DNA of 64,000 bases from Somniosus microcephalus (taxonomy: Eukaryota), in NCBI GenBank assembly GCA_052327205.1, contig CM126212.1, positions 201,252,001 through 201,316,000 on the forward strand, written 5' to 3'. The notes below the pieces were generated by a model. That model was given only the letters and a program-made list of their open reading frames with translations. It did no database searches and was not told the DNA's origin. Positions 1 through 64,000 of this stretch are shown one piece after another (the first letter of the stretch is position 1; each line of letters opens with the position of its first letter). The translations under genes and the position numbers were made by a program.

Positions 1-895
1 CCCCTTTTTTGTTTTTCAATTCGACCCATATGGTCTCGTTTGATGATCCCTCCAGCATATCATCCCTCCTCACAGCTGCAATAGTTTCTTTAATCAATAC
101 CACGACCCCCCCCCCTCCCTTTTTACCTCACTCTCTATGCCGTCTGAAAATCCTGTAACCAGGAATGTTGAACTGCCATACTTGCCCCCCTTTCAGCCAC
201 GTCTCTGTAATATCTATAATATCATAGTCCCAAGTATCAACCTGTGCCCTCCGCTCATCTGCCTTGTTCGCTATACTCCTTGCATTGACGTATATACCAT
301 TTAGTACAGGCAAACCTCCTTGTTGACTACTATCTAGCCCTTGATTCCTCTGTCCTTCCAATTTACTTTCTACGTTTGTTTTCAATACCAGTTTTTCTTC
401 CCTCCCTACTGACTCTTTTTAGGTTCTCATCCCCCTGCCAAGCTAGTTTAAACCCTCCCCAACAGCACTAGCAACCTCCCCCTCCCCCCCGCGAGGATAT
501 TGGTCCCAGCTCTGTCGAGGTGCAACCCGTCCGTCTTGTACAGGTCCCACCTCTCCCAGAAACGGTCCCAATGCCTCAGGAATCTAAAGCCCTCCCTCCT
601 GCACCATCCTTCCAGCCACGCATTCATCTGCTCTATCCTCCTATTTCTGGACTCACTAGCATGTGGCACCAGGAGTAATCCGGAGATTATTACCTTTTTG
701 AGGGCCTGTTTTGTAATCTGACTCCTAGCTCCCTAAACTCTGCCTGCAGGACCTCATCCCTCTTTCTACCTATGTCATTGGTACCGATATGGACCACGAC
801 ATCTGGCTGTTCACCCTCCCCAGAATGCTTTGCAGCCGTTCGGTGACATCCTTGACCCTGGCACCAGGGAGACAACATACCATCCTGGAGTCACG
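1..895 (-). mobile_element. CR1-type LINE, 5' part: esterase (SGNH/GDSL) ORF1 plus start of ORF2 endonuclease; disrupted, runs off the window edge
   Basis: ORFs 690-878 (VVVHIGTNDIG) and 448-669 (MNAWLEGWCRREGFRF...DGLHL) match CR1 esterase ORF1; ORF 128-385 has APE motifs YVNARSI and IIDITETWL. Confidence 0.85.
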
Positions 896-2535
896 TCATG
901 CATGCTAAAACCAAAAGCACCAGGGTGTAACCAGTCCCACAACCAATGAATCCGAGCAAAGCTCTGTCGCCCTACCACATCTTGTAGAGAACAGAGGTGA
1001 ACAATTTTTCTTCCAGCACAGATCTGAATGGCGGTTTCCTATACACTACTGAGATGAGCTTCAAAAGTTTGGTGTATAGAACAAAGTAACTAGTTGGTTG
1101 GTTTATTGCTTTTCATGCAACAACTTGAGGAGGTCTGCTCTGCCAATTATTGTGAACCCTCTGCACATGACATCTGGCTTTCCTGACGGTTACAGGATGT
1201 GATGTGGCAACTGTGATGTGGTGCGGCCTCATTCGTGAAAGATTCCACCAAAGCACTTTTGTTCTGGCATCTCAAAGAAAAGAAGTCCAGCATGTGCATG
1301 TACCCAGCTTTACAAAAGCTTTACAAAAGTAATCACTGGTGCTCAGCATGTGTCAGCCCATAATGAGTTTGCAGATGTACATTACAATATGTGGATCTGA
1401 CAGTGAAAACCAAACCCTGAGCTCCACTCTAACTGATATCAAGCCTACTCCTTCTGAGACCTCCGTGCCTAGAATGTTCATAATTTCCTCGCAGGAGGTT
1501 AGTGGACACAGTTGCAGCAAACCACCTTCAGTATATTGATTCTCTTTCTTATTAAAGGCTAGCTGCTTCAGCAAAGAGCAGATCGCCCGTTTTGAGATTT
1601 TTTATGACCATTTTTCCATGGAAAGGATTTGAGGAGTTGATTTAAGTGTTGGTTACTAAAAATAGAGACAGGAAAGAGGGGATAAAATACTCTCATGGTC
1701 ATTGGAAGTTTTTAAATAGAACGCTGCATGGGCTTTGCTGAGACTGTGATTAGAAATGCTGGAGGACATTTAGAAGTTACCTTGTTTAAGTCAAGTAAGA
1801 TGACCTACTGATGTAAGCAAGCATGGGCTGTTCTTCACTTTGTATAATTTCATGAAAATCAAGTTGTACTGATAACTGCTGTTCTAAATGTTCACCTGAC
1901 TCTAAAATAAAGTAGCTTATCAATTTGTACCAGGCTTTATTTTGTCCAGCATTTTTTCTTCTGCCTCTGGAAAGATCTGAGAGGTACGTGTGAAAGACGC
2001 GAATATCCAACTGAGGTCACGAGGGTACTGTTGTTACACCCCCAGGGGTACGTTATCATAGAATAGTGCAAGACAATTTCCATTAAAAAAAAATAGATGC
2101 TCAGACTGCTAATGGGAGTGACTGATATCAGAGCAGATCTGAATTTGTAACGATTGGTTACTGGAATACTGAATTACACTGGTGACAAAGACAATTCAAA
2201 ATGTTTAAAATTTAACAGTGAGTCGAACAGAAACACTGCGATTTAAAAATAAAAGTCCAAATCAAAAGACGTTAAACTTGAGTTGTCGAGATAGCAGCTG
2301 AAGAGAATGTGACAGCGTTTCAGTTAGATTTTGAGTGATGTTCAGAGGAAGAAGAGCAATGCAATAGGATGAATAGTTTTGATGTTTTGTTTTTCTTCTG
2401 TTGGCACTTCGGTTCTCATGAGCCTTTATGATAACCGTTCAATTGCCTTCCCCCCCCCCCCGCACCATTATTGGCATCAATAGGCTTTCCAATAGGAATT
2501 CCCCGAAGTGTTTGGAAGAGGGGAAGGAAAGAAGG

Positions 2536-2872
2536 AGCTTGCATTTATATGGCACCTTTCACATCCTCCAGACGTGCTTCAGAGCCAGTGAATTATTTTT
2601 GAAGCGTAGACACTGTTGTTAAATTGGCAAATGCAGCAGCCAATTTTTGCACAGCAAGGTTTCACAAACAACAATGAGACCAGTCAGTCTGTTTTCGTGG
2701 TGTTGGTTGAGAGATAAATGTTGGCCAGAACACACACAACTCCCCTGCTCTTCCAATATTGCCATGAACAATATTTATCTCTCATCCGAAAGACAGTACT
2801 TCCGACAGTGCAGTCCTCTTCAGCACTGTGCTGAAGTGTTGGCATAGATTATGTGCTCAACCTGGAGTGGAG
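2536..2872 (-). mobile_element. tRNA-derived DeuSINE/SacSINE1-like SINE, degraded
   Basis: Shares tail (ttgcatttatat..gcacctttc) and core (ctcatccgaaagac) with the copies at 4375 and 52690. Confidence 0.7.
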
Positions 2873-2884
2873 CATTATATGGGA

Positions 2885-4140
2885 CTACATAGGATATACA
2901 GCACAGAAACAGGCCATTTGGCCCAACCAGATTATACTCCTCTTGAGCCTCCTCCCATCTTTCCTCATCTAACTCTATCAGCATGACCCTCTATTCCCCT
3001 CTCCCTCATATGCTTATCTAGCCTCCCCTTAAATGCATCTATACTATTTGTTTCAACCAGTCCCTATGGTAGCGAGTTCCACATTCTCACCACTCTTTGG
3101 GTAAAGAAGTTTCTTCTGAATTCCCTTTTTGATTTCTTGGTGACTATCTTATATTGATGGCCTCTAGTTTTGCTCTTCCCCACAAGTGGAAACACTCTGG
3201 GCTGGATTTTCATTGAGGAGGCGTGTAGGAGCGGGACTACAACTTTCGGGGTTGTAGTCCCGCCTCCATCGAGTTGTAGCCAACCCATGCAATTTTGACT
3301 TGATTGACCTTGTTGAGCCCGCCCAGCCGGCTCAGCAGGCCAATTAAGGGCCACCCGGCAACAGGTGACATCACAGATTGTCATTTCATCTGTCAAGACC
3401 TTTTGACAGATGAAATATCAGCTTTCGACAGCTGTTTGAAGCTGTCAAACACTGACAATCTGTACTCCAGGTTAATTCCTTCCTCTCAGGCTGATTTAGA
3501 GATCTCTCCGGAACAGAAAGCTGAATGCTGCAATTTTTGACAGATCACGGCCATTCTGCTTTCTGTGCCGGTGAGATGAGGGACTCCCGAGACCTGAAGG
3601 AAGGAAGGCTGTAAAGATAAGTAAAACTTCTTTAAACACTTTACACACACCCAACACACTTACCTCTGCACTCATGCACCCATCACTCACCTGAACACCG
3701 GGCATCTCGAACCCTCCAAGTCCTTCAGCCTGACGGCCCGCCTCGCTAACTTGGCGTGGTTTGGAGCCATCGGGAATCCCACACTTCACCAATGAAAATA
3801 GGAATTAGGTTAAAAACTGCCTGTTAACTACCTGTTAACAGGCAGTTAATTGACACTAATCCCCTTCCCGCCTCGGGGAGGCGGGTCCCAGCGCGGGTCA
3901 GGTACCTGCCTCCTTTGAAACTGGCATGGGGGCGGGATGGGTTCGTGCCCCCCCCCCCCCCAATTTCAGGATTTTAACCCCCCACACGCCTCCTATCTCG
4001 CCTCCACTGCCCAAACCCTGCCCTCTGTATCCACTCTCAAAACCTTTCATAATTTTAAAGACCTCTATTAGGTCACCCCTCATATTTGTCTTTTCAAAAG
4101 AAAAGGGACCCAGCCTGTTCATCTTTTCCTGCTAGGTATA
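2885..4140 (-). mobile_element. CR1 LINE 3' fragment interrupted by a MITE
   Basis: Minus-strand peptides RGDLIEVFKIMKGF and KTRGHQYKI...RRNFFTQRVVRMWNSLP flank the insertion at 3199-4023. Confidence 0.8.
3199..4023. mobile_element. Non-autonomous DNA transposon (PIF/Harbinger-like MITE)
   Basis: Imperfect TIR GGGCTGGATTTT...AAACCCTGCCC; 3-bp TSD TCT (3196-3198, 4024-4026); splits a CR1; body similar to 32950-33798. Confidence 0.75.
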
Positions 4141-4374
4141 ACATGAATCCATGACTTTGACTTGGAGGAGAGCTTGCTACTACTGAGCCAAGCTGACACT
4201 TCTATGGCGAGATGCTAGTCAAGTTATACTGTGTGCAAGAGGAGCTCAGTACCCACCGAATGGTACTTTCATATCAGCATCTACAGGCAGAAGTGCTTTA
4301 ACAGACAATTAGTGCATGCAGAGGTTCATCTTCTGAAAGGAAGCTGGTACAGCATACCAACAGCAACACTAAAA

Positions 4375-4784
4375 AAGACTTGCATTTATATCGCGCCTTT
4401 CATGAGCACCGGACATCCCAAAGCGCTTTACATCGAATAAAGTATTTTTTGAAGTGTGGTCACTGTTGTAATGTTGGAAACGCAGCAGCCAATTTGCGCA
4501 CAGCAAGCTCCCACAAACCGCAATGTGATAATGACCAGAAGTTGTTTAGATGTTGATTGAGGGATAAATATTGGCCAGGACACCAGGGATAACTCCCCTG
4601 CTCTTCTTCGAAATAGTGCCACCTGAGAGAGCAGACGGGGCCTCGGTTTAACGTCTCATCCGAAAGACGGCACCACACGGAGTGTCAGCCTAGATTTTTG
4701 AGCTCCAGTCTCTGGAGTGGGACCTGAACCCACAACCTTCTAACTCTGAGGCGAGGGTGCTACCAACTGAGCCACAGCTGACAC
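4375..4784 (-). mobile_element. DeuSINE/SacSINE1-like SINE, near full length
   Basis: Minus strand has A box TGGCTCAGTTGG, B box GGTTCAGGTCC, Deu-like core gtgccgtctttcggatgagacgttaaaccgagg and tail ggcgcgatataaatgcaagtcttt. Confidence 0.8.
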
Positions 4785-5808
4785 TATATGTGAATGCCTG
4801 ACTGTCAATGCTGGAAGCACCTCCAGCTTTTGTAGCACTGAATGAAAGCCTGCATGCCAGCATGTGTTCAACAGCCTGTGTTTCATGATTGGTTGCACCC
4901 ATCATAATTGCTGTCCCGAGCAAACTTACCTGCTGATCATCATTGGTAACTGTCTTCAAGTCAGCAGAGAGCCAGGTGCAGAGCTATACCATCTGCTTGA
5001 AGGACCCCAGAAGCCACCATGCTAGAGTATAGGGCTGGCCCATCCAGTGATATTAATAGTCAACTATATAGGCCTGAAACTTGGCTCCATTTCCTTGCAG
5101 GCATGCTGTAATACTGACCTATGGAGATGGTGCTGTGGAGTAGCACAGAGGTCCACTCTGTTTGCAAGCACCTCGTGCAGCACCACCACCTCTTCAGCAG
5201 TCATTGAACAGGTGGTGGGTACTGGGCTGTTCCAACACTTGCCTTTAGATTCTTGCTTGCATTTTTGCTTGTCACTACTTCGCTCCCTCACTGTTTAGCC
5301 TTGGCAAAGCCCTCTAATGAGTTGGCATGCCTTCTGAGCTTTTCCAAAGGCTTTCAAAAATATTGCCCCTATTTTGATGTCCTTTAATTGCCCCCTACCC
5401 TTTAAATGTCACTTGCATGCAATTTCCACTTGGACTACTAGTGCTGCTTCCTGTCCCTGTCCCAGTTTGGACTTGAAACTATGCAAATGGGCTAACCTTG
5501 AAAAAGTTTGTGCAAACTGCACATCTTCATTTGAATCTGTACACAATCTGCCAATAACCATTCTAGTTTAAACGATGCCAATATATGAAAATCAAAGCTT
5601 TTTTTTTGCTTTATGCAATCAGGCTTCGAATTCAGCCCAGAAACAAATTAAAGGGTTTCCCTATATGAAAGTTCTAAGGAAAGTCTCAGTTCAGTCTTTT
5701 ATGGATATGAGCTAACAAATCGAAAACTACATGAACATTTAGCACTGCTGAATTTCATTTTTTTTTAAGAATTTCATATTTTTAAGAATTTCTAACTTTT
5801 ATTTTCAG

Positions 5809-5946
5809 ATTATTTTTATAATTTTGGATGGAAGGACTATGGAGTGGCTTCTCTCACCACTATCCTTGATATGGTCAAAGTTATGGCTTTTGCCCTACAA
5901 GAAGGAAAAGTGGCTATTCACTGTCACGCAGGACTTGGAAGGACAG
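5809..5946 (+). CDS. PTPDC1: PTPDC1 exon encoding the phosphatase catalytic loop
   Basis: ttttcag| acceptor, G|gtaaga donor, phase 1-1, 138 nt; YFYNFGWKDYGVASLTTILDMVKVMAFALQEGKVAIHCHAGLGRT with intact CX5R (5919-5945); near-identical to vertebrate PTPDC1 as I recall it. Confidence 0.96.
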
Positions 5947-6252
5947 GTAAGAGATAAGACAGTACTGTTCTTGCAGATTATTTTCTGTAGATGTTTGTGG
6001 TTTTCTTTCAGAATTCAGAATACAACTAAATACATATTTGATTAATTGTATCCTGTCCCAAAAAATATTTGAAGTTCACAGTAAAAGTAATTATTTATAA
6101 TTATATATGTAGTGAATAGCCTGGAGATTTGCTGCACTGTTTAACTCTAACTCACGTTTTCTCCCTTTTTGTATAATGCTGCATCTTATGGTGTCCCAAT
6201 AAGCAGTAGATCCAGATTTGTACAGCAAAATTTGGTAATGGTGTACAGAAAA

Positions 6253-7308
6253 TTCATTACTGGGATGTGGACGTCACTGGCAAGGCCAGCATTTATTGCC
6301 CATCCCTAATTGCCCTCGAGAAGGTGGTGGTGAGCCACCTTCTTGAACTGCTGCAGTCCGTGTGGTGAAAGTACTCCCATAGTGCTGTTAGTAGAGAGGG
6401 AGTTCCAGGATTTTAGTGGAGGGAGTGAATGTTTAAGGTGGTGGATGGGGTGCCAATCAAGCAGGCTGCTTTGTCCTGGATGTTGTTGAGCTTCTTGAGT
6501 GTTGGAGCTGCATTCATCCAGGCAAGTGGAGAGTATTCCATCACACTCCTGACTTGTGCCTTGTAGATGGTGGAAAGGCTTTGGGGAGTCAGGAGGTGAG
6601 ACACTCACCCCAGAATACCCAGCCTCTGGCCTGCTCTTGTGGCCACAGTATTTATGTGGCTGGTCCAGTTAGGTTTCTGGCACTTGTGTGGCGTGAATGT
6701 TACTTGCCACTTATCAGCCCAAGCCTGAATGTCATCCAGGTCTTGCTGCATGCAGGCATGGACTGCTTCATTATCTGAGGAGTTTCGAATGGAACTGAAC
6801 ACTGTGCCATCATTAGCGAACATCCCCACTTCTGACCTTATGATGGATAGAAGGTTATTGATGAAGCAGCTGAAGATGATTGCACCTAGGACACTGCCCT
6901 GAGGAACTCCTGCAACGATGTCTTGGGGCTGAGATGATTGGCCTCCGACAACCACAACCACCTTCCTTTGTGCTAGGTATGACTCCAGCCAGTGGAGAGT
7001 TTCCCCCTTGATTCCCATTGACTTCAATTTTACTAGAGCTCCTTGATGGCACGCTCTGTAAAATGCTGCCTTGATGTCAAGGGCAGTCACTCTCGCCTCA
7101 CCTCTGGAATTCAGCTCTTTTGTCCATGTTTGGACCAAGGCTGTAATGAGGTCTGGAGCCAAGTGGTCCTAGCGGAACCCAAACTGAGGATCGGTGAGCA
7201 GGTTATTGGTGAGTAAGTGCCGATGACACCTTCCATCACTTTGTTGATGATTGAAAGTAGACTGTTGGGATGGTAATTGGTTGGATTGGATTTGTCCTGC
7301 TTTTTGTA
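6253..7308 (-). mobile_element. 5'-truncated, internally deleted copy of the LINE at 37853-41140
   Basis: ORFs 6605-7162, 6413-6604 and 6306-6608 are near-identical to segments of the 765-aa RT ORF; same 3' end (HHHLLEGN*, gggatgggcaataaatgctggcc). Confidence 0.9.
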
Positions 7309-7780
7309 ATGTAAGAAACTATTTTTCTTTTTTGAGAGTATGTTGCCTAACTTTTACTTCAATTTTCCCTTTGGGTGTCACCTGACCATGCCCTGCCCTG
7401 TGGCTAAGAGGGCAGGGGTTAACTGACCTCTGCCAATGTCATGTTTGAGTTGGGCATAATGAGGGATGTAAAATCTCCTTATGCCCAACTCACCCTCTAA
7501 TTTTTCTCTCCCCACCCTGTTGGGAGGTGCATCGAACTTGAGAGTGGAATTGTGCCTTTATAGAGTTCCAACTATTTAGGTTATATTATTTCCTTTACCA
7601 CTTGGTTTAGAGATGCTTTATCCCACACAGCTAGAACTTCATCTGGCATAGCTCTAGTTTGGTGTAGTAAAACCCAACAGAAAATCTTGCTTTTCATTCT
7701 AGAATGCATCTTTGAGTCATAAAAGGTATTTCATTCTGAATAATTTTGTTTAACTTTGAAACTCCCTTGTATCTCCTTAG

Positions 7781-9099
7781 GAGTCTTGACAGCTTGCTAC
7801 CTAGTCTTTGCAACAAGGATGAGTGCAGACCAAGCAATACTGTTTGTTCGTGCGAAGAGGCCAAATGCAATTCAGACCCGTGGGCAGTTGTTGTGTGTCC
7901 GGGAATTTTCCCAGCTCCTGATTCCATTACGAAATGTATTTTCTTGCTGTGAACCAAAAGCGCACGCTGTTACAATTGCTCAGTACCTCATTCGCCAGCG
8001 TCACCTGCTGCACGGGTATGAAGCGCGGCAGCTCAGACATGTGCCAAAAATAATTAACCTGGCTTGTAAATTGTTAATAGACTTTGCAGAAAACAAGCAA
8101 TTGATTGAAGAAGGAAGTATAGAGATCCCAGATCTTTCAGCAGAAATTGAAAAGACTGTTTCACAGTTGTCCATAATTCAATTGGATAAAGAATTTGATA
8201 GCCAAGGCTTTGATATGGGAGATCATTTTGAGCACAATGTGGTGTCTGCAACGGAATTTATTCCTAATGACTCGGTAATGGTTAGTGAGCAAGAATTTGA
8301 CCCTCTTTGGAAACGCCGTAATGCAGACTTCCTTCAGCCCTTGTCCCACCTGAAAAAGCGCCTCAGCTATAGTGAGTCAGATCTTCAGAGAGCTGAACTC
8401 TTTACAGAGCAAAGTGAGACACCTCTTACAGCACCTACACAGATGGCTTTCTCTGGCAAGTTCCATCCACAAAGTTTGTCTCAGCTCAATCTCAGACAGC
8501 CCAGTCCAATGCCAATGGACACTAACCATATCAGCCCATCTGTTCTGAAAATACCAGAGCTTTGTCTTATTAAGCAAAGTCCATCAATTACCTTTAGATC
8601 CAGTCTCTGGGAATGTCACAAATCTTATAATGCAAATGACCAAAAAGTGGAATCTCCTCTTTTTCTAAGGAGAAAACTGCCAAAAGAGATCCATAGAACA
8701 TTTTCCTTAAGATCATCAACTACAGCTGCTGCACTAAAATATTTGATCTCTGAGACACCTAATACAGTTATCACTTCTTCTCATGGTACTAGTAAAATTA
8801 ATGAGGAAGAATGTACCAGGGTTAATACCACCAGTAAACAGAATGCCAGGGCTGCGAAGGAAAACTTTTTCCCTTCTCCACTCTGCAAAAAATCTACAAA
8901 TAAAGCTTCAGTAATTCACAAAAAAGTGTTTCTGATTCGGGATGAAGAGAGAAAAGCTAACTGGCCAGCTGAAGATATTCCATGTATTACTATGCACTCA
9001 GAATTGAGCATTGAAGGAAGGAGATTGGCAGCAGGAAAAGCCCTGGCATTTTGCATGGATTTTGATGAAGATCTCATGGATAAAATTGAAATGTGGCAG
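7781..9099 (+). CDS. PTPDC1: PTPDC1 large exon (end of phosphatase domain plus long Ser/Pro-rich linker)
   Basis: ctccttag| acceptor continues G-VLTACYLVFATRMSADQAILFVRAKRPNAIQTRGQ in phase with the previous exon; ends DKIEMWQ|gtgagt. Confidence 0.96.
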
Positions 9100-9180
9100 G
9101 TGAGTTATTTTGCAATATATTTACAGTGTATAACTTAATTGTTTTAATTAACATTTGTGATATGAATTATATCTGATGTC

Positions 9181-9224
9181 ATCTCCCGCCCGTCCCCGTC
9201 TCCCGCCCGTCCCCGTCTCTCGCC
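9181..9224. repeat. Short GC-rich tandem repeat, 17-bp unit (tctcccgcccgtccccg), about 2.5 copies
   Basis: Read directly from the sequence. Confidence 0.7.
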
Positions 9225-10059
9225 TACCAGTACACGCTTTCCCAGGTTTCAAATTATAGCCCATTTTGGACTCTTTCCAATTGTCCGAAGCTGACGCTGT
9301 ATTGGTAACAGTGGTGGTTTTTATTTGATATAAGACTTAATAGATTATAGAATTTGAGCAGCAGTTTACAAGGTACAGTGGAGAATTATATTACCCCGGT
9401 GTTCCTTGTGTAGAAGTTGTAACGTCCTGTTCCACGTTCCTCCTGCAGTTCGCCCTCGTTCACCCTCCAGGTGCTCGCTGTTGAATCTTCTACACTGAGT
9501 GGTTCCAAGCCCCCTGGTTATACCTCACAAACAGGAACTTGCAGCACAATTCAGCCAATCACGTTTTCTCCCATACTCCCCCCAAACCTACCCAATCATA
9601 TTGATGATGCAGACAGGCCAGTCTCATCACAATCTTCTATTGTCTCTGGGTTAATGGCCCATCCTGCAGACCTTGAAACTAACAGCCTTACTGAATGTAA
9701 TCAAGTCTCAAAACATTGTCCTCTTTACTAATTTAACTAGAGGAATGAATGTAACTGGCCTAGCAAAGCTAAGAGATTAAATGTAGTCTACCAAGGCTAC
9801 AAGATTACAAACTAATCAAAGTGGTTGCAGATTGGGCAAAGAAAAAAACAGCATACTTGGATCGGTTGCTCCAAATACCTTTTTTAAACCCATACTTCCT
9901 TACAAAATATCAACCAATCTTTAAACTCAACACTGCCTCTCACCTACTTTTCTCTATTACTCTGGTCCTTGCTCTATAGCAGCCAAAAGGACACTTAGCA
10001 GCGTCAAGCCCAGGGTGCACAATCACTTTAACCATTATCAGGCCACCACAAGACTTGAT

Positions 10060-10915
10060 TGAAGGTTGACTAGGGTAGTGCGGTTGATGTTGTTGTGTAT
10101 ATGGATTTTCAAAGGCGTTTGATAAAGTACTACATAATAGACTTGTTACGAAGCGATTCATTTTGGTAGGAAGAATGAGGATTGGCAATATAAACTAAAT
10201 GATACAATTTTAAAGGGAGTGCAGGAACAGAGAGACCTGGTGGTGTATGTACACAAGTCTTTGACGGTGGCAGGACAAGCTGAGAAGGCTGTTAAAAAGA
10301 CATACAGGCTCCTTGGCTTTATAAACAATGCATAGAGTACAGAAGCAAGAATGTTATGCTAAACCTTTATAAAACACTGATTAGGCCTCAGCTGGAGTAT
10401 TGTTTCCAATTCTGGGCACCGCACTTTAGGAAGGAGGTCAAGGCCATGGAGAGGGTGCAGAGGAGATTTACTAGAATGGTACCAGGGATGAGGGACTTCA
10501 GTTATGTGGAGAGACTAGAGAAACGGGTTGTTCTCCTTGGAGTAGAGAAGGTTAAGGGGTGTTCAAAATCATGAAGGGTTTTGATAGAGTAAATAAGGAG
10601 AAACTGTTTCCAGTGGCAGAAGGTTTGGTAACCAGAGAACATAGGTTTAAGGTGATTGGCAAGAGAACCAGAAGGGACATGAGCAAAATAAACGACACAG
10701 CAAGTTGTTCTGATCTGGTGTGCACTGCCTGAAAGGGCGGTGGAAGCAGATTAAGTAGTAACTTTCAAAAGGGAATTGGATAAATACTTGAAGTTGAAAA
10801 ATTTACAGGGCTTTGGGGAAAGAGCAGGGGAGTGGGACTAATTGCATAGCTCTTTCAAAGAGCCGGCACAAGCACGATGGGCCCAATGACTTTCTGTGCT
10901 GTATCATTCTAAGAT
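10060..10915 (+). mobile_element. CR1 LINE RT/3' fragment
   Basis: LNLYKTLIRPQLEYCFQFWAPHFRKEVKAMERVQRRFTRMVPG; CR1 3' tail gagccggcacaagcacgatgggcc. Confidence 0.85.
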
Positions 10916-12737
10916 TGTGTGATATGCCCAGATATGGAATAAAGCTCCCTATATTTGTCTCCAACTTCAAGAGCTTCCCACTACTGTACCTTTGCGATTT
11001 TTTTCCATTTCCCATGTTAACTATCCTTGGCTTCTTTTATGCTATGATTCTGAATTTAGTGCTGAACTGTGGGTAGTTTTGTGCCGTGAGGCCATATCCA
11101 TTAATAACTGATTAAAACGGTCACTCATTTCATGTTGAACTCTTACAGCTGGTAGTGAGAAGAGATTTTAATCCCATCAGTCTGGGCTGAATTGGAACCC
11201 TGTGCTTCCTGGTCTCCCTCTTTTGTATTTTGATAAAATATATATGATGTCATAAGCTGCAAGAATTAAGCTTGGGCGGTTTATACTCAGCATCTGAACT
11301 CTGCAATGAAGCCATTCCCTTTAATCAGTCCTATAATTTATTATGCTCTATAACGTCTACATTTTGAATTTGGTGGGGCAGCTTTGATTAATTGTCTGTC
11401 CATTATTTGTTTGCCAGTAGCAGGCCTTATGGTCAGTAATGATGATCAAGCAATGCTATGCAGCTGATGTACGTCAATCACCTAAATGATGTTGAATGAT
11501 AATCTACAACTGATTAATGGGAAATAAGGCATTTACATTTTATTAGATCTAACATTTTAAAAAGCCAATTTAGAGTTACTCAATGAATTGCCTTTTGAAT
11601 TGAAAATAACATCTGTGACTTTATGAATTTATTTCTGAACTTCAGAGTTCAACCTCAAAATTTCACCATGGCTTTGATCTCCAAAAAGACATGGCAAGAA
11701 GTCATTTGAAAACCAGCATCCTGTTACCATAAATTATTCATGCACTCTTCTGGTGATTGCACAGATCGTGTTTACACAGTTTGACAAATGTTTTGACAAG
11801 CCAAAACCCTTCACATTTAAGGCTGAATTCTTTTGAATTGAATAAATTTTGGAACAGTTCCATGGTCAGTCTGAAATTAACTATCTTTTAACCCTTTAAC
11901 TGGATTATAGCTTATTGAAAATCTTATTATTGCATTAAGCTCTGGATGTTTGGAAGTTATGTTTAAAGCTAACCTTTGATTTAAAAAAAAGTTTCTAACT
12001 GCCATCTGTATAATTTCACTAAACAGCATAAAGCCACGTTTTGTTCTTCAAATTATTATACAAAAAGGTGCCATGGAAACTAAACCCAGATGTTTTACAT
12101 GTTTACTAGTAGAGATATTTAGTAGTATGATTAAAAGGGATAATACTATTTTATGGATTTATTCTGGTGCAGAATATAATGCACAAAATCTTCAAATTAA
12201 AAAATTATAATTATTGAAATATAGATATTACTGTTTTTGACTGGCTTATGAACACTTAATGTGTTTAATGACATTCCTTGTGCTATTTTAATAATAACCT
12301 GTGTGTTAAGTTTTCAAGTGCAAATATTGCTAATGGTATTTTGTGGGCAGCAGCCTTGATTGTTTCATGCATAATTAATGGCAGTAGATTTTTTTCAATC
12401 CCAGTTTTGCCATTATTTATTATTTCCTGTATGTTGTAATCACATAAAATATAACCAACAACTAATCATTTAAAAAGTGCTAAAACCAATATCATTAAAT
12501 GAGAAGTACAATAAGTGGGAAAGGCAACACTGTCAATATAAATAATGTGTTTCAAAATGTCCTGCATGGTAGTTGATAATCCTGTTTTCATCATTATCAT
12601 GGTTAGCAATTAACTTCATAGGGAATCCCGCAGAGCAGCATTCGGACTGTTCCTGGAAACTGAATGAGGGGTGTTCCAGAGCCACTGCTGATACTTCAAT
12701 AGCTGAGGTCAGTCAAGCAACTGCTTATGGAATCATA

Positions 12738-12877
12738 GGGGGTAGTTTTCACCTTCATCGCTTGGACGTAAACTAGTAGACCGGATCACCTGCCTGTTAT
12801 AGAACCCGCCTGAGTTTCATTTTGGCCGATCTGCTCCACCAGTTTACCGCCCAAACAGTGATGGTAAAAGGTAACCC
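12738..12877. mobile_element. Short palindromic MITE (Harbinger-like termini)
   Basis: Imperfect inverted arms ggggtagttttcaccttcatcg...cagtgatggtaaaaggtaaccc and internal gtaaactagtagaccggatc/gatctgctccaccagtttac. Confidence 0.55.
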
Positions 12878-12879
12878 TG

Positions 12880-13400
12880 TAGAAATTAACGTGCAGAAGG
12901 AGGCCATTCACCCCATCATGCCCGCCAGTGCTAGCTCTTCAACTGGAGCTATCTACTGAATCCGATTTCCTTGGCTTTTCCCTATATCCTTTTAAATTCT
13001 TCAATTTAAAATATTATCCAGTCTGCTATTAAATGATGCTGTAGTCTCTGACTCAATAGCCACATGTGCAAAGCATTTCATATTCTAATAACAGTTTGTG
13101 TGGAAAAATTCTTTTAACTTTCCCACTTAATCCTGAGTGAGCCCCTATTTACCAAGAACTGGGAACCACCATTTATCCTCTCAAAACCTGTCAAAGATTT
13201 GAAAACCTTAATCAGATCGCCCCTTAAACTTTTACGTCCAGTGTTAAAAAAAAAAATTCTTAATTATAACCACTCATTCTTGGTATCGTAACAGTGAATC
13301 TTTATTGTATCCTTTCCATGTCTTTTCATAAGGAGGTGTCCATAACTGTCTCTGGTATTCTAACTGTGGCCTAAACAATGCCTTGTACTAATTCTAGTAA
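12880..13400 (-). mobile_element. Degraded CR1 3' fragment
   Basis: Reverse-complement CR1 tail (cagaaggaggccattc) and decayed RT segments (aatcagatcgccccttaa, ctggtattctaactgtggcctaa). Confidence 0.6.
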
Positions 13401-13978
13401 GAGGGGAGACCAAATAATTGTATGCCTGTATGGAACAAAGTCAATGAATATCAGATAGAGTTTTAAAAGTTTTTTTCAAACATCATTTGGACGAGTAAGT
13501 ATTTCACATTGAAATGATTCCTCTATGCATTCTCCTCTCTTCAAGAGATATAACCATATATCAACATTAAGAAATAAAATCCCATACTTGCTCATTTAAT
13601 TGAAAATAGATTGTACAATTGAAAATTAGATCAAAGGTTGAGTCTATCTATCTTCCAACATGTCTTCTATTTATAAGATAGTTCACTCAAAATCCGTTTT
13701 TGCTACTCATTATACTTGGAAAATTCAGAACTGCTAATAAGCTGTAATATGCCAACGTTCATAAGATAAAGGAAAGACCAATGCCTAGAAGAGTTGCCAG
13801 GGCTGTACTTTTATTTACTTGGATTATTTTAGAATTGTTATGCCCTCATTGCCTGTATATGCATATCAATGTTTTTTTTTATCTGTGTTGGCGGTTATCA
13901 TAGAGCTGACTATTCACACCATCTTGTCAAGATTTTTGCTAAATTCAATTGTAACCAATATTTTCATTTTTGTTTTAG

Positions 13979-14164
13979 CGTGAACTAAATGTCAGAGAAG
14001 GAACTTGGGAAAGGATTTGTACAGAGAAGAATCCTTATGTGGTGTGCAGTCTTATGTGGTCCTGGCTTGAGCAGTTGAAAGAACCTGTTATAAGTAGGCC
14101 AGATGTGGAAGCCTTAGCACATAAATATATGGACCCCATTAAAGCTTTTTACTCATTAGAAAAG
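13979..14164 (+). CDS. PTPDC1: PTPDC1 exon
   Basis: tgttttag| acceptor, AAG|gtaatc donor, 186 nt, phase 0-0; RELNVREGTWERICTEKNPYVVCSLMWSWLEQLKEPVISRPDVEALAHKYMDPIKAFYSLEK. Confidence 0.95.
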
Positions 14165-14212
14165 GTAATCTTTAGCATTTTTATTTTCATATCCATCTAT
14201 TATAGAGTCATA

Positions 14213-14819
14213 GGGCTGGATTTTACCAGCCCCGAGGAGGCGGGACTGGCGGGAAAATGGCAGAAACTGGGAGCGGGTACCAACCCCGCTCCCAACCCGC
14301 CTCCGTGCCATCTTCCCGGGAGGCGGGTCCCCAAGTTGCGCAGGGACCTGACTCCTTGAAGCGGGAAGGGGACTAGAGCCATTTAACTGCCTGTTAACGG
14401 GCAGTTTTGAGGCTTTTCCCCATTTTACGCCTGCAACTGCGGGCTTCCCGACGGCTGCGAACCTCGCCAGGGTCAGCGAGGCGAGCAGTGAGTCTGCGGG
14501 GGTGAGAGGGATCGATATGTCAGCTGTAGAGGTGAGTGATGGGCGCACGTGTGGACAGGTAAGTATGAGAGGGGAGTGTTAAGTTTTGGAAAAAGTTTCA
14601 CACGCTGACAATTCATCTGTCAAAATATTTTCGACAGATGAAGCGTCCTACGCTGCCGTAATCTGTCAGCGGCTTTCCCTTAATTGGCCGGTAGGTGGGC
14701 TTAACAGGGCTAATCAAGGGAAAATAGCGTGGGTGCGTCAGACGTCGCTGGGGGCGGGACTAGAACCTGGAAAGCAGCAGTCCTGCCCCCAACCCGTCTC
14801 GGCTGGCAAAATCCAGCCC
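14213..14819. mobile_element. PIF/Harbinger-like MITE related to 3199-4023, opposite orientation
   Basis: 19-bp TIR GGGCTGGATTTTACCAGCC / GGCTGGCAAAATCCAGCCC (1 mismatch); flanks ATA/ATC; shared aactgcctgttaac motif. Confidence 0.8.
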
Positions 14820-15174
14820 ATCGAGTCCATTCTAAGCATTACCATAATAAAATGAGTTTTTCACTAGCTTTTCTGTTAAACCCCTATATTAATGTATTAT
14901 TTTAACAGTTATCACTAGGAAAAGGTGAACCACAAATTCTCTGGGGGAGGGAAGTAAGCTATTTTATTTGATACCTAAATTGGACACATTATTGAAACCT
15001 ACAGGGTGCAACTCATACCCTGCTTATGAGTCGTAGCCTGTGGCTGGAGTCAGATATTCATTCTTATCCATATATAAGAATTAACCGGTTTTAATTGTGA
15101 AATGTATTTTTTAAATGTGTTTCATCTGCATGAAATGTACAATAATTCAATAAATTAGTATAATCATGCATGAT

Positions 15175-15294
15175 GATGATGATTCTTCTTAGGCAGTCCC
15201 TGGGAATCGAGGATGACTTGCTTCCACACTAAAAATGACACAAAATTCTCAGGTGACTGATGAGTCCAATGCGGGACCTACAGTCTCTGTCTCT
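15175..15294 (-). mobile_element. Extremely 5'-truncated RTE-clade LINE 3' end
   Basis: Minus strand encodes DRDCRSRIGLISHLR (RTE C-terminal motif), then gggactgcctaagaagaa and a (cat)n tail; 17-bp TSD gtatRatcatgcatgat at 15158-15174 and 15295-15311. Confidence 0.8.
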
Positions 15295-15370
15295 GTATGA
15301 TCATGCATGATATAATATGCTTGTTACCATAATAATCTTCACTTATATAGTGTTTTATTACTTTAACCAG

Positions 15371-15481
15371 GGCCAATATCAGACACTGCTTTGCATTCTT
15401 GATTGTATGGCAAAATTGCGTGACCTACCATTTGATGTAGAAGATGCTATACTTACTCGGGCAATTAGAGCTTTTACTAAG
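15371..15481 (+). CDS. PTPDC1: PTPDC1 penultimate exon (GC donor)
   Basis: ttaaccag| acceptor; GQYQTLLCILDCMAKLRDLPFDVEDAILTRAIRAFTK; ends AAG|gcaagt, in phase with the last exon. Confidence 0.92.
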
Positions 15482-15602
15482 GCAAGTACTGCATCTTGAA
15501 AAAAATAGAGAAAAATATTTTGAAATATTAGATTTACAGAAGTATTGTATTTCAATATTCAATCTGAATATCCTTTTTAATTGTCTGCATAGAAATAAAG
15601 AA

Positions 15603-15805
15603 AGAATTTGCATTTATATAATGCTTTTCCATTCCTCAAATGTCCCAAAGTGTTTCACAGCCAATAAATTACTTCTGAAGTCTAGTCACTATTATGTAGG
15701 CAAATATGCAGCCAATTTACACAGTAAGGTCCCACAAATAGCAATGAGATAAATGACCAGTTAATCTTTTTTGGTGGTGTTGGTTGAGTGATAAATATTG
15801 GCCAG
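15603..15805 (-). mobile_element. DeuSINE/SacSINE1-like SINE 3' fragment
   Basis: Same tail and body as the other copies (ttgcatttatataatgc...gataaatattggccag). Confidence 0.65.
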
Positions 15806-15829
15806 AAGGTAGGATATGTAATTTAATAT

Positions 15830-16600
15830 TACAAAGTGACTGTAATGTTTCTCTAAAAACTTTGTAAAGGAAGGCCGTGACTTTGGTCATTAGGTTTCTT
15901 GCACCTTTTTGTGACTTCTTCTGTGATACTCCATGTACAAATGATGTATTGCGTCACCCATGCAATGCAAGAGCCCAATTACCCCTCCCAAGAAGGAGTC
16001 CAAAAAGTTGGACATCAGAAACAAAGCATGTATGCCCAGAGTGGTGTCAATATGAGGATAGTAGCTTATTGACCCCACTGGGTGAAGTTCATCCACCAAC
16101 AAATGATGTAGATTAATGTCACAATGAAAAAAACAGGTCCAAGACAACTCGCTTGTATTATGCCAACTACAAAACTATTAAAACAGTTTGCAATTGATGC
16201 CCTGAAATGGACATGCAGTCTGCAATTATTGTGCTGCAGGTAGACTTGTCTAAGATTTGATGTCTTCCAGTTGAGACGCGAAGATCTCTTTCAAAGGTAG
16301 TGAATCAGGGAATCGTGGAGTTGATACCGGAATTTTTTTAAAGAACATCAAGAGAATCGTAAAGCAATTCCAGATTTAGATGCTTCAACTCTCCATTAGT
16401 AAATGGTCATTCTCTGGAAGCGAACCGACTTCTTTTTAAGGCAATTTTTACACTTGGTCACCACAGTTCTGTGTATTATAAATAAATGAATAACGACGCA
16501 ATCCTTCTTCCTCTGCATAGACACAGTGCAGTATTAACACTGGTGTCATCCAAAATCCACCATGTTTCAGGCATGCAAAATATCCTGGGAGAGGCCCAGA
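15830..16600 (-). mobile_element. Ancient L2-like RT fragment
   Basis: Minus strand VGIIQASCLGPVFFIV (compare GVPQGSxLGP) followed by ISYYPHIDTTL (compare YADDTQL); frameshifted. Confidence 0.55.
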
Positions 16601-17074
16601 GCAGGACACAGACTACTTTGAGGAGTAGACTCTCCATCCTGAAACGTTTGTAGGTTCTTCAACAGGAGGAGGTTAAAAGTAGATGGATTTCTACTTTTGT
16701 GTCTCTTTTCTTCTCTCATTATGGGGGCGGAGAGGCAGGCAATGGGTTGTCAATGGGAAGGGGAGTGCTTAAAGCACTTAATGTATTTCCAGTTTGCCCA
16801 TACCCATGCTCTGCCCTGCACTCATGATCACTGCTACTCCTCTCCCCATGACTCCAACTATCCTTTACATTCATGCAGCTTCCCCCTCAACCTCCCTGCC
16901 CCCTACTTCCCAATCACCATCTCTTACATGAACTAGTGCTGTCATCCCACCTCATTATCACTTTGAGCACCACCTGTTCCCCTGTTTCCCAGACTTCTCG
17001 CCAACTGTGACCATTACTCCTTCCCCATTATCCCTACCTTGCTCGTGCTTTCCCCTTTTTCTCCCATTCTTATA

Positions 17075-17465
17075 CAATAACAACTATTTACATTAACATA
17101 ACGCTTTTAATGTAGAAAACCGCCCAAAGGCATTTCATAGAAATGTAATCAGAAAAAAATCTACACTGAGCCAAAGAAGCAGATATTAGGAGGATAACTA
17201 AAAACTTGATCAAAGTGGTCAATTTTAAGGAGGGCCTTAAAGGAGCTGAGGGAGATGGCGAGGCAGAGATTTAGGGAGGGAGTTAATTGGAGGAACACAG
17301 ATATCTCAGAGGGTTTAGGGCTGGGGAAGATTACAGAGATGCGCAGGGTAAGGCCATGAAGGATTTGAACGCAAGGATGAGAATTTTAAATTTGAGGTTT
17401 TGGACCAGGAGCCAATTAGATCAAGCGTTGGAGGAGAATGTTGTGGTTGACCGTGTCAAAGTCTC
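17075..17465 (-). mobile_element. L2 LINE 3' fragment
   Basis: Reverse complement of the L2 tail seen at 56785-57295 (ctttgggcggttttctacattaaaagcgtta). Confidence 0.6.
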
Positions 17466-17859
17466 TTAGTCAGCTGAACTCTTATCCTTGTCCTTCCCCC
17501 CTTCTTTTCCCTGGCTCCTTCACTTCCCTTTCTCCTGTATCCTTCATCTCTGCCCTTCCCTGCTATCGCTCCATTACTTTCATCCAATACTTTAAACAAC
17601 TGAAAGCTTGTTCTCAACACAGAGCTGGGAAAACATATATTATAATCCCCAATCGGTTCCCATGCTGTACCACCCCCTCCCCCCAGCCTGCTCTCTGATC
17701 TTTATCGGTTAACTAACACTTTAGTCATTGTGCTTAGAATAACATTATTACTTTCAGTATTTTACTATTATAACTAGGGTTGTGTATGGGCTGCAGTAGC
17801 TGGTGAAGTTTTGCAGGTGGCTATTCTAGGTTTCCTGTTCATACTATTTATAAACATAG

Positions 17860-18900
17860 ATAAGGAAGGTACTTCCAATGGTTATGTAAAATTTGTTGTT
17901 GACCCAAAGCTATGTTGCCAAATTGATGCATTTAGAGACATCTATACAAATTAGATGGATGGACTATAAAATGGCAGATAGATTTTTATTATGTGGATAA
18001 ATGTAAGGAAATTGATATTTGAACATAAAAAATGAAATACATATACATAATGAAAGGGTATATATTAGCAATGGTGGAAAAAGGTTTGGATGTAAGTATT
18101 GAGGGTTGACTGTAGTATCCAGTCAGTGTGAAGCTATAATCAGCAAACATGGTTAATCAAGTGCATCTCAAAGCCATTTGAAATAGAAGTCAAAGCAGTT
18201 TATTTAAACCTGTATAACTGTGCAAGTTTGGGCATTTTACTTTTAAAAGAAGATTACCAATTGAAGCAGACTCTGAAAAAAGCAACAAGGGTAATTCCAG
18301 GACTAATTGCAAAGTGAACTGGTTTTTGATTGGAGAAATGATTGAGAGGGGACATGTCTAAAATGCTGAAGATTTAATTAGGACTTTTGATTAGAAGTAA
18401 TTCTATCCTTGTGCAGATCAATGGTAAGGCCACTTTTAGGGTATGTTGAGCACCTTACCTTTAAAAATGATGGTGTTCATTGTACTGGAGAAGGTTCAGA
18501 GAATAGCAATAATGATTAAAAGGAGAAAAGATTGGGAGGGTGCATGATCCAGGTTTTAAAGCATGGATAAAGGATAATGCAGAGATAAACAAGTAACTTA
18601 AAAACTGAGAACAAAACTAGAGGACAAGTATAAAATTAATAATCCTTAATCAAAACACAAAATTGGAAGGATTGCCACCTGCCATGGAATACTACATATG
18701 CAGAATAGACTCCTATCTGGGGCAGTTAATGCTGCATCATTTGACACCTTGGAAAATAAACTGGATTAATAGCTGGCTGGGACAGGTTTGAGAGACACAT
18801 ACGCACGTACAGATAGCAGTAATTGAGTGCTGGGTGGAACATGATCATTCTTGAGCTACTAGGACCAAGTTAAAGAAGATAAAGGAAATGCAGTGTAGTA
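17860..18900 (+). mobile_element. Highly degraded CR1 RT fragments
   Basis: Decayed motifs such as aaatttgttgttgacccaaagcta (KFADDTKL-like) and ctggagaaggttcagagaatagc (LEKVQRRA-like). Confidence 0.5.
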
Positions 18901-19963
18901 TAGATATTCCAGAGTTTTATTTGATATACTTTTGAAGGGCAGGGAGAAGTTTTGTGGAACTTTTCCCTGAGAGAAGAAATGGCTGAGATGGAGACCATAA
19001 TTGAATAGATCATACATGGCCAGTGGAAGGAAAGGACCTGTTGAGCTGACTGGCCTTTCCTCATTCCATGTTTTCTTGTAGTCTTCATTTTGGAGACACC
19101 AGTTTGTGTAGAATAGGTGCTTGTGTGCCAATAGTTTTTTTTAAATTATTATATGTGTTGTGTTCTACTTTATCAAATTATATTTTTACAGTATTCAATG
19201 AAACTTTTCCTTGAGTAGAAAATATACACCGTATCCTCACTTGATGAATTTTGTCTGTTAACTATTTACACCTGTATGTGAAACTGAAATTATGATGCAA
19301 TTGGATCTGCATGTTTTTGCACAAATCATTAAACTAAGTTACATCCTTTAGTCAAATGAACTAACACTTAGCAAAATGGGGTGGTGTTTTTACAGGTGCT
19401 GCAGTAAAGGAGGATTACATGATTATGACTGAAAAGCTCTTAAAGGAACAAAAATCAGGCTTGCTCCAGTAAATAGTTGAGCCATTCAAACCAAGAAGGT
19501 TCATGGGTCTATTTCTGAAGGGAGTTCATCACAGCAGAACAGATATGGGGGCTACAATTAGTTTGGGAAGGAAGAATCAACCAGGATTCTCGCTCCTGCT
19601 TGTGGATGTTGGGTGACAACAGTCAGGCATGACTGGTACGCCCTGCGGCCATGTTGCCTGCTGACATTCTTTGTCAAAGCAAGTACACAAGTAATAGCCA
19701 CGAGGGCAACTGTTGCATATGGAACTATATTTCAATAACCGTTGAATGCCTTCAGGTGGGATAGGGAGAAGATTGGAAGAAAAAAACTTAAAGGAACAGA
19801 AATTGTTCTGATTTTCCCAGTTGCTTACCTTTCCTTAGTTATGATATCTAAGTCTAACCTCCTTGTGACTGATTGCCTCAGGAGAGATAGGAGCCTCTGC
19901 ATAGTGTTTCTTAATTGTCATTTGGCTAATATTAGGTGTTTCTGTTGTATTTTTTTTTCCCAG

Positions 19964-20110
19964 GTCAGTTTTGATGCTGATGAGGGTCCTAAGGTTTACA
20001 ATACGCTCAAGACAATATTAAAGCCAATCTTAGAAGAAAAACAAGCCAAACTTGCAGATTGTGAAGTTTCTAATAATTGTGCACAAAATGTAGGTTTGCA
20101 GATTCACTGA
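19964..20110 (+). CDS. PTPDC1: PTPDC1 terminal coding exon
   Basis: ttttttttcccag| acceptor; VSFDADEGPKVYNTLKTILKPILEEKQAK...QIH*, resembling the recalled human VNFDSENGPTVYNTLKKI; stop TGA at 20108-20110. Confidence 0.92.
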   Translation, partial: VSFDADEGPKVYNTLKTILKPILEEKQAKLADCEVSNNCAQNVGLQIH

Positions 20111-20772
20111 GCAAGAATGTAGAACCATTTCAGTTTTTCTGTTCCTGTTGTTACCGTCCCCCAAAAGATAGGAGACTACAGTGCGTATTGGAGAAGCTCT
20201 ATATTATAGAATAGGGCACTATAATTAGGCAGTAAAAATTAGATTAAAGTAAAATTCAGTATCACATACTTGATTGTTGACAACATAGAAGTTTTACAAA
20301 AATTACAGTTTTGTTTTAAAAGAATAAGATGTATTAATGAAAAAAGTACCTTGATCTCAAACTTGCTCATTAAATATATGAATTGGCCACCAATATTTAA
20401 TGAGGTGTATTTGTTTAAAAACTGCCATGACTTTAAGTGCCATATATTAATGTGGCAAGATGTTTTGTTATTTTGAAGACATTTAGTGTTTACAGTCATA
20501 TGGTATATTTTGTACTATAGATACTTTTTATTTGTAAAATATTTATTTTCTTTCCATGTCAAGTGTTACTTTATTTGTTTAATGCAATAATCCAATGTTA
20601 AATAGAGCAATTAAAATGATATTTGAAAAAAATGTATGATGAGAAAATTCTCAACAGTTTAGACTTTTTAAGGATTTTTAATATGTGCATTTCCCAGCAA
20701 CTGTGACTTATTCTAATTATTACATTCTTAACATATTTAAAACTTCAACAAAATATATGTAATTGAGATGTT

Positions 20773-20778
20773 AATAAA
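20773..20778 (+). terminator. Candidate PTPDC1 polyadenylation signal AATAAA
   Basis: Canonical hexamer ~660 nt after the stop, in an AU-rich 3' UTR with GT-rich downstream sequence; ATTAAA at 20610 and AATAAA at 23113 are alternatives. Confidence 0.5.
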
Positions 20779-21339
20779 TGGGTTTAAAATGTCTTGTGCA
20801 TGGAACACTATGTGGCACTGAATTATTTTTACTGCTGGGATGAATGAGACTGAATTCTTCTCAAAGCATTTAAGTACCACCAAAGATGCTCTGATGGTTT
20901 GAACAGACAGCTCCATATCGTTTCACAAGTAAGTATGGTGGAAATGTGATGTATATTAATTTGAATCTGATCTTAAAAAGTGCTGGTAAGCAGACTTTTG
21001 TGTGAGGAATTGTATGAAAATATTACAATTTGTTAATTTTTATGTCATGGAAATTGAATAGAATATATACAATGTAAAATATGGCATAATTTTTCTATTT
21101 AAAGTACAACATCAACCTTTACTGTTTTTATTTATTATATGGGAGCTCGCCATAGCCGCAATAGAATTTTTAAATAAATATTATATACCACCTATTTTCC
21201 ATCTAGGTATAGACAGCATAGTTTGTTTCAGAGAAGATAATGGTTATAGGGCTTAAAACTGATGAAGTGCAGTTTTTGCAAAAGCAAGAATAGTTGTATA
21301 GCATAAATTTAACTTGTATAGACTTCTGGCATATTCCCA

Positions 21340-21680
21340 ATTTTGTTGGGACCTCTCCCACTGTTGCTGGGACTCTAATTTATGCTTTTATCACCTTGAG
21401 GATTGATTTATCCAATGCGCTGCTCATCGTCTCCATTTATAAACTCCAGTTTGTCCAGAACTCTGTGGCCGGAAGCCCATCCTACACATCCGTTGGCCTT
21501 GCTGAGGGATGCTAGCTCCCTTTGCCCCATGAATCAATTTCAGAGTCTATGCCCTGTTTCAAAACCCTCCATGACCTTGCTGTACCCTATCTGACTGATC
21601 TTTACTAGCTATATGACTCTGCACATAACTCTTCTATAATGACACAAGGTTACTGCTTGTTCTTCACTACCTCCATTCCA
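21340..21680 (+). mobile_element. Degraded L2 fragment
   Basis: TLIYAFITLRIDLSNALL...KLQFVQNSVA matches L2 ORF2 C-terminal motifs. Confidence 0.65.
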
Positions 21681-23989
21681 TTCCATATAGACTTGTTTAA
21701 AAAAAATAATAATTTAGCAAAGTAGTCGAATTTTCCTCCAAGGTAGAGCTCTTTACCTTGGTTTGGTTCCTGGGCCTAGCCTCAGTTGACTTACTAACCA
21801 TTCAAAGGAGTGGAAGATGTATCTTTGGATAACTCAAAAACTGTTCTGCAGATGGGGGCTGCTTCAGACGGATAGTTTTGCATTCCCTAAGAATTTTAAA
21901 CTCCCTCAGTTCTACTCCAGGATAGGAGGTGTATCTGTATGTAAGCTGTTTTCTTGGACTCGGAGGTTTCTACACATATTTCCTCAGTTTCCCCTGATCA
22001 CCCTAGGGGACTGCAAAAGGTACATGTGGAAGAGGCAAACCACACCTGAACACCCCATTCTGTCCTGCGAGCTGTGGTTCTCTCTGATCTTGGTGATGAG
22101 TATAATCACCATGAGCGGATGTGCTCTCGTAGTTTGGGGGGGGGGGGGGTGAGTTTCTGCCAGAGCTGAAATATTTTCAGCTGGCAGCATGGGTGTTGAA
22201 TGGCATCAATTTCTAGACCAAGGTCATCCATAGTCAGTTCCAGGAAAACTTTCGCTAGCCAGGCTTACAATGTCATGCATAGAAGTTTGTGGAATGATGT
22301 GTGACTAGGTCTATTACTCCTGTGACGTATGAAGTTCTAGGATATCTGCATTTTGTTTGATTTGGGTCGAAAGCCTAATTCTATTCGAGTGCATGTTGCC
22401 CCCATCATGAGCCACCAGTATCAAGTCAGCTAGATTCTCATCCATACGTGTCTTGATTTTAGCAAGCTTTATGGAAATTACCTCTGGATAAACCTCCTAG
22501 TTCCTAACTGAATTCTTAAGCTCTGATTTTGTAACCCTGGCAAAATTGGAACTGTGCACTGAAGTTTGTACTCTCAGACCTGTCCCTTCATTTGCCCAGC
22601 TTCCCTGCATGAACATAACATCAAAACACTAAAAATGCAGAATGTAAAAACAACAGATATAAAGAGAATGACAACACAAGAAACAAGCACACTCAGCAAG
22701 GCAAAGATGGCACAAACGGATAAGACAGACAACAACTTACCATTTGTAGCACCATGTAATATATTTAAACTCTTCCATTTTGAATATGCTTCCTCTAACT
22801 GTTGCATTTCCTACAACACTTTCCCTATAACACCTTGTTGATACCACCACTATTGTTACAAAAAATAGATATCCTCTGACTCACTTATATTTGCATCAAA
22901 ATTCAATTTGGGTTTCTTAAAAAAAAAACTAAAATTAGGATGAAGAAAGACGCTCTGTCTCTTGGCTTAATGTGCATTCTGAGGTTTATAGAATATAAAA
23001 CAACAGCTATGTAATCGGTACTCTGTCGTTTTTGTTCTCACTCTCTTGCGTGCACACACACAAGCACATATGGCCCTTCTGCTTTAAAAACTAACTTGAT
23101 GTAAACTACTCGAATAAAGGTTTTGAGATTTGCCTTGTAACTTTACTTCAAATAATTTTAAAAAAAATAACTGAGCAGAAACTGTTGGAAGTTAAAGAAA
23201 AATATTGCTGTGGTTCAGCTGACTGAACAATACTGATGCATTCTGAGAAATTGGATACACTCCGCATGCGCAGACTACATAATTTGCATTCACCTGACAG
23301 AATCACAGCTCTGGGCAAAAATCTCAAGTACATCTCCAGTCTTTTGGGAGAGCATTAAAAACACAAAAGACAATTTGATTTAATCATGTCATTGCAAAAT
23401 ATGTAATTTTTTTAATGTTTTAATTTTGTTTTAAACCTTATTTTGGAATTGGAAATTTTACTTAGGCAATTATTTTTTCCACAAAGCATTTTGAGTGATT
23501 TTTGAGGAAAAGATGATTCAGCACTCTGGTGGTGTGATAGAGCTGTGACAAGCAAGTCATAAAATTATCATTGAAACTCCTGCTGGAGCACCGCTAGCTG
23601 GTATCACAGGGAAACATAACATGAAGTATGGACACTGTAACATAGGAATATCTATAGGATATGTTTCCAGAGCTGTTTAATAGACTGCTAACCCATGTGT
23701 GAATTTTATTTTATTTTATTATAATGGAATAATAAAAACCTGTCTAGTGTATGTGTGTGTATGTAATTATAATATAGTTAAAAATGGTGAGATGGTTCAA
23801 AACATTCTGACTCAAAATGCATTGAAATATCCTATGTTAGGATTTGGCGAAGGGAAACCTCATTTTAAACATGCCAGCAATTACCGGCAGTACCTGTTAT
23901 ACATGCAGGTGCTACTGTGTTCAACATTTGCAGTATTAAATATCTGTCATGTAAGTGGGTGCAAAACTCTCCATTCGGTAGTGTTCTGG

Positions 23990-24700
23990 ACTTGAGAGTC
24001 AGTATCCAATTCCAGTACAGAGACACTGCGTGACAGCCTCAGAACATGGAAGCCCATATCAGAGATACGATAAAAAGTTAAGTTTTGTTGATGAATTACT
24101 ATTGAGCTGGAAACCCCCCCATAGTTGCCAGACCTGTGCCACTCTGATTCCTGTACCATCTTCACAGTTGACACCTGCACTGAGGAGAATCCTCAACATG
24201 CTGAAATTGAGTTGCACATGGACCCTGAATCCCCCCACCACACGGAACTTTCAGACCTTGCCCCACCACCCCATGCTGACCGAATTTTCCAATCACCCGA
24301 ACCTCCCAGGCCCGGGCTATTGCCAACTGAATTATCAGGGCATCACGTTCCCTCCTAGCCATTTTGTGTACATCAGCGCCATGCTTTCTCCCGCTCTTCC
24401 CCCTCCCCTCGAGAAGATTTCCCGTGCAGAGAGGCAGTCCCCATGCATCTCCTCTTCCCCCTCACCTCTTCCTCACTCCCCATTTCCCCATGCCAACCGA
24501 CTCAACTTCCTCACTCTTTTTCCTTCATTCCTCCCTCTCCCCTTCCCTGCTGTCTCTCCTCTTCCCTGCACCCCTCCCTTGTTTTCTCCACCTTGGTCCA
24601 ATTATCTTCCTGCCCTCTAACACTGTTTGACATGAATACTGCCATTGGTGTTGACTCACTCTGTGCAACATCATGGTAAATCAACTACTGTTTTTCTGCA
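23990..24700 (+). mobile_element. Possible decayed Penelope-like element
   Basis: ORF 24030-24620 has FVDELLLSW (YIDD-like), CQTC and RNFQTLPHHPMLTEF, weakly resembling Penelope RT/linker motifs, then a pyrimidine-rich tail. Confidence 0.35.
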
Positions 24701-24785
24701 TATAGTATCATCTCTTTTCCCCTCACTGGGAATAATATCCTATGTTACAATTCATTTATTTGGTTGAGGTTGGGCAGATAATAAT

Positions 24786-25512
24786 GGCCCGGATTTTGCG
24801 GTGGGTAATGACGGTGAACTGTCAGCATTCGCAGTCATTGCCCCTCTGAAACTGACCGCAACTTCAGGATTTAGCGCATGTGCATCTAAACACAGAAATC
24901 CTGAAGTGGCGGTCAGTCATTCACTGCTCCGACACAGGCCCCCCCGGTTAATCAGTGGAACTGACGGAAACTTAGGCTTTTCCGCACCAGTATTGCTGTC
25001 AAATACCCCATTAAATGTTAAGCCTTGTTGGAATAGGTGTAACTGGGGTTTTAATAGTGTATTGACTGCTAAACAATTGTTCTGGCCTTGAAAAACTAAT
25101 TTTTATATTTGTGGAGTGTCAAATTTCTCCATTATGATGATTACAATGCTTTTAAACTTTAAAAATGTTTTTTTACATAGTTTGTTTATGATATTTCAGC
25201 TTCTACCTTATCCCCATGTGAAACTCCCAATCTTTATTTCAATCTCCGTATCATTTTTAAACAGTCCGGATAAAAGCAGCTTCTCATTTCCTGGTTTCCT
25301 GTCTTGAGAATTCTGTAATGTGATTGGCTGCTTAGACAGCTTGTTGACATCACTGCAGCTCTGCTGGGAATTCCCATTACAGAGCGCTACAATCAATTGC
25401 ACATCGAGAAAGGCAAACTTCTCGCCACAGAGATAGCAAGATCTTTGTGGGCAGTTTTCTTCGAGGCCAGTGGCGAGTGCCTTTGCTTTGCGCTGACCGC
25501 AAATTATGGGCC
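24786..25512. mobile_element. Harbinger-like MITE
   Basis: TIR GGCCCGGATTTTGCGGT / ACCGCAAATTATGGGCC; flanks AAT/ACT; GC-rich ends with an AT-rich centre. Confidence 0.7.
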
Positions 25513-25734
25513 ACTGTCTTTGGACTCTGCAAATGACCGTCTCTAACCAGCCACTAGAGGATGCAGGAGAGCAATCCCGATTTCCTTACCTTCAAGTTTT
25601 AACTGCTCCACTATGAATAAGAACCAGCAGACCCCTCCTACGGGCACAGCTGAGAAAGGAAACTTATCATGGATGGATTGTGGGTGCAAACCCAAACCTT
25701 ATTTTTTTCTTAATTTTCCCCACAAAATTATTGG

Positions 25735-25848
25735 GCACATATTGTGCGCTAATTTTTTTTGCGCGCGGTCCCTTTAAATTTGCTGCGTGGTATCTTCCAG
25801 CGGCAGGTGAACGATTGGTGCGCGTCCACGCGCCTTAGGGGGAACATT
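25735..25848. mobile_element. Partial hAT-like MITE related to 48662-48811
   Basis: Shares gcgcggtccctttaaattt and the terminal gggaacatt. Confidence 0.55.
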
Positions 25849-25934
25849 ATACATATTGTACTCAGCAAGGTGAAGGCATATCAGTGTTGGGCAGTGGAAC
25901 ACTTTTTTAAATTACTTCTGCCACCTAGTGTCTG

Positions 25935-26280
25935 CATCAAGCACTTCTAGTTCAGGTTTTACCATATCCAGCTGCAGAGTGAAACTCCCGCTATTCTGCT
26001 CCAACAATTGGACACAGCCCCAACCTCGGCTGAGCTGTCTTTTTTTACTTCGCCTACCAGCCATCCTTATGAATGAGATTGCCAATTTGTGTTATTTAGT
26101 TCCAAATATAAACAGTTTTGTACTGTGGGCTCCGAACCACCAGCAACTGGGTTGTGATTACATACCCATTCCACAAAAGACCTTTACAGCCAGCAGAGAA
26201 GAGGAAATTTTCATTCCATTAGTGGAGGCTGGATTCATCCCAAAGGGTAGTGTGCTAACCTACTATGCTGTGTAGCCTCC
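25935..26280 (-). mobile_element. LF-SINE-like ancient SINE
   Basis: Minus strand has a tRNA-like head then gaatccagcc...ctggctgtaaagg...cccagttgctggtgg...cccacagtacaaaac...ttggaactaaat...ttggcaatctca, collinear with my recollection of the LF-SINE consensus. Confidence 0.5.
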
Positions 26281-26328
26281 TTAAACTCATCCCATTACAA
26301 TCTAGTTTAATGCTAAACATGCAATCAT

Positions 26329-26738
26329 CATGGCTCAATGATAGGACTCCCTCCATTGAGTCAGAAGGTTATGGGTTCAGACCCCATTATTGCCTTGAGC
26401 ACTTAATCTGCATTTCAGTGCTGCTTTGTTGGAGGTGTGCTGTCTTTTGGAAATGTTAAATGGAGAACCTGCCTGCTCTGCAGAATACAAAACATTCCAT
26501 AGCACTATTTGTCCTTGTGTTTTGATCAATATTTATCCCCCAACTAATGCCACCAAAAGCAGATTAACTGGTCATTTATCTCATTTCCTGCTTGCAGGAC
26601 TTTTCTGTGTGCACATTGGTTGCTGTGCTTTTTTACTTACCAACAGTGACTACATTTCAAAAGTACTTCAGTGGCTGTGAAGTTCTTTTAAAATGGTGAC
26701 AATGTGGAAGGCCCCATATAAATGCAAGTCTTCCTTTC
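26329..26738 (+). mobile_element. DeuSINE/SacSINE1-like SINE, degraded
   Basis: A box tggctcaatg, B box ggttcagacc, tail catataaatgcaagtcttcc. Confidence 0.7.
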
Positions 26739-27239
26739 AATCATTTTGATTACATTTTCAGGTTCCCATTGATACAATAAAAATAATGAGTTATATTGAT
26801 TCTGCTTGTTAATGAACAAAAACAGTGATGGATACAGGGATTGCTGATTTAAAATTAAACATTACCACATTTGCGATGCAAGTGGAAGAAGAAAGGATGC
26901 AGAAAGTTGGAAAGCAGCAGGAAATTTTGGCTGCCCTCTGCAGGCCTATACAACTCTACCTGCAGCTTGGTAGATTAACATCTAAATGCAGTGCATTTTG
27001 TTTTTGAAGTGGCTCAGAGAGGAGATGAGGCTTACCAAAAATAAATTGTGTGACACCAGCTACCTAAAAATAGCATTTCAATTGGGCAATATCGCAAAGT
27101 TAATTGGAGAAATTGCTCTGAAAGACCTAATTTCTTCCAAAACAAATGAGCTGGTTCTGCAAACTGCAGAGGAACACGATGCCTGGAGGTCAGAGTGCTC
27201 TATTTTAAGCATACGTTCAGCTGAGGCTCTGGATGAGAA

Positions 27240-27612
27240 CATCTATAGAAACTTTTAAAATTCTGTCAGGACTAGACAGATTAGATGCAGGAAGGATGTT
27301 CCCGATGGCCGGGGAGTCCAGAACCAGGGGTCACAGCCTAAGGATAAGGGGTAAGCCATTTAGGACTGAGATGAGGAGGAATTTCTTCACCCAGAGAGTG
27401 GGGAACCTGTGGAATTCTCTGCCACAGAGGGCAGTGGAGGCCAGTTCATTAAATATATTCAAGAAGGAGTTGGATATATTTCTTAAGGCTAAAGGGATCA
27501 AGGGATATGGGGAGAAGGCAGGGACAGGGTACTGAATTTGGATGATCAGCCATGATCTCATTGAATGGCGGAGCAGGCTCGAGGGGCCGAATGGCCTACT
27601 CCTGATCCTATC
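27240..27612 (+). mobile_element. CR1 LINE 3' end
   Basis: ETFKILSGLDRLDAGRMFP...RRNFFTQRVGNLWNSLP and tail gatcagccatgatctcattgaatggcggagcaggctcgagggg. Confidence 0.9.
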
Positions 27613-28243
27613 TTCTCTGAAAAATATACAATTGAACTTTTTCAAGCCAATGAAAAGGAGAAAGATGTTGGTGTACATGACACTTTCCAAATGTTAGTTC
27701 ACCTGGGTAAAAGCATCATGTGAAAAGGACTGTTTCCTCATTTAGAAAGTGCTAATGTGACTTACCTTTAAAAACAAAATGCTGTATGCAGATATTCCTA
27801 AAATTATACCGTGTTTTCCTTGTGTGTGCTTTCTTTTTTTTTAAAAAAAAACATTGCCTCAATGTTACTTTTGTAAAATAATGCTATTTTTTTTGACTGA
27901 GAAAAGATGTATGTTATTGACCTGAACATTTTGAGGCTTGGATTTATATGAAATGTACACCTCTTGAAAATAAGTTTATCATGGTTTAAACATGAAATCA
28001 GGCCTAGTTTATTTCACAGAACGGCATGTTTCCAGGGCTCAATGTTCCTCTTGTTAAAACAACCGAATATCAAAATAGGTCCCATTTAAGTTCCTTCTGT
28101 ACAAAAGATAAACCAAACCACAAAGCTTCACAGTTACCAGAGTGAAAAATTCTTCTGGTGCTGTTCTACTCTATAGAAGGGGCATAGATGTGCATGTCAC
28201 AGCCAATGAATAGGCTGCATATACTTACACAAAATTGCAAACT

Positions 28244-28480
28244 ACCATACACTAAAAAATCCAAGCCCCAATATACAAAACACTAGACCGTTCCCCATAC
28301 AGAAAAAATAAATCCACAGCCCACCATACACAATGTCACACCCTCCATACACAAAAATAGACACCAAGCCCCCATATGCAAAAATCCGAATTCCAATACA
28401 CAAATATCCAAGACCACCATACAGAAAAGTCTGAACCCCATACACTAAAATGTAAGACCCAAAACAAAACTATCCAAGCT
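28244..28480. repeat. Degenerate minisatellite, ~20-24 bp unit like ccccatacacaaaaatccaag
   Basis: ccatac/aaaa/ccaag motifs recur about ten times. Confidence 0.7.
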
Positions 28481-29149
28481 CTAGCCACAAAGATTCAAGT
28501 TTCCCTCAAAGCTTGATAACTTAGAGGCTTCAGTTTTAGCTCTTTAAATTTCCTGGGCCGAGAAGAATGGTAAAGGCTGAGTACAATAAAAGCGGTATCC
28601 AGATTGATGTAAACCTATCAAGTAGGGAGCACTCTTTTCCAGTCCTCCAGTCCCAGGAAGTTTAAAATGCTAAAATTGAGCAGATATCAAAATTGGCTTT
28701 GTGCACAAGCACACACAAATGAAAGAAACCATCAGGGGCTTCTTGGGCCGGTTAAAAGAGTAGTGGGCCATGTCTTGGACACTCCTCTCTATATGGCTAT
28801 GAATGGATGGAAACATTTAGTCTTGTAGAATGCCATCTAATCTAATAAAAGTGACCTGTATGATATATTTGTAAATTATTCACTTTTGGCATCCACACCT
28901 AAACTGGCATGGCTATTATTCATTCCGTGCTGTTGGATACACTTCATGGGACGCTTAAACATTGTACAACTCATGCTTTATTGATGGATGCAGCTTTTTA
29001 AACAACCAAGTTGTGCAAATAACACTTCAAACATGCATCTATTCTTTTCCAACAACAACTTGCATTTATATAATGCCTCAAAAAAACTCTCGACCCCTCT
29101 GTTCCTGCAAACTACCACCCCAACTCCATCCTCCCTTTCCTCTCCTTGC

Positions 29150-29570
29150 TCCTTCCTCTCCAAGCCCTTGAACATATTTTCTCAAAAATCCATGCCCATC
29201 TTGCCCACAGCTGCATGTTTCAATCTCTTCACTCAGGTTTCTGCCCTTGCTGGAGCACTGAAACGGTCCTTATCAAAGTCACATGACATCCTCTGTGACT
29301 GACTGGTGCACTATCCCTCGTCCTTTTCAACCCCTACAGCATTTGACACGATCAACCAGGCCATCCTCCTCCAATTCTTGCCCTCCATTGTTCAGCTGAG
29401 TGGGGCTGCCATCGCTTGGTTCCATGCTTGCCTAGCCAATCATATTCAGCAATGGCTTCTCTTCCCACCCCTGCACCGTTATCTCTGGAGTGGCCCAAGG
29501 AACTATCCTTGGCCCCTCCTCTTCCTCATCTACATGCTGTCCCTTGACTGCATCATTCGTAGACATAGAT
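29150..29570 (+). mobile_element. L2 RT fragment
   Basis: gcactgaaacggtccttatcaaagtc (STETxLxKV), AFDTINQAILL and PLLFLIYML. Confidence 0.7.
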
Positions 29571-29859
29571 GCAGAAGTAGCATGATGACTGGAGAGCCAA
29601 AGGCTAGACAGTGGAAGTTTGAAAGTACAGATGCAGAAGGAAGTGGGGTTGGAAGGGTGCAAGGGGTTGAGGGATACAGGAAGTAATGAGAGATGGCCTT
29701 ACCTTTGATTAAGATAATGGGAATACAGAGGCCTGAACTGGTAAGATCAAAGATTGGCTGTGAATATCCATAATTTGGGGTTTTTTTATGCTTTGCAGAA
29801 TTAACCATTCATATACTGTGACTAAACTTGTAGCGTTTGTTTGAAACTAGCTTCTATAT

Positions 29860-31040
29860 TATAGAATTATAGAAATTTAAGTACAGAAGGAAACTATTTA
29901 TGTCAGCATCAGTGCTAACTCCATAGCAGACTTGTGTACTGTAATTTCTTTATCCTTTTTATATTTTTCTAAATATTTATCGAATTCCATCTTAAATGTT
30001 GTAATTGACAGCTTCAAAGTAGTTATGGCAATCCATCCATATTCTAATAGTCCCTTTGTGAAAATAATTCTTCTAGCCTCCCTATTATGCTTCTAATTAT
30101 TGCACCACTTGTTACTAACTCACAGACTAATGGAAATGATCTTTCACCATTTATCCTCTCAAGTCCTTTCATAACTTTTGAACACTTCTATTCGATCCTC
30201 CTGTAAGCTTCTTTGTTCTAATGAATACGGCATTAACTTTACAAATCTCTCGTAAGTATCAGAATCATAGAAACTTGCAGCACAGAATGAGGCCATTCGG
30301 CCCGTCGTGCCTGTGCTGGCTCTTTGAAAGAGCAGTCGAGCTCAGTCCCACATCCCCACTTATTGTCTGTAACCCTGTAAGTTCCTCATCCTCAAGTACC
30401 TGCCCAACCCTTTTTAAAATTATTTATGGAATCAGCTTCCACCACCTTTTCAGGTCGAGTGTTCCAGATCTCGATAACTCTGAGTGAAAAAAATTCTCCT
30501 CCTTTCCCCTCTAGATCTTCTGCCAATTATTTTAAATCTATGACCTCTGGTTATTGACCCACTCACCAAAGGAATCATTTTTCTCTACCTATTCTATCAA
30601 AACCTCTCATCATCTTGATAACCTCCATTAGGTCACCTCTTAACTTTCTCTGTTCCAAGGAAAACAGTCCTAACTTTTCCAACCTCATAACTGAAGTCCC
30701 TCATCACTGGTAACATCCTGGTAAACTTCCTCTACCCTTTCTACATCTTTCCTGAAGTGTGGTGCCCAGAATTGTCCACAATACTCCAGCTGAGGCCTAA
30801 CCAGTGATTTATAAAGTTCGAGCATGATCTCTGCTTTTATATTTTATGCCGCTAATTATAAATCCAAGTAACACATATGCATTTTTTAACCACCTCATCA
30901 ACTTGCTGTGTCACCTTTAAGGATTTGTAACTATATCTTCTCATCTCTGCTGTCATCCTAATTAATCTAAGATGCATCTTTGCTATGGCTTTCCATAATG
31001 GGGTACCCAAAACTGCACAGTACTCCAACTGTGGCCTAAC
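29860..31040 (-). mobile_element. Stacked CR1 3' fragments
   Basis: Reverse-strand CR1 tails at ~29865 and ~30265; VRPQLEYCA-type motifs. Confidence 0.7.
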
Positions 31041-31154
31041 GAAAGTCTCAGATTCATCACTACCTCCTTCAATTGTATTCCAGGCCACTATATCTGGGCA
31101 GATTAATGCACAAGCCCCAGCCAAATATGTGAACGCCGGTACAGCTCACCATAA

Positions 31155-31378
31155 TGTAAATCTTTGGAATTCTCTGCCCCAGAGGGCTGTGAATGCTGAG
31201 TCTTTGAGTATATTCAAGGCTGAGATTGATAGATTTTTGGACTCTAAGGGAATCAAGGGATATGGAGATCGGGCAGGAAAGTGGAGTTGAGGTCGATGAT
31301 CAGCCATGATCTTATTGAATGGCGGAGCAGGCTCGAGGGGCCGTATGGCCTACTCCTGCTCTTACTTCTTATGTTCTT
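31155..31378 (+). mobile_element. CR1 3' end
   Basis: NLWNSLPQRAVNAESLSIFKAEIDRFLDSKGIKGYG and the same tail as 27240-27612. Confidence 0.85.
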
Positions 31379-32290
31379 AAATGAAGTACACAATACCGCT
31401 GGATCAGTTTCATTTAAGTGTAAGATATTGTGATATAATTTGCTTTATAATTTATGCAGTGTGCCTATAATCTTCATCCATTCTACTGCTTAAAGCAGAA
31501 AAGTCACCCGGTCTGGATGGGATGCATCCTAGGTTACTGAGGGAAGTGAGGGTGGAAATTGCAGAGGCTCTGGCCACAATCTTCCAATCCTCCTTAGATG
31601 TGGGGGTAGTGCCAGGGGACTGGAGGATTGCAAATGTTACACCCCTCTTCAAAAAAGGGGAGCATAATAAACCCGGCAACTACAGGCCAGTCACCTTAAT
31701 GTCGGTGGTGGGGAAACTTTTAGAGACAGTAAGCCGGGTCAAAATTAATTGATGAAAGTCAGCATGGATTTGTTAAAGGCAAATCGTGTTTGACTAACTT
31801 AAAAAATTGAGTTCTTTGATGAAGTAACGGAGAGGATTGATTAGGGTAATGTGGTTGATGTTCAAAAGTGTTTGACAAAGTACCACAATAGACTTGTAAG
31901 TAAAATTAAAACCCATGGGATTAAAGGGACAGTGGCAGCATGGATACAAAATTGGTTAAGGGACAGAAAGCAGAGAGTAGTGAAGAGTTGTTTTCAGACT
32001 GGAAGGAAGTATACAACGCTGTTCCCCAGGGGTCGGTATTAGGACCACTGCTCTTTTTGATATACATTGATGACCTGGACTTGGGTATACAGGGCATAAT
32101 TTCAAAGTTTGCAGATGAAACAAAACTCTGAAATGTGACAATAAATGAGGAGGATAGTAACAGACTTCAGTATGACATAGACAGTCTGATGAAATAGGCA
32201 GACACGTGGCAGATAAAATTCAACGCAGAGATGTGTGAAATGATTCATTTGGTAGGAAGAATGAGAAGAGGCAATATAAACTAAATGGTA

Positions 32291-32814
32291 CAGGAAACAC
32301 CGACGGGACCAGGATGGTGTCGGTTGATCAAAAATTCTGGATGACGGAGAGGGTTATCTACCGAGGCTATTTTTAACAAAGAAAAATTTTAAAAATAAAG
32401 AAATGTGCAGTATACAGTAATTGGGTACTCACCTACAGAATGTTGTGTTAAATGGATGGTGGAAGATGCTTGATTAAGAACAGTCCTGCCAGTTGAGGGT
32501 AATGCAATGCAATGACTACCAGCAGCATGGGAGACACAGTACCCCTGTAAAATGGCGGATCAGAAGAGACTACCGGCAGCGCGGGAGAGTCAGACTCCTG
32601 TTACAGGGGTTTTGAGGTGTTCCGACTTCCGACCGCGCCAAGAAGCCGAGTAGTGGCAGTTTGGAGAACTACCCCCACTGACTAACTCGGCCACCGCGGG
32701 AGACTCGGACTCGGCAACATTGCCGGTTATTGAGGTGTTGTTTGCGGAGTGAGAATTTTGCCGGTTAACAGAGAATTCCGGATATTTAGGTGCCATTTAA
32801 ACGAGAGTTTCCTG
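32291..32814. mobile_element. Tc1/mariner (pogo/Tigger-like) non-autonomous element
   Basis: TA|CAGGAAAC...GAGTTTCCTG|TA; removing it and one TA restores the CR1 sequence aaatggtacaattt. Confidence 0.8.
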
Positions 32815-32949
32815 TACAATTTGAAAGGGGGTGCAGGAACAGAGAGACCTGGGTGTGTATGTACACAAATCTTTGAAGGTGGCAGGACAAGTTGGGAAGG
32901 CTGTTTAAAAAAAGCATGTGGGATCCTTGGCTTTATTAATAGAGCTATA

Positions 32950-33798
32950 GGGGTAGATTTTCATAAAGCTGTCGGGAAGGAGGCGGGACTACAACTTTCG
33001 GGTTTTAGTCCCGCCTACATCGACGTTCGGCCAATCCACACGATTTTCACTTGATTGACCTTGTTAAGCCCGCTGGGCGGGCTTAGCAGGCCAATTAAGG
33101 CCATCCGGCAACAGGTGACGTCACAGACTGAAATTTCATCTGTCAAGAGGTCTTGGCAGATGAAATATCAGTGTTTCACAGCTGTTTGAAGCTGTCAAAC
33201 ACTGACAGTCTGACTTCTAACCTGAGTCCTCTACACAGACTCAGTTAGAAGTCTCACCGGCAATGAAAGCTGAAGGCTGTCACTTTTGACAGCTCGCAGC
33301 CATTTTGCTTTCAGTGCCGGCTGAGTGATGGACTCCTGAAACCTAGAGGAAGAAAGGCTGTTAAGGTAAGTACAGGTAATTTAAACTTCTTTACACACTT
33401 TAGACACACCAAACACACTTACCTTTGCATTCATGCATCCATCACTCACCTGAACACCGACATCGCGACCCCTCCAAGTCCTTCAACCCGACGGCCCGCC
33501 TGCTCTAACCTGGCGTGGTTTGGAGCCGTTGGGAATCCCACACGACACCCTTCAAAATAGGGATTAGACTAAAAACTGCCTGTTAACTACCTGTTAACAG
33601 GCAGTTAATTGGCACTAATCCCTTCCCGCCTTGGGTCGGCAGGTCCCAGTGCGGGGTGGGTACCCGACTCCCCTGAAACTTACGTGGAGGTGGGTTTTGG
33701 GCGGGATGGTGGCGGGACCCCCGATTTTGGGATTTTCACCCCCCCCCCCCCCCCCAACGCCTGAAAGCCCGCCTGACGGCTCCAGGAAAATCGACCCC
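32950..33798. mobile_element. PIF/Harbinger-like MITE (same family as 3199-4023)
   Basis: TIR GGGGTAGATTTTC / GAAAATCGACCCC; perfect TSD ATA; splits the CR1. Confidence 0.85.
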
Positions 33799-35099
33799 AT
33801 AGAGTTCAAAAGCAAGCAAGTTATGCTGAACCTTTATAAAACACTGGTTAGGCCTCAGCTGGGGTATTGTATTCAATTCTGGACACCACACTTTAGATTG
33901 GATGTAAAGGTGTTAGAGAGGGTACAGAAGAGATTTACTAGAATGGTACCAGGGGTGAGGGACTTCAGTTTTGTGGAGAGATTGTAGAAGCTGGGGTAGT
34001 TCTCCTTAGAGCAGAGAAGGTTAAGAGAAGATTTGATAGGGGTGTTCAAAATCATGAACAGTTTTGATGGAGTAAATAAGGAGAAACTGTTTCTAGCGGC
34101 CGAAGGGTCAGTAACCAGAGGACACAGATTTAAGGTGCTAGGCATAAGAACTAGAGGCGACATGAGGAAAAAAAATATGCAGCGAGTTGGGATCTGGAAT
34201 GTATTACCTGAAAAGGTGGTGGAAGCAGATACATTAGTAACTTTCAAAAGGGAGTTGGATAAATACTCGAAGGAAAAAACGTTTCAGGGCGACGGGGTCA
34301 GAGCTGGGGCATGGAACTAATCGGATAGCTCTTTCAAAGGCCCGGCGCAGCCACTTTGGGCTAAATGGCCTCCTGTGCTGTATCATTCTGTTTGTAGATC
34401 TGGGGGTGGTGAATCATCTTGTGGTCCATGGCAATCTTTCTGTTAAAGATCTGTGTGTTTAAACCCCTAGATCTCTGTTCCTTCGCTATTGGGAATTTTA
34501 CCTGGTTTATCCCAAAATGTACTACTTTACATTTATTTGCATTTGCTACATTTCTGCCCACCATCTATTCCGCCCAGGTCATCTTGCAATTTTTTAGTTT
34601 ACCATTTTGATACTTTCAACAAATTCTGATATTCTCTCTACACCCATATCCAAATGATATGTATAGGGGCAGACAAAGACAGTTACAGGAAGAGACAACT
34701 TTAATATTTTTAGCCATGAGTACCACAATAAATCAACTAGTTAATTTAAAAAAAGGAAAAAAATGCACAGCAATGGAAGCCTTAATGATGCTATAGTTTC
34801 TGAAAGATGGGTGGTAGCAGTTAAGATTCCTTTCGAGTGTTGCAAAAAAAATAGAACAGAATAGATGCATGAAATCCAAAACTAAAACACAAGGATTGTT
34901 CTTAAAAAAAAATCATTGGTCAGAAATGTACAACTCACAAGTAGGTGCATTAATACTGTTTCACAATTCGTCTGCACCTTCTGTCGATGCATTTAATAAA
35001 AGGCAGTTATTGGAAGAAGGAGGCAATATTTTTGTGCACAATAATGGAATCCTTAATGATGCTATAGGTTCTGAAATGTGGGTTTTGTGGGGGGGTGAG

Positions 35100-35900
35100 T
35101 GTCACGACATAATTGTTTGCCGAGCCCGACAGGTTGGCACAGCAGGCAGACAGGCCAGTGCAGGGGCTGGGCTGCAGCCGCGGCACGGTGTTCCCTACGT
35201 CACGTGCGGCGCGCGGAGAGCTCCACAGACACACTGGGACTCGAAACTGAGGCTGGCATCCGGGGACTGGAGAGCCCGGGTTACCGCGGCCGAGTGCGAG
35301 CGGCGGCGGGAGGAGGAGGAGGTAAGTCTCACCGTCCTGGCTGCAGTCAGAGCGGGCCAGAGATACTGGTAAAACAGACCGGGTCTCATTTGAAGAAAAA
35401 AAAGCGGGATTTTTTCGTCCTAATGTTGAAGGGGACAGATTTGAAAATAAACCCCCCAAATTTATATTTTCTAGCTGCAAAACCCGCCATTTTTCTGTGA
35501 AGCGTAAAGTTTCTGCCGACTTTTAATCGCCGGGAGTGCGCGCCCGCCCGCATCTCTGTCAAATAGCCGCTTGAAAATGTAATGGTCGGGGGGCTGGGTA
35601 TTGTGGAAGGGAAGCCGTGCTGGCTCTCCTCTCTCGGCTTGGCGCTGATGCCGGCTTTCACCGCACGGCCACTCACGCTGACGGCCCTGAACTCACGTGT
35701 AACTTAAACTGACAGCGGAGGTCCCGCCCCCTCTCCGCTCTGATTGGTGGCTTCACCCCCGGGTGACCTCTGCTCCCCGAGCTTTGCCTTCACGCCGCTT
35801 TTTGATTTGTTGGGCGGCCTCTGTCAATGACTCGGCGCTTCCGCCCTTGGGTTCGGTTGGAGCGAAGACCTTGGCCTTGGGCAGTGCTTTGCCGTTTTGG
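35100..35900 (+). promoter_or_regulatory. CpG island promoter
   Basis: Only extended CpG-rich region not explained by a repeat; E-boxes CACGTG at 35201 and 35694, YY1-type CCGCCATTTT at 35484, GC box at 35723, inverted CCAAT at 35743. Confidence 0.85.
35207..35321 (+). ncRNA. Putative non-coding first exon (start approximate) of a downstream transcript, possibly the let-7 cluster host gene
   Basis: No ATG; consensus donor GAG|GTAAGT at 35321/35322 inside the CpG island; host-gene identity inferred from synteny only. Confidence 0.5.
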
Positions 35901-36384
35901 GGTAGCGATAAATGGAATTGTCTTTTGATTTTAAAAGAGAAAAATAAAGAGCAAAACGATCTGATTTAAAAAAGTGCTCACACACCGAATGGAATAGGTA
36001 GCTGCTTTATAATTACAAACCCGGTAAGACTAAAAAAAAGTTGCTAATGCACCATTTACAAGGTTATTGACTATAGTGAGTGGTGGACTCGGTGAGACCC
36101 GACAAAATACTGTGTCTTAACCGAATGGACATGCGTAATTTTCAAATACTTAACATGAATTGTTGGAGCAAGTGGGTGCAGGTCACCCTGCAAGATTAAA
36201 TTCGTTGCTCTTCGGTATTACTCCATTATTAGGAAGAAATATGAATTGGATGAGGCAATGCTTAGGCTATGCCAAATGGAAGGTTTGAAGATGATAGTGG
36301 ATGGGAAAATACATCATATAAAATTAATTGAGTTTTCAAATCAATAGGATTGACCAATAGCTCAAGGCTAACATTTCAGAAGAA

Positions 36385-36780
36385 AAGAAAGATATAGCGC
36401 CTTTCATGACCATTCCACGTCTCAAAGCGCTTTACAGCCAATTTTTTGAAGTGTAGTCACTTGTAATTTAGGAAATGTGGCAGCCAGTTTGCACACAGCA
36501 AGCAGCAATGTGATAATGACCAGATCATTTTTTTAGTGATGTTGATTGAGGGATAAATATTGGCCAGGGTACCAGGGATAACTCCCATGGGATCTTTTAC
36601 GTCCACCTGAGAGCAGTTGGGGCCTGGGTTTAACATCTCATCCGAAAGGCAGTGCAGCACTCCCTCAGTACTGCACTGGAGTGTCGACCTAGATTTTGTG
36701 CTCAAGTTTTTGGAGTGGGACTCGAACCCAGAATCTTCTGACTCAGGCGAGGATGTGACCACCTGAGCCACGGCTGACAC
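36385..36780 (-). mobile_element. DeuSINE/SacSINE1-like SINE, near full length
   Basis: Minus strand gtgtcagccgtggctcag (A box), gggttcgagtccc (B box), Deu-like core. Confidence 0.8.
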
Positions 36781-37092
36781 GTTTTAGAAAAAAAGGCATT
36801 CTAAATTGAAGCCTTTTGGGTGCACATGGCCCTCAATTTTACTGCATTGGTGTGAAGCCATTTTTCATGTGCCACTGAGATAAAGTGTGCAGTGTAACTA
36901 GAATTCAGTTGTTTGGTATCTTGTATCATGTACAAGACCATCTAGAAGAGGTGCAAATTGCCTATTCTATAACTACAGTTGACACAGCATTGGTACAAAA
37001 CCACTCCACAAGCCTGGGTGTAACATTTTGATATAAACTGATGAGTGCCCAGCAAACCAATCCAAATGGCAGCAGTTGTTATCCATGCTCTA

Positions 37093-37294
37093 TTTTTATT
37101 TATTCATTCATGGGATGTGGGCATCGCTGGCAAGGCCAGCATTTATTGCCCATCCCTAATCGCCCTTGAGCAATTGCTGCAGTCCATGTGGTGAAGGTAC
37201 TCCCACAGTGCTGTTAGGTAAGGAGTTCAATTAGGTAGGATTTTGACCCAGGAACGGCGATATATTTGCAAGTCAGCATGGTGTGTGACTTGGA
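37093..37294 (-). mobile_element. 3' fragment of the same LINE family as 37853-41140
   Basis: ttcatgggatgtgggcatcgctggcaaggccagcatttattgcccatccctaa is the reverse complement of that LINE's tail. Confidence 0.8.
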
Positions 37295-37852
37295 TGAAGT
37301 TGTAATGGTTCACAAAGGCAGATTGACTGGTGACAGTTATGTCAAGGAACATAGTTAACAGTTAATGCTGTTAATGAATTGTAATTAGATTAGCCAAGTA
37401 GATAAAACAATAAGGCAGAGAAGAAAGTTAAGTGTGCAGGGGGGGGGAGAGGGTGTGTTTTCCTGAGACAAAATGCTTTTGCAGGTGCCTTAGGATGTTT
37501 TTATTGCATTAAAGGTGCTATATAGATGCAAGTTGTTGCATTCGAGCATGTAACTTGTCTTCATAGTGCTGGGCCTCTGACAGAGGTCAGTGAGCATATC
37601 ACAAGATGATAAATAAGCCAATATGAGAATGGAGTGATATACAAGAGTACAACAAAGCAACAGACTAGAATCAGCTTCTTTTTTTAGATATGAATAGATT
37701 TAAAGATTTTTGTTTCGTTCATTAAGTTCTTCCAGGTTTAGTTTCCAGAAGTCTGCTTACTGATTCGAGTGCTTGAGCTTTCCTCCTTTGGTAAGCACTT
37801 GCTATAACAACAAAGCACAATTCATAAGTAGGCGTAGAATGTTTATTATACT

Positions 37853-40800
37853 GGGGAGGCGGTGGCGTAGTGGTTATGTCACTAGACTAGTAAGCCAGAG
37901 GCTCAGTCAAATGCTCTGAGGATATGGGTTCAAATCCCACCACGGCAGCTGGTGGAATTTCAATTCAATTCAATTTAATTCTGGAATTAAATGTTAGTCT
38001 TAGTAATGGCGACCATGATACCATTGTCGATTGTTGCAAAAACCCATCTGGTTCACTAATATCCTTTAGGGAAGGAAATCTGCCGTCCTTACCTGGTCTG
38101 GCCTACATGTGACTCCAGACCCACAGCAATGTGGTTGACTCTTAATGCCCTCTGAAATGGCCTAGCAAGCCACTCAGTTGTAAACAACCGCTACGAAAAA
38201 CAATAAGAATAAAAAAACCGGATGGACCACCCGGTATTGACCTCGGCACCGGAAACGACAACGGCAAACCCAGCCCTGTCGACCCTGCAAAGTCCTCCTT
38301 ACCAACATCTGGGGGCTTGTACCAAAATTGGGAGTGCTGTCCCACAGACTAGTCAAGCAACAGCCTGACATAGTCATAATTACCGAATCATACCTTACAA
38401 CCAATGTCCCAGACACCACCATCACCATCCCTGGGTATGTCTTGTCCCACCGGCTGGACAGACCCACCAGAGGTGGTGGCACTGTGGTATAGAGTCGGGA
38501 GGGAGTAGCCCTGGGAGTCCTCAACATTGACTCAGGACCCCATGAGGTCTCATGGCACCAAGTCAAACATGGGCAAGGAAAGCGCCTGCTGATTACCACC
38601 TACCGCCCTCCCTCAGCTGATGAATCAGTACTCCTTCATGTTGAACACCAATTGGAAGAAGCACTGAGAGTAGCAAGGGCTTCAATGTCCATCACCAAGA
38701 GTGGCTCGGTAGCACCACAACTGACCGAGCTGGCCGAGTCCTAAAGGACATAGCTGCCAGACTGGGTCTGCAACAGGTGGTGAGGGAACCAACAAGAGGG
38801 AAAAACCTACTTGATCTCGTCCTCACCAATCTACCTGTTGCAGATGCATCTGTCCATGACAGCATTGGTGGAAGTGACCACCGCACAGTCCTTGTGGAGA
38901 CAAAGTCCTGTCTTCATGTTGAGGATACCCTCCACCGTGTTGTGTGGCACTACCACCGTGCTAAATGGGACAGATTTCCAACAGATCTGGCAACTCAAAA
39001 CTGGGCATCCATGAGGCGCTGTGGGCCATCAGCAGCAGCAGAATTGTATTCAACCACAATCTGTAACCTCATGGCCCGGCATATCCCTCACTCTACCATT
39101 ACCATCAAGCCGGGAGATCAACCCTGGTTTAACGAAGAGTGCAGGAGAGCATGCCGGGAACAGCACCAGGCATACCGAAAAATGAGGTGTCAACCTGGTG
39201 AGGCTACAACACAGGACTACTTGCATGCCAAACAACGGAAGCAACATGCGATAGACAGAGCTAAGCGATCTCACAACCATCGGATCAAATCAAAGCTCTG
39301 CAGTCCTGCCACATCCAGTCGTGAGTGGTGGTGGACAATTCAACAGTTAACAGGAGGAGGAGGCTCCAAAAATATCCCCATCCTCAATGATGGTGGAGCC
39401 CAGCACGTGAGTGCAAAAGACAAGGCTGAAGCATTTGCAACTATCTTCAGCCAGAAGTGCCGAGTGGATGATCCATCTCGGCCTCCTCCTGAGGTCCCCA
39501 GCATCACAGATGCCAGTCTTCAGCCCATTCAATTCACTCCACGTGATGTCAAGAAACGGCTGAAGACACTGAACACTGCAAAGGCTATGGGCCCTGACAA
39601 CATTCCGGCAATAGTACTGAAGACTTTTGCTCCAGAACTAGCTGTGCCCCTAGCCAAGCTGTTCCAGTACAGCTACAACACTGGCATCTACCCGGCAATG
39701 TGGAAAATTGCCCAAGTATGTACTGTCTACAAAAAGCAGGACAAATCCGATCCGGCCAATTACCGTCCCATCAGTCTACTCTCAATCATCAGCAAAGTGA
39801 TGGAAGGTGTCGTCGACAGTGCTATCAAGCGGCACTTACTCAGCAATAACCTGTTAACTGACGCCCAGTTTGGGTTCCGCCAGGGCCACTCAGCTCCTGA
39901 CCTCATTACAGCCTTGGTCCAAACATGGACAAAAGAGCTGAACTCGAGAAGTGAGGTGAGAGTGACTGCCCTTGACATCAAGGCAGCGTTTGATCGAGTG
40001 TGGCATCAAGGAGCCCTAGCAAAACTGAAGTCAATGGGAATCAAGGGGAAAACTCTCCATTGGTTGGAATCATACCTAGCACAAAGGAAGTTGGCTGTGG
40101 TTGTTGGAGGTCATTCATCTCAATCGCATGACATCACTGCAGGAGTTCCTCAGGGCAGTGTCCTAGGCCCAACCATCTTCAGCTGTTTCATCAATGACCT
40201 TCCCTCCATCATAAGGTCAGAAGTGGGGATGTTCGCTGATGATTGCACACTGTTCAGCACCATTCGAGACTCGTCAGATACTGACGCAGTCCGTGTCCAT
40301 ATGCAGCAAGACCTGGACAACATTCAGACTTGGGCTGACAAGTGGCAAGTAACATTTGCACCACACAAGTGCCAGGCAATGACCATCTCCAACAAGCGAG
40401 ACTCTAACCATCTCCCCATGACATTCAATGGCATTACCATCGCTGAATCCCCCACTATCAACATCCTGGGGGTTACCATTGATCAGAAACTGAACTGGAC
40501 CAGCCATATAAATACTGTGGCTACAAGAGCAGGCCAGAGGCTGGGAATTCTGCGGCAAGTGTCTCACCTCCTGACTCCCCAAAGCCTTTCCACCATCTAC
40601 AAGGCACAAGTCAGGAGTGTGATGGAATACTCTCCACTTGCCTGGATGAGTGCAGCTCCAACAACACTCAAGAAGCTCGACACCATTCAGGATAAAGCAG
40701 CCCGCTTGATTGGCACCCCATCCACCACCTCCAACATTCACTCCCTCCACCACCGGTGCACTGTGGCTGCAGTGTGTACCATCTACAAGATGCACTGCAG

Positions 40801-41140
40801 CAACTCGCCAAAGCTCCTTCAACAGCACCTTCCAAACCCGCGACCTCTACCACTTAGAAGGACAAGGGCAGCAGACGCATGGGAACATCACCACCTACAA
40901 GTTCCCCTCCAAGCCACACACCATCCTGACTTGGACCTGTTTCGCCGTTCCTTCACTGTCGCTGGGCCAAAATCCTGGAATTCCCTTCCTAACAGCATTG
41001 TGGGTGTACCTACACCATATGGACTGCAGCGGTTCAAGAAGGCGGCTCACCACCATCTTCTCAAGGGCAATTAGGGATGGGCACTAAATGCAGGCCTAGC
41101 CAGCCAGCGACGCCCACATCCCATCAATGAATTAAAAAAA
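37853..41140 (+). mobile_element. Near full-length non-LTR retrotransposon (CR1/Jockey group) with a tRNA-derived 5' head and a single APE-RT ORF
   Basis: A box TGGCGTAGTGG (37863), B box GGTTCAAATCC (37927); APE motifs from ~38290 (NIWGL, ITES, YRPP, SDH); RT ORF 38777-41074; A-rich tail; ATACT at both flanks (37848-37852, 41141-41145). Confidence 0.9.
38777..41074 (+). CDS. LINE ORF2 (end of endonuclease plus reverse transcriptase); 765 aa open, upstream endonuclease part disrupted
   Basis: [48 protein letters not shown]; upstream TAG at 38490 and a frameshifting deletion at ~38680. Confidence 0.9.
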   Translation: MVREPTRGKNLLDLVLTNLPVADASVHDSIGGSDHRTVLVETKSCLHVEDTLHRVVWHYHRAKWDRFPTDLATQNWASMRRCGPSAAAELYSTTICNLMARHIPHSTITIKPGDQPWFNEECRRACREQHQAYRKMRCQPGEATTQDYLHAKQRKQHAIDRAKRSHNHRIKSKLCSPATSSREWWWTIQQLTGGGGSKNIPILNDGGAQHVSAKDKAEAFATIFSQKCRVDDPSRPPPEVPSITDASLQPIQFTPRDVKKRLKTLNTAKAMGPDNIPAIVLKTFAPELAVPLAKLFQYSYNTGIYPAMWKIAQVCTVYKKQDKSDPANYRPISLLSIISKVMEGVVDSAIKRHLLSNNLLTDAQFGFRQGHSAPDLITALVQTWTKELNSRSEVRVTALDIKAAFDRVWHQGALAKLKSMGIKGKTLHWLESYLAQRKLAVVVGGHSSQSHDITAGVPQGSVLGPTIFSCFINDLPSIIRSEVGMFADDCTLFSTIRDSSDTDAVRVHMQQDLDNIQTWADKWQVTFAPHKCQAMTISNKRDSNHLPMTFNGITIAESPTINILGVTIDQKLNWTSHINTVATRAGQRLGILRQVSHLLTPQSLSTIYKAQVRSVMEYSPLAWMSAAPTTLKKLDTIQDKAARLIGTPSTTSNIHSLHHRCTVAAVCTIYKMHCSNSPKLLQQHLPNPRPLPLRRTRAADAWEHHHLQVPLQATHHPDLDLFRRSFTVAGPKSWNSLPNSIVGVPTPYGLQRFKKAAHHHLLKGN

Positions 41141-42734
41141 ATACTTGCAGTAAACCTGTACATAAGGCCACATTAAAAGGAGCAAAAAGTATGATTTGTT
41201 CATATTCTAATTTTTGATAGTTCCTGCCTATTTTACCCACAAATCCAAAAGCTGGTATCCAGAGGAATATAATATCTATTTTATTTGAACCTTGGCAAGT
41301 AGATTGGATGTATATTCAAAACTCATCTAATCATTTATTTTTTTAATAAAACAAATGTTTCTACTTAAAGGTTTACATTTTCATGCTGGATTTTTACACT
41401 TTTTTTGTTGCAGCTTTCACTCATTTTTTAAAACTAGTTTAATAGAATTGGGACTGCAGGGTAAGATGGTTGTTGCTATTCCTTAAGAGTAAAATATTGG
41501 ATTTTACCTTGCAGAACCTGTAGGTGTGGTCTGTTGAGTGTGCAATACTTTTTTGCATTGTGGAATTAATCATTTTATGCCTTTTATATAATATAAGTAC
41601 AATCCAAACTGCTGGAACAATAAAAAAAAATGAAAAAATAAGCACACTCATTGTAAAAACACTAAAGGGTAGAAAATCCAATTGATGTATTGTCTGTTTT
41701 AGAAATATTTCTTGGTAAATATTCTAGCATTGGCAAGGATATGTGGCTTGGTGGCAATTATGAACAAGAAATGTTAGGAATTATAAAAATACATTTAAAA
41801 CTGTATTTTTTCCCTCAAACCTTTACCACTATGCACAGTGTTATAAAGCATGTGGATTCCACAGAGCATCTGGGTTCGGAAACACTGAAGCTGTGCCAAA
41901 AGACTTCAAAGCCTGAATGGCTTTGGCACATAAAAATAACATGAAACCAGTGGAAAATAGTAGTGTAGACATGACATTTATTTTTAGCTTCTCTCATTGA
42001 GAGTCACAAAAGCAAAAAAATGTTGCAATACAGTTGCTTGGAGTAAAGTAAATGCATAAATTATTTATCAAAAATGATCCAGGTAACTTGGATGCAGATA
42101 CAGTGGACTTGGATTAGAGCACCTTTCTCCTAATTATTTTAGTGTAAAATAATTTAACAAAAAAAACTCCCACAAGCTAAGCAATTCTGAAATGTGGTCC
42201 GGTAACAAAGGCAGGTAGTGTTCAGCTTTATAACTCAATCCACTTTGGTACAAGCAAAACTTAGCAAAAAATAAGGTGCCAGAAAACATATTTGTTGCCA
42301 TTTTGCAGTTACTGTTTATATAAGTGTGTACATGATTTTTAGAAGTATGAATGAATATTTAAAATGCATAAGTGTGTCATAAATAAAATAGTTCTTCATT
42401 TAGAATGTATTCTAAATTAATTGGTGTCAGATAAATGTTACATTTCAGAGATGGAATAAGCACAATATGCAATACATGCAGATATTTGTGGACACATTAC
42501 AACTTGAGGCTGTATTAATATAGGCTACAGGTACTTCTTATAAAACAATCAGCTAGCCCTCCGCCAACATGCATACATTCTAAACTGCTCCAGAAAGAAA
42601 ACTTAATGATGCCAAACGGATACTTGCCAGTTTTAAACCTTAGCTTTCCCTAAGGACATATGAACAGCTTATATTTGACTTTTTATGTGAAAGCATAATA
42701 ATGTTGAATTAAATATGAATGCTTGATATAGCAC

Positions 42735-43330
42735 TAGTGTTGATCACAGGATAATTATGGGTGAAAAAGGCCATTCAGCCTACCTTTATTCATCTATCCA
42801 AAAAGATCCTAAAGTATCCCCCCTTCATTGTAGCATCCAGTTTTTTAAACAACACCAGTACCCTATTTGGAAGTCAGTTCCACATGTTGATCACTCTATG
42901 AAGAAGAATTTCCTGTTATCAGACTTAAATTTATTTTTTACTAGTTTGAACCTACTCGTGCAAATTAATTTAAAGTAATATTACAGGTTTACTTTTTCCA
43001 TTCCCTCAACTATCTTATATACTATAAGATCACCTCAGATGCCTCCTTTTCTCAGCTGAAAAATGCAATTTTTAAAAAGTTTTTCCTCATAACTCAGGCC
43101 TTAATACGAAGAAGCCGCCTCGTGGCTCTTCTCTGCACTGCCTCCAGCATGTGAATGTTTGCCTTTGAGTCGGCAACCAGAACTGAACGCAGTATTCGAG
43201 GTGCCGTTTGATCAGAGCACTATAACGTTTGAACATGACTTTATCTGACTTATATTCTACTGTTCTGGTTATGTAGTTCAAAGTTCTATCGATTTTACAT
43301 ACTGTAATGAATTTGGGAAGTTTTGCCATT
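42735..43330 (-). mobile_element. Degraded CR1 3' fragment
   Basis: Minus strand VEYKSDKVMFKRYSALIKRHLEYCVQFW. Confidence 0.7.
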
Positions 43331-44629
43331 GCAGACACACAGTGGCATGTTTATAGGGAATTAAATGTTCTGCTTTTTGTTTTAAATTGTCTTAAAAGGG
43401 CGTTTTCATAGAATTTTCAGTTTTGGGTTTTTGGGTAATAACTGAATATACAAGCTTTTACCCATATATTGTCTGTTTTTCATTTCTACAGATGGCCCAG
43501 TATAGGGAGGATTAAAGCTGTAAGGATGAGGAACTGCTAGCTGAACGTAAATTCCACCCTTGTTAAGTTTGTGAGTGTAGCTGAACTGAGAAGTGATCTT
43601 CAACTCTTGCATGGTGACTGCTAATTTTTCGGGGATGATCCTGAGATTACTGTCAGCACACTTCTGTGCTGATATGATAGAAGTTTACATTCCAAACTTT
43701 AAATTTGGCCAATGTAATTTACTTTGCTGACTTCACAACACCATCAACTTTAAAAGAGGTGAAAATGTTAACAGTAGGCTGCTGCTTATTACGATATACT
43801 GTAATGCTGCTTTCATTATATTAATTATTGGATTTATCTTTGTACAGAGTGAGATGGCGCATGTACTGCATCTTCTCTGTTAAGTTGTATCTGGGAGGAA
43901 TACAAGAAATCATGTTAGTAGTTTTATAGGCAGATAGTTTGTTTTGCAGTGGAACCTATATTTTTCCACTATAATGAAGAGAAAACGCTGGTGGATATTG
44001 AAAATTGGAAGATAATTGAGTGGCCACAAATTTTGATTTTACATTTAAGGTAACAAAGGCAAACACAATAGAAATACGTAAGAAATTTAAATGATTTCTT
44101 TCTTCAGCTGTGAGTTTGATTTGTGTAAGACAGGAGGAGTTTGATGGTGGTGGGTTGTGCAGCGAGATGACATTTGGCACAAGTCTTTATGCCACAAAAG
44201 TTCTGGCAGATAATCGAGTGAATAATTGAGGCTAAAAGAGGTTCCCAAGTCGTCTTCCTGTTACTTAGGTAACTAATTCTTGTTATTTCTGCAAATATTG
44301 TAAGGGGGGGGCTGCTTTTTAAAAAAAAAAAATAATAATAATAATACCGCTAAAGAATATCCTTGCAAGAAGAAAACAAATCCAGAGCCAGGGTATGTCT
44401 TGTTACATGGCACTGAATTTAAAAATAAAAAAACCTCTGTAGTTTAGTTTGAGATATTTAAAGCTCCCAGGTAACTAGAGTTGAACAGGTGGAAAATGTC
44501 TTCTGTAACTTGTTGTCAAGGAGAGTCATAATGATGGGTTGACTTGGAGATACAGTAGTGATGAGAATTACTACTGGAGTAGGATGAACAGATGGGGGAA
44601 AAAAGTATTTCTGAGGAGGCTTTTCATAC

Positions 44630-45053
44630 CCAACTATTAACTTATCCGGAAATCTCTCTTAACCGACAAAATTCAGGAGTAGGTTCAGGTAAGTTTTACT
44701 GTATATTAGTGGCCGTGTAACCGGGGTTCCTGGATCTGTGGCCGTGTAACCGGGGTTCCTGGATCTGTGGCTGTGTAACCGGGGTTCCTGCACCTGTGGC
44801 CGTGCAACAGGGACTCCTGGATCTGTGGCCGTGTAACCGGGACTCCTGCACAAGGGCCGTGTAACCGAGGCTCCTGCACCTGTGGCCGTGTAACCGGGAC
44901 TCCTGCACAAGGGCCATGTAACCGAGGCTCCTGCACCTGTGGCCGTGTACGGGGCTCTCGTACCTTGGTAAGTATACCTCTCTGTAATCCGGACTTTTTG
45001 ATCAACCGGCACCACGCCGGTCCCGTTGGTGCCGGATAAAAAAGAGTTTCCTG
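44630..45053 (-). mobile_element. Second copy of the pogo/Tigger-like element, internally rearranged
   Basis: Ends GAGTTTCCTG|TA; reverse complement matches both subterminal segments of 32291-32814. Confidence 0.7.
44709..44957. repeat. Minisatellite, 28-29 bp unit GTGGCCGTGTAACCGGGGTTCCTGGATCT, about 8.5 copies
   Basis: Contiguous head-to-tail units without spacers. Confidence 0.95.
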
Positions 45054-46496
45054 TATTTGGTTAGTTCTTCTGCAAATACAGATGTGCAGTTTTTCTATTG
45101 TAACTTGCATACTGTATGACTGAAGTGAAAAAAGTTGAAAAATTATACAAATAGGAACAGGAGTTGTATTATGATTACTAACTACAGCTTTTGAATTGTA
45201 AATTTGTTTCTGAATCTGGTGTTAGCCTTTGGTGCTGCACTTCATTGATTGCTTTTCAAGTACTGAACAGGCATTAAGATTTTCAATACTGAAGCAATAG
45301 AAAGTTGTAACTAACCAAGTAAGAATTGCACAGCCCTACACAGTTGACAGCTTTCAGGACATTCCTGGTTCCTTTGGTTGACCAGTTTTGTTTGTTTTCA
45401 GTTTGTAATGTAACGTTGAATGTAAGTATTACTACTGATATTCAAGTACCTTTATCATTGTGTTAGTACTGTAATATTAACACTTTAGAACTAAAATCAA
45501 CAGGAATTCCATATCCTGTGTACATGAGAACTATTTATCACATGATTTTATTGGGAATGTTTTTTTTTGTAAAACGTATATTCTCTTAGCCCCTGGAAAA
45601 AAATTGGCTAATACCACACCATGAAGAAAATAGTAAAGGTTTAGTATAATTTACAGCATTTGAGAAATATCCTAATAAAAATTAAATTCCTCTAGTTGTC
45701 TACTACTCTAGAAAGGCAAAGTCCTGCAGTGAAAATTAATATAGAATATATATTTTCAGTTCCTTGTTTTGTGAGTTAAAATCTTTATCAGGTGTCATGC
45801 ACTATGTCACTTTATGTTGCAATATCTGTTTTAAAAACAAGTATCATTTGAAAAGGATAATTTTAACTCCACTTATGAGTAGGTTATTCTTACAAAATTG
45901 TAAAAGATGCAGAGAATTCTGAACATTTCTGAAAAGAATGACCCTTTTCTAAATAGCCCGTCAGATTGGAAATCATTTAATTTGAAAGAAAATCTTAAGC
46001 ATAATTTGAGTGTCATTTTACTGTGGGAACTGCTGTGTTTTTAAGAATATATAAACAAAATTTATGTTGCTTCTCACCTTGCATTACCAGGTCTGTCATT
46101 TTGAGTCTAACAGTATGACAGCTGGTGTGATGTCCTCATGGCAAGCCTAGCACTCCACTGCTGCGCTTTTAACTTTGTGTTAAGAAAGGAACATAGAACA
46201 ATAATCTCAAAACGGGACATTCACGAATTAAGAATACTTTTCACTAAAAATATTTAACATACTTACACAGCCCTACTAACCAATGAATGATTTTATTTAA
46301 AGAAAAACTTTAAGCAAAATTTTTGAACATAATATTTGTCATAAATATCAGTAATATTAAATCTGTCTGTCTATTTATCATTCAAAAGTCATGTAATATG
46401 GACTTAGAGTCAGGATCATATTTCCCTCCCATTATCTTTTATTGTATCCTCTACCTCACTATAAACATCACAGGGAATCTGGTAATAATATATTAA

Positions 46497-47238
46497 GGGC
46501 TAGAAATTGGGTATCACCCCGGTTGGGGTGCTAACTTTTGAAAAGTAGCGCCAGGCGCTAATGATTCTCTCCTGACCGGAAATTCAGCTTTAGCGCTCCA
46601 AGAGAGAAGTGAAGCGCTAAATCAAGCGCTAACCACTTATCCTGGGGCGCTAAAGTTCGGGGGCAGTAGCGGCAGAGCTCTGAACAATTTGGAGCGCATT
46701 GCTAACGACATCAGAGACTGCTTCCCTCGCTTAAAGGGAAGGGCCAGTGATGCTTCACAACCCACTTGTTGGCAGGTCTGCATTGCAAGGCGACCTACGC
46801 GACTGCCATTACAGCCCCAAACACTCTACAAAGTGGAGGACTTGGACATCTTGTAGCAATGAATTGACCAAAAACTTTCAACAGGAACCAGACTGGTGGG
46901 AATATTAACGGTTGGCCTACCTGACAACCCTTCCCTTTAAACAGCGCTCCCTAAGTGGCCAGCCGAGTTGACGACGACTCCTCTTCCTGCCGTTGTTCAC
47001 GGCCGGCGATACAGCAGGGGGCGGAAGCCAATTTCACATCCGGGGCGGTAACAGGGAGCTGCGCACTTGATGATGTCATAATCTGCGAGACACTCGAGGC
47101 CCAGGCGGTAAGAGGCAGCGCCAGCGCTAAACTGGAAATCAATTTTGCGGGCGTCGCTGCATTGGCCGCACCTGGTCGCTAGCCCCTTCGCGTCCTGTTA
47201 GCGACCCCTCAGGCACTTACCAACCGAATTTCTCCCCC
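46497..47238. mobile_element. PIF/Harbinger-like MITE
   Basis: TIR GGGCTAGAAATTGGGT / ACCGAATTTCTCCCCC; TSD TAA on both sides. Confidence 0.8.
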
Positions 47239-48244
47239 TAAAAGTCTTGGGTGTACTACACAATTCTTGTGTCACCGCTTACTTCTCTGTCAAATTTTGT
47301 TGATAGCAATACTTTATTATTGTTATAAACCAGCGATTCCTTCGACTCATCATGATCAATACTATGGCAGGATCTGCTATTTACATATTAAAAACCTTGC
47401 ATCTGTGTGCACTTCCTATTTAACAATTTCTGCGTGTTTTTTATGTCAGTCGCACTTCCATCACGTTATTTCTGTCAAGCTTTTCTGTCACGTTTTCTGT
47501 TGTTTTTACTTACCTCTGATCAAGTCCTCTACACTTTGTCTCCAGGGTGGTCTGTTGCCTGTTTATCTTTGAGACCTTGCTCATCATCTCCAGTCTAGGT
47601 GGACACTGTGGTAACCAGCTTCTGGCTTCAGGTGCATTTTTAATGTTTTTATTTTTAGATAATTATTTCTGAAATACTTGTTTTGCTACCACTGGGGGCC
47701 TCTGTGGTTACCCTTGTACCTCTCCTGGTGGTTTCCCACTCCCAGTTATTTCTAGCCCATTCTTGTGCCTAGCCCCCCTCTGCTTTCACAGGTTCTTGCC
47801 ATTCCAAGTTATTCCGGGCCACATCCACCTTCCCCACAGTTGGCCTATCAGCCATGGTGATTTAGAGCCAGGAAATTGGTGAAGAGGATGGAATGGAGTT
47901 AGGGGAAAGTGGAGAGGGTGAGGTGAGTGGGGGGTGGGTGGGTGGGGGGGGGGGGGAAGAGGATAATTGTGGGTGTAGGGCAGGGTAGGAGATGGCACAG
48001 TGGGGAAGGGGAGGTGAATGGGAGTTGGACCCAGGCAGGATGAAGGCTGATGCCCTCTGTTTTTCTCCATTTCCCTGTTGCCCAAAAAACGGCCATAACT
48101 CCCTCTCCTGGTGTGATTTCCTTGCATGCCTCCATCTCCCCTCTGGCCTCATACTACTGCTGACAGCATACAAGACTCGCCCTTCTCCCCAGTAAGCTGT
48201 CCATCCATCTACTGGGCAACACCATGGGAGATTCACTAAGGAGG

Positions 48245-48836
48245 AAAGCACTTGCATTGATATAGTGCCTTTCATGATCCCAGGATCTCCAAAAGCTCTT
48301 CACTGCAAAATAATTACTTTTGATGCCATTGGTGCAATGTAAGGAAACGCAGCAGCTAGTTTGCACTAGCAGGATCCCAGAAACAGCAATGAGATAAATG
48401 GCCAGATAATCTATTTTTAGTGGTGGTGTTTGATGGATAGATGTTAGCACAGACACTGGGAGAACTCCCCTGCTCTAATTCGAATTGTGCCATGGGATCA
48501 TTTACATCCATCTGAACAGGCAGATGTGGCCTTGGTGTAACAGCTCTTCTGAAAGATGGCACCACTGACAGTGAAGCATTTCCTCAATAATGGACTGAAG
48601 TGTCAGCCTAGATTACGTCCGTAAGTCCCTAGAGTGGGGCTTGAACCCACAACCTTCTGGCCAATGTTCCCCGTAAGCTGCCTGTTTCTCGTACTGCGCG
48701 GTCCCTTTAAATTTCTGCACATGCACGGCACTTACAATGGAAAAGCCGGTGCGTGGCCTGTGCGGGACCTTTCCCATTACTGCACGGCCGCACAGCTTAA
48801 AGGGAACATTGCTTTTGTTTCAGGTGAGAAGGTGCC
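48245..48836 (-). mobile_element. DeuSINE/SacSINE1-like SINE interrupted in its head by a hAT MITE
   Basis: Tail and core match the other copies; the head resumes after 48811 (tcaggtgagaaggtgc). Confidence 0.7.
48662..48811. mobile_element. 150-bp hAT-like MITE
   Basis: TIR CAATGTTCCC / GGGAACATTG; degenerate 8-bp flanks cttctggc / cttttgtt. Confidence 0.7.
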
Positions 48837-50783
48837 ATATGCAAAATTTTAATTTGATCAGTCTGTAATAATAGATATATTCCTATTCCTATATTTTTAC
48901 GTTTTATATACCTTTTTATCTTTTTTAAAGCTCAGGATATATAGCAAGATGATACACAATATATACTGTACCAGGTTCAAGGTAGGTAACTGGTATTTAG
49001 GGGTGGGGTGGGGAGTTCAGAGCTATAGCTATACTGATGGGGCAGTCCTGGACTTTTGTAGCACTGGGTGTCCCAGAGTTTGGTAGCACTGCGTTTGACT
49101 GGTGGTTCTGCAGCTTGGCTGCACTGGAGAGGAACCTGGAATTTGGCCGAAATGGGGAATGGAATGTGGGATTTAGCTCATTGGTGCATTCCTGCAGTTG
49201 ACTGAGGGAGTGGACGTCTGACGGCATTGAGTGGAGATTATTGGTTTAGCCGCACCAATTTGCAACCTCTGCAAACATTGAATTAAATGATTTGTGATTG
49301 GTTTCTGGAAACAAGTAATTACATGTTTTCATTAGATAAATTAATACCACAGCTGCATAAATAATTATATAGATTCTGTTCATTGTGCCTCTTTGGATCA
49401 GTAATCAAATACCTGGCTACTTTGATCAGATTTATTTTTACTTTCAGTCAGCTAAACTCTTCAGTTTTGCATTTCTTGGAGCTGTCAGACTGGGAAATTA
49501 TTGAATGACATTTATTGACGTACATAAATAGAGATCACATGCTTCAACCAAATGAGTGATTGACACTTGGAATGAATGACACTTGGAAAGCCTGAATATT
49601 GTTTCGCTGACTGTTACTTGTCAGTTCAGTTTGGTATTCGGTGACTAGCAGCAAAACACCTGTAATAATATCAGAGGAAGCTGCACTTTGGCTCCCACTT
49701 TAACAGCGACACTGAGTTTGTAAATAGTTTTAGTTTGACGTTGAGCTGTGCAATATTAATAACAAGTGAATTAGCAGTCTTTGAAACTCGTTACTACTTC
49801 AACAAAACTGTTAATCCATTTATTTTATACAAGTTAATGCCTTTGTTAAAATAGCAGATGAGGGATTTCATATTCAAAGACATTACTGTTGCACAGTGTG
49901 GTTTCAACCCTCTTGATTTTTTTTTAACATGAGAAATAAATATAATGGCTAGAGTCACAGAATTTGATACCCAAAGTACTGGTAAAAACATAACTGACTT
50001 ATTCAGTCACTACATCAGTTCCTTAAATGTATTTCTGTGAAGGTAACCAAAAATAAAAATGTATCCAGTTGCATATGAGCTTTAATACAGGTGATCACTG
50101 ACTGAATTTAGAACATAACGGAAATAGATTTTAAAATAATCGAGTACAATCTATGCCACTCCTTTGCAGCTCAAAGATCTTTATTTTCTGACTTCTTCAT
50201 AGTTGTGTGTTTGACTACAGAATGACTTAATAAACAAGAAAGTACAGCAATTGCTTAACAATGCAAAAATAGATTTGTACTTAACCTGAATTCTTGAAAA
50301 TACATTTGTTATAGTTTAACTACCATATCTTTTTAACCTTGTTACAGTAAATTTAAATAACCTGTTCCTGATTTTAAAAAGCCAGTTTTAATTTTGGAAC
50401 TTTGCTAATGTCATAACAATCATCTAATAGGATACTGTCCAACTATGTAAGAGTTAATTTATTGTAGTTATGAATTTATATAATTATTTGCTCTAATGGC
50501 ATCTCCGGTATAAGATGGTCCAAGACTAATCAACAACTAAAAGCTGTTAAAGGCAATGTTTTTTTTTCCTTTAAGAATCTCTAAATTTCTGTTGCACCTT
50601 GCCTCGAGTCATATTACTAGCATGACAATGGAAAAGCAATTGATAAAACAGTCAGACTATCTTTTAACTCCAAGGTTTTAACCAATTTTGACATTCTCAA
50701 TACATTTTGATGATGCACAGAGGTAGATGACTCTCTCATGTGCTAAAATGTGCCATTGTTTACACTGATGTTTATTAGATATT

Positions 50784-51543
50784 GGCCCAGAAACTCGGGT
50801 CGGGGGCTTCCCGCGGGTGCAAGCCCCCGACCTGCACTTACCTACCGCGCCGGCCGTTGAGCTGTGGGCCCGCGTGGGATTCCGATCCTGGGCCTGCTCC
50901 AACTGCCGGCGCGCAGTGCTTGCGTACCCCAGGGGCGCAGTTAATTCGATTCGTCCCCTGGGATCACGTGGGCCATGGAGAGCCAATGGTAGCAGGGAAT
51001 GCTTCATTCATAAATTTGACAGGAAGACCTGTCAAATCTATAAATACTATAAGCCCCAAAACATCACTAAATCTTCAAATAAATTTTTTAAAAATCACAT
51101 TTTAAAAATAAACTATAAATTACATGAAATAACTATTTTAAACAATTTAAATTTTTGAAAAAATTAATTACTTTTTCTAACGGGGCTAAAAATAAACTTA
51201 CCTTTCTTTAGAGTATTTAAAAATAATAAACCTGTGGAAAAAATGTTTTAATTTTAATTAATTCACCACTTACCTTGTAAAAAGCAGGCTTTGCGACTGC
51301 TTTTTACATGTGTAACTGCTGGAGACTTACCCTCCCGGAAAACTTGCAAAAAAAAACGTAAGTTCGATGCGCACGCGCTGCCTCTCCTGCGCACGCGTTC
51401 TACCTCTCAACCTCTTCTTTCAGGGGAACGGAAGTGCCGGTTTCCCGCGCATGCGCAGTGCATGCACAAAACCAGTACTTCCATTGGGCTTATGGGTGAG
51501 TACCCCGTGCGTACTCACCCGTGGAGACCCGACTTTCTGGGCC
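50784..51543. mobile_element. PIF/Harbinger-like MITE
   Basis: 18-bp TIR GGCCCAGAAACTCGGGTC / GACCCGACTTTCTGGGCC (1 mismatch); perfect TSD ATT. Confidence 0.85.
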
Positions 51544-52607
51544 ATTAACATGGTTGCATTTCAAAAGGTTAACAAAACCAAGACTTTTTAACTTAAAAGC
51601 TGCAGCCATCAAGATGGAAATATTTTGTAAAATGTTTTAAAATTGGAGATGTTTGAGCATTAATGGTTCCAACCTTTGCATTTTGATATGTAAATGTTCT
51701 TATGTTTTTGAAATTTGGAATAGTACAGATATATTTTGGAATTTAGATGTGTGAAACTTGAATTCTAAAAATGTAACCGCAATAAAATGAGTTATAGTTA
51801 TTTGAAATATAATCTTAGAGAAACATATTTCAGACACAGTTGAAAATACATCATTTTAGATCAAGTATTGCTCTGTAATAGGGAAAATTGACGGTGTCAA
51901 CAAGATATTTTGCAGTGCCTGTTACTTTCTTTCAGTGCCTTTCTGTTGAATTATGCCTAAACATTTTGAGGAACCAGCATGCAATTAATATCAAAAATCC
52001 CAGAAAATGTGGAGGACGGCTCTATTATTTTCAGAACAAACCAAGATTAGAAATTTCACATGGCAGCCAACTCCATAATGCAGCATGCATATGAAATTGA
52101 ATTAGAAAATAGATAATGTGTGGATATTTAAACTGACATTTAAAAGGATGATGCCCTCAGTACAAAAATATCAGAAATACATACCAATTTATGTAACTTA
52201 ATGCAGAAACTCTGATGCAAATAAAATATTCTGTGAGTCAAACTTGGCTAATTTTGAAGGGGTGCTGTAATAATTTGACGAGCTCCTTAAACAAAATTCA
52301 GAAGTCTTAAAAATAAGCAGATATTGTAACCTAATGGTAAGTAATGTCATGACAAGTATCATGCAGCCCAAATTCCAACTATCCAAGCAGGACAAGCCAC
52401 AAACATCACACTACATTGTACTTATAAATGGGAATAATGAAACAGGTTGGGAATATTTAATAGAAATGGGCTCATAATCTGATAAAATAGATGCTAAATT
52501 CTGAGACATTTTAAAACCAAAAGTTTTACTGTAAATAGTTCGATGTGGAAAATGTAATGCTGCCTTTATTGGAGAAACAAATACATTGCTACAAGACAAT
52601 ACGTCCT

Positions 52608-53258
52608 AGCATTAATGCCTGGTTGAAAGTAAAAGAATTCCAAATTGGCAGCATACCCAAAGGAAATGAAGCATATGGCCAATTTTGAAGTGTCAGCCGT
52701 GGCTTAGTGGGTAGCACTCTCGCCTCTGAGTTAGAAGATTCTGTGTTCAAGTCCAACTCCAGAGACTTGAGCACACAATCTAGGCTGACACTCCAGTGCT
52801 GCACTGTCAGGTGCCGTCCTTCGGATGAGATGGTAAACCGAGGTCCTGTCTGCCCTCTCAGGTGGACATAAAAGATTCCATGGCACTATTCAGAAGAAGT
52901 GCAGAGGACTTAACCTCAGTGACCCGGCCAATATTTATCCCTCTACAGATTATCTGGTCATTATCACATTGCTGTTTGTTGGACAAATTGGCTGTGCGTT
53001 TCCTACATTATAACAGTGACTACACCCCAAAAGTACTTCATTGGCTGTAAAGGGCTGAGGTAACGTGCACTATATAACTGCAAGTTCTTTCTTTAAGGTA
53101 GTAAAAGCAATTTATAGAATACAAATGGAAACGAGCAAAAGGCTTTGGTACCATTCTCAATCCCATTACACAAAATAACAGCATTAATACCTGGTTGAAA
53201 GTAAAAGAATTCCAAATTGGCAGCATACCCAAAGGAAATGAAGCATAGGGCCAATTTT
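52608..53258 (+). repeat. 79-bp direct repeat pair (52608-52686 and 53180-53258)
   Basis: agcattaatRcctggttgaaagtaaaagaattccaaattggcagcatacccaaaggaaatgaagcataKggccaatttt; 2 mismatches. Confidence 0.9.
52690..53094 (+). mobile_element. DeuSINE/SacSINE1-like SINE, near full length
   Basis: A box tggcttagtgg, B box gttcaagtcc, core gtgccgtccttcggatgagatggtaaaccgagg, tail ctatataactgcaagttctttc. Confidence 0.8.
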
Positions 53259-53259
53259 A

Positions 53260-53349
53260 AAGGTCATCGACCTGAAACATTAACTCTGTTTCTCTCTCCA
53301 CAGATGCTGCCTGACCTGCTGAGTATTTCCAGCATTTTCCATTTTTATT
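53260..53349 (+). mobile_element. Short terminal fragment of a probable Penelope-like repeat
   Basis: aggtcatcgacctgaaacattaactctgtttctctctccacagatgctgcctgacctgctgag resembles a common shark repeat end as I recall it. Confidence 0.5.
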
Positions 53350-54100
53350 AACATAAAATAACTTGCTGTACCACCTGAGTGAATATTAGCTGTGGTCCCC
53401 CGTGGTTCCACAGCCTCTTTTTTAAAATCTTAACCAAATTCATACACAAGTGCAACAAATATATAAGTAAAAGATTTGTCACTTTCTGAAAACAACAAAG
53501 GGGAAGGCAAACAGTGACGTATCCAGAAGAAACTTGCACCTAATTCTTCAACAGGATGTTGTGAATTGTGATGCCCAACTATGTGAGGCAGGTTTGGTTA
53601 CCTGTCCAGCACTTTCATATGTTTGTATGATGGGAGAGAATGATTACTCACAGTGGAAGAACTGTAAATCCACCCTGCTGCTATCTATTACTGCAATCCT
53701 GACCTCAGCCTTGTAATGAGTGGAAATGTATTGCTCTAATTACTCTTTGACTCCTTGGCCTCTCTTGCTCTAATACATTCTGTTAACTTGTTGGAGGTAC
53801 TGCTTCCATTTTGTTAGTTTCTTTGCATCATACCATGGTACTGTATGATTCTAATCACACCAGCAGTTGTATTGGGTTTGATTTATTATACCAGCTGGCT
53901 GTGTAGACTATTACTGTGCAGTTTCCAAACCATACACCAGAATTGGACATTTTAAATGTAGACTTACATTTCTAAAATGCTAGAAACTAAATTTCATTTT
54001 TTATGTGCAAATTTGGGGGTGAAAAAATAATTTGGCTGGATACCCTCTCTTGACAGGATCTCGGTTGCTCTCGTTCTCGTTCTGCCCCCAACGGGGTTTT

Positions 54101-54154
54101 TCCCCATGGTTTTCTCTCTTCTCCCCATGGTTTTCTCTCTTCTCCCCATGGTTT
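54101..54154. repeat. Tandem repeat, 21-bp unit tccccatggttttctctcttc, 2.5 copies
   Basis: Read directly from the sequence. Confidence 0.85.
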
Positions 54155-54499
54155 GGCTCCAGTAGGTTAGTTAATTATTTGTGGACATAAGTATAAAACT
54201 AGCAGACTGCATTATAGTCTGTTTTATTAAAAATAGCAAACGGAGGAAGATATTGGGGTAGAAATTTCTATTTGCGTACAGATTGGGCAATAATGGCACA
54301 GTGCAAGAAATCCCATTGACTTTTCTTGCATGCAGTTTGCATCTCGGATTTGGTATTAACTCAAATTGCCTAATCTGACATGGCTCTCATCTACTACCGG
54401 AGGAAGTGTTCGCACAGCTGATGGGAATTTAAAAGCTTGTAGTAGCCATTTAGGGCTGCATTCTTGTCTGCAAGCCAAGGGAAGAGGTTTACCATAAAA

Positions 54500-55056
54500 T
54501 CATAGTATGGTTACAGCACAGAAGGAGGCCATTGAGCCCGTGCCGGCTCTCTGCAAGAGTACTTCAGCTAGTCCCACTGCCCCGCCCTTTCCCTGTAGCC
54601 CTGCAAATTCTTTTCCTTCAGGTACTTGTCCAGTTCCCTTTTAAAAGCCATGATGATTGAGTCTGCCTCCACTACCCTTTCAGGCAGTGCATTCCAGATC
54701 CTAACCACTCACTACGTAAAAAAGTTTTTTCTCGTGTCGCCTTTGGTTCTTTTGCCAATCACCTTAAATCTGTGTCCTCTGGTTCTCGACCCTTCCGCCA
54801 CTGGGGACGGTTTCTCTCTATCTACTCTGCCTAGACCCCTCATGATTTTGAACACCTCTATCAAATCACCTCTCAACCTTCTCTGCTCTAAGGAGAACAA
54901 CCCCAGCTTCTCTAATCTATCCACGCAACTGAAGTCCCTCATCTCTGGAATCATTTTTGTAAATCTTTTCTGCACCCTCTCTAAGGCCTTTACATCCTTC
55001 CTAAAGTACGGTGTCCAGAATTGGACATAATACTCCAGTTGAGGCCGAACCAGTGT
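54500..55056 (-). mobile_element. CR1 LINE 3' fragment
   Basis: TLVRPQLEYYVQFWTPYFRKDVKALERVQKRFTKMIP...RGDLIEVFKIMRG. Confidence 0.9.
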
Positions 55057-56784
55057 CACTGACATATTCCTGCAGAATGGAGCAGTGTCGTCCATACACA
55101 TCCAGATTTGCAGACCTGAATGAAGGATGGGTACTTTCTTTGGCACTAAAAAGGGGACTCTCCCAGTAAAGACTGGAGATAGCTGATTGAATGGTGTCAG
55201 CAACACTCGGTTGAGGAGTAAGATTATACACCTCAAGAAAGGTAACAAGATAAGGCTACTTGACGGTTTCTTGTACCGAGTAGCTGCCACAAAGTGTCTC
55301 CTTAACTCCTGTTACTCTTTTACTGCTGCCCCATCAAATCATTCATGCAGCCTTACTGCCTTTTGATTGCTTGTCATGCATAGTCATACTCTGCTTGTGC
55401 ACAAATACAAGCTGCAACATATAATTGAAATGTCACATGGAAGTCTTGGGGGCTTTATCCAGCAAAAATGTTCTAATACAACCTAACCGTGTGATGCTTG
55501 TTCATTTACTGACATATAGGATCGGTACTTGTATCACTGTGAGGTAGTTTCATAATGGTGAACCCAGTAGTGGAGAGAGAGCTACATCCTTGTGATTCCA
55601 ATTTTCCGCTCCGAGCCTCTTGCTGCTGAGGCACTGATCCAGGAGCAAAACTTCACAAAATTGCCCTCTGTATGTCCTCTTCCAATCTGAACATCTCAAG
55701 ACTACTTTTAGATTCAGAAGAGGGATATTGAAAGTTAGAGTGGGATTAGACTAGGTGGCCCGTGGAGAAATACATTACCACAGATTTGAGGGGCCGAATA
55801 GCCTGTTTCTGTACTGCAACATTTTATATGATCACTACAGATATCGGGAATAATTAATGGGGAGCTATAGTATATGACTTTTTTTGAACTGGCCATTTGT
55901 AAAAAAAAAAACCCACCTAGGTTCATATAGATTATATTTGTAAAATGTAATTTTTAAATTATTTTCATATGTTTTATTTTAATATATGCAGAGTGAGCTG
56001 TTATGTAATATTCTCCATTTGATAATGTGAGTAGTCTAATATTTTTCTCTCCAGGGGGAAGTGCCCGGTATCTTAAAGATTCTCAATATGGATAGTCGGT
56101 GTTTAATTCATATTCTGCAGTACTGAGTAGAACTCCTGGGACTTTTTATCTTTGTGACTTAGTTACATGTAGAACATTTCAAATCCATGTTCAAATAGGT
56201 TTCTAGCTAATAGTTGAAAATAAAACCCTGTATTTTAGTACTTGATTGTTGTATGTCAGACCATAAGTGCTAATATAGTGCATTCAGGCTTGCAATTACA
56301 GGGAAAATACAACCTTTCGAAAATAATTCCACACTTCAGAGCCTACCAAGTATGGAATTATCTCCAAGTCTGAAAGACACAGATAAGAGCGTTCAGCCAG
56401 TTTCTTCACCTTTAGGTACAAGAAGTACACAAATCCGTATATAGAAAGTGGGAATACGGAGTTAAGTCATGCACTATGTTTTATTTTAATTTCCATGAGG
56501 TTAGACTCACCAGTAGAAATGAAAAATGCATTGCTTAAATTTCCATCAATGTTCTCTATGGATTATTTGTGTATTTTGTTTATAACAGTTTCTGAAACGA
56601 GTAAAGTAGCAAATATTGCAGCATTTTCTTGATACTGTAATTTTCAGAACACAATTTGTATTTCATGGTTTGGAAAGCAAAGTCATCAATTTTCAAGATT
56701 TGATGTTTCCATATTAATTTGCAATATACAGTGAACTGTCACTTTTAAAGCTTTTAGCAATTTTGCAAATGATTTTATATTAAA

Positions 56785-57295
56785 CTCCTCCCACCTTGCA
56801 CACTCCGTAAACTTGAGCTCATCCAAAACTCTGCTGCCCGTCTCCTAACTCGCACCATGTCCTGTTCACCCATCACCCCAGTGCTCACTGACCTGCATTG
56901 ACTCCCAGTCCACCAACGCCTCGATTAAAAACATTCTCTCCTTGTTTTCAAGTCCCTCCCTACCTTCATAACCTCCTCCAGCTCTACAACCCTCAGATCT
57001 CTGCGCTCCTCCAATTCTGGCCTCTTGCGCATCCCGATTTTCATCATTCCACCATTGGCGGCCTTGCCTTCAGCTGCCTAGGCCCTAAGCTCTGGAGTTC
57101 CCTCCCTAAATCTCTGCCTCGTTACCTCTCTCTCCTTTTAAGACGCTCCTTAAAACCCACCTCTTTGACCAAGCGTTTGGTCATCTGTCCATATATCTCC
57201 TTAATGTGGCTCCGTCTCAAATTTTGTTTGATAACTCTCCTGTGAAGCGCTTTGGGACATTTTACTACGTTAAAGGTGCTATATAAATGTTGTTG
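56785..57295 (+). mobile_element. L2 LINE 3' end
   Basis: KLELIQNSAARLL, HITPVLTDLH, GGLAFSCLGPKLWSSLP; tail gtgaagcgctttgggac...aaaggtgctatataaatg. Confidence 0.85.
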
Positions 57296-60200
57296 TATAT
57301 TGTTTAATTTGGGTATGTTTGCAAGTTAATGTGTTTTGGACATTGACAAGTTAACAGGTTTTTTTGATTAAAATACATCATTATTTCCTTGGAGTACTTG
57401 GGATTTGATTGATAGCAATGTTTCCTTATGAGTGTGTGCCCCCCCCTGCTTTGTGTCCGAGAGTGTCAGTTTACATTATGTCGGTGTTGAAATGTAGCAA
57501 GATTATCTACAGCTGTTGATTTATGTTTGAAGGCTTAAATTTTGCTGAGTATATGATTACCAGATAAGTAAAATCCTATTTCTCTGTTGAGAATTTAGTT
57601 GATTGGAACACTTTAAAATCTGCTTTTTGTCAATGTGTATCCCTTAAATTGCATTTTGCCATGAAAAAGTATGATTTCCATAAAAGCTCAAAAAATAAGT
57701 AAATAATTACCAGCTGTTGAAACTCTTAAAGCATGTTGAGAGAAATTGAAATTAACCATAACATTTGTCATCTGTATTTCAGAACCATTTCTTGAAATTT
57801 CAGTTTTGAAAAAGTTGATGTAGATTTGCATGAATTTCCTCATTAAGCTAAAATCATTTTTGTGTTGATGCAGCCAGTGTATTTAAAAAGTAAGGGAACT
57901 GCGTACCTGCTTGTTTGCAGTACGAGATATGCCTGATAGAACAAAATTAGAAACAATAAACTGAACATCAGCATTAAGCCTCCCAATTTTTAAGTGGTAT
58001 GGGGAAATGGCGAGATGCTACAATGACAAAATTGAGCCAGTTATAATTCTCTTAGCTTTGAGCATAGACTTATGCAGTGATGCTATTAATATGTGAACAC
58101 GCTACTCTTTTCTTTGTTTGGCTGGCTTCTAAATTTTGCATGTCCTTGAGTTTTTTTTTGGTCTCCATCCTGTGTAGCTATCCAAAGATTTGGCATTTTA
58201 GCTTCAGTTCAGAATTCTCTGAAATGCAAGGAAACTAAAGGTAACCATGATGCCATGACTTGGAAATAGTAGGCTCACTACTTTGTCCTTGCTATAAAAG
58301 AGGTTCTGTGACTATTCGCCAAAGAATAAGCTGGCATGAATTGTTGATAAAGAAAATTTAGTGTTTTGCTATTGACTACTTGCCCAATTTATAGTGCTAC
58401 TGGTCTCCAATTTAAATGACCAAACAACAGCATGGGTTTATTCTTTATAGCTAATATCACGCTATTGGGCAGGGATTCACACTGTTAAAAACAGCAGTGA
58501 GCTGCATAAATAGGATTCTGAACTTTTTTAGTTTTTGCGTCATGGGCCCAAGATTTATTTATGCACAAAGCAACAACTAACGGCTGCTTTTTAGACATAA
58601 AACCATTTACTTAAAAGAATTTTTGTAAGTCAAAAAATTATTATAGCTGATCCATACCCTGTATGATGATTTGTGAGAGAACAAATTCATAGATTTATAT
58701 TTGTCTCACTTTTGAAAGTGAGTCAGATGCTAAGAATGTGATCTCAGTGACCACATTAGTTCAGCAATTATAGTAAGCTGATAATTTAATATGTGTCTTG
58801 CTGACACAATCATTGTAATAGCGTGGCTAATAGCATTGTTTACTCTGCTAATAATCTTTGTTCATAACTTTGGCATAAATTGTCAATTTCTTTGTAGTAA
58901 TCAAAATGCAAAAATATTATTTCTAATGTCAGTTACCATTGTGATATGTAAACTGTTCACATCAAAATTGTCATACCCTAATTGAGAGATGGTCTAAATG
59001 TAGTTGGAATAAGTGCGCTGTTGCAAACAAAACCAGTGCAGATTTTTGAAAGTACTGCTGCATGGTTTATCCTGCAACTGACGTAGCTAGAGTCAGTGAA
59101 GTGGGCATGCATCGGCATACTTTCTGAAGCAGGCACTGTCTTGGTTACCTTGGATTTGCTTTCCTGTATGACTGATCTTTTTCACTGAGGCAGTATTAAG
59201 GCAAGTGAAGTAATTTTCTACACAAAAATGGATTGTAATGGCGTACCAATTTGATTTTCTTTTCTCATCCCGAGTTCCTGTAAAATGCTAAGCCGAGGAA
59301 GGCCCTGTGCCAGTTTCTTGCAACGGTTCACGTTTTTGTGTTGCTGCCAGTATATTCCTAATTTGTATCCATTTGGGTGCTGCTCGTGCCAAGTACTTGC
59401 TCCCATCTGTGCTCAACACTAAAACAAATTCTTTGGAGTAGATTACAGACAGAGGGGTGCAAGGGGTGCATATGAGCAAGTCTGGGATTTATGCCAAGCT
59501 GCGACCAAACATTAAATAGACGATTAAATAAAATTCATTGTTCGTATGTCAGCATGAAAGAATATATCCGTATAATAAGGCGTAGAAGGTCTGCTGATGT
59601 ATTTGTTGTTTTTTTGTAATTTTGGAATTGTATGTGCATCCACATTGGATTGTCGAATGACATCCGCCCTTTTGAATATTAATGTAAATGAATACGAGGC
59701 TAGTTTTGTAAGGGCGTTAGCATGCATCAGAAGTGCTGCTTGTCTGTTCATCAAGGCTTGTTGTTTAAATAATTTTTTTTTGTCTGAAAAGCTCATATAA
59801 ATCATCTTTGTTTAGATTTGTCAGTAGTTATGTATCTAAGGTAGCTAGATGAAAATAGACTTTTGCATTTTTAACATCTACTTTTTTCTCCCATTTTTTA
59901 CAGTCAGTGTTCCACAAAAGAAGCTTACAGCTTCATTTTTTTGTTCTACAGAGTGAATGATGCCAAGGAAAGGATTCCCTGTCCCTATTTGGCTTGCGTT
60001 TGAAGTGCGGCAAGTATCTAGATTTTGGCAATAAAAAACATTTCAGCGTCATCTTACGATTTTTCCTTTTCTAATGAGTCGCTATGGTTTTTATGTTTCT
60101 GAGCCAAGGTTGTAAATAATACGTGTTTTTTACTAATATTTTTGCTTATAGATGTTATAACTTGTGTTGGTAGCTATGTTTTGAATTTCTTTAGGGGGAC

Positions 60201-63200
60201 ACCTTAACAAAGCCAGTGACACATTAGCTTGTGACAAAAAGAAAATATCTACAGTAAACCCTTTATTTTTTGAACTGAAAACAATGTTTTTTTTTGAAGA
60301 AGCGTTAAAATGAGTAACTGTCAGAAATTAAAATAATAACAAGGTAATTTGCTACTTGGATGGATGTAAAAAAAAGATGGCGAGTGAATGGTTCTGATCT
60401 GTCCAGGGACAATACTGCAATGCAGATGTGCATTTCAAAATATTCGTAGGACTATACCACCTTCTTGTGCTCAGATTTTCAGAAACTCTGCAGTTTGAGT
60501 TGTTTTAAAATATAGAAATAAACCCATTATGAATTTAGTATAGCTAGCATAAATACAGGGAAATTGAAAGCTGCACACACAAAACAAACATGGCTGTTCA
60601 TCGAGATGAATGATCTGGTGCAGTTAGGCTGCCAGATTTTTAATCTAAACTGTGTTTATTTAGTGAGGAGGAACTTGTTTGCTGTGCAGAAGCTATTGTC
60701 CAGTTTTATAAATTAACACAAATTAAGGAATCTAGTATTTAGATTGTAGTTTACATAGCATGTCCTTAATATATTTTAAAGTAATTATCAACCTTTTTAT
60801 GCCCATTTGTCACCTCCTTTCCCTTCAAAAATACAAACTCAAAAGTTTTTTTAAATGCCTAATAAACTGATTTTCATTACTTAGCAGGCTTAACGTGGTA
60901 GGTTCCTAATGTTAGTTAGACAATGTAAAACAAATCTTATTCGAGGAATTGTGGAAAATGTCAACCTATAAATAATGTACTATTTCTCTTATTCCATGAG
61001 AGAGAGAGGGCACCCTCTTTATGGATCTTTATTGACCATACTAGAAAAGGAGAATTCAACCTACTTCATATATTTAGGGAAGGAATCCCAGAGATTAGGG
61101 TTGAATGCATGACCACCAATGGTGGGGGCGAAAGGTGTGGGGGATGTGTAGAAAGAAGAGCTGCAGGTGTGCATTGTAAGGAAGCATGAAAAGTTAATTA
61201 TAAAGTTGTAGAAATTCAGGAATATCCATATACAAGTGTTCTCATTGAACTCTAGTAATGTAGTAAGTCACTATTAGATTAGGAGTGAATTAATATTTGG
61301 AATAGTTATGAATAGCCAACGTAACTTGACCTTGGAAATGAATCATTTTAAAAAGGCCTTTTATTGACAAAACAGGATAAATTATATAAAATTATATTGA
61401 GAACATTTGGAATTTTATAATCAGCTTTCTTATCCTGTAATTTTGGTGTTCCCCACTGCTAGGTGTTGCTGCAGCATTTATTGACTCTCCACAGTATTAA
61501 AGAGTGAACTTCAATCATCTTTTCAGAATTACTTCTTCATACTGCCTAATATGTTGAAATTCACGTGAAATAGAATTGCCTACATCTCACTCTAAATGGG
61601 TGATTTAAAAGTTGTTACTACATTCCAGTGGCAGTCATTACAAAATGTGAATTATGTGATTGACTTTTAGATCAGTGATTTTAACAACAAAAAAATTCTG
61701 TTTAGATCTAATTCTGTTTAGATCTTGATGCAATAGGTCAGCTTGCTTTCAGGTCCATGTAATTATCCACTTGATAATCTAGCTCATATCCAGAACTTAC
61801 CACGCAAGGGAATCATGTCCTACCACTTCTTGGCACACCAGTGCTCTGCACCGGAAAGCTACAGTTCATATTTTTTTTTGCCTCCCATTACTCCTGCTTT
61901 CCTGAAGGCATTGGCTCATGCTAAAGTATGATTCCCTGGGTGCCTGTTGCCCTCCAATGTATTCTCAAAATAGCTATTCTTTATGTGTGCGCCTAAGACA
62001 AATCCTGACTTCACCTTTCATGCACATATGCAGAATTTCAACAGAGGTTTGCTGCATAGCGATGAAGTTTTGTTTTCTCCTTTCCAAGCCTGGGGCACTA
62101 AGCTAGTTGCAGTGACCAATTGACTTGGTTGAAATCAGCTAACTCAAGAGATCAAACTTTCCTTCCTTGTTTGTAAGACTCAGTGCATCCCAGTCAGTAA
62201 ATTTACCCACTGAACCTTTACAGGGAGAATTATCTTTGCACAGGAAAACAAAAGTTCTATTTTGCCCTTTCAGTTTTACTCATTCGTGTTACCTCTATTA
62301 ATGAGATGTTTGCTGTATCGTGATGTTTGTTTTCTATTATGGAACAGACTGTCAATACACTACACAAGGTAAGTTTATCTGATTGTTAGTAGATTGTTAC
62401 CCAGAGCTTTATGAAAAAATATGTAATTTTTAAATTGGGATTTTTACTGTACTAGCTCTTAAACTCAATGGATATTTGAAAATACACTAAAAGGTTGATT
62501 GCACAAATAGTAAATATACAATTCTGAATTAACATGCAGCAGCCTCTATATCTTGAATGGTTCCTTGAAGAGGTGCATCATATTGGAGTAAAATCCTGCT
62601 ATTATCACTTCTTGGTGGGTAAGATGATAACTGGAATCACCTAACTCCTATACGAAGTGGTGGTAGTTTTCTACAAGAGCCTTTCTTTACAAAAAGACTT
62701 TATTTCTCTAATTAGGGGCTGTCTGTACTTTGAATCAGTTGTCAAGCATAAAGTATGCCAACTTTAAAAACATTTGAAGCCAAGTAAAAAGTCTACACTG
62801 TAAATGGTGATCAGTTTTACTTGTGGGTTTGCCAAATGCTGCACAATAGAACCATTGGGCTTTTATGTCTTAACATAGCATACTAACACTTCAACATAAG
62901 GGTTTCTCTAATACATCAGTTAAAATATAATGCCAGAGTTCTATACTGTTAACTATTCACTAGCTATTACAGCTAACATTTTCTCTGCTACCATTTGAAA
63001 AAACTACTTGTATAAATGTTTATATTAACAGTGGGTATTTTGGTGTAACAGATATTTAGAGCTTATAGTTTTTTTTGCATCAAACTGTTAATTGGTTAAA
63101 TCAGTTACAAACTTTTACATTTCTGTGTTTGCAGTAAGGGTTCCAAATTTCTTCCTTCCAGCAACCTCTAGACAGTCTAGTAAGCCCAGGTTGACAACCA

Positions 63201-64000
63201 GGAAAATCATTTGTGATTCCTCTGACTGGTGCATTCATTCTTTTTCTTGTTGTAGACAGACTTCTCGTCAGTTTTCCACTCACCTTTGTGAAATTTTCCC
63301 TCTGGTTCAATGAGTTCAATACCTATTCTAAAATTGTAGTTATTTGTTTTGAGTATAATTCCATTAGGCTGCTACAGTTTCTCATTTTAGTTTTTTTTTT
63401 AAAAAGCCAGTACTAAAAAGGGTTTGATTCATTATATTAAGACGAGGTTTATTCACAAGGCCTGCCAGTGCCTTGTGTCTAATGGGATTGATAGCTTGAG
63501 TACTATACATCCAAACAAATGCTAAAAAAATGGATGATTGATTACACTGTATACTCTTCACTTAACAGGTAGTAGTAGACTTTCTAGAAGCATCCAGGAT
63601 AATCCCATTAAAATTAGTGTCTACATAATCAGCTAATCTGAGAAAGAAATTCGCTAATTTGAGAAAACATCATCCAGGTAGCACCTTGGGTTACTATAGT
63701 TTGACCCAATAGTACTTTTTAGATCTCATTTTTGGTAGATCTCTGGATACAAAAGTATTATCTAGACGGAGAGGGACTCCTTCTCACAGGTACTTCTGGT
63801 AATACTGCAGCATGTAGATGTGACTGGAATGTGGAAGTAAATTAGTTACCTTTTCAGTATCTTCATTATAAATAATTAATTTTGGGGGTAATTTAACCTA
63901 TGTTTTTAGTGTAATAAGTGAAAATTCACCTATGGCCTGACCACATACCCAGTGTCCTAGGTAAAGAATCATTTCAGATCTTTGAAATATTTAAAGAATA

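Follow-up and report, generated by a model that had tools for sequence, protein, structure and literature searches.

A tRNA-headed CR1-Zenon LINE of sharks and rays that lacks ORF1 and an initial AUG and avoids runs of T

RESULTS

The element in the window

The window, by which the whole analyzed stretch of 64,000 nt of the Somniosus microcephalus genome is meant (GenBank assembly GCA_052327205.1, contig CM126212.1, positions 201,252,001 to 201,316,000, forward strand), carries an element that, judged from its sequence, belongs to an autonomous, ORF1-less family of CR1-Zenon LINEs found in sharks and rays and is disabled in this copy (Table 1). The boxes in its head, the 5-mer ATACT flush with both of its ends, and the absence of space for ORF1, described in a sequence-only reading of the locus, were found again directly at the same positions. 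Against a 30-copy consensus, the two lesions named in that reading were also recovered, namely, the TAG stop at 38490-38492 (TAC>TAG) and the loss of GD from GDFN through a frameshifting 23-nt deletion after 38680, and a third one, CGA>TGA at 38238-38240, was added. The lack of an in-frame ATG before the endonuclease, noted for this copy, holds here and is not specific to it, being common to the whole family.

Table 1. Features of the CR1-Zenon copy, with positions counted in the window
Feature	Position	Strand	Basis or remark
5-bp flank repeat ATACT, 5' copy, possible target-site duplication	37848..37852	+	Weak as evidence
Head derived from tRNA-Gln, carrying motifs of a type-2 Pol III promoter	37853..37950	+	Alignment to host tRNA-Gln
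A box	37863-37873	+	Read directly in the letters
B box	37927-37937	+	Read directly in the letters
Near-invariant non-coding leader block	38037..38182	+	Common to the LINE and the SINE-like deletion products
Predicted hairpin (38152-38177) plus GCT, candidate non-AUG start element	38152..38192	+	MFE folds, variation pattern
Single ORF, APE-RT	38184..41074	+	970 codons stop-to-stop in consensus
APE endonuclease	~38292-38890	+	Inside the ORF
RT	~39740-40480	+	Inside the ORF
3' stem-loop, likely RT recognition site	41074..41122	+	Fold; common to SINE-like derivatives
Short A-rich tail	41131..41140	+	
5-bp flank repeat ATACT, 3' copy, possible target-site duplication	41141..41145	+	

With no ORF1, a single APE-RT ORF, and AAAA at most 30 nt from the 3' end in 53/61 tails, the family has the features of elasmobranch CR1-Zenon. 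In the survey PMC13343379, vertebrate Zenon is limited to elasmobranchs, coelacanth, and hagfish and is defined by the absence of ORF1 together with a poly(A) tail, so the missing ORF1 is not the oddity of the element. The elasmobranch members given there (CarCar, HypSab, RhiTyp, ScyCan, and SquAca) are likewise ORF1-less elements of ~3.3 kb with APE-RT and poly(A). By eye, the same head, leader, and linker were seen in the first 400 nt of 7/7 shark and ray consensuses from this survey, and over that length no sequence difference set them apart from the window family; ~5 differences were counted by eye between our older consensus and SquAca_Zenon-1 in the first 190 nt. The whale shark "CR1-Zenon like LINE" (bioRxiv 10.1101/443036) was counted with elasmobranch Zenon. 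In a tree without a named Zenon reference, the RT stood apart from the other sampled LINE RTs of this genome, to which its identity was 33-37%; identity to the nearest database RTs was 44-48%. Of the headed, ORF1-less LINE proposed earlier the architecture stood; the lack of ORF1 is not unusual, and a consensus with the head was already in a 2026 supplement.

Head and coding region as one unit

Among the best 40 of 8,017 genome candidates, all 39 matches other than the window copy spanned the head-to-endonuclease junction at 95-97% identity; 29 of the 39 ran the full length, head–APE–RT–poly(A), and among them 28 different 5' flanks were counted, and the 5' ends of full-length copies coincided with the tRNA 5' end, give or take a few bases. 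Across the genome, 1,120 exact head-to-APE joins were counted, and the junction was present in the young and older subfamilies and in 7 published consensuses. With the endonuclease-start motif alone as bait, 19 of the first 30 loci reached the head; the other 11 were 5'-truncated within the leader and had no alternative 5' end in common. The joins and the varied 5' flanks bore out the proposal that head and APE-RT integrate as one unit. This conclusion follows from copy number and not from target-site duplication, which was rejected as proof of unit insertion because the mean flank duplication was 3.48 nt versus 3.38 nt in shuffled pairs (29 rows, one locus not fitting the pattern left out; at least 5 nt in ~17% of shuffled pairs). 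The 5-bp match of the window copy, offered as such evidence, therefore carries little weight.

The chance insertion of a free SINE before a 5'-truncated ordinary LINE would agree with that weak flank match and with the excess of short head-plus-tail forms over LINE-length ones (16 versus 7 in the first 30 body-motif loci), but it is refuted by the junction recurring across genome copies, subfamilies, and published consensuses. The short forms also speak against it by holding pieces of the LINE coding region with varied breakpoints, and practically no chance is left to it. The same pieces and breakpoints confirmed that internal deletion of the LINE yields SINE-like repeats: as their sequences show, these are internal deletions of the headed LINE that kept both ends and arose many times. 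In the 3' end retained by them, the fold of the predicted stem-loop had a z of -1.9 in the young and -3.5 in the older subfamily against mononucleotide shuffles.

The suspected link of the body to a salmonid SINE or to horizontal transfer found no support, which leaves it unsupported rather than refuted. Indirect checks on homology of head and body to the salmonid SINEs SlmI, SmaI, and HpaI were negative: among the published consensuses of the Zenon survey (PMC13343379; first 400 nt), the body motif was confined to the 7 rows of elasmobranch Zenon, and the partners listed for salmonid SINEs are SalL2 and RSg-1. No relatives were found among viral contigs, and the motif gave 0 hits in prokaryote genome contigs.

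tRNA-derived head and avoidance of T runs

The head aligned to tRNA-Gln of this genome with a z of 5.3-5.8, above 1000/1000 shuffles, and this homology and the A and B boxes upheld the earlier description of a tRNA-like Pol III head. It was not called a tRNA by ARAGORN and Rfam within the window, and a further 41 loci gave 0 calls; a tRNA-Thr call was obtained in 1/12 head loci, and the initial parent-tRNA pattern returned only element-like heads among 100 listed of 1,071 matches. Between the subfamilies, box changes sat at degenerate positions and the spacer between the boxes diverged, and by eye the published shark and ray consensuses kept the boxes with changed intervening sequence. Upstream in 80 distantly related LINEs from metagenome contigs, many with too short a 5' side, there were 0 A boxes and one isolated B-box match. 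The Rfam search of the window gave no ribozyme family match for the element.

SINE2 elements, such as shark HE1 with its partner HER1, likewise have a tRNA head with A and B boxes, a body, and a LINE-type 3' tail. By definition, however, they are non-autonomous, non-coding, and shorter than ~700 nt, whereas here the autonomous LINE itself, at 3.3 kb and with a selected ORF, carries the tRNA-derived head with both boxes, and only its deletion derivatives have the size and non-coding nature of SINE2.

TTTT was absent from both subfamily consensuses (3.3 kb), against 16 AAAA runs, and TTT was the most depleted of the 64 trimers in both. The 5-mers with at least four T numbered 3 versus 25.5 expected and 1 versus 20.8 expected in the two consensuses, which places T-rich 5-mers at 0.05–0.12 of expectation, compared with 0.87-1.27 when A, C, or G was counted in this way. 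In the 80 related LINEs from metagenome contigs, the minimum ratio was 0.58 and the median 1.15, with TTTT in 79/80; in 29 other LINE fragments of at least 700 nt from this genome, the minimum was 0.45, and a partly covered consensus of another LINE (1,753 nt) had 2 TTTT versus 3.5 expected and 15 runs of three or more T versus 15.6. One other LINE cluster of this genome (2 fragments, 1.8 kb) was also without TTTT, and the absence of TTTT by itself is modest (P = 0.006-0.06 under composition-aware nulls). Since one consensus is related to the other and most controls are T-richer, the depletion amounts to few independent observations.

If an ancestor captured a SINE head and Zenon is driven by Pol II from the conserved leader or by host read-through, the depletion would have another cause, e.g., avoidance of splice or premature 3'-end signals. 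This would agree with LINEs being generally Pol II-transcribed, with AATAAA ~45 nt before the tail in the older subfamily, and with lepidopteran Zenon and Persaeus having no Pol III promoter (PMC6740152). The boxes kept across sharks and a ray despite a changing spacer, the start of full-length copies at the tRNA 5' end, and the lack of comparable depletion in the genome's other LINEs and the 80 relatives argue against Pol II, which we consider an unlikely driver while still giving it some weight.

Open frame and missing start codon

The young and older consensuses were 92% identical, with a single frame open in both, and the dN/dS of 0.17 between the subfamilies demonstrated purifying selection on the ORF, as expected of the autonomous LINE family that had been suggested; at least 950 open codons remained in 3/30 young copies. 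The first in-frame ATG was located at codon 284 of 970 in the young and codon 287 of 973 in the older consensus, and in the N-terminal extension selection was not evident (dN/dS 0.9, 7 changes). The first 310 nt contained 11 ATGs, with stops after the nearest in-frame one. This ATG, in a strong context 9 codons upstream of the open frame, was kept in 80/86 LINE copies. Linker lengths preserved the frame in 68/99 among the 100 matches listed, one of which was left out, and in 63/86 LINE copies, a weak support for an upstream start given the masters shared among copies and the 3- and 6-nt repeats within the linker.

The retained upstream ATG would fit a division of labor in which the 3.3-kb template RNA is made by Pol III, which would account for the missing T runs, and the protein is translated with no IRES from capped Pol II transcripts, either read-through or spliced, by stop read-through or by reinitiation after an AUG-GCC-stop micro-frame. 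In favor of such a scheme, CAA directly after a stop makes its context leaky, and reinitiation at L1 ORF2 takes place without an AUG. Against it, two in-frame stops followed the upstream ATG in 43/86 copies and in the young subfamily, ten further ATGs preceded it, and the whale shark consensus was by eye out of frame from it, which makes a division of labor rather improbable.

Conserved leader and predicted hairpin

Within the leader block, the subfamilies showed 2 differences in ~145 nt, compared with 19% at synonymous sites (binomial P ~2e-11). The hairpin predicted by MFE folds has a 7-nt anticodon-like loop with AGC at 38164-38166. Together with the in-frame GCT at 38190-38192, this AGC might form a pseudoknot, read by eye, of no more than 4-5 pairs, for which compensatory changes were not seen. 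The variants listed for the fold region in contigs of four other organisms affected the spacer and the single bases that precede AGC in the loop and follow GCT, and none of them fell in the stems, AGC, or GCT, a conservation that is inflated because part of the sample was chosen by the 3' half of the hairpin. A recurrent variant, found in 2 LINE-length copies among others, breaks one stem pair. In the published consensuses, the frame was by eye continuous from GCT into the ORF in 4/5 species, including whale shark, and GCT was out of frame with the ORF in SquAca_Zenon-1. The global fold of the 5' 343 nt was no better than shuffles (z -0.28).

In domain III of the dicistrovirus intergenic IRES, an anticodon-like hairpin base-pairs with a codon in frame and shows covariation, and initiation at a non-AUG codon is factor-independent. 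The geometry and conservation of the Zenon hairpin would fit this model, whereas it shows no compensatory change and has one stem-breaking variant.

DISCUSSION

The tRNA promoter head, the avoidance of T runs, and the missing start codon together make a Pol III-made protein-coding element likely. The best reading of the sequence, in our judgment probably the right one, is that the 3.3-kb Zenon is transcribed by Pol III and translated cap-independently from a non-AUG codon. From these features we infer the polymerase, an IRES, and the start codon. Pol III would transcribe the 3.3-kb unit end to end from the A and B boxes of the tRNA-Gln-derived head, and translation of its uncapped RNA would not require an AUG. 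The near-invariant leader would admit the ribosomes, probably by means of the small hairpin, which would mimic a tRNA and pair through AGC in its loop with the in-frame GCU codon, by analogy with the dicistrovirus domain III. Starting at the 3' stem-loop and A-tail, the APE-RT protein would then reverse-transcribe the RNA by target priming, as is standard for LINEs. Internal deletions keeping both ends leave ready-made SINE-like repeats. The more detailed proposal of a Pol III-transcribed autonomous coding LINE of sharks and rays, with a virus-like tRNA-mimic IRES at GCU and giving rise to SINEs by a single deletion, is advanced tentatively, as a serious contender that may well fail in some part.

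Several of these traits have separate precedents. In PMC6765202, R2 and L1Tc provide an example of IRES-like translation of uncapped non-LTR RNA and likewise combine a single ORF with a structured 5' leader proposed for translation start; they are co-transcribed and released by an HDV-like ribozyme, whereas the promoter of Zenon is internal and of the tRNA type, no ribozyme family matched the element, and its uncapped RNA is a postulate. The TRIMp3 elements Cassandra, Helenus, and Ajax (PMC10886601) are also retroelements with small-RNA-derived Pol III promoters but, unlike shark Zenon, are LTR-type, non-autonomous, non-coding, and 311-1263 bp long. Lepidopteran Zenon likewise gave rise to Persaeus, which is non-autonomous and retains both ends of the LINE around an internal deletion (PMC6740152); Persaeus is without tRNA homology, whereas the shark deletion product has its tRNA head from birth. 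Published definitions assign LINEs to Pol II and limit Pol III products to <~700 nt, and no described headed or Pol III LINE was found in the openly accessible literature. The elasmobranch survey (PMC13343379) mentions no tRNA in its text and supplement and no promoter in its main text, and T-run avoidance, an AUG-less start, and SINE-like derivatives were not met in its available portions. Added here are these three and the reading of the head as a promoter; the sequence itself was already published.

In the bipartite-LINE model of SINE birth, the head joins the LINE after deletion, and ORF-less bipartite forms are known only from RTE, Ingi, Vingi, and R2 (PMC5786205). Deletion of the middle of a headed LINE would be a one-step route to a SINE, the reverse of this published model in which the head is added later. 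With the near-intact frames present in this genome, ordinary reporter and retrotransposition assays can address both the polymerase and the start site directly. By convention, LINEs are coding and transcribed by Pol II and SINEs are non-coding and transcribed by Pol III; if the Pol III reading is true, a messenger of 3.3 kb is made by Pol III in nature, which would blur this split and would show how vertebrates can translate uncapped RNA.

Layout of the copy in the window

The layout claimed by the sequence-only reading, with a head, a leader, an APE-RT frame, an A-tail and flank repeats, was present in the window and is given in the table below. Comparison with the young consensus, built from 30 copies, confirmed the two disabling lesions that had been named, a TAG and a deletion, and revealed a further TGA; divergence of the copy from this consensus was 1.25%. 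Endonuclease and RVT_1 domains were detected with Pfam in a near-intact sister copy. The window also holds two pieces of the same family on the opposite strand, and LINE fragments of other families that are among the controls for T-runs.

Features of the element and of related sequences in the window
Feature	Position (strand)	Observation
A box	37863-37873	Read in the window sequence
B box	37927-37937	Read in the window sequence
Leader		~330 nt, between head boxes and APE-RT frame
A-tail		Short, 3' of APE-RT frame; ATACT at both element ends
TGA	38238	Lesion vs young consensus
TAG	38490	Lesion vs young consensus
Deletion	after 38680	23 nt missing vs young consensus
Older-subfamily copy of the same LINE	6251-7308 (-)	5'-truncated, internally broken, 84-93% identical
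Old 3'-end fragment, same family	37091-37304 (-)	70% identical; 550 nt upstream of element, opposite orientation
Other-family LINE fragments	31492-32305, 10183-10790, 33799-34299, 54607-55056	Among T-run controls

The family and its copy number

Integration of head and LINE as one unit, also proposed from the sequence, was upheld by the junction check in the 6.4-Gb genome: with the best 40 of 8,017 candidates scored, all 39 matches other than this copy covered the head-to-endonuclease junction at 95-97% identity. Head-to-tail full copies were found at 29 of the 39 fetched loci, with 28 independent 5' flanks, two copies having the same flank. The TSD fell away as support, since flank duplications across the family were no longer than chance. 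Exact patterns matched at least 1,120 head-to-APE joins, 3,565 APE-start motifs, 8,055 body motifs and 117 tight head-to-tail joins in the genome. Among the first 30 loci chosen solely by the APE-start motif, the head was reached in 19 and 11 ended inside the leader; no common sequence in register was found upstream of the latter, three of which lie, by eye, at varying positions within a further common repeat. No form bearing ORF1 was seen among the copies examined.

The older consensus, from forty copies at 80-89% to the young one, is 92% identical to it, carries the same head and has an open frame of 973 codons. The dN/dS between the two was 0.17, which indicates that both lineages were coding. 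The family is real, abundant and formerly or recently active.

The copy pairs L038/L069 (C9) and L045/L058 (C3) have identical 5' flanks, reflecting local or segmental duplication after insertion. The element ORF matches P0012, a shark protein with an aldo-keto reductase annotation, at 89% identity over 23% of the ORF; the match would reflect either fusion of a gene model with the element or exonisation of a piece of it.

SINE-like derivatives

Automatic classification of the first 30 body-motif loci gave 7 that run on into APE, 16 that jump to the 3' end, one of them ambiguous, and 7 interrupted or otherwise broken. Breakpoints varied (5' side ~290-450 and 3' side ~3065-3250 in older-consensus coordinates), many short forms retained the LINE linker or coding sequence of the ORF end, and subfamily marks were young in one short form and older in others. 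The proposed internal deletion of the LINE yielding SINE-like repeats is thus borne out, and the short forms are LINE-derived, repeatedly. A few junctions were recurrent, resembling true SINE subfamilies.

Relation to published elements

According to the available parts of PMC13343379, Zenon elements occur in sharks, rays, coelacanth and hagfish, lack ORF1 and carry a poly(A) tail, and the elasmobranch ones are absent from repeat repositories. Head, leader and linker open all seven of its elasmobranch Zenon consensuses (first 400 characters each); by eye, they were not at the visible 5' ends of the two hagfish rows and the one coelacanth row, which contain T-runs. This sharing of the 5' region points to an elasmobranch as host, and the P0012 match is to a shark protein. 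In the accessible material of that paper, "tRNA" is absent from text and supplement and "promoter" from the text. In an RT tree without a named Zenon reference, the element was separate from the remaining LINE RTs sampled in its genome.

The SINE-birth model, in the portion available of PMC5786205, takes LINEs as Pol II-transcribed and joins heads to LINEs already deleted, whereas here the full LINE bears the head. A Zenon deletion product without a Pol III promoter is described in the accessible part of PMC6740152. The available portions of PMC10886601, PMC3531059, PMC7245038, PMC3747384 and bioRxiv 10.1101/443036 do not describe a headed autonomous LINE. No description of a headed or Pol III autonomous LINE was found in the accessible literature searched, with Repbase and Dfam outside its scope. 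Ruminant BovB, with SINE pieces at its ends, is a partial precedent, for which the literature search gave no confirmation. The sequence of the family is already published; the literature searched appears to make no mention of its tRNA head or of its Pol III signature.

The tRNA-derived head

ARAGORN and Rfam did not call the head in the window. It aligned with tRNA-Gln of the same genome (321 pattern matches), the sole tRNA tried as parent, with z of 5.3 (young) and 5.8 (older), above 1000 of 1000 shuffles. Differences in the A and B boxes between the subfamilies fell at degenerate positions only, as judged against the box consensus, and the intervening sequence diverges. The ancestor would have gained its head by template-switch capture of a tRNA or SINE RNA. 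Older-subfamily copies (e.g., L244 1458-1520) have a tandem duplication of the head's anticodon arm, of which the second unit has drifted in young copies.

Depletion of T-runs

Vertebrate Pol III terminates at four or more T. TTTT did not occur on the sense strand of either consensus (AAAA runs, 16), an absence with P of 0.006-0.06 by itself, depending on the null. T-runs of at least three nucleotides numbered 7 in the ORF, vs 15.4 expected under synonymous-codon shuffling (P 0.0004), and TTT was the most depleted of the 64 trimers in both consensuses. Five-mers with at least four T, counted in overlapping windows, reached 0.12 and 0.05 of expectation, vs 0.87-1.27 for other bases; the lowest control ratio was 0.58 among 80 relatives from metagenomes and 0.45 among 29 further LINE fragments (at least 700 nt) of the genome, this evidence coming from two related consensuses and controls mostly richer in T. 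In the copies, observed/expected TTTT was 0.07 (young) and 0.19 (older), vs 1.12 in 70 other LINE fragments. One small control LINE cluster likewise had no TTTT.

In 16 of 61 family tails (e.g., L046, L050, L054, and L132) a TTTT run precedes any A-run, compared to 5-7% of generic A-tracts, the two counts being defined differently. Possible causes are polyadenylation after a terminator and slippage of the T beside the tail.

Translation start

The first in-frame ATG lies past the endonuclease, at codon 284 (young) or 287 (older), the first 310 nt contain 11 ATGs, and in most copies one or two stops come after the in-frame ATG nearest to the ORF, so cap-dependent scanning would be a poor fit with either polymerase. 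Over the 145 nt that precede the ORF, the subfamilies differ at 2 positions, vs a synonymous divergence of 19%. This conserved block ends with a predicted hairpin whose 7-nt loop has AGC at its centre, and an in-frame GCT lies 12 nt beyond the stem. Among copies of the genome, some of which were chosen by a match to the hairpin, variation was seen in the spacer and in the loop base that precedes AGC, and GCT is kept except for CpG decay; a recurrent variant breaks the predicted stem. Variants listed in contigs of four other organisms spare stems, AGC and GCT, and strike bases of both in-frame stops. No compensatory change in the predicted pairing was found in the variants examined, and the leader gave no overall fold signal. 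L120 and L121 (C1, 0.52 and 3.4 Mb) have a common 12-nt telomere-repeat-like insertion at the predicted hairpin.

Hairpin and GCT presumably resemble domain III of the dicistrovirus IGR. IRES-like leaders are described for R2 and L1Tc in the available part of PMC6765202. In the accessible published consensuses, by eye, the frame is open from GCT in four of the five species; from the upstream ATG it is open in three. Judged from sequence, Pol III transcription with non-AUG translation would be the best-supported mechanism for the family, and a somewhat probable one.
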